Shown: in pieces, positions 1 through 13,450 of the stretch | Position numbering within the stretch: the stretch's first letter is position 1 | How the letters are laid out: each line of letters begins with the position of its first letter | Source of the DNA: a virus | Virus genome (UHGV): UHGV-0194287 | Strand: one strand, 5' to 3' | DNA length: 13,450 bases | Program-made: the position numbers and the translations under genes | Notes under the pieces: generated by a model | Databases searched by the model: none | Told to the model about the DNA's origin: nothing | The model's input: the letters and a program-made list of their open reading frames with translations, nothing else

Positions 1-709
<709 letters not shown>

Positions 710-1138
710 TTACATATTGTTTTCTTATTGTGATCAAAAACAACAAATTAATAACAAATAATGTGAGGGATAAGAATTGGGTTGAAAGGAAATGAATAAT
801 TAAAACAATATATTAAGTGTGCTTATACTCTTTTTCGAACTGGTGGCATTTGTTTAAATGCTATTTAAACTGCTTTTCCAGAGTTCAACTTACTGAGTTC
901 CGTGTCGACTAATGTGAGTAAGATCAATCGCATCCAACCTATGTTACTTGATGGAATCGATAACAATATTAATGAATATACAGATTCCGGGAAGGCTGGC
1001 TATGGGGGCAAATTATTCTCTTTCTGGCAACAGGTAAATAACAGTGACCATTTGTCGAGAAGCTGATACTAAGCTGAGGGATACTGTATATGTCTGGACT
1101 GTAATTGGATGAATTCTATTCAGGGCGGGTCAGGACCA

Positions 1139-1165
1139 ATAAAAAAGCCCGCATCAGCGGGCTTT
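1139..1165 (-). terminator. Rho-independent terminator (minus-strand sense)
   Basis: GC-rich hairpin AGCCCGC-ATCA-GCGGGCT (1147-1163) followed on the minus strand by a run of six U (plus-strand A 1141-1146). A 14-bp perfect palindrome GGAGTCGCGACTCC lies just beside it at 1176-1189. Confidence 0.5.
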
Positions 1166-1292
1166 AATGTCATAGGGAGTCGCGACTCCGTTGCGTATCC
1201 TTTTTTGTCTCCTCACCGTCTGGTCGGTGTCCTGCTGAGACTTATAACTTCCTGTTTTTGTTGGTGTAGTCCTTACACCGTCCAATCATGAT

Positions 1293-1337
1293 TGGTGGGC
1301 TGGCGGGAGTTGAACCCGCGTCCGAAATTCCTACATA
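1293..1337 (-). repeat. About 45-nt copy of the ssrA (tmRNA) 3' end, a prophage attachment-site repeat (attL/attR type), not a complete tmRNA gene
   Basis: Minus strand reads ATGTAGGAATTTCGGACGCGGGTTCAACTCCCGCCAGCCCACCA, i.e. T-loop GGTTCAACTCC, acceptor 3' strand and CCA end of tmRNA. Sequence 5' of it (plus 1338 onward) is AT-rich and unrelated to tmRNA. Confidence 0.75.
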
Positions 1338-1450
1338 CCATTATTACTATAATAAAAACATATAATTATCAAATAAAACAAATGATTAGTCTTAATTTGT
1401 GTTTGGTCGTTTTAGGCGTTTTTAATGCTCTGCCGCCAAAGTGTCGCCAC

Positions 1451-2686
1451 TTACGTGTGCAGTGTATGTTCGATTTTTTGATGTTTGAATAACCGATCAA
1501 CCAATAATTCAAGTTTGTGAAAATCTGTAAGAGGATATAGCTTCACGATGTCTTCCTCAAAATTCGCTATACCTGATAATTTTTCTTTTTTTCGTAAGTA
1601 ATCGATGGCAATTCTTTGTTCATTCGATATCTCAAACTGATTTTGATAATCTAAGGTTTTAAGTACTTGCCAAGACATAGGGGCTGTAAATTCGAAGTAA
1701 GAAGCTAGTTTTGGACAAAAATCATATTGAATAGATTGCTTATAGGTTGCTTTAGGTGGTAATACAACATTAACAGAATATTTACTGCTCCTAGAATTCG
1801 GCATTTTTGTAGAGTAATATGCTATCCCCGCTATTGGTGATTTAACCCGACGACCGATCCACTGCATTAATAAATTTGGGATTATATATTCAGGTGTGAA
1901 TGATGAATTTTCTACGCGTTTTAAATAATTGCAAGCGATTAGTAATGGCCAGAATATCAAGTATGATGCTTTTGTTCTGTTTTCATCATATATTTTATTT
2001 TCATCAACAGTTTTTTTAATTGGAAGTGAAAGGTGAGGAGAAGCAAAATTTAAAATTGTTGAATTTACATCGTTTGTAACGAAGGATGATATATATAATT
2101 TATCAAAATCTGGCTTTCCCATCTCTTGCCAACATACGTACAAGGATGTACCGAGATATAAGCAGGGTTGGCCTGCGACTGAATATCTTTGAGCATTCAC
2201 TAAATGTCTTTTTGAAAACGGAATATGAAATATTTGGTTGTGCTCAATCAAAGGGGTTTCTGATTTTCTGACCCGATAAAGTGGCTTTTCCTTATTGCAA
2301 AAATCTTTTAGCAAGATACTAATTCGATTTAGTTGGGCTATTGTTGCCTCCTTTGACATAATGTCATCGAAAATGTCATATGCTTTTTTAATATCTCCAG
2401 ACAAAAACTCCTCTAGAGTTTTTTGTATGCACTTATGAATATTTGCAACTCGTCCTTTTAGAACTCTAAGTTCCCTACCGCATCCATTCATGTCTGCTTT
2501 TATTGATTCATCAATTAAAGTCATATAAATTTTACATCGATTAGAAAAATCACTGGCTATATCGCCTTTAATGTTGAATGGTGGATTTAATTCTTCATGG
2601 CTCAATAGTCGCTCAAGAAAGTGATCAATCCAGAGTGCATTTTTCTTTTCTGATTCTAATTGAGTACTGGATTTTTTTTCGTCCAT
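1451..2686 (-). CDS. RES-domain protein (411 aa), putative NAD+-targeting toxin/effector with N- and C-terminal extensions; prophage cargo gene
   Basis: Complete ORF; start 4 nt after the integrase stop. Motifs typical of the RES domain: LYRVRKSE, QRYSVAGQPCLYLGTSLYVCWQE (R...G.P.LYLG.S......E) and GIAYYSTKMPNSRSSKYSVNVVL (GI.Y.S....S...N.VL). Markedly AT-rich compared with neighbouring genes. Confidence 0.6.
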   Translation of the reverse strand: MDEKKSSTQLESEKKNALWIDHFLERLLSHEELNPPFNIKGDIASDFSNRCKIYMTLIDESIKADMNGCGRELRVLKGRVANIHKCIQKTLEEFLSGDIKKAYDIFDDIMSKEATIAQLNRISILLKDFCNKEKPLYRVRKSETPLIEHNQIFHIPFSKRHLVNAQRYSVAGQPCLYLGTSLYVCWQEMGKPDFDKLYISSFVTNDVNSTILNFASPHLSLPIKKTVDENKIYDENRTKASYLIFWPLLIACNYLKRVENSSFTPEYIIPNLLMQWIGRRVKSPIAGIAYYSTKMPNSRSSKYSVNVVLPPKATYKQSIQYDFCPKLASYFEFTAPMSWQVLKTLDYQNQFEISNEQRIAIDYLRKKEKLSGIANFEEDIVKLYPLTDFHKLELLVDRLFKHQKIEHTLHT

Positions 2687-2690
2687 GTTT

Positions 2691-3707
2691 TCACTCTATA
2701 TAGTTTAAAGGATTTTTAGTTACCGCATCCTCCAGATGATCTGGAGAAAAGTGCGCATAAATCATGGTCATTTTTATATCGGCATGGCCTAAAATTTCTT
2801 TAAGCACAAGTATGTTTCCTCCGTTCATCATAAAATGGCTGGCGAATGTATGACGTAATACATGGGTGCATTGACCCTCAGGAAGCTCAATATCGGCCCG
2901 CTTTACTGCACGCTCAAAGGCTTTTCTGCATGGTGAGAATAACTTCCCTCGATTTTTAGGAAGTTCGTTGTACAGATCCTGAGATATTGGCACGGTACGG
3001 TTTTTCTTGCCCTTCGTCTTGGTATAAGTGATGCGGTATTTGGATAATTGATGGCCCTGCAGATTTTCTGCTTCACTCCACCGTGCGCCAGTAGCTAGGC
3101 ATATTTTTGCAATCATTAGTAAGCTAGGGCTTTGAGATTCAGCACATGCCGCCAACAGGCGCTTGATTTCGTCCGTGGAAAGAAAAGCCAGCTCACCTTC
3201 GGCAATTTTGAAGGTCGGAAGTCCTGCCAGCGGGTTTGGTGCTGACCAGTGTCCTAGTTTTTTTAATGTACCGAACACCGATGATAGATTGCGCTGTTCA
3301 AGGTTTACCGTGCGGGGCTTAACGGGCGACATAAGCGTGCCATCTTCATTTCGTATTTCACCTTTTAACCGTGCTTCGCGGTATTTCGTAAAGTCTCCGG
3401 CTGTCAGTTCTGAGGCGATGGGGTCGCCTAGGCCATTACAGATAATTCTAAGTTTCGCCATGAGGCGCTTGGGGTCTGCGAGTGTCTGACCATACAGGGA
3501 ATACCAAAGCTCAATTAATTCTGATAGGCGTCGCCGATCATCCTTTTCACCCAACCACGGTTTTTTATTCACTTCTTCCATTGTGAAGCTTTCAAACGCA
3601 ATGGCTTCGCCTTTCGTGGCAAATTGCTTACGCACGCGCTTGCCATTGCGTCCATTGGGATAGCACTCGCACAACCATTTTCCGTTCGGCTGTTTTCTGA
3701 TGGTCAT
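2691..3707 (-). CDS. Phage integrase, tyrosine site-specific recombinase (338 aa)
   Basis: C-terminal catalytic region HVLRHTFASHFMMNGGNILVLKEILGHADIKMTMIYAHF (R, H-x-x-R and Y motifs). Start is 1 nt after the CI stop. Located next to the att repeat. Confidence 0.95.
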   Translation of the reverse strand: MTIRKQPNGKWLCECYPNGRNGKRVRKQFATKGEAIAFESFTMEEVNKKPWLGEKDDRRRLSELIELWYSLYGQTLADPKRLMAKLRIICNGLGDPIASELTAGDFTKYREARLKGEIRNEDGTLMSPVKPRTVNLEQRNLSSVFGTLKKLGHWSAPNPLAGLPTFKIAEGELAFLSTDEIKRLLAACAESQSPSLLMIAKICLATGARWSEAENLQGHQLSKYRITYTKTKGKKNRTVPISQDLYNELPKNRGKLFSPCRKAFERAVKRADIELPEGQCTHVLRHTFASHFMMNGGNILVLKEILGHADIKMTMIYAHFSPDHLEDAVTKNPLNYIE

Positions 3708-3708
3708 A

Positions 3709-4341
3709 TCAAAGGCTCTTAATGATTTTCAGTGCGCGGCCTACTACCTCAATGTCATCCAGACCGCACTCAAACGATGAATCATCCTGATGCACTACTA
3801 ATTTGTTTCCCGGGAGTCGTGTCAATTTAACAATGCTTTTTATCCCGTCGATGTCCACTAACCACATACCATTTACTGGTGGTGTTTGGTTGCGATCTAT
3901 TAAATAAGAATCACCAGAAGTAGTCACCAGCAGCAGGTTGCTTGAATCTGAGGGGAGTATGCTGCTATCAATGATTGCTTTTCCCGCATCGATCAATAAA
4001 CCACCGTTGAGAGTCGCCTTGTCAATTTCAGGAGATACTAGTTCAGAAAGAGGTACAACCTTGCTGGAGTTCACGGAATTGATATTTTTTTTAGGTTCAA
4101 TGTTTGGACCTGGCTCCCCCTGTCCGGTGGTTAGCCACAGTAAAGAAACTCCTGTTTCCAAGGCGCACTGAATCACCCACTCTGCAGGAAAACTATCTCT
4201 TAAGTATCTGTTTGCCATGGTGCTTTTTGATGCGCCTAAGTGATCGCAAAGTTGCTGTCTGGACTTGAAATCATAGGCTGCCATTAGTCTATGGATAGCC
4301 TCTCTTCCCCCTGTATTCTCTCCAACCTTTACCTGTATCAT
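3709..4341 (-). CDS. CI-like immunity repressor, N-terminal HTH plus C-terminal LexA/S24 peptidase-like domain (210 aa)
   Basis: N-terminal HTH-like region (QQLCDHLGASKSTMANRYL). C-terminal GDSYLID ... IVKLTRL ... IEVVGRALKII resembles the S24 Ser/Lys dyad region. Divergent from the rightward early operon, translationally coupled to int. Confidence 0.85.
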   Translation of the reverse strand: MIQVKVGENTGGREAIHRLMAAYDFKSRQQLCDHLGASKSTMANRYLRDSFPAEWVIQCALETGVSLLWLTTGQGEPGPNIEPKKNINSVNSSKVVPLSELVSPEIDKATLNGGLLIDAGKAIIDSSILPSDSSNLLLVTTSGDSYLIDRNQTPPVNGMWLVDIDGIKSIVKLTRLPGNKLVVHQDDSSFECGLDDIEVVGRALKIIKSL

Positions 4342-4353
4342 TTTTTAATCCTG

Positions 4354-4405
4354 TTGACGTATCAAATATTGGATCGTAGTATCTCGATGTATCAAATATT
4401 GAATC
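4354..4405 (+). promoter_or_regulatory. Early rightward promoter (pR-like) with two 17-bp direct operator-like repeats
   Basis: TTGACG (4354-4359), 17-nt spacer, TAGTAT (4377-4382). GTATCAAATATTGGATC (4359-4375) and GTATCAAATATTGAATC (4389-4405) are 30 bp apart centre to centre, between the divergent CI and Cox-like genes. Confidence 0.5.
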
Positions 4406-4460
4406 AAGTAAAACGAGATAAAACGACGTAAACCAAACCTTAATCGGGAGATACTGCACT

Positions 4461-4703
4461 ATGAGCACTGATATTTCAATTCGTGTACCAAAAGAGATGG
4501 CTACGCCTGCAGAGTTCGCGGAATGGGAAGGTATCTCCCGCGGCTCTGTGTATCAAAAAATTCACCATGGTCAGCTTGCTAAATACATGGTCAAGAAAGA
4601 AAAAAACAAAGGCCGCGTAAGCCTGCGTTATTTAATGTACAAAACCGATCAGGTCCGTGAATCCCTCGGTCATTCCAACTTCCGCGTCATTGTTGGTAAG
4701 TAA
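4461..4703 (+). CDS. Cox/Apl-like HTH excisionase-regulator (80 aa)
   Basis: First gene of the rightward operon opposite CI. Segment PAEFAEWEGISRGSVYQKIHHGQL resembles the HTH region of P2 Cox (YQEFAKLIGKSTGAVRRMIDKGKL) as I recall it. GGGAG RBS upstream. Confidence 0.6.
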   Translation: MSTDISIRVPKEMATPAEFAEWEGISRGSVYQKIHHGQLAKYMVKKEKNKGRVSLRYLMYKTDQVRESLGHSNFRVIVGK

Positions 4704-4735
4704 GTTCAATTATGAGAACTTTCTAAGGGGGTAGC

Positions 4736-5245
4736 ATGTTTGATTATAAGATTTCCAAACACCCGCATTTTGATGAAGCCTGTAGAGCTTTTGCACTTCG
4801 TCACAATATGGCGAAGCTGGCAGAACGTGCAGGAATGAATGTCCAGACTCTGCGAAACAAACTCAACCCAGATCAACCGCATCAGCTCAATGCGCCAGAT
4901 ATCTGGCTACTTACCGATCTGACGGAAGATTCAACGCTGGTAGACGGTTTTCTGGCACAGATTCACTGCCTGCCATGTGTACCGATTAATGAGGTGGCAA
5001 AAGAGAAACTGCCACATTACGTCATGAGTGCAACCGCAGAGATCGGGCGTGTTGCTGCAGGTGCGGTATCTGGCGATGTAAAAACCAGTGCAGGTCGTCG
5101 TGATGCTATCAGCAGCATTAACTCTGTTACACGACTGATGGCGTTAGCTGCTGTTTCATTGCAGGCCCGTTTACAGGTTAATCCTGCGATGGCAAGTGCA
5201 GTTGATACTGTAACTGGCCTCGGTGCTTCATTCGGTTTGCTGTGA
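4736..5245 (+). CDS. CII-like phage regulatory protein (169 aa)
   Basis: Position directly after the Cox/Apl-like gene; length matches phage 186 CII as I recall it; strong RBS AAGGGGG. Family assignment by position and size, not by alignment. Confidence 0.55.
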   Translation: MFDYKISKHPHFDEACRAFALRHNMAKLAERAGMNVQTLRNKLNPDQPHQLNAPDIWLLTDLTEDSTLVDGFLAQIHCLPCVPINEVAKEKLPHYVMSATAEIGRVAAGAVSGDVKTSAGRRDAISSINSVTRLMALAAVSLQARLQVNPAMASAVDTVTGLGASFGLL

Positions 5246-5252
5246 GGTGCTT

Positions 5253-5453
5253 ATGCTGACGAAAGAACCATCATTTGCATCGCTGCTGGTAAAACAAAGT
5301 CCGGCAATGCACTACGGTCACGGCTGGATCATGGGTGAGGATGGTAAACGCTGGCATCCGTGCCGTTCACAAGATGAATTGCTGGCAGAACTATCTACGA
5401 AAAAACGGGGGAACAAATGGCTATTGAAGGCGCTGCGGCGACTGTTCCATTAA
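5253..5453 (+). CDS. Small phage protein, possibly Fil-like (66 aa)
   Basis: ATG at 5253 preceded by GAGGTG and overlapping the CII stop region; the track ORF begins 30 nt earlier at a GTG. Function inferred only from position in a 186-like early operon. Confidence 0.4.
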   Translation: MLTKEPSFASLLVKQSPAMHYGHGWIMGEDGKRWHPCRSQDELLAELSTKKRGNKWLLKALRRLFH

Positions 5454-5758
5454 GCCCCGGTGAACGCCTGAATGGACTTAATCACATAGCGGAATTAAGG
5501 GCGAAAGTTTTTGGCCTGAATATTGAGTCAGAGCTTGAGCGGTTTATTAAAGATATGCGTGATCCACGGGATATCAATAACGAACAAAATAAACGAGCAC
5601 TGGCAGCCATATTCTTTATGGCAAAAATTCCGGCTGAACGTCATAGCATCAGCATCAATGAGCTGACCACTGACGAAAAGCGGGAGTTGATTAAAGCAAT
5701 GAATCATTTTCGTGCAGTGGTGAGCTTATTTCCCAGACGGCTAACCATGCCGAATTAA
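5417..5758 (+). CDS. Hypothetical early-operon protein (113 aa)
   Basis: ATG with GGGGGA RBS; overlaps the end of the preceding small gene, same operon polarity. Confidence 0.5.
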   Translation: MAIEGAAATVPLSPGERLNGLNHIAELRAKVFGLNIESELERFIKDMRDPRDINNEQNKRALAAIFFMAKIPAERHSISINELTTDEKRELIKAMNHFRAVVSLFPRRLTMPN

Positions 5759-5825
5759 CCAACTAATGAAATTAATGGCGTAAACCCGCCGGGCATCCCT
5801 TTATCTAAATTCAGGAGAATTGATT

Positions 5826-6059
5826 ATGCGTAATATTGAAATCCTCACGACTAAAACCGGACCGGATGATGCTGGGCTTAATATTTTACTGACAGAGGCT
5901 CGTCTGGAAGAACGCCGGGCAAGGGCTGAAGCAATGGCAGCTCGCCTTGATAGCCTGGCGTGTCATATCTCATCCCGTCAGCTAAACCACGTGGAAGCGG
6001 CAGAACTGCTGCGTGTGACTGCTGAAGCAATCCAGAACGAAGCGCAGGAGATCCACTAA
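5826..6059 (+). CDS. Hypothetical early-operon protein (77 aa)
   Basis: ATG 5826 with AGGAGA 7 nt upstream (track ORF begins at TTG 5820); its stop overlaps the next start (TAATG). Confidence 0.5.
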   Translation: MRNIEILTTKTGPDDAGLNILLTEARLEERRARAEAMAARLDSLACHISSRQLNHVEAAELLRVTAEAIQNEAQEIH

Positions 6060-6286
6060 TGGCTGATGCAATGGATCTCGTACAGCAGCGCGTTGAAGAA
6101 GAACGCCAGCGCCATATCCGTGCTGCCCGTGCCAAAACACCGGGCGTGTCTCGCGTGCTTTGCATTGAGTGTGAAGCGCCAATTCCGCCAGCACGCCGCC
6201 GTGCCATTCCGGGTGTGCAGCTTTGCATTACCTGCCAGGAAATTGCAGAGCTGAAAGGCAAACATTACAACGGAGGTGCTGTATGA
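6059..6286 (+). CDS. TraR/DksA-family C4 zinc-finger protein (75 aa)
   Basis: CIECEAPIP...(19 aa)...CITCQE gives a CxxC-N-CxxC zinc finger of the TraR/DksA type; GCAGGAG RBS; translationally coupled on both sides. Confidence 0.75.
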   Translation: MADAMDLVQQRVEEERQRHIRAARAKTPGVSRVLCIECEAPIPPARRRAIPGVQLCITCQEIAELKGKHYNGGAV

Positions 6287-7137
6287 GCACCATCCTGAAA
6301 TGGGCGGGAAATAAAACCGCCATTATGTCCGAACTGAAAAAACACCTTCCTGCTGGCCCGCGACTGGTTGAACCTTTCGCGGGTTCCTGTGCAGTGATGA
6401 TGGAGACGGATTACCCCAGCTATCTGGTTGCGGATATTAATCCTGATTTAATCAACCTCTATAAAAAGGTTGCCGCTGATTGTGAATCGTTTATATCTCG
6501 CGCCAGAGTTTTATTTGAGAACGCAAACAGGGAGATGGATTATTACAACATAAGGCAGGAGTTTAATTACTCAACTGAAATTACTGATTTCATGAAAGCG
6601 GTATATTTCCTGTATCTCAATCGTCACGGTTACCGTGGTTTATGCCGCTATAACAAGAGCGGGCATTTCAACATTCCCTACGGTAATTATAAAAATCCGT
6701 ATTTCCCTGAAAAAGAAATTCGCGCATTTGCAGAAAAAGCCCAGCGGGCAACGTTTATCTGCGCCAGCTTTGATGAAACGCTGGCGATGTTGAAAGCGGG
6801 GGATGTGGTGTATTGCGATCCGCCGTATGACGGTACGTTTTCCGGCTATCACACTGATGGTTTCACTGAAGATGACCAGTATCACCTGGCATCCGTTCTT
6901 GAACATCGAGCATCTGAAGGACATCCGGTCATTGTTTCTAACAGTGACACGTCTTTGACCCGGTCTCTTTATCGTAATTTCACTCACCACTACATCAGGG
7001 CGAAACGCAGCATCGGCGTTGCAGCGGGGGAGGGAAAATTTGCAACAGAGATGATTGCCACTAAATCTGCTAATTGGTTTAGTGCCGATTTTAGTAGGGG
7101 ACGTGACTCTACTGTTATTTTCGGGGTGCAAGTGTGA
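6283..7137 (+). CDS. dam: DNA adenine methyltransferase, Dam (D12 class) family
   Basis: Start ATG overlaps the upstream stop (ATGA) with GGAGGTG RBS. N-terminal [32 protein letters not shown] and catalytic DPPY (6817-6828) align with E. coli Dam. The track's longer ORF (from 6223) begins inside the upstream gene. Confidence 0.9.
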
Positions 7138-7964
7138 AAGAAATGCACCACGGAATTCATCATTTCCATGGGACGCCTGTCTGGGGAAGTGCTGGCGACG
7201 TTCATCGTATTGCGGTGAGCGGAGCTGGTGCTTTCGTCTCCTATGTACGACCAGATCAGATTGCGGCGTCCATTCAGCACGCTCAGGTCGTCGGCATTGA
7301 TAACGGCGCATTTTCTGCATGGGTGCGTGGGCTAAAAATTAACTGGAGTGATTTTTATAAATGGCTCCTGAACTATTACCACCATCCTAAGGTCGCTTTT
7401 TTTGTCATTCCTGATGTTGTGGACGGAGGTGAACGTGACAATGATGCCCTGATAAACGAAGTTCCGAAAATGTTCTACGGGAAGGCAACTCCCGTCTGGC
7501 ATCTGCACGAGTCAATCGATCGGCTTATCGAGCTATGTCGTGAATGGCCTCGTGTCTGCTTTGGATCGTCTGGTGAATATGCGGCTATTAGAACTGCGCA
7601 CTGGCATCGTCGTATGCAGGACGCTTTTGAAGCAATTTATTGCCGACACAATTTCAAAACAGCTGTTCATGGTTTGCGCATGCTTGACGGTCGTGTGTTG
7701 GGAAATTACCCACTGGCGACTGCCGACAGTACAAATCTTGCCTGCAATGTCCCCAAATTTAATAGCAAATATCCTGAGCTTACGCGGGCTATTCAGGAGG
7801 CTGAGTATTCGCGCAATCTGACGGAAAAGGAGCTGAAAGCTGTCATTCTGAAAAACCGTTGCGCAATTTTAAAAGGTGCAATTGAAGCTGTTCGCCCACC
7901 TTCAGTTTCTGACTGGCTGTCGAATGGTTTGCAGCCTTCACAGCTCGAACTGGAGATTGCGTAA
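7134..7964 (+). CDS. Hypothetical protein (276 aa) translationally coupled to Dam; function unknown
   Basis: GTG 7134 overlaps the Dam stop (alternative ATG at 7143); its stop overlaps the gpA-like start (TAATG). Contains a D-N-G-A-F segment ([12 protein letters not shown]) and glycine-rich stretches; no motif I can assign with confidence. Confidence 0.65.
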
Positions 7965-10336
7965 TGAACTACAGCTATTCCTGGAATGCTGAGAAAAAAG
8001 CAATCAATCCTTACGTAGAGACAGAAGAGCAATCTTCAGTTTCTGCGCTTTCAAACCTGATCACTCTGTACGCTGTCGATAACGAGCAGGAACAACTGCG
8101 TCGCGAGGCACTGAGTGATCAGGTCTGGGAGCGTTATTTCTTTAATGAATCCCGTGATCCTGTCCAACGCGAAATGGAGCAGGATAAGCTCATTAGTCGG
8201 GCAAAGCTGGCGCATGAGCAGCAGCGTTTTAATCCGGATATGGTCATTCTGGCGGACGTCAACGCCCAGCCTTCCCATATCAGCAAGCCGCTGATGCAAC
8301 GTATTGAATACTTCAGCAGCCTGGGCAGGCCAAAGGCTTATTCCCGCTATTTGCGTGAGACGATTAAGCCATGTCTGGAACGGCTGGAGCATGTACGCGA
8401 CAGTCAGCTATCCACTTCTTTTCGCTTTATTGCGAGCCATGAAGGGCTGGACGGCCTGCTGATCCTGCCTGAAATGAGTCAGGATCAGGTGAAACGCCTG
8501 TCCACCCTGGTAGCTGCGCATATGAGCATGTGCCTTGATGCCGCTTGTGGTGATTTGTACGCCACCGATGATGTTAAGCCAGAAGAAATCCGCAAGACAT
8601 GGGAAAAGGTGGCAGCGGAAACCCTGCGTCTGGATGTCATCCCGCCTGCGTTTGAGCAACTCCGCCGGAAAAGAAACCGCCGTAAACCCGTGCCCTATGA
8701 ACTCATTCCGGGTTCGCTGGCGCGTATGTTGTGCGCTGACTGGTGGTACCGGAAATTATGGAAGATGCGTTGCGAATGGCGGGAAGAGCAGTTGCGTGCT
8801 GTCTGCCTTGTCAGCAAAAAAGCATCTCCCTATGTCAGCTATGAAGCCGTGATGCATAAACGTGAGCAGCGCCGTAAGTCGCTGGAGTTTTTCCGTTCTC
8901 ATGAACTGGTGAACGAAGACGGCGACACGCTGGACATGGAGGATGTGGTAAACGCCAGCAGCAGCAACCCTGCGCATCGCCGCAATGAGATGATGGCCTG
9001 TGTTAAAGGTCTGGAGCTTATCGCGGAAATGCGTGGCGACTGCGCCGTTTTCTACACCATCACCTGTCCGTCACGTTTCCATTCCACGCTAAATAACGGC
9101 AGGCCCAACCCGACCTGGACAAATGCGACGGTAAGACAAAGCAGTGATTATCTGGTCGGCATGTTTGCTGCATTTCGTAAGGCGATGCACAAAGCCGGAT
9201 TGCGCTGGTATGGCGTGCGGGTGGCTGAGCCGCATCATGACGGCACAGTTCACTGGCACCTGTTGTGTTTTATGCGCAAAAAAGACCGCCGCGCCATTAC
9301 TGCTTTGTTGCGTAAGTTTGCCATTCGTGAAGACTGCGAGGAGCTGGGTAATAACACGGGGCCACGCTTTAAGTCTGAGCTGATAAACCCGCGCAAAGGA
9401 ACGCCGACAAGCTACATCGCGAAATATATCAGCAAGAACATTGACGGGCGTGGTCTGGCTGGCGAGATCAGCAAGGAAACGGGTAAATCTCTGCGTGATA
9501 ACGCTGAATACGTGAATGCCTGGGCGTCTTTGCATCGTGTTCAGCAATTCCGCTTCTTTGGTATTCCGGGACGTCAGGCTTACCGTGAACTTCGCTTGCT
9601 GGCTGGTCAGGCGGCAAGGCAACAGGGTGACAAAAAAGCAGGTGCGCCGGTACTGGATAACCCGCGTCTTGATGCCATTCTGGCTGCTGCTGATGCTGGT
9701 TGTTTTGCCACCTACATCATGAAGCAGGGCGGCGTACTGGTTCCCCGTAAATATCACCTCATCAGAACCGCTTATGAAATCAACGAAGAGCCGACCGCCT
9801 ATGGCGATCACGGTATTCGTATTTATGGCATCTGGTCACCCATTGCAGAGGGCAAGATCTGCACTCATGCAGTGAAGTGGAAAATGGTTCGTAAAGCCGT
9901 TGACGTTCAGGAGGCGGCAGCCGACCAGGGCGCTTGCGCCCCTTGGACTCGTGGCAATAACTGTCCCTTTGCTGAAAATTTGAACCAACAGGAGAAAGAT
10001 AAATCAGCTGATGGGGACCCCAGAACGGACATTACCAGCATGGATGACAAGGAGTTGCACGATTACCTGCACAGTATGAGCAAAAAAGAGCGCCGGGAAC
10101 TGGCAGCAAGGTTACGCCTGGTGAAACCGAAACGGCGTAAAGACTACAAACAGCGAATTACAGACCATCAGCGACTGCAGCTCGTGTATGAGCTGAAGTC
10201 CAGAGGATTTGATGGCAGCGAGAAAGAGGTCGATTTACTCCTTCGCGGAGGCAGTATTCCGTCAGGAGCAGGCCTGCGTATCTTCTATCGGAACCAGCGT
10301 TTGCAGGAAGATGATCAGTGGCGGAACCTGTATTAA
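7964..10336 (+). CDS. Rolling-circle replication initiator endonuclease, P2 gpA family (790 aa)
   Basis: HUH motif in [10 protein letters not shown] (~9244-9270) and paired active-site tyrosines YIAKYISK (~9411-9434), as in P2 gpA and phiX174 A. Size close to P2 gpA. Confidence 0.9.
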
Positions 10337-10428
10337 TTACGCGGGTTAACAATTCGTGCTCTTAATAATACCAGGCATATCAGGCTGATGAACGTAAAAA
10401 AACGTTTTACATCAGTAAGATTATTATA

Positions 10429-10448
10429 TACTGTAAATATAAACAGTG
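10429..10448 (+). promoter_or_regulatory. LexA (SOS) box
   Basis: TACTGTAAATATAAACAGTG is an exact CTGT-N8-ACAG with AT-rich spacer, inside the promoter region about 40 nt upstream of the RBS of the next ORF. Confidence 0.7.
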
Positions 10449-10489
10449 GTTATACATACAGTATTGCGTGTGGTGTCATAGGAGGAAAG

Positions 10490-10678
10490 ATGCAGGACTA
10501 TTTTTTGGAGTCTTTGAAGCTCCAGCGCATTGATTTTTTTCTTAAGCTTGTAGCGGCTAGTGAGTGTAGTGATGAAGAGAAGGGGCTGGCTCTGCAGTGG
10601 GTTTCTGAATTGACTGATGAACTCATGGCAAAAATCAGAACCCACGAATACAACCGCTCAATGGATGTCATCAGCTGA
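10490..10678 (+). CDS. Small SOS-regulated protein (62 aa), candidate Tum-like antirepressor component
   Basis: ATG 10490 preceded by TAGGAGG; immediately downstream of the LexA box; its stop is embedded in the RBS of the DinI-like gene. The track ORF from 10388 would include the promoter, so the internal start is preferred. Confidence 0.5.
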   Translation: MQDYFLESLKLQRIDFFLKLVAASECSDEEKGLALQWVSELTDELMAKIRTHEYNRSMDVIS

Positions 10679-10688
10679 GGTGACTTTT

Positions 10689-10922
10689 ATGCGCATTGAA
10701 ATAATGATCGATAAAGAGCAGAAGATTAGCCAGTCTACCCTAGACGCCCTTGAATCCGAGCTTTACCGCAATCTGCGCCCCCTGTATCCCAAAACGGTAA
10801 TTCGCATTCGCAAAGGTAGCTCTAACGGTGTGGAACTAACCGGACTGCAACTGGACGAAGAAAGAAAACAAGTGATGAAAATTATGCAGAAGGTGTGGGA
10901 AGACGACAGCTGGCTGCATTAA
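10689..10922 (+). CDS. DinI-family protein (77 aa)
   Basis: MRIEIMIDK...LDALESEL...ERKQVMKIMQKVWEDDSW parallels E. coli DinI (MRIEVTIAK...IDALAGEL...DKQRISEILQETWESADDW). GAGGTG RBS; start chosen at the internal ATG of the track ORF. Confidence 0.8.
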   Translation: MRIEIMIDKEQKISQSTLDALESELYRNLRPLYPKTVIRIRKGSSNGVELTGLQLDEERKQVMKIMQKVWEDDSWLH

Positions 10923-11055
10923 GAAACGTTGCTGGCGTCTGAACTTGCTTCTGGCGTCAGCAAGGTTGAACAACGAGCCCTTGCGAGGCGTTAGCTCTGT
11001 AGTGCATGTCTATGCCGCATGAGATCGCATGATCGTTTGAGGATCGTTTTTGCTA

Positions 11056-11082
11056 AGGCCCGCCAGAACTGGCGGGCTTTTG
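11056..11082 (+). terminator. Rho-independent terminator of the SOS operon
   Basis: GCCCGCC-AGAACT-GGCGGGC hairpin followed by TTTTG. Confidence 0.6.
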
Positions 11083-11126
11083 CGTAGATCATGCAGGTGC
11101 ATGAAAACCACTACATAAAGCGGGCA

Positions 11127-11145
11127 GGCGTGGCGGGGATACGAG
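11127..11145. other. cos-like sequence (candidate P2/186-type cohesive end site)
   Basis: GGCGTGGCGGGGATACGAG: the first 13 nt match the cohesive-end sequence of phage 186 as I remember it (GGCGTGGCGGGGAAAGCAT); the last 6 diverge. Lies between the replication/SOS module and the portal remnant, as expected for cos. Confidence 0.35.
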
Positions 11146-11158
11146 CGCGCGCTCATGG

Positions 11159-11187
11159 TTGAATTAATGAAATTATGGTGTTAAATA
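11159..11187 (+). promoter_or_regulatory. Candidate sigma70 promoter for the cargo gene
   Basis: TTGAAT, 17-nt spacer, TAAATA, about 70 nt upstream of a strong RBS (AGGGAGGAG) and the ATG at 11256. Confidence 0.35.
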
Positions 11188-11255
11188 GGCTAGCTTTTTA
11201 AGTCGTGAATATTCAATTTTTCAACTCATTTTTTTCATAGGGAGGAGTAATTGAC

Positions 11256-11954
11256 ATGGTTATGTTAGTGGATGACTGTCCACGATGTGGATCACAAAAA
11301 ATAGCGTTTGATGTTAATGGGCTGAATTGCACTAGGGTTTACAATGCATTGGGCGGGGGTAAAACATACGAGTACGAGGTCTATTGTGTTTGCCGAGAGT
11401 GTCATAAAACGACAATGTTTCTTTGCAGACCTTTAACGAAAAATAAAAATTTAGATGGCTATAATTGGGAAAGTGGAATATTCGGCTTAAAGGAAGTTGC
11501 AGAGGTTGTTAGGCCTATATCACCGGCAGACTTAGCAGTAGAGGAGCCACCAGAGTTCTTACCTGAGCATATCAATAGTGCATATGAGGAAGGGGCGAAA
11601 TGTTTGGCTATAGGTTGTTATAATGCAGCAGCAACCATGTTTAGGCTTTGCCTTGATTATGCCACAAAAGGACTTCTTCCTGATGGGGAGCAAGGGCCTG
11701 CGCAAAAAATAAGGAGAAGCCTAGGGTTAAGAATGGAGTGGTTATTTGATAATCATCTACTGCCTGAAGCTTTAAGGGAACTAGCTGAATGCGTTAAAGA
11801 TGACGGAAATGATGGAGCGCATGAAGGTATTTTGGATAAAGCTGCTGCTGAGGATCTTGAAGATTTTACCTATCTTTTTTTAGAACGGCTTTACACTGAA
11901 CCTCAACGCCTTATCGAAGCCAAGACAAGGCGTGAACAAAGAAGAAACAAATAA
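11256..11954 (+). CDS. Zinc-ribbon + DUF4145 (HEPN-like) protein (232 aa); candidate single-gene defence cargo
   Basis: N-terminal CPRCG...CVCRECH zinc ribbon. C-terminal region with AATMFRLCLDYA ... VKDDGNDGAHEG ... FLERLY fits the DUF4145 pattern (GN..AH core). Strong RBS; lower GC than the flanking phage genes. Confidence 0.6.
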   Translation: MVMLVDDCPRCGSQKIAFDVNGLNCTRVYNALGGGKTYEYEVYCVCRECHKTTMFLCRPLTKNKNLDGYNWESGIFGLKEVAEVVRPISPADLAVEEPPEFLPEHINSAYEEGAKCLAIGCYNAAATMFRLCLDYATKGLLPDGEQGPAQKIRRSLGLRMEWLFDNHLLPEALRELAECVKDDGNDGAHEGILDKAAAEDLEDFTYLFLERLYTEPQRLIEAKTRREQRRNK

Positions 11955-11962
11955 GTTCGGAA

Positions 11963-12600
11963 TTATTCTTCTGAAAGAATATAGGGCGTAAATTTAATCA
12001 CTTCTTCGCCCAGCCAGTCGTTCAGCTCTTGTAGCCTTTTTTGCAAGGGCGTTAATTCATTACGTACAAATACGCGACTGGCCTTCTCCACATCCCCAAA
12101 CCCTCCAACATTATTAGGCATAATCCCCATCATTTGCGGCGGCACGCGGTGCGCAGCCATCATGTCGTCGCGGCTGACATTTTTGATATTCAAAAACTCA
12201 TCCTTCGCCGCGACTTCTGACAATGGGATGATCTGAAGCCCGTCTTTTTTGCCGTTAGGCGAGTACATAAACAGGTTGCGGAAGTTGCCTGGACCTTTGG
12301 CGCTTTTCATCGCATTGCGGAGGTTGTTCACATCCTCCTGGTTTTGCGCGGCATCGGTCATGTACATGATAAAGCCCGCATGACTGCCGTTAATGTAATA
12401 CTTGCGACGGAACAGCGTGGCGGACTCGTTGAGCAGGGCTGACGGAATGGCAGAAAGATAACCGGGCAGGCCGTAGATCTCCTGATTAATATCCGGTTCC
12501 ATCAGATGAAAAATGCTGCCTTTCGTGAACTGATACGGCTGGGTTGTCATACCGTATTGCACAAACCAGTAGGTAACGGTTTTACGACCAGTATTGAACT
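11963..12600 (-). pseudogene. Truncated portal (gpQ-like) remnant, C-terminal ~200 aa only; N-terminal boundary approximate
   Basis: Minus-strand ORF, convergent with the cargo gene, in the position and orientation of P2 Q next to cos. Its first ~50-60 codons run through the ogr promoter and start region and look non-coding. A P2 portal is about 340 aa and no terminase or capsid genes follow. Confidence 0.45.
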
Positions 12601-12702
12601 TGAAGTGAAAATTGGTGATCTTGAAATGGAATAAATGGTTCTCAATATTGATATTTTGTGTATCATTGCAATGATTCTGATAGCAAAGGTAGGGATCTGG
12701 AT

Positions 12703-12921
12703 ATGATGAATTGTCCAAAGTGTGGTCATGCGGCGCACACAAGGAGCAGTTTTCAAGTAACAGAAAGCACCAAAGAGCGTTACTGCCAGTGCCAAAATAT
12801 TAACTGCGGGAGCACTTTTGTTACCCATGAAACAGTGGTCCGGTTTATTGTGACACCTGCAGTGATTGCCACAGCCCCTCCACATCCATTGCCAGGTGGT
12901 CAGGGCCATATGAATTTTTAA
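12703..12921 (+). CDS. ogr: Ogr/Delta-family zinc-finger late-gene transcription activator (72 aa)
   Basis: MMNCPKCGHAAHTRSSFQVTESTKERYCQCQNINCGSTF parallels P2 Ogr (CPLCQHAAHARTS...TKERYHQCQNVNCSATF); identical length to P2 Ogr; AGGGA RBS. The track ORF starts 45 nt upstream; the internal ATG is preferred. Confidence 0.85.
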   Translation: MMNCPKCGHAAHTRSSFQVTESTKERYCQCQNINCGSTFVTHETVVRFIVTPAVIATAPPHPLPGGQGHMNF

Positions 12922-12928
12922 GAAAGAG

Positions 12929-12951
12929 AACCTGCTACGGCAGGTTTTTAT
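12929..12951. terminator. Bidirectional rho-independent terminator between ogr and the convergent gene
   Basis: AACCTGC-TACG-GCAGGTT hairpin followed by TTTTTATT on the plus strand and a T-rich tract on the minus strand. Confidence 0.55.
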
Positions 12952-13430
12952 TCATCTGGGATCTCACCCGTTTCAAGAAAATGTATAAAGCCAGGCTCAT
13001 CTATGATGATAGTGCCTTTCATCCTGGCTGCCGATACTTTTGATGGGCCTGCATTGTAACCGCAACAGAGCATCTGAAGGTTTTGGGTTACAGATGTTCT
13101 TACCGTTAATCCTTGTTCATTCGCCTTATCAACCAACCTTTCTTTATCTGCTTTCTTAAATCCGGTGAAACACACATCGAATGTATTTTTTTTCGGACCT
13201 GACTGCTTAGTGAGATGTGAGTAGTTTTCGGGGAGGAATGACGCGCATTCCTGAATGGCTTGTTCTTGTGAATCGTATTGTTTAAGAATGCGGTCTTTTC
13301 GGAAGGTTTTTATTCGATCGGTGTTCTTACAAATGCCCTGTATGTGATTTTCGCTATAACTGATGCTCTGTATTGAGTGAACACCGATACGACCATTTGC
13401 ATTGATGTAAACAAAGTGAAGTTCTTCCAT
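12948..13430 (-). CDS. Small WYL-like + BRCT-like two-domain protein (160 aa)
   Basis: N-terminus LHFVYINANGRIGVHSIQ...DRIKTFRKDRI resembles the WYL-domain core (Y...R...P... R.FR.DRI). C-terminus FDVCFTGF...RTSVTQNLQMLCCGYNAGPSKVSAARMKGTIIIDEPGF follows the BRCT pattern of NAD-ligase type (F.x.TG......SVSKKT..LV.G...GSK..KA...GI.II.E..F). Confidence 0.6.
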   Translation of the reverse strand: MEELHFVYINANGRIGVHSIQSISYSENHIQGICKNTDRIKTFRKDRILKQYDSQEQAIQECASFLPENYSHLTKQSGPKKNTFDVCFTGFKKADKERLVDKANEQGLTVRTSVTQNLQMLCCGYNAGPSKVSAARMKGTIIIDEPGFIHFLETGEIPDE

Positions 13431-13450
13431 GTCAAACCTCTTTGCATGAT

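Follow-up and report, generated by a model that had tools for sequence, protein, structure and literature searches.

A 411-aa YopC-like RES protein encoded beside the integrase of an E. coli prophage is a candidate stand-alone, NAD+-cleaving antiphage effector

Introduction

The classical RES toxins are toxins of toxin-antitoxin (TA) systems and, to our knowledge, RES-Xre toxins invariably come with an Xre-family antitoxin, which plugs the active site. RES enzymes are not uniformly NAD+-degrading, as ParT ADP-ribosylates Prs. What, then, could be the role of a RES-like gene that follows the integrase gene of a prophage, with no antitoxin in view? Such a gene lies in the window analyzed here, i.e., the whole 13,450-nt stretch of the virus genome UHGV-0194287, and an earlier note, made from the sequence alone, proposed that it encodes a defence effector expressed in the lysogen. 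Stand-alone RES defence proteins, named aRES, have been described in the meantime (Osterman et al., bioRxiv January 2026, 10.64898/2026.01.28.702374); they defend E. coli through NAD+ depletion without a partner, their product is ADPR-1P, and point mutations in the active site abolish defence. In P2-like phages, the interval between int and att is a minor defence hotspot, holding 3% of P2 systems (PMC13586616), and K139-like phages have a hotspot between cI and int (Rousset et al. 2022, PMC9122126; NAR 2026, PMC13586616). Since both aRES and the P2 int-att hotspot were already published, the idea of stand-alone RES defence is less new than the earlier note assumed.

Results

Gene Order and Borders of the Locus

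In the window, cI, int and the ORF for the 411-aa protein follow one another on the minus strand of an E. coli Fels-2/186-like prophage (Table 1). Only 1 nt separates the cI stop from the int ATG, and 4 nt separate the int stop from the ATG of the 411-aa ORF; the layout and both gaps given in the earlier note were borne out by the ORF coordinates. The repressor matched the Pfam families Phage_CI_repr (5e-31) and Phage_CI_C (7e-28), and the integrase, which was 91% identical to Fels-2 Int, matched Int_N (1e-29) and Phage_integrase (3e-24). The strong AT-richness claimed for the RES gene was also found, with a GC content of 33.3% (GC3 26.9%) against 46.4% for int, 44.4% for cI and 47.5% for the remaining prophage.

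The opposite border of the gene agreed with its claimed placement between att and int. Positions 1-1336 of the window were 99.8% identical to prophage-free E. coli, where ssrA terminates at the same point. The ORF is 114 nt away from the att core, and the phage-derived att arm reaches to about position 1450, the exact 3′ end of the RES ORF. This arm is common to Fels-2, Cartapus, E. coli H2 and ST437-OXA245phi4.1, with the similarity stopping at the start of the cargo, and in Fels-2 it adjoins int without cargo, at a distance of 118 nt.

Table 1. Features of the locus, in window coordinates.
Feature	Position	Strand	Basis or key residues
Host ssrA terminator hairpin	1144-1165	-	Terminator scan
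att core, displaced 3′ end of ssrA (tmRNA gene)	1293-1336	-	Comparison with prophage-free E. coli
Phage-derived att arm, left border of the cargo slot	1337-1450		Kept in related phages
411-aa stand-alone RES-family protein (YopC-like), candidate NAD+-cleaving antiphage effector	1451-2686	-	
C-terminal helical extension, residues 346-411	1454-1651	-	Structure model
RES (ART-like) catalytic domain, residues ~123-345	1652-2320	-	R138, R140, R167, Y177, E188, S292, N306
N-terminal five-helix domain, residues 1-122	2321-2686	-	Structure model
Tyrosine integrase of ssrA-integrating Fels-2/186-like phages	2691-3707	-	Pfam Int_N and Phage_integrase
186-type CI immunity repressor, gene 1 of the leftward lysogenic operon	3709-4341	-	Pfam

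When the stretch from cI to the end of the RES gene was scanned for terminators, none was detected but a weak 5-bp stem within the ORF, and the first terminator-like site 3′ of the RES gene on the transcribed strand was the host ssrA hairpin. The numbers of sites in the promoter and terminator scans were not above those of shuffled controls, and only the ssrA terminator was noted. Leftward transcription in phage 186 has been followed with an int::lacZ fusion (PMC7708051). In the LF82/Cartapus RNA-seq data, int levels followed those of cI and were 4-8-fold lower; the LF82 table contained cI and int, with no entry for the Cartapus RES homologue. We infer that the RES gene is co-transcribed with cI and int and made in the lysogen, and H-NS may silence this gene of 33% GC.

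Deletion has left only a remnant of the prophage in the window, from which all structural genes are gone; the RES gene could therefore be heading for decay, though its ORF is full-length. The classical P2 hotspot (gpA-gpQ) was found at positions 11256-11954, occupied by a DUF4145 protein.

Contents of the int-att Slot in Related Prophages

The order cI-int-RES, with an int-RES junction of -17 to +23 nt, recurred in 76 of the 78 viral loci, in agreement with the tight coupling suggested earlier, and the order cI-RES-int was observed in one lineage, Klebsiella sp. R390. Int was 90-96% identical across loci where the RES protein dropped to 42%, and this constancy of the integrase set against the divergence of its neighbor would be a cargo and arms-race signature. 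The CI alleles were 52-100% identical and varied independently of the RES alleles.

The att arm and the 3′ end of int bound the slot, whose position is fixed, and close relatives carry unrelated cargo or none there. Among 80 loci with Int at least 88% identical, it held a RES gene in 23, a membrane (TM) protein gene in 19, the gene of a 506/516-aa protein in 8, plus 2 that also carried the TM protein, and other cargo in 4, and it was empty in 11; two cargo genes were stacked in loci L018, L019 and L089. The slot is thus variable among related phages, as expected from the earlier proposal of an AT-rich cargo gene inserted between att and int. The RES gene is missing from many otherwise near-identical phages, and an integrase-tied lifecycle function was considered unlikely because Fels-2 and SEN8 are among those that do not contain it.

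Assignment of the 411-aa Protein to the RES Fold

Against Pfam RES (PF08808), the 411-aa protein scored 13.6 bits (E 0.068) over profile positions 2-50 only, below the gathering score of 23.2 bits. As this score was not significant, RES identity was established by structure and profile-profile comparison. The structure comparison gave the RES three-dimensional fold, with the NAD+ phosphorylase MbcT as the best match, and the alignment of the family profile to the aRES profile with hhalign gave 89.4% probability (E 2e-6, 254 columns), spanning the N-terminal region through the RES domain; the N-terminal part corresponded to residues 41-130 here and 44-170 in aRES. The earlier assignment to RES thus failed as a Pfam profile match and held on the fold, the catalytic set and the profile-profile match. 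No match for the protein was found in NCBIfam or PADLOC v2, the PHROGs search returned only PHROG 7835, of unknown function, and Foldseek against the BFVD viral structures gave no significant match. Profile searches of PDB chains (A1, A3) returned only designed helical bundles, matching the N-terminal helices, and no RES toxin was detected by HMMER.

The protein belongs to a YopC-like family of about 2,700 clusters at 50% identity, which ranges over Enterobacterales, Aeromonas, Bacteroidota, Acidobacteriota, Firmicutes and others, and whose members are at present annotated merely as 'hypothetical protein'. The family includes SPbeta YopC, homologous to the 411-aa protein with E 6e-42 and 32% identity over residues 79-344, and YopC itself scored 22.4 bits against Pfam RES. 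Sub-threshold matches to this profile were obtained for 15 of 32 close homologues, and matches at E≤0.01 for 22 of 58 distant relatives, in which no second family was recurrent. The depth and conservation of the family make an annotation artefact unlikely. Compared with about 330 homologues, the ORF is full length. Synonymous sites were saturated even between the nearest alleles, which leaves dN as the sole comparable rate, and in close pairs this was 0.10-0.13 for RES and 0.048 for int; the low RES dN at saturated synonymous sites points to purifying selection.

Domain Architecture and Catalytic Residues

The structure model placed helices at residues 2-29, 43-64, 70-95, 99-110 and 113-121 before the RES domain, and at residues 355-370, 376-386 and 388-399 after it. 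Flanking extensions are thus present, as the earlier note had it, and slightly shorter than the claimed sizes of about 130 and 80 residues. The N-terminal domain is the least conserved part of the protein (column identity 0.23-0.62) and is proposed to be a sensor or auto-inhibitor. The C-terminal extension contains the conserved motif LYPLTDFxKLE, with F389 invariant in 58 distant members. Conjecturally, both extensions could take part in sensing or autoinhibition.

The predicted Arg/Glu/Ser set turned out to be complete and invariant, and the NAD+-binding Arg and Tyr were also kept. R138, R140, R167, Y177, E188 and S292 were invariant in 40 sequences; in the 58 distant members, R167, Y177 and E188 were invariant and the other catalytic positions at least 90% conserved. 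The catalytic residues matched R27, R47, Y58, E69 and S126 of MbcT (PMC6436930) in order, with equal spacing for R47-Y58-E69. Moreover, the residues mutated in aRES, R182, R184, R215, Y225, E236 and S334 (Table S4 of 10.64898/2026.01.28.702374), aligned one-to-one with R138, R140, R167, Y177, E188 and S292. A Tyr and an Asn mark the phosphorolytic RES clade (PMC9503650), and Y177 and N306 are their candidate counterparts here, the latter assigned from conservation and the alignment with aRES N349.

Absence of a Recurrent Antitoxin Partner

No antitoxin-sized ORF was found next to the RES gene in the window, where int lies upstream and att downstream. Across 79 genome loci from many phyla, neighbor clustering revealed no recurrent small neighbor, and the recurring neighbor families were only lineage-specific. 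The absence of an Xre-type partner, first noticed in the window, thus extended to these loci. SPbeta yopC is preceded by yopB, a 75-aa Cro/C1-type HTH gene; a phmmer search with YopB gave one weak match (E 0.001), to an opposite-strand 93-aa ORF, and no other.

Distant members were located in restriction/defence islands of chromosomal non-phage DNA. One is part of a type III R-M operon and has a DUF4209 protein as its neighbor, another adjoins a PLD-helicase-DUF3427 protein, a third adjoins a McrC-like nuclease, and one family member is fused to a LlaMI-type REase. The R-M- and nuclease-adjacent distant members have no HTH partner.

Discussion

Apart from the Pfam profile match, the sequence and structure comparisons favored each part of the earlier proposal that lay within their reach. 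We consider it probable, with moderate confidence, that the 411-aa protein is an autoinhibited single-protein, NAD+-depleting antiphage RES effector, carried as exchangeable int-att cargo and transcribed with the cI-int lysogenic operon; judged by sequence and predicted structure, protection of the host from other phages is its most likely function. The enzyme would convert NAD+ by phosphorolysis to nicotinamide and ADP-ribose-1''-phosphate, or be a plain NADase, and would need no partner to defend the lysogen by abortive infection or growth arrest. The five-helix domain and the C-terminal extension would hold it inactive until an infecting phage provides the trigger, upon which NAD+ would be depleted and the invading phage would be unable to replicate. 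The NAD+ cleavage, the trigger and the defence phenotype are what we infer for this protein. Its gene would be one of the interchangeable cargoes between int and att in Fels-2/186-like prophages that integrate at ssrA and, as the final gene of the cI-int lysogenic operon, would be made under repression and in a burst when lysogeny is established, its transcription halting when the switch flips to lytic growth.

Other readings were weighed against this effector. The protein could be an ADP-ribosyltransferase like ParT, with a protein or nucleic acid of host or phage as its target, and leave the NAD+ pool undepleted, possibly still in defence or exclusion. We hold this to be unlikely, as the nearest structure is that of an NAD+ phosphorylase, MbcT, the nearest sequence profile is that of the ADPR-1P producer aRES, and the Tyr and Asn of the phosphorolytic clade have candidate counterparts (PMC9503650). 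A role in the service of the phage, either counter-defence that consumes NAD+-derived immune signals or metabolic takeover of the host at establishment or induction, would suit a phage-encoded gene for which a burst is expected from the CII-activated leftward promoter at infection, and NAD+/ADPR enzymes are common among phage counter-defence tools (PMC9503650). Such a role is nevertheless quite unlikely: near-identical phages such as Fels-2 and SEN8 lack the gene, so that the life cycle does not depend on it, two prophage remnants that are deleted and non-inducible keep it intact, its relatives occur in chromosomal R-M islands, in non-phage DNA, and it would sit on the lysogenic, not the lytic, transcription unit.

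It is highly improbable that the gene belongs to an addiction or TA-like module that stabilizes the prophage, with a constitutively toxic RES protein neutralized by a partner from elsewhere in the operon, CI or Int, or by an unrecognized small product. The TA membership of the classical RES toxins, the HTH gene ahead of yopC, and the HTH repressor and Int that always accompany the enterobacterial prophage gene would all fit such a module; against it stand the lineage-specific neighbor families at the 79 loci, the R-M- and nuclease-adjacent members without an HTH partner, the CI alleles that vary independently of the RES alleles, and aRES themselves, RES proteins with extra domains that are tolerated alone. 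To a decaying or silent passenger without present function in the strain we give hardly any probability. The prophage without any structural genes, the AT-rich composition and the occurrence of the allele in just 1 of 5426 complete E. coli genomes speak for it, and the full-length ORF, its intact catalytic residues and the purifying selection in close pairs speak against it.

A bolder version of the effector reading is possible, though we put it forward only tentatively: YopC-like RES proteins may form a second large antiphage RES family, missed by Pfam, NCBIfam, PADLOC v2 and the aRES set, with an effector deliberately wired into the immunity switch. Translation of the RES gene would be coupled to that of int, or the gene would even be placed between cI and int, and because of its wiring into the repressor operon the protein would be produced only while this operon is on, new synthesis ending once the prophage itself enters lytic growth. 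The stop at the phage's own lytic phase would be a built-in avoidance of self-targeting.

If the proposed function is true, a widespread family of hypothetical proteins joins the immune systems that deplete NAD+, single-protein defence has drawn on the RES fold at least twice, with differing regulatory domains, and RES alleles are the commonest cargo of the int-att hotspot in ssrA-integrating P2-like prophages. The family would also be a new target for known phage counter-measures, i.e., aRad1 inhibitors and the NARP1-associated ADPR-1P phosphatase. The natural operon, together with concrete mutants, is suited to studying how a prophage sets the timing of an abortive-infection effector against that of its own lytic cycle.

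Among known systems, aRES are the closest counterpart. Both are single proteins of 300-600 aa with a helical N-terminal region followed by the RES domain and no antitoxin, and both occur in Enterobacteria; the 411-aa protein falls within this size range and has no conserved partner, though its gene is predicted to be transcribed together with cI and int. The relatedness is remote, with no HMMER-level match in either direction. aRES are annotated with PF08808 and mostly also with PF18870, whereas the YopC-like family has neither annotation; the authors of that study required the N-terminal HEPN/RES NTD1 domain (PF18870) at an HHsearch probability above 80%, and hmmscan found no PF18870 match in the 58 distant members, which matched eight families in all, nor among the matches listed for the 32 close homologues. 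The N-terminal zinc ribbon of aRES, with four invariant Cys, is absent from the YopC-like family, and the extra C-terminal helical extension of the latter is not found in aRES. Also, the RES gene studied here is fixed to a prophage cI-int operon, whereas aRES are free in defence islands. Twelve IMG genomes with YopC-like members are absent from aRES Table S2, although these genomes may fall outside the authors' database. At the level of these comparisons, the YopC-like family is best described as a large, unannotated, putative sister family of aRES.

The RES-Xre toxins MbcT/MbcA, NatT/NatR, Res/Xre of P. putida and ParT/ParS are single-domain toxins, with 144-250 aa in the solved structures, whereas the protein described here has 411 aa, flanking helical domains and no partner. 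SPbeta YopC is a true homologue whose match includes part of the N-terminal domain, and it is prophage-encoded too, but it has 442 aa, is uncharacterized and is not adjacent to an integrase gene. The defence hotspots of P2-like phages (PMC9122126; PMC13586616) likewise contain variable AT-rich cargo at a fixed site between conserved phage genes, and RES proteins are not named in these papers among the int-att cargo. Finally, lambda rexAB, an exclusion system of the cI operon, resembles the present arrangement as cargo on the predicted transcription unit of the repressor, but RexAB differs in being a two-protein, membrane-depolarizing system.

Locus organization and prophage state

The window derives from the E. 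coli chromosome, and its positions 1-1336 were 99.8% identical to prophage-free E. coli, where the ssrA 3' end comes next after glaH. The RES gene, encoding the 411-aa protein, lies 4 nt from int, and int 1 nt from cI. The RES gene has a GC content of 33.3% (GC3 26.9%); int stands at 46.4%, cI at 44.4%, and the remainder of the prophage at 47.5%. Given the coordinates, the short gaps, the Pfam assignments of Int and CI, and the GC contrast, the gene layout, spacing, and AT-richness described in the earlier note are therefore right in every structural detail. The first terminator-like hairpin 3' of the RES gene is that of the host ssrA. The displaced ssrA 3' fragment is one A short (TGGTGG-GCTGG) relative to the copies in Cartapus (the related prophage of E. 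coli LF82), E. coli H2, and ST437-OXA245phi4.1.

Within 10300-13450, the prophage proved to be a deletion remnant with all head, tail, and lysis genes missing: homology to intact relatives spans gene A, DinI, a DUF4145 protein, and a portal fragment, and at about 12575 jumps to the gene D 3' end, ogr, and a 160-aa ORF. The RES allele is shared with E. coli H2, where it sits in another prophage that has also suffered deletion. The DUF4145-domain protein (232 aa) is encoded in a low-GC stretch at the classical P2-like gpA-gpQ defense hotspot. The 160-aa ORF is 100% identical to Cartapus gp32 ('putative exonuclease') and has a weak BRCT match; gp32 is expressed in LF82 15-fold over the prophage background, and on the circular phage map the ORF sits just across attP from the RES gene, on the same strand.

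Coordinates of the features in the window, in loci of relatives, and in the predicted protein
Feature	Sequence	Position	Strand	Basis
Host ssrA terminator	window	1144-1165		
att core (last 44 nt of ssrA)	window	1293-1336		identity to prophage-free strains
Prophage, 186/Fels-2-like (Peduoviridae)	window	from 1337 rightwards		sequence comparison
411-aa RES-family ORF	window	1451-2686	minus	ORF scan
int	window	2691-3707	minus	Pfam, unambiguous
cI	window	3709-4341	minus	Pfam, unambiguous
DUF4145-domain protein	window	11256-11954	plus	
Portal fragment	window	11963-12742		
ogr	window	12658-12921		
160-aa ORF	window	12948-13430	minus	
Five helices	411-aa protein	residues 2-121		AlphaFold2 model
Mixed alpha/beta core	411-aa protein	residues about 123-345		AlphaFold2 model
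Three helices	411-aa protein	residues 355-399		AlphaFold2 model
Membrane protein between int and RES gene	L018	3418-4476		
Membrane protein between int and RES gene	L019	4813-5871		
Membrane protein between int and RES gene	L089	3834-4961		
506/516-aa slot cargo	L086	1660-3210		
506/516-aa slot cargo	L087	133-1653		
yopB-yopC, SPbeta	L085	3279-4942		
cI, RES-family gene, int, Klebsiella sp. R390	L093	4275-7132		

Fold and catalytic residues

The RES assignment in the earlier note failed its Pfam check, with E 0.068 and 13.6 bits versus a cut-off of 23.2, and the sub-threshold match covered the first third of the model only. NCBIfam and PADLOC v2 scans gave no match, and PHROGs assigned the protein to 7835, a family of unknown function. 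Methods stronger than Pfam do support the RES assignment. The AlphaFold2 model, built with 40 homologues as input, was confident (pLDDT 87.8, pTM 0.89); YopC of the Bacillus phage SPbeta is a clear homologue (E 6e-42) that itself scores 22.4 bits with Pfam RES; and 22 of 58 distant relatives matched Pfam RES at E<=0.01, with no other recurrent domain. The N- and C-terminal additions that had been proposed appear in the model as helices flanking the core.

The close family shows no variation at R138, R140, R167, Y177, E188, S292, or N306; among the 58 distant members, R167, Y177, and E188 remain invariant and the other four are at least 90% conserved. Profile-profile alignment set R138/R140/R167/Y177/E188/S292 opposite R182/R184/R215/Y225/E236/S334 of aRES, the published antiphage stand-alone RES-domain proteins. 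Exactly these six are the mutants of the aRES study (its Table S4), which reports a loss of defense on single substitutions at residues predicted to form the active site (10.64898/2026.01.28.702374). Residue order also matches R27, R47, Y58, E69, and S126 of MbcT, as does the spacing of R47, Y58, and E69; R27, R47, and Y58 are essential in MbcT (PMC6436930). This conserved set, aligned with both aRES and MbcT, leads us to predict that the enzyme is active.

Family distribution and neighboring genes

Close homologues number about 330 in Enterobacterales and with few exceptions are annotated 'hypothetical protein'. Searching 1.84 billion representatives with the family profile gave 2692 clusters at E<=1e-3, of which 975 reach E<=1e-30; the clusters are mostly of 360-400 aa, and the N-terminal domain usually falls within the match. 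Genome loci of this YopC-like family came from Enterobacterales, Aeromonas, Bacteroidota, Acidobacteriota, Paenibacillus/Bacillus, Planctomycetota, and others. Among 5426 complete E. coli genomes, this allele occurs in one (strain H2) and a relative is detectable at the DNA level in about 42. One distant relative (P0150, 611 aa) has a RES-family module (32-324) fused to an LlaMI-type type II restriction endonuclease domain (372-607).

The lack of an antitoxin partner was borne out: only 114 nt separate the RES gene from the att core, int lies immediately upstream, and no small HTH family recurs beside the gene across 79 genome loci. Neighbors that do recur are confined to P2-type Int and CI for enterobacteria and, for Bacteroidota, a GHKL-ATPase paired with a 220-aa protein. 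SPbeta departs from this to some degree: its yopC (442 aa) directly follows yopB, a 75-aa Cro/C1-type HTH gene; both are uncharacterized, and no paper naming yopC was found in the literature searched. Seven Bacteroidota loci (L108, L118, L124, L126, L138, L147, L149) share a three-gene operon with overlapping reading frames, encoding a GHKL-type ATPase (HATPase_c_3, about 506 aa), the 220-aa protein, and a 365-aa RES-family protein, which could be a multi-component system using the same effector. Distant relatives occur in a defense context. In one Sulfurimonas genome, the family gene lies between type III R-M Mod and Res genes, beside a DUF7380/DUF4209 protein; in Paenibacillus, its immediate neighbor is either a PLD-helicase-DUF3427 protein or a DUF2357/PD-(D/E)XK (McrC-like) protein.

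Operon coupling and the int-att slot

The cI-int-RES order was constant across 78 IMG/VR loci. For 76 of these the int-RES junction ranges from -17 to +23 nt, and the remaining two have a 352-aa membrane protein between the genes, again in tight coupling. In a more distant P2-like prophage of Klebsiella sp. R390 (cI 42% and int 53% identical), the RES-family gene lies between cI and int, within the operon instead of last in it, so co-transcription is hard to avoid there. At the corresponding position, Cartapus encodes a homologue of 44% identity that its annotation calls 'putative RES protein'. In the LF82 expression table, int mRNA tracks cI over conditions at 4-8-fold lower levels, and the RES homologue has no entry. 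In phage 186, an int::lacZ fusion serves as a reporter of leftward transcription (PMC7708051). We infer that the RES gene is transcribed with cI-int.

The proposal of a cargo gene between att and int also held, as the slot is bordered by the conserved att arm and int 3' end and its contents vary. Among 80 loci with this integrase, 23 carried a RES allele there, 19 the membrane protein by itself, 8 an unrelated 506/516-aa protein (2 more had this together with the membrane protein), and 4 other cargo; the slot was empty in 11, and is empty in Fels-2. Int stays 90-96% identical across loci while the RES protein drops to 42%; in the closest pairs, RES dN is two to three times int dN, with synonymous sites saturated. 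The inserted membrane protein (352-375 aa, N-terminal transmembrane helices) had no Pfam match and only a weak PADLOC one (PtuA-like AAA ATPase, E 0.013), and may be a further exclusion or defense gene. The 506/516-aa protein, of unknown function, is alternative cargo in Klebsiella phages, and its gene overlaps or nearly abuts int; it had no Pfam match, and PADLOC gave nothing for the 516-aa form and a weak TIR-effector match (E 0.042) for the 506-aa form.

Interpretation and alternatives

The best-supported reading is a single-protein, autoinhibited effector that would cleave NAD+ and act by abortive infection, its gene being exchangeable cargo probably expressed alongside the lysogenic operon. 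The analysis establishes the fold, the catalytic set, the gene order with its conservation, the hotspot behavior, and the absence of a partner; we infer the enzyme's chemistry, what triggers it, how the flanking helical domains act, and the defense phenotype. On chemistry, the rival is a ParT-like ADP-ribosylation enzyme. A second rival is an addiction module in which CI or Int would serve as the antidote.

As two further rivals, the gene may benefit the phage itself, or be a silent passenger. The NAD+-cleaving effector remains the reading that we prefer.

Comparison with known systems

The stand-alone RES defense concept and the int-att hotspot locus are already published: the P2-like int-att interval is listed as a minor defense hotspot, and K139-like phages have a cI-int hotspot (PMC13586616, PMC9122126). 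The literature searched made no mention of the YopC-like family, its size, its dominance of the Fels-2-type slot, or its fusion to the immunity operon. A January 2026 preprint showed that E. coli is protected by stand-alone RES proteins whose N-terminal domain is PF18870, and that aRES converts NAD+ to nicotinamide and ADPR-1''-phosphate (10.64898/2026.01.28.702374). Comparison of the two family profiles by hhalign gave 89.4% probability and E 2e-6 over 254 columns, extending into the N-terminal regions of both. However, aRES homologues all have precomputed PF08808 and mostly PF18870, whereas the YopC-like family has neither, with no PF18870 among the matches listed for 90 scanned members. The YopC-like family also lacks the four zinc-ribbon cysteines that never vary in aRES, and 12 genomes encoding it are not in the published aRES gene table. 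The two families are remote relatives, and from the hhalign match together with the differing Pfam domains, cysteines, and gene-table absence, we treat the YopC-like family as a sister family that would share the same working principle, rather than as an established part of aRES.

Follow-up and report, generated by a model that had tools for sequence, protein, structure and literature searches.

A 276-aa protein encoded between a Dam-family methyltransferase and the replication initiator of an E. coli P2/186-type prophage is likely to be a short, zinc-free DpdA of the phage type, a member of the "singleton DpdA" group of gamma-proteobacterial phages. The gene was analyzed within a stretch of 13,450 nucleotides from the virus genome UHGV-0194287 (the window; positions are counted from its first letter), where it is placed as follows.

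7134..7964, plus strand: DpdA-like (TGT-superfamily) predicted DNA 7-deazaguanine transglycosylase, 276 aa, start codon GTG 7134

DpdA, an already known kind of anti-restriction enzyme, replaces guanines of DNA with a 7-deazaguanine base, and deletion of dpdA in CAjan abolishes dPreQ0 (PMC6884629); the annotation of the gene described here is still "hypothetical." Its GTG start is not certain. The alternative ATG at 7143 gives a protein of 273 aa and a 5-nt gap to dam in place of the GTGA overlap, and P0001, the NCBI record that comes closest among database proteins, has 273 aa, its first residues MHHGIHHF corresponding to ATG 7143. Homologues, on the other side, carry an N-terminal leader of ~9 residues, consistent with the GTG start.

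The protein matches phrog_887 ("queuine tRNA-ribosyltransferase") over residues 2-275 with E = 2.4e-96, and the same family is matched by the DpdA proteins of CAjan (8e-96), MED16 (3e-70) and 7-11 (7e-74) but not by E. coli Tgt. It is 75% identical to the SI22/SEN1 (and SW9) proteins, 55% to MED16 DpdA and 34% to the 7-11 protein. With the validated DpdA of CAjan the pairwise BLASTP identity falls to 22% (E = 1e-3), and hhalign of our family profile A2 against that protein gives a probability of 98.6% (E = 9.5e-16) over 159 columns. A preliminary description of the locus had found no motif by which to place the protein, and likewise neither the protein itself nor two profiles of its family gave a relevant match when compared directly by sequence with Pfam, NCBIfam, PADLOC and every PDB chain. 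The same description had tentatively raised a TGT/DpdA relationship, now borne out by the phrog_887 and CAjan matches, and had named structure prediction as a check; the predicted model is a TGT-like (beta/alpha)8 barrel. Because the profiles are too shallow, hhalign produced no alignment of the family with a single E. coli Tgt sequence or with a profile of eight bacterial Tgt sequences, and the link to TGT was made instead through CAjan DpdA and through the structure.

Given that the founding members of this superfamily act on tRNA and that database names of the relatives read "queuine tRNA-ribosyltransferase," we considered whether the protein might alter host or phage tRNA through the queuosine/preQ pathway and so tune translation during lytic growth. 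We regard this as very unlikely. Canonical TGTs (E. coli Tgt, Z. mobilis TGT and archaeal ArcTGT) have the PF01702 domain, a zinc site and tRNA-binding insertions (PMC10164549), none of which is found in the 276-aa protein, which is ~100 residues shorter than E. coli Tgt (375 aa); no Pfam model, PF01702 included, matched it or any of the 112 family members. The CxCxxC...H motif, invariant in our Tgt alignment A3 (C302, C304, C307 and H333), is absent on reading the sequence, as the preliminary description had observed, and the only cysteines are C135, C142, C169, C204 and C243. This absence is no evidence against DpdA membership, because CAjan DpdA also lacks the motif. Moreover, this validated relative targets DNA, the 9g DpdA is active without host Tgt (PMC6884629), and the "tRNA" names are transferred annotation with no tests behind them.

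The residues that would form the active site of a DpdA lie in five segments.

7299..7313, plus strand: D56-N-G-A-F60, predicted to supply the general acid/base Asp and the aromatic gate, at the C-terminal end of strand 3
7413..7424, plus strand: D94-V-V-D97, following strand 4; D94 or D97 predicted to recognize the base
7500..7502, plus strand: H123 at the end of strand 5, invariant in alignments A2 and A4; CAjan DpdA has a His at the aligned position
7563..7574, plus strand: G144-S-S-G147, Gly-rich loop after strand 6, G144 invariant, aligned to CAjan IGGMVG
7668..7730, plus strand: H179 ... D198-S199, invariant residues, of which H179 and D198 are the predicted catalytic pair and D198 the predicted nucleophile

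D56/F60, H123, G144, H179 and D198/S199 are unchanged all the way from the window protein to CAjan DpdA and all sit at C-terminal ends of barrel strands, with H179, D198 and S199 at the ends of model strands 7 and 8, where ADST aligns to CDSS of CAjan. The two proteins share the order D-x-G-A-F, His, Gly-loop, His, x-D-S. D56, G58, A59 and F60 are invariant in the alignment of the window, SI22, MED16, 7-11, CAjan, QueD-fusion and Dam-fusion proteins; the segment (residues 56-60) aligns to LDSGAFS of CAjan DpdA, in agreement with the preliminary reading of it as DSGGFQ-like. The singleton family has D94 throughout, whereas CAjan DpdA has Ser at this position and Asp at 97. By motif order, strand positions and spacing, from which we infer the mapping onto bacterial DpdA and Cap10, DNGAF is the predicted counterpart of the TGT DSGGFQ motif and of Asp95/Phe99 in bacterial DpdA (roles from PMC10164549), and G144-S-S-G147 would correspond to the GG loop with which TGT/DpdA enzymes sense the 7-substituent (PMC10164549). 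In the same way, D198 would correspond to Asp256 in bacterial DpdA, and H179/D198 to the Cap10 pair H226/D248 (PMC10164549; bioRxiv 10.1101/2025.04.06.647259).

That the resemblance to TGT is one of fold only, in a TIM-barrel without deazaguanine chemistry or in a catalytically decayed passenger, we hold to be highly improbable. The hhalign match to CAjan DpdA brings the motifs themselves into register, and the active-site-like residues are under strong purifying conservation over 555 representative clusters. The gene neighborhoods of the relatives also point to 7-deazaguanine metabolism specifically: one relative (P0209) is a QueD(PTPS)-DpdA-like fusion, in one locus (L091) QueD lies directly upstream of the DpdA-like gene, and in five loci an ORF for a Vut_1/YhhQ-type transporter, matching the putative preQ0 transporter of CAjan, lies directly downstream.

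A structural parallel is Cap10 of type IV CBASS (PDB 9NTN; bioRxiv 10.1101/2025.04.06.647259), to which the model of the 276-aa protein is structurally similar at a sequence identity of 11-12%. Cap10 also lacks the zinc motif and subdomain, it has the conserved His...Asp noted above, and the base on CdnD is 7-amido-7-deazaguanine, the form that was unexpectedly found in singleton-DpdA phages (bioRxiv 10.1101/2025.04.06.647259). A Cap10-like protein would move a 7-deazaguanine to or from a protein or other non-DNA acceptor, and might thereby disturb host immunity that depends on deazaguanine, or alter a protein of the phage or of its host. However, Cap10 binds a protein-linked base, whereas the sequence relatives of the 276-aa protein act on DNA, and its sequence homology leads to CAjan DpdA, whose DNA activity is proven. 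Neither a CD-NTase nor a QueC-like Cap9 is a neighbor in the window or in 90 related loci, which contain no QueC homologue, the protein matches no PADLOC model, and the fusions and adjacencies of the family involve DNA methyltransferases. An acceptor other than DNA is, on this evidence, quite unlikely.

The protein is also distinct from the DpdA encoded in the bacterial Dpd restriction-modification island (in Salmonella Montevideo; PDB 7UI4, PMC10164549), which has 413 aa rather than 276 and whose zinc site (CxCx2Cx22H) and Ins8 subdomain (PMC10164549) are absent here. The PADLOC DpdA model (PDLC02807) did not match it and matched CAjan DpdA only marginally (E = 0.0013), the sole Dpd component found in a PADLOC scan of seven window and reference proteins (TraR and gene A excluded). 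The DpdB ATPase and dpdC-K are not nearby; the neighbors are dam and gene A.

The DpdA1 proteins of the Queuovirinae (CAjan gp35, 9g, Bas24) are validated preQ0 DNA transglycosylases, and CAjan carries its own FolE, QueD, QueC, QueE and putative preQ0 transporter beside dpdA, with ~32% of G replaced. Singleton phage DpdAs have been named in MED16 (gp38), 7-11 (gp032), SW9 (gp39) and SEN1 (gp38) (PMC6884629; Simoliunas et al. 2021, PMC8306585), the SW9 and SEN1 proteins being the closest viral homologues of MED16 DpdA, which itself matches TGT 2ASH at 99.18% in HHpred (PMC8306585). With these the 276-aa protein shares phrog_887, the short zinc-free architecture and an apparent lack of preQ0 synthesis genes nearby. 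No FolE, QueC, QueD or QueE gave a Pfam match among the larger ORFs of the window, and in 90 related loci none of the four had a homologue except for one QueD neighbor; the P0209 QueD fusion lies outside these loci. E. coli is itself a producer of preQ0. In SI22 the DpdA-like gene also lies directly upstream of the replication endonuclease, as it does in the window, but SI22 has no Dam, whereas the window gene follows Dam directly, in an E. coli host. A further difference is that the window copy belongs to a prophage remnant whose late genes are deleted. Nucleosides have been measured for MED16 and 7-11.

In those two phages the DNA contains dADG rather than the expected dPreQ0, with 0.02% and 0.13% of G modified and no clear protection against the restriction enzymes tried (PMC8306585, PMC6884629); 7-11 has DpdA alone (PMC6884629). 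7-Deazaguanine in DNA depends on the gene in CAjan and is recorded without genetic proof in MED16 and 7-11 (PMC6884629, PMC8306585). The DNA of Orion, a phage of a host that does not make preQ0, is unmodified (PMC8306585, PMC6884629), and the singleton subgroup has possibly diverged in function, according to Hutinet et al. 2019 (PMC6884629). The 276-aa protein is probably reliant on its host and, to judge from MED16 and 7-11, probably modifies well under 1% of G.

The gene stands in an early operon whose members are chained by overlaps of 1 or 4 nt.

4354..4382, plus strand: promoter-like site TTGACG-17-TAGTAT between CI and the first rightward gene, from a consensus scan
5820..6059, plus strand: DUF2732 gene, opening the overlap chain (PF10809, E = 6.6e-29), its stop TAA shared with the TraR ATG
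6059..6286, plus strand: TraR/DksA-family C4 zinc finger, 75 aa (PF01258, E = 3.1e-11; phrog_54, E = 1.4e-30)
6283..7137, plus strand: orphan Dam-family (D12 class) N6-adenine DNA methyltransferase, 284 aa (PF02086, E = 3e-76)
7964..10336, plus strand: P2/186-type replication initiator endonuclease A, 790 aa (PF05840, E = 3.3e-127; phrog_91, E = 4.5e-287)

Read from the sequence, the four junctions are TAATG between DUF2732 and TraR (TAA 6057-6059, ATG 6059-6061), ATGA between TraR and Dam (ATG 6283-6285, TGA 6284-6286, with GGAGG 6 nt upstream), GTGA between Dam and the 276-aa ORF (GTG 7134-7136, TGA 7135-7137) and TAATG between that ORF and gene A (TAA 7962-7964, ATG 7964-7966, with GGAG 8 nt upstream). 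The preliminary description had listed the same junctions as linking four genes; they link five, together with the DUF2732 gene. Its assignments of the TraR-like, Dam and endonuclease products agree with the Pfam matches above. The zinc finger scores 65.8 bits against TIGR02419 (cut-off 59.7) and 43.5 against PF01258 (cut-off 24.9), and its translation has the four cysteines of CxxC...CxxC. Dam scores 256.9 bits against PF02086 (cut-off 22) and 316.9 against TIGR00571 (cut-off 114.85), matches the PADLOC orphan MTase model at E = 7e-110, and has the DPPY catalytic motif as CDPPYD; against the E. coli Dam equivalog it reaches 289 where the cut-off is 441, so its GATC specificity is presumptive. 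The ORF list takes dam back to TTG 6223, but ATG 6283 is favored by the ribosome-binding site, by the extent of the Pfam match and by the CFT073 annotation of 285 aa.

The promoter-like site lies between the divergent CI gene (3709-4341, minus strand) and the rightward genes, matching the 186/P2 organization, and may serve as the early lytic promoter of the entire operon. Scans of the window revealed no internal promoter or terminator signals above shuffled expectation and no tRNA or Rfam matches.

The DpdA-like gene is an optional accessory, inserted by recombination between dam and A as part of a mosaic cassette.

7059..8041, no strand assigned: 983-nt cassette running from the 3'-terminal 79 nt of dam through the complete DpdA-like gene into the 5'-terminal 78 nt of gene A

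The cassette stands in place of 198 nt in dam-A prophages such as that of CFT073, with which the window is homologous by blastn only over 6000-7058 and 8042-8600, and in most E. coli the matches to dam end at nt 776 of 855. The DpdA-like gene is present in 103 of 5,426 complete E. coli genomes and dam in 1,239 of them, and in most dam-A prophages the gene is missing and dam overlaps A directly. In CFT073 the TraR/Dam and Dam/A overlaps are alike although the 276-aa gene is absent. The overlaps are ordinary compaction of this operon. Since the gene is optional, the "obligate" co-translation with the replication endonuclease proposed in the preliminary description is unsupported. A role as an essential replication accessory of A was likewise rejected, given that most dam-A prophages do without the gene.

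The proposed partnership with Dam fared better, in part. All E. coli copies listed overlap a DNA adenine methylase annotation, Dam is also directly upstream of the DpdA-like gene in three diverged P2-type sub-lineages, a C5-MTase+Dam gene lies directly downstream of it in another locus (L044), and a Rosenbergiella locus (L009) encodes an in-frame DpdA-like-Dam fusion with both domains complete, which suggests that DpdA and Dam cooperate. Two other apparent fusions, Dam-DpdA (P0011) and DpdA-GpD (P0121), were rejected as natural fusions because their junctions resemble internal prophage deletions, leaving the Rosenbergiella protein as the sole fusion counted as evidence. These associations uphold a functional link but not its necessity, since SI22, SEN1 and several prophages of enterobacteria carry close homologues without Dam. 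A stronger proposal, a coupled module in which Dam and the DpdA-like enzyme would modify two bases on the same or overlapping sites, we consider doubtful. If it were true, the G of GATC-type (GA-containing) sites, for example, would become 7-deazaguanine beside m6A, giving temperate P2-type phages a compound mark unreadable by a defense or restriction enzyme that depends on a single modification; the Rosenbergiella fusion, the C5-MTase+Dam adjacency and the recurrence of dam-dpdA in three sub-lineages would then reflect physical cooperation and not a shared insertion slot.

For a singleton DpdA in this setting we propose that, on prophage induction, the early lytic promoter would transcribe the DpdA-like gene together with those for Dam and initiator A. 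The enzyme would flip selected guanines out of double-stranded phage DNA, with D56 as general acid/base, and the intermediate would be resolved by a 7-deazaguanine base drawn from queuosine synthesis in the host (preQ0, perhaps ADG), leaving sparse dPreQ0 or dADG. Together with Dam methylation this would diversify the marks on the DNA, which would be expected to blunt host restriction. The prophage carrying the gene has lost ~20 kb of late genes and hence, without a helper, makes no progeny DNA for the enzyme to protect.

The DpdA-type identity would correct the label of a gene that is called "hypothetical protein" in ~2% of complete E. coli genomes and in many other enterobacteria, and would extend 7-deazaguanine DNA modification beyond the lytic Queuovirinae to common temperate P2/186-type prophages. 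The E. coli prophage copy beside an orphan Dam, with the natural DpdA-Dam fusion, would offer a tractable system for singleton-DpdA phages, in which the inserted base, the formation of dADG without DpdC and the protective value of so sparse a modification could be addressed, and which would also suit tests of sensitivity to the recently described defenses that recognize deazaguanine-modified DNA.

The 276-aa protein (window 7134–7964, + strand) had no match in Pfam, NCBIfam, PADLOC or PDB sequence searches; among the PHROGs it matches phrog_887, "queuine tRNA-ribosyltransferase" (E = 2.4e-96). Using tblastn, we located relatives of three kinds in phage genomes: proteins 75% identical in the P2-like Salmonella phages SI22 and SEN1, with the SI22 gene directly upstream of the replication endonuclease, 55% identical in Pantoea phage MED16, and 34% identical in Salmonella phage 7-11. 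The MED16 protein has been named DpdA (HHpred 99.18% to T. maritima TGT), its closest viral homologues are SW9 gp39 and SEN1 gp38, and in MED16 DNA dADG amounts to 0.13% of G (PMC8306585). Hutinet et al. detected dADG in 7-11 but not in Orion, and noted that "singleton" DpdAs form separate clusters and may have diverged in function (PMC6884629). An exhaustive search gave 555 representative clusters of relatives, most of 220–270 aa and with residues 10–207 in common, and a 112-sequence family profile aligned over 159 columns with the DpdA of phage CAjan (hhalign probability 98.6%, E = 9.5e-16), the deletion of whose gene abolishes dPreQ0 (PMC6884629). The phrog_887 match and the CAjan alignment show that the tentative TGT/DpdA guess of the preliminary description was correct, and the 276-aa protein is a new, previously unannotated member of a known, published enzyme group.

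Structure prediction, proposed there as a check, returned a (beta/alpha)8 barrel extended at the C terminus by helices, in an AlphaFold2 model built from an 87-sequence alignment (pLDDT 92.4, pTM 0.89). The top-ranking Foldseek matches in the PDB were two chains of the type IV CBASS protein Cap10 and archaeosine TGT, DpdA 7ui4 following at rank 21; against viral models Foldseek gave 32 matches at E ≤ 1e-3, which include a Vibrio phage nt-1 protein and of which most named ones are phage queuine tRNA-ribosyltransferases. Residues D56, G58, A59, F60, G98, P120, H123, G144, W157, R160, M161, H179, P193, D198 and S199 are invariant across the window protein, SI22, MED16, 7-11, CAjan and two fusion proteins, and in the model the putative catalytic residues D56–F60, H123, G144, H179 and D198–S199 lie at the C-terminal ends of strands 3, 5, 6, 7 and 8, respectively. 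Their counterparts in bacterial DpdA (PMC10164549) and Cap10 were assigned from residue order and spacing.

Inferred counterparts and proposed roles of residues in the 276-aa protein
D56 / F60: bacterial DpdA Asp95 / Phe99; proposed general acid/base and aromatic gate
H123: bacterial DpdA His181; proposed base contact
G144–G147: Gly loop of bacterial DpdA; proposed reader of the 7-substituent
D198 (with H179): bacterial DpdA Asp256, Cap10 H226/D248; proposed nucleophile pair

The base-binding aspartate is ambiguous between D94 and D97, because D94 is invariant in the singleton family, yet in CAjan a Ser occupies its position and an Asp that of D97. The zinc-binding motif CxCxxC...H, the lack of which was the earlier reservation, is absent from the 276-aa protein; it is equally absent from CAjan DpdA and Cap10, so that its absence is no argument against placing the protein in the phage DpdA family, although canonical TGT and bacterial DpdA are excluded by it.

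The gene resides in a P2/186-type (Eganvirus-like) prophage carried on the E. coli chromosome. At its left, the window opens with host DNA of the glaH region (1 to about 1140), which all 5,426 E. coli genomes share, and the prophage portion starts near 1142. No tRNA, tmRNA or Rfam family was detected anywhere in the window, and hence the attachment site is not a tRNA gene.

Features of the prophage outside the overlapping genes
1451–2686, − strand: 411-aa ORF at the edge of the prophage, adjoining the integrase and labelled "hypothetical" in E. coli genomes
2691–3707, − strand: integrase
3709–4341, − strand: CI repressor
4461–4703, rightward: small ORF without a Pfam match, first in the early operon
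11256–11954, + strand: DUF4145 protein of 232 aa with an N-terminal CxxC...CxxC, in the variable region between DinI and the portal remnant
11963–12742, − strand: portal ORF without its N-terminal third, abutting the gene D 3' end and ogr
12658–12921, + strand: ogr
12948–13430, − strand: 160-aa ORF just past ogr, its C-terminus weakly BRCT-like (Pfam E = 9e-4)

After the small ORF, the rightward early operon continues with CII, Fil, DUF5347, DUF2732, the TraR-like zinc finger, Dam, the 276-aa ORF, replication protein A and DinI; this 6-kb early region is matched in 1,323 of 5,426 complete E. coli genomes. Likeness to intact prophages stops at about 12575 (junction about 12574), inside the portal gene; beyond that point come 875 nt similar to the last part of gene D, ogr and a hypothetical gene, all located about 20 kb away in intact prophages (e.g. 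NZ_OY754453). With these segments joined, essentially all late genes are lost and virions cannot be made unaided. The prophage is a ∼12-kb remnant that retains int, CI, A, ogr and an intact early operon with the DpdA-like gene in it. The 411-aa ORF, with no Pfam or PADLOC match, is a second candidate cargo gene of unassigned function. The DUF4145 gene, whose product weakly matches PD-T7-4, a candidate defence protein in PADLOC (E = 1.2e-6), may be anti-phage cargo, and the 160-aa ORF weakly matches the PADLOC candidate PDC-S48 (E = 1.7e-7).

The start/stop overlaps reported earlier are real (TAATG 6057–6061, ATGA 6283–6286, GTGA 7134–7137 and TAATG 7962–7966), but the four of them join five genes rather than four, and the gene identities in the chain score above curated cut-offs in profile searches. 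The closest database protein, an NCBI record of 273 aa, starts at the equivalent of ATG 7143, which, if right, removes the GTGA overlap; the homologues carry a leader of ∼9 residues ahead of the conserved H-[YF]-H-G-T-P, which fits the GTG start. In strain CFT073 TraR/Dam and Dam/A overlap likewise without the 276-aa gene, and such overlaps are normal for this early operon.

Obligate co-translation, as previously claimed, is not borne out, the gene being an exchangeable cassette that most dam-carrying E. coli lack. It occurs in 103 of 5,426 E. coli genomes (102 of the 103 copies at least 99% identical to the window), and every full-length copy listed overlaps DNA adenine methylase and replication endonuclease annotations, whereas dam is found in 1,239 genomes, mostly without it. 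Compared with CFT073, window 7059–8041 (983 nt) stands in place of 198 nt and comprises the final 79 nt of dam, the entire 276-aa gene and the initial 78 nt of A; the block is thus a cassette swapped by recombination within dam and A, the genes on either side. A terminator-like hairpin followed by TTATTTT (7092–7114, + strand) lies within this cassette, inside the dam 3' end and 20 nt upstream of the DpdA-like start; it has only three G-C pairs and may well be due to chance.

Dam is directly upstream in 15 of 27 P2-type loci, and these 15 form three sub-lineages whose proteins are about 99–100%, 83% and 70% identical to that of the window; because the other 12 lack it, Dam is not required by the DpdA-like gene. 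Outside the P2-type loci, Rosenbergiella metrosideri encodes a natural 577-aa fusion of complete DpdA-like and complete D12 Dam domains (L009, 7977–9710), and at a further locus (L044, 10762–13383) an 874-aa C5-cytosine-methylase-plus-Dam gene lies directly downstream of its DpdA-like gene. The two DNA-modifying functions co-occur more often than a common insertion slot by itself would suggest. Two proteins from E. coli-like contigs, one with Dam residues 1–193 in frame with the DpdA-like protein from residue 48 (P0011), the other with DpdA-like residues 1–∼150 joined to a tail protein D fragment (P0121), were rejected as designed fusions, their junctions resembling products of internal prophage deletion; they suggest that the dam-dpdA region is deletion-prone.

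Other gene associations link the family with 7-deazaguanine metabolism and with a need for base supplied by the host or salvaged. A protein from a phage-like metagenomic contig has a PTPS/QueD domain fused N-terminal to the DpdA-like domain (P0209; L023, 2840–3847), QueD lies directly upstream of the homologue in one of 90 related loci (L091, 6641–7126), and in five (L064, L079, L094, L097 and L104, all viral contigs) the ORF directly downstream is a Vut_1/YhhQ-type transporter matching CAjan's putative preQ0 transporter. No FolE, QueC or QueE was found within 10 kb in any of the 90.

The only sensibly placed promoter-like site in a promoter scan is between CI and the first rightward gene, and internal promoter- or terminator-like sites in the operon do not exceed shuffled expectation; on these grounds the 276-aa gene would be expressed together with Dam and A upon induction. 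The predicted enzyme would then exchange selected guanines in replicating phage DNA for host-derived 7-deazaguanine, via a covalent Asp198 intermediate, and so might layer a sparse second modification over adenine methylation. Two real weaknesses of this proposal are that modification levels are low and that MED16 showed no clear protection from restriction (PMC8306585). The interest of the DpdA-like gene rests on the biochemistry of singleton DpdAs and on its association with Dam.

Follow-up and report, generated by a model that had tools for sequence, protein, structure and literature searches.

The accessory gene described here is probably a one-gene defence system that acts by abortive infection, its protein being a distant sister of RAZR (PD-T7-4); the probability of this reading is put at roughly 0.62. 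The gene, called the cargo gene below, lies in a stretch of viral DNA of 13,450 nucleotides (UHGV virus genome UHGV-0194287), the whole of which is referred to as the window. That it is a defence gene can be held with good confidence, and it is quite probable that its product is a HEPN RNase effector. The protein may also be activated by ring-templated assembly, a tentative proposal made by analogy with RAZR.

PD-T7-4 was renamed RAZR (Nature 2026; Zhang 2026, PMC13017515). The reference protein is that of E. coli UMB1727 (RRL46918.1; PDB codes 9Y9C and 9Y6U; Vassallo 2022, PMC9519451), and it is called "Zn finger-HEPN" in Table S1 of Vassallo 2022 (PMC9519451). It is an abortive-infection RNase whose activity is triggered by its assembly around ring proteins of phages, each about 170 Å wide; once active, it cuts ssRNA non-specifically (PMC13017515). 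An earlier note on the window could not match a single gene of the present architecture to a named defence system. RAZR has exactly this architecture, and it is matched by the cargo protein or its family with PADLOC, with the sequence of 9Y9C and with hhalign.

The element that carries the gene is a defective P2-like prophage. The features of the window are as follows.

7964-10336: replication gene gpA
11057..11085, + strand: intrinsic terminator, stem GCCCGCCA/TGGCGGGC followed by UUUUG (RNA fold)
11095..11153 (about), no strand assigned: cos region of the P2-like prophage (match to Cartapus bases 1-59)
11159..11186, + strand: candidate promoter TTGAAT-16-TTAAAT of the earlier note (by eye, 8/12 consensus positions; weak match)
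11241..11245, + strand: Shine-Dalgarno sequence GGAGG, 10 nt 5' of the ATG (read from the sequence)
11256..11954, + strand: coding sequence of the 232-aa zinc-ribbon/DUF4145 (HEPN) protein, ATG start (ORF listing, profile matches)
11256..11435, + strand: zinc-ribbon domain, aa 1-60, presumed sensor (invariant Cys4, RAZR alignment)
11277-11288, + strand: CxxC knuckle C8/C11
11391-11402, + strand: CxxC knuckle C46/C49
11436..11516, + strand: family-specific hypervariable insert, aa 61-87 (gap in RAZR, hhalign)
11517..11564, + strand: linker, aa 88-103, ISPADLAVEEPPEFLP (matches RAZR linker residues 66-79)
11565..11903, + strand: DUF4145/HEPN-fold domain, aa 104-216, presumed RNase effector
11796..11822, + strand: putative catalytic motif K181-DDGNDGA-H189, [R/K]-x7-H (HMMER to 9Y9C, BLASTP, hhalign)
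11963..12574, - strand: remnant of portal gene Q, C-terminal part only (Pfam Phage_portal and TIGR01540)

The order of gpA, cos and the portal remnant, together with the variable content of the slot between them, places the gene in the gpA-gpQ defence hotspot of P2, with cos upstream and the gene, as had been proposed, on its portal side. The cos region equals bases 1-59 of Cartapus, a phage of E. coli LF82, except for one base, and those bases carry the annotation "putative cos site, homologous to the cos of P2". The portal gene is indeed a remnant: both profiles cover its C-terminal part alone, and likeness to intact portals and prophages ends at 12574/12575, and beyond this junction the sequence continues with the far end of the prophage. 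Its stop codon is at 11963, so that the cargo gene faces it in the convergent arrangement noted before. The GC content of the cargo gene is 0.37-0.44, compared with 0.49-0.54 in gpA and the portal gene, which bears out its description as low in GC. The prophage has lost about 21 kb of morphogenesis genes, yet the cargo gene is intact. In sibling prophages the same slot is filled by TIR, HNH, PIN, DUF2971 or SieB genes, and most of these prophages are without the cargo gene. No tRNA genes were found within the window.

According to the earlier note, the genes old and tin of P2 lie on the A side of cos; the cargo gene lies on the Q side. The proteins are also unrelated, Old being an ABC-ATPase/TOPRIM protein and Tin another protein again. 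The cargo gene resembles these and other gpA-gpQ cargo genes in occupying the same slot between A and Q adjoining cos (Rousset 2022, PMC9122126; Vassallo 2022), in its autonomous expression in the lysogen and in its fast turnover between sibling prophages. Table S5 of Rousset 2022 (PMC9122126) contains the nearly identical protein WP_000245245 in the P2 hotspot, where it is listed as cargo only. The construct pFR103, tested in that study as "Putative HEPN", is a different gene, with an ORF that begins MNDIFVLTREEL. The reading of the cargo gene as autonomous accessory cargo, probably antiphage, is supported by the evidence as a whole.

The start codon is well placed, with homologs beginning at the same M-x-x-L-V, and the strong ribosome binding site claimed for the gene is directly visible as GGAGG. 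The terminator ahead of cos has a folding energy of -23.4 kcal/mol (z = -4.6; 0 of 200 shuffles were equally good) and is kept at the right end of the phage Cartapus genome; a simple terminator scan did not include this stem among its listed terminators. It closes the early gpA-DinI operon and insulates the cargo gene. The gene had also been credited with its own promoter. The candidate site TTGAAT-16-TTAAAT starting at 11159 is the best match found by eye, but with 8/12 positions it is no better than chance, and a sigma-70 consensus scan at a threshold of at least 9/12 found no promoter on the + strand. Transcription itself is nevertheless seen in published RNA-seq of E. coli LF82, in which the log2 fpkm of the gene is 4.7 in LB and 9.2-9.6 in macrophage samples, above its late-gene neighbours (portal, 2.5-3.1). 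In these published data, transcription in lysogens is independent of the late genes. Because of the terminator upstream and the LF82 RNA-seq signal, we infer that the promoter lies somewhere in 11086-11255.

The LF82 protein, LF82_788, is the same as Cartapus gp01 and WP_000245245.1, and 231 of its 232 residues are found in the cargo protein. The sole difference from the Cartapus protein is N65T, inside the insert of aa 61-87. In RefSeq the protein is named "DUF4145 domain-containing protein", and a full-text literature search for WP_000245245 found no paper.

The N-terminal Cys4 zinc ribbon was correctly recognised in the earlier note: C8, C11, C46 and C49 do not vary among 36 close and 20 distant homologs. 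In the hhalign alignment C8/C11 and C46/C49 correspond to C16/C19 and C49/C52 of RAZR, respectively. The order of elements in this domain, beta1, CxxC, beta2, beta3, CxxC, beta4, is the same in the AF2 models of the two proteins; the RAZR model was built from a shallow alignment (pLDDT 58.5 overall) and is usable for the zinc-ribbon domain alone. The zinc ribbon is followed by the most variable part of the family, aa 61-95 (identity 0.23, entropy 2.1-3.1 bits), which includes the insert. The linker ISPADLAVEEPPEFLP was aligned with RAZR IIPAAGNVELPNPDMP in both BLASTP and hhalign, and the corresponding RAZR linker (residues 66-79) is needed for oligomerisation (PMC13017515).

The assignment of the C-terminal half as DUF4145/HEPN-like was confirmed by the Pfam profile search, in which PF13643 (DUF4145) matched residues 114-203 with E=4.5e-7 and 30.3 bits, above the gathering cutoff of 23.1. 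A search of NCBIfam with the cargo protein gave no match. Foldseek of the model against PDB gave nothing significant, weak HEPN matches only, and against BFVD it gave two unnamed full-length matches that are uninformative. The catalytic loop, residues 184-189, has pLDDT below 50 in the model. DUF4145 (clan CL0291) is a broad family, whose members are fused to restriction endonucleases, helicases, TIR domains and transmembrane segments; within it the cargo protein belongs to one zinc-ribbon subfamily. Zinc ribbons are among the fusion partners of DUF4145 already given by Anantharaman 2013 (PMC3710099), where the domain is also listed from dsDNA viruses and from defence contexts.

The relation to RAZR becomes visible at the level of families. 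On the PADLOC profile of PD-T7-4 (PDLC04109) the cargo protein scored 26.1 bits (E=1.2e-6) over profile positions 39-165 of 211, which is not a family-level score, while true RAZR proteins reach 337-339 bits over positions 1-209. Members of the cargo family reach 9e-13 on this profile, which they cover from the first CxxC onward. The broader family profile, A2, matched the RAZR cryo-EM chain 9y9c_OA (9Y9C) with E=8.6e-6; phmmer of the cargo protein and the close-family profile, A1, did not find RAZR among PDB sequences. In hhalign the narrow A1 alignment gave a weak result (11.7%) and was replaced by the more diverse A2, which aligned with the RAZR family at 97.7% probability (E=1.6e-12, 172 columns, residues 5-222 against RAZR 13-191). 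By BLASTP the cargo protein and RAZR are 26% identical over 128 aa.

Both proteins are products of single genes on mobile elements and have about 220-230 residues. Both begin with a Cys4 zinc ribbon in which "CPxCG" is followed, 33-38 residues later, by a second CxxC. Next comes a Pro-rich linker, which is conserved, and the C-terminal part is a divergent HEPN domain of the DUF4145 family carrying a basic residue-x7-His motif. Sequence variation in both families is high in the sensor half and low in the effector half. For RAZR, a hypervariable zinc-ribbon domain and a conserved HEPN domain have been described (PMC13017515), and the mean pairwise identities of these two domains are 0.49 and 0.88; in the cargo family they are 0.41 for the zinc ribbon, 0.23 for the insert and 0.67 for HEPN. 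On these alignments the cargo protein is a distant relative of RAZR from a sister family, not a RAZR ortholog. As a distant relative it probably represents a variation on a defence system already known, not one of a new kind.

The active site requires closer comparison. In RAZR, R146 and H154 of the R-x7-H motif are both essential for defence (PMC13017515). The residues K181, N185 and H189 of the cargo protein align with RAZR R146, N150 and H154 in HMMER to 9Y9C, BLASTP and hhalign; R130 aligns with RAZR R105 and E112 with RAZR E88. The string GNDGAH, to which the earlier note had drawn attention, is present in the sequence. However, its start is not the Arg position, and the proposed "Gly in place of Arg" arose because the spacing R-x4-6-H had been assumed, while that of DUF4145 and RAZR is R-x7-H, with K181 at the Arg position. 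The first residue of the motif is Arg in 120 of 120 RAZR-family proteins; among the 239 motif-bearing proteins of the cargo family it is Lys in 164 and Arg in 75. K181 is unvarying in the close clade, which thus differs within DUF4145 by its Lys, while the sister clades have Arg. Judged by the alignments, the active site is probably conservatively substituted and not missing, because K181 sits at the position of R146 and Lys and Arg interchange in the family. No block of the family is better conserved than this motif (0.17 bits entropy), and such conservation of [K/R]-x2-GN-x3-H would argue for a functional active site.

The differences from RAZR should also be noted. The cargo protein is only about 20-26% identical to it, has Lys at the position of the essential Arg146 although the His, the spacing and the flanking G-N are kept, and carries, behind the zinc ribbon, about 27 inserted residues that could alter the geometry or the trigger. 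The RAZR residues V21, D179, D180 and R184 are inter-dimer residues needed for higher-order oligomers (PMC13017515). Of these, D179, D180 and R184 are not kept: hhalign pairs R184 with E215, and at D179/D180 the cargo family has a gap of 4 residues. The cargo protein may have an oligomer interface other than that of RAZR. The settings differ as well, since the cargo gene occupies the P2 gpA-gpQ hotspot and PD-T7-4 homologs "often overlap an integrase gene". The Lys at the position of Arg146, the non-conserved inter-dimer residues, the score of 26 against 339 bits and the low-confidence loop are all points against the reading as a defence system of the RAZR kind, and so are the low identity, the insert, the weak hhalign result with the narrow profile, the Foldseek search of PDB with nothing significant and the presence of non-defence cargo in the P2 hotspot.

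Another protein of similar composition is DS-38 (WP_001313577.1; DefensePredictor, PMC13092281 and preprint), a validated single-protein E. coli defence system with a zinc finger and HEPN. Since DS-38 has 366 aa (1101-bp gene at 8089-9189), the 232-aa cargo protein is not DS-38. Its authors compared it with PD-T7-4 and found that only the HEPN domain aligns (PMC13092281), whereas the zinc ribbon and linker of the cargo protein also align with RAZR.

By analogy with RAZR the following mechanism can be proposed. The protein would be made constitutively in the lysogen and be inert alone. On infection by a competing phage, the zinc ribbon would bind a protein of that phage, most likely one that forms an oligomeric ring, for example a portal or an Erf-like recombinase, and the resulting higher-order assembly would bring HEPN dimers into the active geometry. 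K181 and H189 could then cleave ssRNA (mRNA, tRNA, rRNA) non-specifically, so that translation would stop and the infection be aborted. The variable zinc ribbon and the insert of aa 61-87 might set the range of phages sensed. A more specific version is that this is a phage-borne sister of RAZR, ring-templated but retuned, in which the insert, the interface and the Lys-His site respond to other ring diameters or types and ignore the adjacent P2-type portal; in this detail the proposal is doubtful. If true, one fold would have given rise to a family of "geometry sensors" that differ in ring specificity and serve in phage-phage competition, and the gene would provide a natural setting in which to study how a phage keeps from setting off the portal sensor that it carries.

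The protein could also be a defence HEPN RNase that is activated in a way different from RAZR, by a monomeric phage protein, nucleic acid or a signal of host damage, in which case simple dimerisation may suffice. The loss of the RAZR interface residues and the extra insert are consistent with this, as are the weak similarity of the zinc-ribbon halves, which were unaligned in the narrow-profile and pairwise comparisons, and the case of DS-38, which has a zinc finger but shares only the HEPN domain with PD-T7-4. However, hhalign (97.7% probability) aligns the zinc ribbon, the linker and the HEPN domain collinearly with RAZR, the strand order of the zinc ribbon is the same, and the linker needed for RAZR oligomerisation is conserved. 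Such an activation is considered unlikely.

Two alternatives without a defence function are less probable still. The protein might be a regulatory or nucleic-acid-binding accessory of the phage, or a HEPN protein of attenuated catalysis with a part in the phage's own cycle, for instance around cos and packaging. PHROG 1305, which it matches, is labelled "DNA binding protein", but this label is annotation alone; the Lys in place of the canonical Arg would fit an attenuated enzyme, but it stands in the best-conserved stretch of the family. The gene is the first after cos in Cartapus and in Gordonia phage Meyran, and the P2 hotspot is known to house non-defence cargo such as partition systems and toxins. 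Against a role in the phage cycle, the gene must be dispensable for it because most sibling prophages lack it; it is also intact in a prophage shorn of its morphogenesis genes and expressed in lysogens in which the late genes are silent. Such a role is very improbable. It might otherwise be a lysogen-fitness moron acting on host physiology, for instance a stress-induced RNase for dormancy or macrophage survival. The LF82 transcript is about 30-fold higher in macrophage-condition samples (log2 fpkm 4.7 to 9.5), and induction of dormancy has been suggested for HEPN RNases (PMC3710099). However, the early-region neighbours CARTA_44, DinI and CARTA_47 rise in the same samples, so that the increase may be mere general prophage derepression or SOS induction. 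A conflict with phages is what the homology, the position in the hotspot and the variability of the sensor domain all indicate, and a fitness role of this kind is very improbable.

Among zinc-ribbon/DUF4145 defence proteins only RAZR has been characterised, and it is unusual in being activated by the geometry of phage rings. The cargo family departs from it in the catalytic Arg, which concerns catalysis, in the insert after the sensor, which presumably concerns sensing of the trigger, and in the interface, which concerns oligomerisation. It bears on how general ring-templated activation is, how specificity is encoded and how a phage's own portal is spared. Its 26 bits on the PD-T7-4 model, where RAZR reaches 339, suggest that the cargo gene escapes current defence annotators, and a dedicated profile model would close this gap for the family. 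The profile search found 1,848 representative clusters at E<=1e-3 and 222 at E<=1e-30, and the prevalence is about 0.8% of complete E. coli genomes. Homologs are found in the P2-like hotspot in Serratia, adjoining an integrase in Pseudomonas and beside the Ren and RelE morons in Stx phages. One member of the sister family is carried by an active P2-like phage.

The cargo gene with the zinc ribbon is an ORF at 11256-11954 (+) encoding a product of 232 amino acid residues. Its ATG is preceded by GGAGG at a distance of 10 nt, the strong ribosome-binding site described in the earlier note, and the start codon is sound, because the homologs begin at the same M-x-x-L-V. The four residues of the Cys4 zinc ribbon (C8, C11, C46 and C49) are invariant across 36 close and 20 distant homologs. 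The profile search called for earlier places Pfam DUF4145 (PF13643) at residues 114-203 with E=4.5e-7 and 30.3 bits, above the gathering threshold of 23.1, so that both proposed domains are confirmed. The GC content of the gene (0.37-0.44) is below that of gpA and the portal gene (0.49-0.54), and the gene and the portal ORF (stop codon at 11963) are convergent, both as originally noticed. The protein is identical at 231 of 232 residues to gp01 of Cartapus (WP_000245245.1, LF82_788), the sole change being N65T inside a variable insert. Cartapus is a P2-related prophage of E. coli LF82, which is induced spontaneously and whose encapsidated DNA is detected at low levels (PMC9928086).

The window is a P2-like prophage, with the following genes around the cargo gene:

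2691-3707, minus strand, integrase
3709-4341, minus strand, C repressor
6223-7137, plus strand, Dam methylase
7964-10336, plus strand, gpA
10617-10922, plus strand, DinI-like protein
11963-12574, minus strand, portal fragment
12658-12921, plus strand, Ogr

The segment 11095-11153 differs by one base from the cos annotated in Escherichia phage Cartapus; the cargo gene is therefore located on the portal side of cos, in agreement with the earlier assignment. At 11057-11085 a strong hairpin with a U-tract behind it (dG -23.4, z = -4.6), also kept in Cartapus, stands between the early operon and the cos and cargo gene. From 12574 on, the window continues with sequence that in E. coli LF82 lies at the opposite end of this prophage, namely the last part of gene D, ogr and a gene with a BRCT domain. 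About 21 kb of morphogenesis genes are therefore deleted, and the portal remnant is real. The deletion junction at 12574/12575 joins the interior of portal gene Q to the last part of late gene D, and the genes missing across it relative to LF82/Cartapus are those for head, tail and lysis (~21 kb). This exact arrangement was found in no complete E. coli genome of the collection searched. Within this defective prophage the cargo gene is intact.

The cargo gene occupies a slot known from Rousset 2022 and Vassallo 2022 as the gpA-gpQ defence hotspot. In sibling prophages this slot carries TIR, HNH, PIN+HNH, DUF2971, DUF8087 or SieB genes, or is empty, which bears out the proposed location in a variable interval between the replication gene and the portal. 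The whole gene is present in 43 of 5,426 complete E. coli genomes, and WP_000245245 is entered as 'DUF4145' for the P2 hotspot in Table S5 of Rousset 2022. The 'Putative HEPN' construct pFR103 tested in that study was considered as the cargo gene and rejected, being a different protein; no published experiment on the cargo gene was found in the literature. The family is large: clustering at 90% identity gives 603 clusters, and at 50% identity there are 1,848 representatives (E<=1e-3). A Serratia member is found in the same P2 hotspot, a Pseudomonas member is adjacent to an integrase, a Nitrospira member stands alone, and the relatives in Stx phages have a Ren-like exclusion gene on one side and a RelE/ParE toxin gene on the other. 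In the record of Burkholderia phage phiBt-TXDOH, a tblastn match to the family at 3001-3603 (+) (33% identity, E=1e-14) is opposite in strand to an annotated hypothetical CDS at 2905-3810 (-), and this homolog may be mis-annotated. The A side of the hotspot is variable too (window 10923-11094 compared with 2447-3367 of the LF82/Cartapus locus). Two hypothetical genes between DinI and cos in LF82/Cartapus, CARTA_46 and CARTA_47, are both absent from the window; CARTA_47 (LF82_789) is a moron expressed at 7 times background.

The known system to compare is PD-T7-4, for which Vassallo 2022 used the label 'Zn finger-HEPN' and which Zhang et al. (Nature 2026, PMC13017515) renamed RAZR. RAZR has a Cys4 zinc ribbon at the N-terminus and a DUF4145 domain, a divergent HEPN, at the C-terminus, with R146 and H154 essential. 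Alone it is non-toxic and forms inactive linear oligomers, while the active form is a 24-mer assembled around ~170 Å wide rings, either of an Erf-like protein or of the portal of T7, T3 or SECphi18. Activated RAZR cleaves ssRNA non-specifically and blocks translation, leading to abortive infection, and its phage range is set by the hypervariable zinc-ribbon domain (PMC13017515). The PADLOC PD-T7-4 profile matches the window protein at E=1.2e-6, so there is a named defence system with this architecture, which the earlier note could not match to one. Other family members match the profile to E=9e-13, mostly from the first CxxC onward.

A profile of distant family members matched the RAZR chain 9y9c_OA at E=8.6e-6, and a RAZR family set was fetched with the matching fragment and aligned. 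The RAZR residues in the profile alignment (R35, T41, E43, AGN68-70, R146, H154) fit the published numbering (PMC13017515). By hhalign, the diverse family alignment and the RAZR alignment match with 97.7% probability (E=1.6e-12, 172 columns), window residues 5-222 against RAZR 13-191. The register is kept for both CxxC knuckles, the linker and the HEPN domain, with one long insert in the window family at about residues 61-87. The strand order of the zinc ribbon is identical in the AF2 models of both proteins. As in RAZR, the putative sensor half is variable and the effector half conserved: mean pairwise identity is 0.41 for the zinc ribbon and 0.67 for HEPN, compared with 0.49 and 0.88 in RAZR. 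However, the sequence identity between the two is low (BLASTP with an E. coli RAZR representative, 26% over 128 aa, E=2e-4), and the PD-T7-4 score of the window protein is far under the 337-339 bits of true RAZR proteins. The insert of ~27 residues after the zinc ribbon varies more than any other part of the window protein (mean pairwise identity 0.23). The niche also differs: the cargo gene lies in a P2 hotspot, while homologs of PD-T7-4 are often found overlapping an integrase gene.

The earlier note had applied the R-x4-6-H spacing and read a Gly in place of the catalytic Arg. The DUF4145/RAZR spacing is R-x7-H, which places K181 on R146, so that the window protein has Lys where RAZR has Arg. 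The pairs G184-N185/G149-N150, H189/H154, R130/R105 and E112/E88 (window/RAZR) are also aligned. Among 266 fetched family proteins the first motif position is K in 164 and R in 75 (for example, REDGNDGAH), with no motif match in 27; it is R in all 120 of 120 RAZR-family proteins. Residues 181-190 are the most conserved block of the family (0.17 bits entropy). This conservation and the K/R counts suggest that the predicted active site is preserved with a conservative Lys/Arg exchange.

A scan of the plus strand for the sigma-70 consensus at >=9/12 gave no site. The promoter proposed earlier (TTGAAT at 11159, 16-nt spacing, TTAAAT) scores 8/12, no better than chance, and is not upheld. RNA-seq data for LF82 were taken from the supplementary table of PMC9928086. 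In LB, LF82_788 has ~25 normalised counts, and the terminase and portal genes next to it have ~5-8.

Expression in LF82 (log2 fpkm); the labels B and MB are read here as the DMEM and macrophage conditions of the table caption
LF82_788, LB: 4.65-4.71
LF82_788, B1/B6: 7.0-7.6
LF82_788, MB1/MB6: 9.2-9.6
Portal, all samples: 2.5-3.1

Neighbours in the early region go up under those conditions too, so derepression of the prophage may account for part of this increase. LF82_788 is under the 5-fold cutoff for moron calling in PMC9928086. Combined with the terminator kept upstream, the expression values support transcription that does not depend on the late genes and has its putative start somewhere within 11086-11255.

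Homology, motif conservation, domain variability, hotspot location and expression in the lysogen are observed, and the best supported reading is a single-gene abortive-infection RNase working like RAZR. The zinc ribbon with the insert would be the phage sensor and K181/H189 the RNase centre; we infer trigger binding, higher-order assembly, RNA cleavage and abortive infection. The same effector could also be activated in another mode; the residues of the RAZR inter-dimer contacts are not conserved in the window protein, R184 falling on E215 and D179/D180 in a gap. A moron acting on host physiology is a further rival. The reading as a protein without a role in defence, regulatory or 'DNA-binding', has an untested PHROG label as its basis.

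A RAZR-like abortive-infection RNase is not a new kind of system, since PMC3710099 already recorded the fusion of a zinc ribbon to DUF4145 in 2013, the window protein was listed for P2 hotspots in 2022 (Rousset 2022) and the mechanism behind the architecture was explained in 2026 (PMC13017515). DS-38, a zinc-finger/HEPN system, was ruled out as the same protein, having 366 aa. Judged from the alignments, the window family is a clearly separate sister family of RAZR, with departures in the catalytic Arg, the post-sensor region and the oligomer interface.

Other genes of the window deserve mention. The 411-aa ORF at 1451-2686 (-), adjoining the integrase, is the counterpart of Cartapus CARTA_33 ('putative RES protein, NAD+ binding') and lies in the second P2 defence hotspot of Vassallo 2022, where sibling prophages carry GapS1, AIPR, dCTP deaminase, DUF262, HNH or P-loop NTPase genes. 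It matches Pfam RES at E=0.068 only, belongs to phrog_7835 (function unknown) and gave no match in PADLOC; beside the cargo gene, it is another candidate for a role in defence. The 160-aa product of 12948-13430 (-), a gene located past ogr where the prophage ends, has a BRCT-like C-terminus and corresponds to CARTA_32/LF82_783, annotated 'putative exonuclease'. Among the Cartapus morons it is the one expressed most strongly in lysogens of LF82, 15 times above local background (PMC9928086). The protein has a partial PADLOC PDC-S48 match (E=1.7e-7) and falls in phrog_2561 'DNA ligase'. Between the Dam methylase gene and gpA, where Cartapus has no gene, a 276-aa ORF at 7134-7964 (+) had no match in Pfam or NCBIfam. 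It matches phrog_887 'queuine tRNA-ribosyltransferase' at E=2.4e-96, and its product may be a DpdA-like DNA-modifying enzyme.

Follow-up and report, generated by a model that had tools for sequence, protein, structure and literature searches.

Defective or cryptic P2-like prophages of E. coli include the ogrK/yegZ remnant of K-12, and they resemble the element described here in having lost late genes while keeping ogr and accessory genes. A 2026 survey of such prophages found that they often keep defence genes near-identical to those of intact phages, saw no obvious pattern in which core components are lost and left the question of domestication open (PMC13586616). The nearest intact relative of the present element is Cartapus (Elveevirus cartapus, Peduoviridae; NC_070909.1), an ssrA-integrated P2/186-like prophage of E. 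coli LF82 that has been reported as an active phage (PMC9928086). Satellite P4 offers a further comparison, as it is of similar size, has int, cos, an activator of the Ogr/Delta family and a replication protein of its own, as does the present element, and in both the structural proteins would come from a P2-type helper. The P4 genome measures 11.6 kb.

The window, by which is meant the whole stretch of DNA analysed (13,450 nucleotides of UHGV virus genome UHGV-0194287), holds an Elveevirus (P2/186-like, Cartapus-type) prophage remnant of about 12.3 kb at the 3' end of ssrA in E. coli. Its attachment site and gene order are those of Cartapus. In the stretch between cos and portal codon 142, and again from the 3' end of gene D up to the window's right-hand limit, the two sequences are 99.8-99.9% identical; in the early region they are collinear at 85-95%. 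The window differs from Cartapus in lacking Cartapus 1482-22440, in an extra 276-aa gene between dam and gpA, in a different cargo gene next to int and in the absence of two small genes before cos. Unlike P4, it encodes neither Sid nor Psu and neither an alpha primase nor a P4 immunity system, judging by its ORFs and Pfam matches; for replication and immunity it has the helper family's own modules, and it arose by deletion rather than as a separate lineage. Unlike other defective P2-like prophages, the window copy is young, otherwise complete and the product of one step, and its breakpoint is, to the exact nucleotide, that of independent remnants, a pattern not reported in the survey (PMC13586616).

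Taken alone, the window deletion is a member of a well-known kind, the defective P2-like prophage, and a single case of this sort is an ordinary recent prophage-inactivating deletion; it is the recurrence that would matter. No description of a recurrent portal breakpoint was found in the literature searched, and as far as that literature goes it is a new observation that the same portal nucleotide is used recurrently and with specificity for TA.

Boundaries and gene content of the remnant

The features of the element are collected in Table 1. The att sequence at its left boundary is repeated (45/46 bp) at the end of the tmRNA gene on the opposite side of the element, 103-148 bp past the right end of the window, as read from an identical longer contig (L002); from these two copies of the ssrA 3' end follows the element size of about 12.3 kb. 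The leftmost 1.3 kb of the window, left of attL, is the host glaH region. The layout is that of P2 and 186, with cos followed by a leftward portal gene and with ogr at the far end adjoining the att repeat. According to Pfam and to collinearity with Cartapus, the early module of P2/186 type is complete (integrase, repressor, cox/apl and gpA with its internal ori), and the cox/apl-like and cII-like products have the same lengths as those in contigs L002-L004. A homologue of the ori nick site lies inside gpA near 9975-10010, where GCGCCCCTTGGACTCGTGGCAATAAC can be aligned to the nick site annotated for P2. The full set of head, tail and lysis genes that a functional phage has is missing; the element is a defective derivative, and the remnant is unable to make particles or to lyse the cell. 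The D-ogr spacer, in the neighbourhood of which sigma-70-like matches occur at 12621-12675, downstream of the junction, probably acts as a promoter.

Several accessory genes deserve mention. The 276-aa gene stands in place of a 196-bp Cartapus segment and has the appearance of a moron insertion; the 5' end of gpA is altered there (790 versus 804 aa). At the site of the 411-aa ORF, Cartapus has a gene annotated as a putative RES protein, with 70% DNA identity over 220 bp. The position between cos and portal is a known hotspot for defence genes (PMC9122126); the DUF4145 gene found there, which converges with the portal stop codon at a distance of 8 bp, has a weak PADLOC match to PD-T7-4 (E 1e-6) and is a candidate defence gene. 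The 160-aa ORF has a PADLOC match to PDC-S48 (E 1.7e-7); it and the 411-aa ORF flank the two att sites.

Table 1. Features of the prophage remnant, in window positions.
Feature	Position	Strand	Evidence or remark
attL core	1292-1336		45-bp copy of the ssrA 3' end; left boundary of the remnant
411-aa cargo ORF adjoining int	1451-2686	-	no match in Pfam or PADLOC
Integrase (tyrosine recombinase), 338 aa, intact	2691-3707	-	Pfam Int_N and Phage_integrase
186-type CI repressor, 210 aa, intact	3709-4341	-	Pfam Phage_CI_repr and Phage_CI_C
cox/apl-like excisionase	4461-4703	+	collinear with Cartapus gp36/gp37 region
cII-like activator	4736-5245	+	collinear with Cartapus gp36/gp37 region
Dam-type methylase	6283-7137		ORF list and Pfam scan
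276-aa gene between dam and gpA	7134-7964	+	no match in Pfam or PADLOC
Replication endonuclease gpA, 790 aa	7964-10336	+	Pfam Phage_GPA, E 3e-127
cos region	11095-11153		Cartapus 1-59, annotated putative cos site homologous to P2 cos
DUF4145 cargo gene in cos-portal defence hotspot	11256-11954	+	Pfam DUF4145
Portal gene stub, codons 142-344 and stop codon (59% of the protein)	11963-12575	-	99.8% identical to Cartapus 869-1481; partial Pfam Phage_portal
Deletion junction, TA common to both parents	12574-12575		alignment of window, Cartapus 1481 and Cartapus 22440
Late gene D (tail protein) remnant, last 59 bp, pseudogene	12576-12634	+	Cartapus 22441-22499, end of gp30 (gpD homologue)
D-ogr spacer, 68 bp, whole	12635-12702	+	identical to Cartapus; promoter-like hexamers
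ogr/186-B-type late activator, 72 aa, intact	12703-12921	+	Pfam Ogr_Delta, E 9e-21
160-aa ORF, last gene before attR	12948-13430	-	Cartapus gp32; BRCT-like C-terminus in Pfam, below cut-off

The deletion junction and the portal stub

The sequence-only reading of this DNA took a minus-strand ORF next to ogr for the C-terminal part of a portal-like protein, and this identification was borne out. The ORF at 11963-12742 is real in the ORF list (259 aa, TTG start); it aligns to portal residues 142-344 and to Pfam Phage_portal, where ORF residues 62-245 match profile positions 100-277 of 321 and the first 100 or so positions are missing. The homologous part is portal, as opposed to a full-length alignment with some other protein, and comprises the C-terminal 203 residues only. 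The first 56 codons are non-portal, being the antisense of the 3' end of gene D, the D-ogr spacer and the start of ogr. The 259-aa ORF is thus a read-through artefact of the fusion, and the portal stub is a pseudogene.

Alignment to Cartapus places the breakpoint between codons D141 and T142 of the 344 portal codons, where portal homology stops at window position 12575, equal to Cartapus 1481 (BLAST against NC_070909.1). A megablast of window 11900-13000 against phage records likewise returned Cartapus over the first 676 query bases at 99.9% identity, stopping exactly at 12575. In a whole-window BLAST, 11095-12575 corresponds to Cartapus 1-1481 (99.8%) and 12574-13450 to Cartapus 22439-23315 (99.9%), which maps the endpoints of the deletion to Cartapus 1481 and 22440. 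Missing relative to Cartapus are 20,959 bp (1482-22440) that contain the N-terminal part of portal, the terminase, capsid, lysis and tail genes, the invertase and most of gene D. The right flank begins at Cartapus 22439/22441 and retains 59-61 bp of gene D together with the complete 68-bp spacer, so that 127 bp separate the junction from the ogr ATG downstream of it. The earlier picture of a truncated portal gene joined directly to the ogr promoter therefore needs amendment: the ORF does run into the start of ogr, but the join itself is to the 3' end of gene D. The separation of portal and ogr, put at about 20 kb from P2, corresponds to a 21-kb gap in the nearest intact relative.

Microhomology, for which the junction was to be searched, is present, but it amounts merely to the 2-bp overlap TA, and no repeat is found at the join. 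In the three-way alignment, in which a slash marks the break, the left parent in Cartapus reads ...CCAGTAGGTA/TCCAGG, the right parent ...CCCGGATA/ACGGTTTT and the window ...CCAGTAGGTAACGGTTTT. There is one junction, the flanks are collinear with an intact phage and 99.8-99.9% identical to it and the other genes are full-length, as a single deletion event would have it. Thus the whole late block, morphogenetic and lysis genes alike, was lost in one clean deletion, as the sequence-only reading had proposed, and the regulation, replication and cargo genes were kept, as was cos.

The TA at portal codons 141/142 was joined to the TA 59 bp before the end of gene D, and one recent non-homologous deletion of about 21 kb left a 12.3-kb defective element. 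A single recent deletion of this size, with a preferred breakpoint in portal and TA-to-TA joining, is very probably the right explanation overall. The junction, its parents, and the size, recency and recurrence of the deletion form the demonstrated part of this explanation; beyond it, one site-preferring process of breakage and joining would make such deletions, and these would persist because the prophage has been disarmed.

Carriers and age of the deletion

The possibility that the contig falsely fuses two parts of an intact prophage is so improbable as to be negligible. Repeats can collapse in short-read assemblies, yet nothing specific to this locus favours such an artefact, the join is without a repeat and has only 2 bp in common, and the same junction occurs inside long contigs in a 54x SPAdes metagenome-style assembly and in Logan assemblies of other runs. 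Over 11,488 bp that include the junction, the window agrees at every position with two contigs, L002 (ENA ERZ651956, 111 kb) and L004 (Logan SRR8086038). Past ogr and the 160-aa ORF, immediately beyond the window, L002 continues into attR, ssrA, smpB and housekeeping genes. Because independent identical contigs run into these host genes, the junction is no assembly artefact, and structural genes of the same element do not lie beyond the window.

The product expected from the first internal ATG of the stub (195 aa) is recorded on four contigs. Every carrier of the junction that was found is 100% identical to the window. The junction is absent from all 5,426 complete RefSeq E. coli genomes: a 401-bp query with the junction at its midpoint finds both of its halves in approximately 1,200 of them, never side by side. 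The exact junction also had no match among GTDB species representatives and in IMG/VR. Since the junction is absent from the genomes searched and the flanks are nearly identical to a phage reported active, the deletion is very young and specific to one clone.

Recurrence of the portal breakpoint

Cartapus 1481 is the starting point of at least eight independent deletions, the window included, which involve at least six portal alleles and seven right-hand ends. In L003 position 1481 is joined via TA to 7048, the lysis and tail genes are kept and the 195-aa product is the same as that of the window. Four IMG/VR contigs join 1481 to 15182 in the invertase gene (L005), to 20001 in the tape measure gene (L006), to 22097 in gene D (L009) and to 23253 at the 5' end of the 160-aa ORF, with removal of ogr (L008). 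The remaining two cases lead from 1481 to a tail-fibre cassette, alongside a second deletion that joins 15583 to 20001 (L014), and from 1481 to 20001 (L027). The four IMG/VR contigs came from a scan for the 19 bases that precede the break with anything other than the normal T after them, which also returned one plain SNP and four chance matches in metagenomes; L014 and L027 were reached by way of truncated portal proteins in a collection of 5.8 billion proteins.

The stubs of the window, L003 and L014 are one allele, identical to an intact portal, and the other 1481 stubs differ by 5-10% from each other. No lineage's stub is closer to the stub of another lineage than it is to an intact portal. 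Most of the 1481 events come from searches conditioned on a portal stub, so that their number says nothing about frequency relative to other breakpoints, which within portal are found at 1374, 1404, 1518, about 1530, 1545, 1570 and 1684. IMG/VR holds at least 120 contigs with an intact 1481 site as against the four with a junction. All events are deletions in the same orientation, and two IMG/VR scans found no leftward or inverted events at 1481. A count of left against right halves of the portal region in E. coli genomes carried no information, because the sensitivity of megablast is unequal between the two short queries.

Some remnants were considered as further 1481 events and rejected. L015/L016 (P0100) have a frameshifted portal instead of a junction. 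L018-L021 and L160-L164 belong to an older remnant with a breakpoint near 1530. In L017 (P0083) the start of portal homology is 3 bp away from the counterpart of the hot site, and there is no intact reference for mapping; positions 1-300 of this contig show a more distant P2-like remnant with SIR2 and ATPase cargo that directly abuts a tRNA gene and its terminator.

The TA signature of the junctions

The dinucleotide TA stands exactly at the join in all seven readable partners of 1481, that is, in seven of the eight events. The partner junctions read GGATA/A, GAATA/C, TGATA/G, TGTTA/G (twice), CGATA/C and GCATA/C; L014 was left out of this count, as no intact version of its tail-fibre cassette was found from which the TA could be traced to the partner. 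No dinucleotide is rarer in the region than TA (3.5%), and the chance of meeting it was 3.4% per partner by simulation.

For a less biased set, 15 further junctions were read in five partial prophages of complete E. coli genomes and in 120 IMG/VR contigs chosen for an intact 1481 site. Here TA was common to both sides in 4/15 (null 0.45%, p 5e-7) and present at the right-hand site in 10/15 (null 12.4%, p 1.4e-6), and one third of the junctions (5/15) were without TA. When used TA sites are compared with 779 background TA sites, G is found at -2 in 18 of 26 (p 2e-5), and C at -4 and G at +4 are also enriched, so that the used sites form a weak palindrome, C-N-G-N-TA-N-C-N-G.

These figures bear on whether ordinary, one-off illegitimate recombination with chance 2-bp microhomology might account for the junctions, the shared breakpoint being then a coincidence or a result of common descent. 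A 2-bp overlap is expected in about 16% of random single junctions, and the less biased set includes CA, AA, GA, CTT and CAGTG junctions, as one-off events would produce. This explanation is nevertheless very unlikely, as it has to accommodate eight events at a single nucleotide with seven right-hand ends and stubs 5-10% apart, and a dinucleotide that makes up 3.5% of the region at every readable partner. Common descent meets the further obstacle that homologous recombination cannot swap the right flank of an inherited junction while the left remains exact. The left breakpoint is not random but a preferred site, at which related prophages repeatedly lose the late region by TA-to-TA joining.

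Selective retention and satellite-like life

According to the sequence-only reading, the survival of regulation, replication and cargo genes suggested domestication rather than random decay, the host having selectively kept these genes while purging the morphogenetic block. The remaining genes are indeed all intact, the cargo gene sits in a known defence hotspot, the same side with cos, cargo and stub is kept in many independent remnants, and the surveyed defective P2-like prophages carry defence genes nearly identical to those of intact phages (PMC13586616). Domestication of the window copy is nonetheless unlikely, and this part of the earlier reading did not hold up. The junction is private to one clone (0/5,426 complete genomes), and the flanks, at about 0.1-0.2% from a functional phage, are too young for decay to have separated selected from unselected genes. 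Nor is there a constant retained set among remnants with the same breakpoint: L003 still has tail and lysis genes, and L008 has lost ogr. A domesticated remnant would be marked by vertical persistence over a long time and by purifying selection on what is retained, whereas the carriers here are clonal and their divergence is too low for selection to be measured. Intact remaining genes are what is expected after any recent deletion; given the near-identity of the flanks to a live phage, the intact neighbours are therefore uninformative on selection. The window copy cannot settle the domestication question raised by the survey (PMC13586616), and the exact recurrence of the breakpoint points to a mechanistic bias in the site of deletion rather than to selection on this copy.

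A satellite-like life of the remnant is possible, because it keeps predicted modules for excision, replication, late activation and cos packaging. With int, cox, gpA, ori, ogr and cos all intact and a size close to that of P4, the 12.3-kb remnant could be a functional helper-dependent mini-phage of P4-like logic, which would excise, replicate, switch on the late genes of a helper and be packaged via cos by a co-resident P2-like phage. That it actually works in this way is improbable: neither the ORF list nor Pfam reveals a capsid-size determinant (Sid), Psu or a primase, remnants from the same breakpoint range in size from about 12 to 28 kb, and the element was found at one chromosomal site and in one clone only.

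Candidate mechanisms

Deletions at rolling-circle pseudo-origins, at invertase quasi-sites, by type II topoisomerases and those promoted by IS elements all resemble the present ones in having one or more fixed endpoints, many partners, short or no homology and deletions as the only outcome. Each of them differs in its particulars. The nick site of gpA, GCGCC(C)CTYG/GA...CAATAAC (taken for P2 from the annotation of NC_001895, the window homologue then being located), is unlike the junction sites, far from them and within gpA itself, and its core CCTYG/GA is unrelated to the junctions; deletion by gpA at pseudo-origins was rejected. Quasi-sites of the tail-fibre invertase were likewise rejected, as the TT at the centre of the Cartapus sites (TTCTCGCATACC-TT-GGTTTGGGAGAA and its partner) and their half-site geometry do not agree with the junctions. 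For a serine invertase of the Gin/Cin/Pin type, the junction TA at 1481 lies outside the half-site register and the partners are without half-sites. Foreign DNA at the join was found in 0/14 distinct stub-based junctions and in 0/15 junctions of the less biased set, and these contain no IS, in contrast to IS-promoted deletion or IS excision; insertion of an IS followed by its loss may be a route.

Resection by RecBCD limited by Chi was also set aside. The 33-kb Cartapus genome is without Chi on either strand, where about one copy is expected by chance over both strands, and this absence is probably not meaningful. Hairpins or cruciforms at the hot sites are not indicated, as single-stranded DNA from these sites folds no better than shuffled sequences (z -0.5 to +0.6). 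The C at -4 that is typical of Topo I is enriched (13/26), which is far from a strict rule.

Type IIA topoisomerases have the determinants -4G, -2A and -1T (PMC10117906), and the criterion applied was -4G, -2A, -1T, a 4-bp spacing, then +5A, +6T and +8C, with products offset by 4 bp. Many right-hand sites read G-N-A-T/A and are like the gyrase/Topo IV motif in the left half alone; the enriched G lies at -3 instead of -4, and the right half departs from the motif. The determinants thus match only the left half of some sites (PMC10117906), and no product pairs offset by 4 bp were seen among the junctions.

The data fit an activity that would break and rejoin DNA at TA in a 2-bp register, by analogy with serine recombinases and transposases of the Tc1/IS630 type. 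Also compatible with the data are processed topoisomerase breaks and template switching from a stalled 3' end at a fixed position. In a sample that is biased, the portal and terminase genes, which are transcribed leftward, hold most of the left breakpoints. Replication probably proceeds rightward from ori, judging by the annotated nick on the sense strand of gpA; if so, forks would meet portal and terminase transcription head-on.

A bolder proposal can be put forward, tentatively, as rather doubtful. It holds that there are preferred TA-centred break-and-join sites, of which portal codons 141/142 would be the strongest, and that a dedicated activity with a 2-bp TA crossover, encoded by phage or host, repeatedly excises the late region. 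The products, made in one step from lethal prophages, would be harmless, cos-bearing elements that can still replicate and carry their defence genes, some of them, such as the 12.3-kb copy in the window, P4-sized and perhaps mobilised by helpers, and this could be an origin of satellites and of 'domesticated' defence islands.

If late-gene loss does prefer a few TA sites, the grounding of prophages would be partly mechanistic as opposed to a matter of random decay and selection, and the rate at which lysogens escape killing would become predictable and open to manipulation. The conserved architecture of cos, cargo and portal stub in many defence-carrying remnants would then have a simple origin, and a route from helper phages to satellite-like elements could be tested. 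It would also suggest that Enterobacteria or their phages have a recombination or nuclease activity, as yet uncharacterised, that is specific for TA.

Further endpoints and remnants

Position 1570 may be a second hot site. It has three partners in one lineage that carries GmrSD, and three protein clusters (P0006, P0029 and P0049) start at Y112; the evidence for it thus consists of one prophage lineage and three protein clusters, and an IMG/VR scan at this site returned SNP variants of intact portals only. In the GmrSD lineage (L022-L027) the GmrSD gene adjoins portal, and the 195-aa stub has a different right neighbour in each of six unrelated sequencing runs, with breakpoints at 1481, 1545 and 1570. 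Its three breaks at Cartapus 1570 (CCAGGTA/) lead to 21473, 16615 and 19851, all at TA.

Other endpoints recur, with different partners, in independent prophages. Position 20001 is joined to 15583 in L014 and to 1481 in L006 and L027; 22097 is joined to 15191 in L039 and to 1481 in L009; 23251-23253 is reached from 19157 in L146 (23251) and from 1481 in L008 (23253); and 3360/3361 is an endpoint in both L035 and L135. Some of these recurrences at right-hand sites could be sequential deletions that re-use the GGTA microhomology of an earlier junction.

In complete E. coli genomes, the P2-like prophages L035-L039 occupy a second chromosomal site beside ybjL and show up to three internal deletions per copy. 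Their joins include terminase to gene D and portal to tape measure, and ogr and the cargo genes are retained in every copy.

Follow-up and report, generated by a model that had tools for sequence, protein, structure and literature searches.

A WYL–BRCT gene at the attR end of a P2-like prophage: a conserved lysogenic passenger and its candidate roles

The window analysed here is the whole 13,450-nt stretch of virus genome UHGV-0194287, and it contains a P2-like (Cartapus/Fels-2-like) prophage. Its landmarks begin with attL, a 411-aa cargo gene, the integrase gene and a 186-type CI repressor. The early and replication genes come next, followed by DUF4145 cargo and a truncated portal gene; beyond a junction at 12574/12575 lie the end of gene D, ogr and a gene for a small protein that unites a WYL with a BRCT domain. 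The features referred to throughout are as follows.

1291..1339, minus strand: attL, a displaced copy of the ssrA 3' end, which marks the other prophage boundary; located by eye.
1451-2686, minus strand: 411-aa cargo gene between integrase and attL, GC 33%.
3709-4341, minus strand: 186-type CI repressor (Phage_CI_repr and Phage_CI_C).
10617-10922, plus strand: DinI-family ORF (PF06183, E 1.3e-22), downstream of gpA.
11256-11954, plus strand: DUF4145 protein of 232 aa, GC 41.6%, placed after the replication region and before the portal gene.
12703..12921, plus strand: ogr/Delta zinc-finger late activator (PF04606), the convergent neighbour and last gene of the late region.
12929..12946, both strands: G+C-rich, terminator-like hairpin between the ogr and WYL–BRCT genes.
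12948..13430, minus strand: complete coding sequence of the 160-aa WYL–BRCT protein (Cartapus gp32; PHROG 2561).
13437..13441, minus strand: Shine–Dalgarno sequence AGAGG, 6 nt 5' of the WYL–BRCT ATG.

The WYL–BRCT reading frame is a genuine, conserved gene, far above chance expectation. It opens with ATG and encodes 160 aa on the minus strand (12948-13430), so that the compact ORF described in the first-pass annotation is present exactly as given. Only 20 nt of the window precede the start codon; the attP arm and the ssrA terminator, also part of the 5' region, are past the window edge. The match to PHROG 2561 is full-length (E 2.5e-77), with residues 1-159 aligned to positions 2-167 of the 167 in the profile. 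A large protein collection yields 122 homologues, mostly of about 160 aa and with identities as low as 33%, and the identical sequence is carried by at least 1000 contigs. Starts and stops of the aligned homologues coincide, and 86 of the best 150 family representatives are shorter than 200 aa. The protein is therefore compact and no fragment; the possibility raised earlier, that the ORF is part of a larger disrupted gene, is set aside by the full-length family match and the aligned ends. The GC content of the gene is 41.0%, compared with 49.7% for the early region, and this low value is a moron signature.

On its 3' side the gene converges with ogr. The intervening hairpin (12929-12946) is stable on both strands, with folding energies of -17.3 kcal/mol on the plus strand (z -4.9) and -10.8 kcal/mol on the minus strand (z -3.5). 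The PF04606 match at 12703-12921 confirms the convergent ogr gene, and the stability on both strands agrees with the bidirectional terminator first proposed.

The surroundings on the 5' side change the interpretation. The gene had been placed just outside the recognizable phage genes, as a regulator or sensor of genes further right. Where E. coli genomes carry this DNA at 100% identity, an 88-nt spacer comes first on the right, then a terminator hairpin, then ssrA (tmRNA) and smpB; ssrA lies on the WYL–BRCT strand, and its 3' end is 123 nt upstream of the ATG. Because ssrA and smpB come next in these identical genomes, the WYL–BRCT gene is the last prophage gene before attR, and because attL is at 1291..1339, it stands at the attR end of the same element. 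It belongs to the prophage, with ogr on one side and attR on the other, and its product is 100% identical to gp32 of phage Cartapus. Inspection of the DNA right of 13450 for partner genes found attR, the ssrA terminator, ssrA and smpB, with nothing phage- or defence-like among them. The proposal of a regulator for rightward genes is rejected on this ground; the genomic context largely refutes it, and no partner operon is to be expected there. The same arrangement of smpB, tmRNA, WYL–BRCT gene and convergent ogr and D is also found in five further enterobacterial genera, Erwinia, Klebsiella, Plesiomonas, Tatumella and Citrobacter.

A wider form of the same idea has the protein act as sensor or regulator for an effector encoded nearby, either rightward or by the 411-aa gene across attP. 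WYL domains commonly regulate defence systems (PMC4012209), and the circular Cartapus record has the repressor (C, or CI), int, a 401-aa 'RES-like' cargo gene, attP and the WYL–BRCT gene on one strand, the last of these convergent with ogr. Integration, however, puts the 411-aa and WYL–BRCT genes at opposite ends of the prophage, and strain TOK-001 has GapS1 instead of the 411-aa gene while its WYL–BRCT gene is identical. On these two facts the int-proximal gene is rejected as a partner. Rightward there are only ssrA and smpB, homologues in other phages occur without a 411-aa neighbour, and the protein has no DNA-binding HTH. A role as sensor for any neighbouring effector is thus very improbable.

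The attachment region has some features of its own. Between the attL copy of the ssrA 3' end and the phage-supplied copy at attR there is a 1-nt indel, together with a few substitutions (L002 4832-4880; L001 14955-15000). On integration ssrA is restored by the phage copy, which carries its own terminator hairpin. Scans of the window for tRNA/tmRNA genes and Rfam families gave no matches. The 88-nt spacer, 5' of the WYL–BRCT ATG and beyond the window, contains ATGGCGACAG and an inverted copy, CTGTCGCCAT (L002 4717-4730, 4930-4985), and a third copy, ATGGCGACA, lies across the attP core from the spacer. The three are probably arm-type sites of the integrase that overlap the WYL–BRCT 5' UTR. In the mRNA, ATGGCGACAG and CTGTCGCCAT could also base-pair into an 8-bp stem.

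In an AlphaFold2 model of the protein, built with 64 homologues and with a mean pLDDT of 91.7, there are two folded units, and residues ~67-83 between them form a low-confidence linker. The parts correspond to the following coordinates.

13233..13430, minus strand: WYL / Sm-like beta-barrel, aa 1-66; five strands, then a helix.
13182..13232, minus strand: linker, aa 67-83; variable in length and sequence, with the lowest pLDDT (block mean 66).
12951..13181, minus strand: BRCT domain, aa 84-160; motifs CFTGFKKxDK and CCGYNAGPxK, and a conserved C-terminal TGEIP tail.

WYL domain, linker and BRCT domain cover the 160 aa fully, and neither Pfam nor the model places an HTH in them. The N-terminal unit is a confidently folded five-stranded Sm/SH3-like beta-barrel. 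By sequence the window protein itself gives no PF13280 match at E<=10 and is matched as WYL only by PADLOC (E 0.027). PF13280 is matched by 11 of the 64 close homologues (best 1.5e-5) and by 24 of 59 longer ones (best 1.2e-8). The WYL core assigned on first inspection is therefore upheld by the modelled barrel and by the homologues, with the window protein sub-threshold. Searched against PDB sequences, a profile of the N-terminal domain finds only the WYL domains of PafBC and PafC, at non-significant values (E 0.9-1.5).

Conservation within the domain involves Y8, S24, S26, E/D27, H/Y29, Q31, G32 and the stretch K/R41-T42-F43-R44-K45-D46-R47. T42 is invariant, and each of F43, R44, K45, D46 and R47 is kept in 53-61 of the 64 sequences. 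This basic K/R41-R47 motif is aligned with NFRLDRV of PafBC and LFRFDRI of PafC. The W-Y-L triad itself reads N-H-I in the window protein. In CapW, arginines R164 and R168 of the RWHVR motif flank the WYL triad and contact single-stranded DNA (ssDNA) (PMC11662680). Their counterparts here, by an indirect alignment via PafBC, are E/D27 (54 of 64 sequences) and Q31 (49 of 64). As the ssDNA-contacting arginines are replaced, the ligand of the WYL–BRCT protein may not be ssDNA.

The C-terminal unit has the BRCT alpha/beta fold in the model. The window protein scores just below the Pfam BRCT cut-off (PF00533; E 9e-4, 19.9 bits against 21.3), and Pfam BRCT is matched by 54 of the 64 homologues. The best solved relatives of the family profile are BRCT chains of RFC1 and LigA (E 7e-5 to 4e-4). 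These two results corroborate the earlier assignment to the NAD-ligase type of BRCT, and structure prediction and profile analysis together support both halves of the protein, the profile support for the WYL half coming from its homologues. T89, G90 and K131 are invariant in the 64 sequences, and position 96 is lysine in 61 and arginine in 3. T89-G90, K96 and K131 are aligned with the 'FTG', Arg and Lys positions of yeast and human RFC1, the last within '...SK/PKK'. In RFC1, residues T415, R423 and K458 reportedly bind the 5' phosphate, a result attributed to Kobayashi et al., and we take T89, K96 and K131 to be the equivalents of these phosphate-pocket residues. The predicted phosphate pocket of the BRCT domain is intact and of the RFC1/LigA class. 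Fold, closest sequence relatives and the TG...K/R...K phosphate-binding positions are thus shared with LigA and RFC1. In those proteins, however, the domain is joined to ligase or AAA+ modules, whereas here it is, from sequence, joined to WYL and acidic, with a calculated pI of 5.3. The whole protein has a pI of 6.95, near-neutral and not basic.

BRCT pockets also bind phosphopeptides and ADP-ribose. The protein might be a ligand sponge or decoy, in which the WYL surface and the BRCT pocket would take up a small molecule or a phosphoprotein and so act as an anti-defence or signalling buffer. The small molecule would be of nucleotide type, for instance an oligonucleotide (cyclic or linear), a derivative of ADP-ribose or a signal related to NAD, and the WYL surface involved would be formed by E27, H29, Q31, R44, K45 and R47, which are conserved but non-canonical. 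The replacement of the CapW arginines favours this view, as do the small size, the want of a catalytic domain, the expression in lysogens described below and the acidic to neutral character of the protein. One WYL regulator, moreover, is reported as a c-di-GMP sensor (PMC11880434). On the other side, the closest BRCT relatives by sequence are of the DNA-binding RFC1/LigA class, and anti-defence genes are rarely placed among lysogenic instead of early-lytic genes. A sponge is a rather improbable answer.

Database names for the protein point elsewhere. Identical proteins are labelled 'hypothetical protein', 'BRCT domain-containing protein' or 'NAD-dependent DNA ligase'; RefSeq WP_000391796 is one identical protein. 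'DNA ligase' is the label in PHROG 2561, NC_049342 and NC_008201, and the Cartapus record (NC_070909) has 'putative exonuclease protein'. Ligase identity was rejected, LigA models being matched over only their last ~70-105 positions, the BRCT end; the LigA adenylation (KxDG), OB-fold, Zn-finger and HhH domains are absent from the 160-aa protein. An exonuclease was likewise rejected. The match to NF004719 (DEDDh with BRCT) covers positions 229-307 of 331, which is the BRCT part, and scores 26 bits against a cut-off of 389; the protein contains no DEDDh exonuclease domain. Judged by these alignments, the names 'DNA ligase' and 'exonuclease' are annotation transfers from the BRCT domain alone. 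This holds for PHROG 2561 and Cartapus gp32 too: membership is full-length in the one and the protein identical in the other, and their names reflect only BRCT. The present analysis corrects this widespread misannotation of the family.

The same matches raise the question whether the gene is a non-functional remnant, captured from a gene for an NAD-dependent DNA ligase or a BRCT-bearing exonuclease. The C-terminal part does match ligase and DEDDh-exonuclease models of NCBIfam and PHROG, and viral LigA models are the top Foldseek matches. The model matches are nevertheless limited to the BRCT end, and adenylation, OB and exonuclease domains cannot fit in 160 aa. The N-terminal domain is a confidently folded WYL barrel, and conservation is full-length from 77% down to 33% identity, across many genera and with invariant residues in both domains. 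No frameshifts or stops are evident among the aligned full-length homologues. The domain content refutes a catalytic function, and decay from such a gene is scarcely credible.

A further candidate identity, membership of the PADLOC family PDC-S48, was also rejected. The window protein matches only the BRCT end of the 411-position profile (E 1.7e-7, positions 334-406, or ~324-406 in the comparison with its longer relatives), nine relatives match ~297-406, and the remainder of PDC-S48 is unrelated. PDC-S48 had been matched by 48 of the 59 long relatives before per-protein coverage was examined. What the two have in common is a C-terminal BRCT domain of similar type; since the likeness is BRCT-only, the WYL–BRCT proteins are a separate family and gain no defence-island support from it. 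Nor is the pairing of domains a new observation: a WYL+BRCT fusion was recorded by Makarova et al. in 2014 (PMC4012209), and PHROG 2561 is the catalogue entry of the family. The earlier remark that the pairing was not recognized as a characterized family stands, in that no functional study of it, or of PDC-S48, was found in the searchable literature.

The breadth of the family was assessed by a profile search of 1.8 billion representatives. The number of clusters matched is 2486 at E<=1e-3, a set that includes BRCT-only matches, 878 at E<=1e-10 and 204 at E<=1e-30. Among the best 150 representatives, the 86 short ones are soluble and 64 are longer; 44 of these 64 (~30% of representatives) have transmembrane-like segments. 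The transmembrane-like extensions are mostly N-terminal and mutually unrelated in sequence, many relatives having 1-5 N-terminal hydrophobic segments fused to the WYL–BRCT module; other long forms repeat BRCT or WYL–BRCT. Pfam finds only BRCT and WYL in 59 longer relatives, with no recurrent enzymatic fusion partner.

In Mannheimia phage PHL101 the homologue begins 3 nt after the CI gene. P2-like Vibrio phage PV94 has the order C, homologue, hypothetical gene, int, and in P2-like Burkholderia phages the order is XRE, hypothetical gene, homologue, convergent D. Across 40 species loci, the gene follows a repressor in 10 and follows smpB-tmRNA, convergent with ogr and D, in 6; the remaining 24, mostly MAGs, have no recognizable phage context. 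Further metagenomic and genomic relatives agree, with all six informative cases downstream of an HTH/S24 repressor. Five follow it directly, and in the sixth a 268-aa gene intervenes. Several of the six are in P2-like gene sets and one is in a Cro/CI lambdoid-type switch; five carry N-terminal hydrophobic segments. The hydrophobic-segment relatives that could be placed (P0212/L050, P0196/L052, P0139/L054, P0244/L055, P0237/L051) follow their repressor genes at gaps of 10-75 nt. Because of this repressor-adjacent placement across phages, usually right after the immunity repressor, the WYL–BRCT module is a passenger that recurs in the lysogenic (repressor-integrase) transcription unit of temperate phages. 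One membrane-type relative adjoins a Gp49/HI1420 toxin-antitoxin pair.

Such a position is compatible with a modulator of DNA-damage responses or prophage induction. The WYL domain would sense ssDNA arising from damage and the BRCT domain would relay the signal to a protein partner, candidates being the prophage repressor, RecA, SSB, the beta-clamp and LigA, thereby tuning induction or host repair instead of excluding other phages. Co-transcription with the immunity repressor in many phages speaks for this, as does the fact that WYL regulators are ssDNA-triggered damage sensors. The present prophage also has both a DinI-like gene and a 186-type CI, a combination that points to an SOS-linked switch like that of coliphage 186, unlike that of non-inducible P2. 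The neighbouring repressors differ, however, some having a self-cleaving S24 domain and some not, so that no one switch mechanism fits; membrane-anchored forms, too, suit a cytoplasmic switch modulator poorly. Matches to the window protein occur in 28 of 50,697 phage records, and it is therefore accessory, not core to the lysogeny switch. On balance a modulator is unlikely, though it deserves some weight.

Expression in a lysogen has been reported. In RNA-seq data from E. coli LF82, the Cartapus 'putative exonuclease protein' is 15-fold over the local prophage background and CI 5-fold (PMC9928086). Only one gene of the Cartapus record bears that name, and the window ORF matches it with 100% identity. 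The interval from the ssrA terminator to the WYL–BRCT ATG yielded no sigma-70-like promoter, and transcription may therefore come from ssrA read-through. The LF82 signal could be passive read-through of this kind, and the read-through may be an adaptive device or no more than a trivial cause of the RNA-seq signal.

Taken as a whole, the WYL–BRCT gene is an accessory ('moron'-type) gene of a P2-like temperate phage and encodes two binding-type domains. For its function, we tentatively prefer a reading that is plausible without being probable: a non-enzymatic binder of ssDNA and 5'-phosphate ends, which would act in lysogens against incoming phage DNA. The proposed steps are: (i) In the ssrA-integrating lineage, integration sets the gene right after the highly expressed ssrA, and read-through may give lysogenic transcription. 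(ii) In the lysogen, the WYL domain would hold single-stranded DNA and the BRCT domain a 5'-phosphate terminus or nick. (iii) Candidate targets are a cohesive end, gap or nick of incoming or replicating foreign phage DNA. (iv) Sequestering that structure would hinder circularization, ligation or replication of the superinfecting phage. (v) The outcome would be superinfection exclusion or defence through binding, not catalysis.

Counted in favour of such exclusion are the domain content, the conserved phosphate-pocket residues, the WYL precedent, the lysogenic placement, the LF82 expression, the low GC and the transmembrane-like relatives. The precedent is that WYL domains of CapW, DriD and PafBC bind ssDNA (PMC11662680, PMC10853764, PMC11804915). 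Counted against it are the non-basic character of the protein, the replaced CapW arginines, the phosphopeptides and ADP-ribose that BRCT pockets can also bind, the possible read-through origin of the LF82 signal, the BRCT-only likeness to PDC-S48 and the 24 of 40 loci without phage context. Analogy with known exclusion genes may also be drawn. Lambda rexAB are lysogen-expressed exclusion genes of the immunity region, and the P2-like vibriophage K139 reportedly has an exclusion gene, glo, in the same region, as described by Nesper in 1999. That work is cited in PMC4870250. The suggested likeness to rexAB and glo lies in placement after the immunity repressor, lysogen expression, patchy, moron-like distribution and the membrane anchoring of many relatives; there is no kinship of sequence or fold, and the comparison is one of position only.

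A bolder version of exclusion by binding, which is doubtful, would make the family a so far unrecognized class of effector-less exclusion factors. They would trap the 5'-phosphorylated single-stranded cohesive end, or a nick or gap, of phage DNA on entry, with the ssDNA bound by WYL and the 5' phosphate by the BRCT pocket, and so block circularization; in the ssrA-integrating lineage, integration after the tmRNA gene would switch them on. The 160-aa form would then bind in the cytoplasm and the transmembrane-fused forms at the inner membrane.

The established WYL proteins provide a contrast. To our knowledge, every WYL domain characterized so far senses a ligand and is coupled to an HTH or an enzyme. 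In the wHTH-WYL-WCX factors PafBC, DriD, CapW and BrxR, the barrel is accompanied by wHTH and WCX, both of which are missing here, where the output is BRCT; lacking them, the WYL–BRCT protein cannot be a transcription factor of that type. It also differs from these factors in carrying E/D27 and Q31 at the indirectly aligned positions of the CapW arginines. Here the WYL sensor is coupled solely to a BRCT domain of predicted phosphate-binding type, or to BRCT and a membrane anchor. If binding of DNA ends or ssDNA does exclude phages, it would represent a simple, catalysis-free principle of defence or exclusion and a new output mode for WYL domains. The family is in any case well defined and widespread, systematically located beside prophage repressors and expressed in LF82, a clinically studied E. 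coli lysogen.

Other parts of the prophage merit brief description. At 12574/12575, a portal fragment (11963-12574, minus strand) directly abuts gene D, of which the final ~60 nt are present upstream of ogr. The prophage lacks about 21 kb of structural genes, a block that intact versions (LF82/Cartapus) keep. The junction is spanned by none of 5,426 complete E. coli genomes; it is either a unique deletion that left a defective prophage or an artefact of assembly or construction. The DUF4145 gene occupies a site corresponding to the P2 old/tin-type hotspot, and its product has a weak likeness to PADLOC PD-T7-4 (E 1.2e-6). The 411-aa gene at 1451-2686 has no Pfam or PADLOC match and is named 'putative RES protein, NAD+ binding domain' in Cartapus. 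The same position between int and attL holds GapS1 in TOK-001 (L048 5084-6604) and AIPR, P-loop NTPase, nuclease or HNH genes in other strains. Given these varied contents, the interval looks like a variable hotspot for defence cargo.
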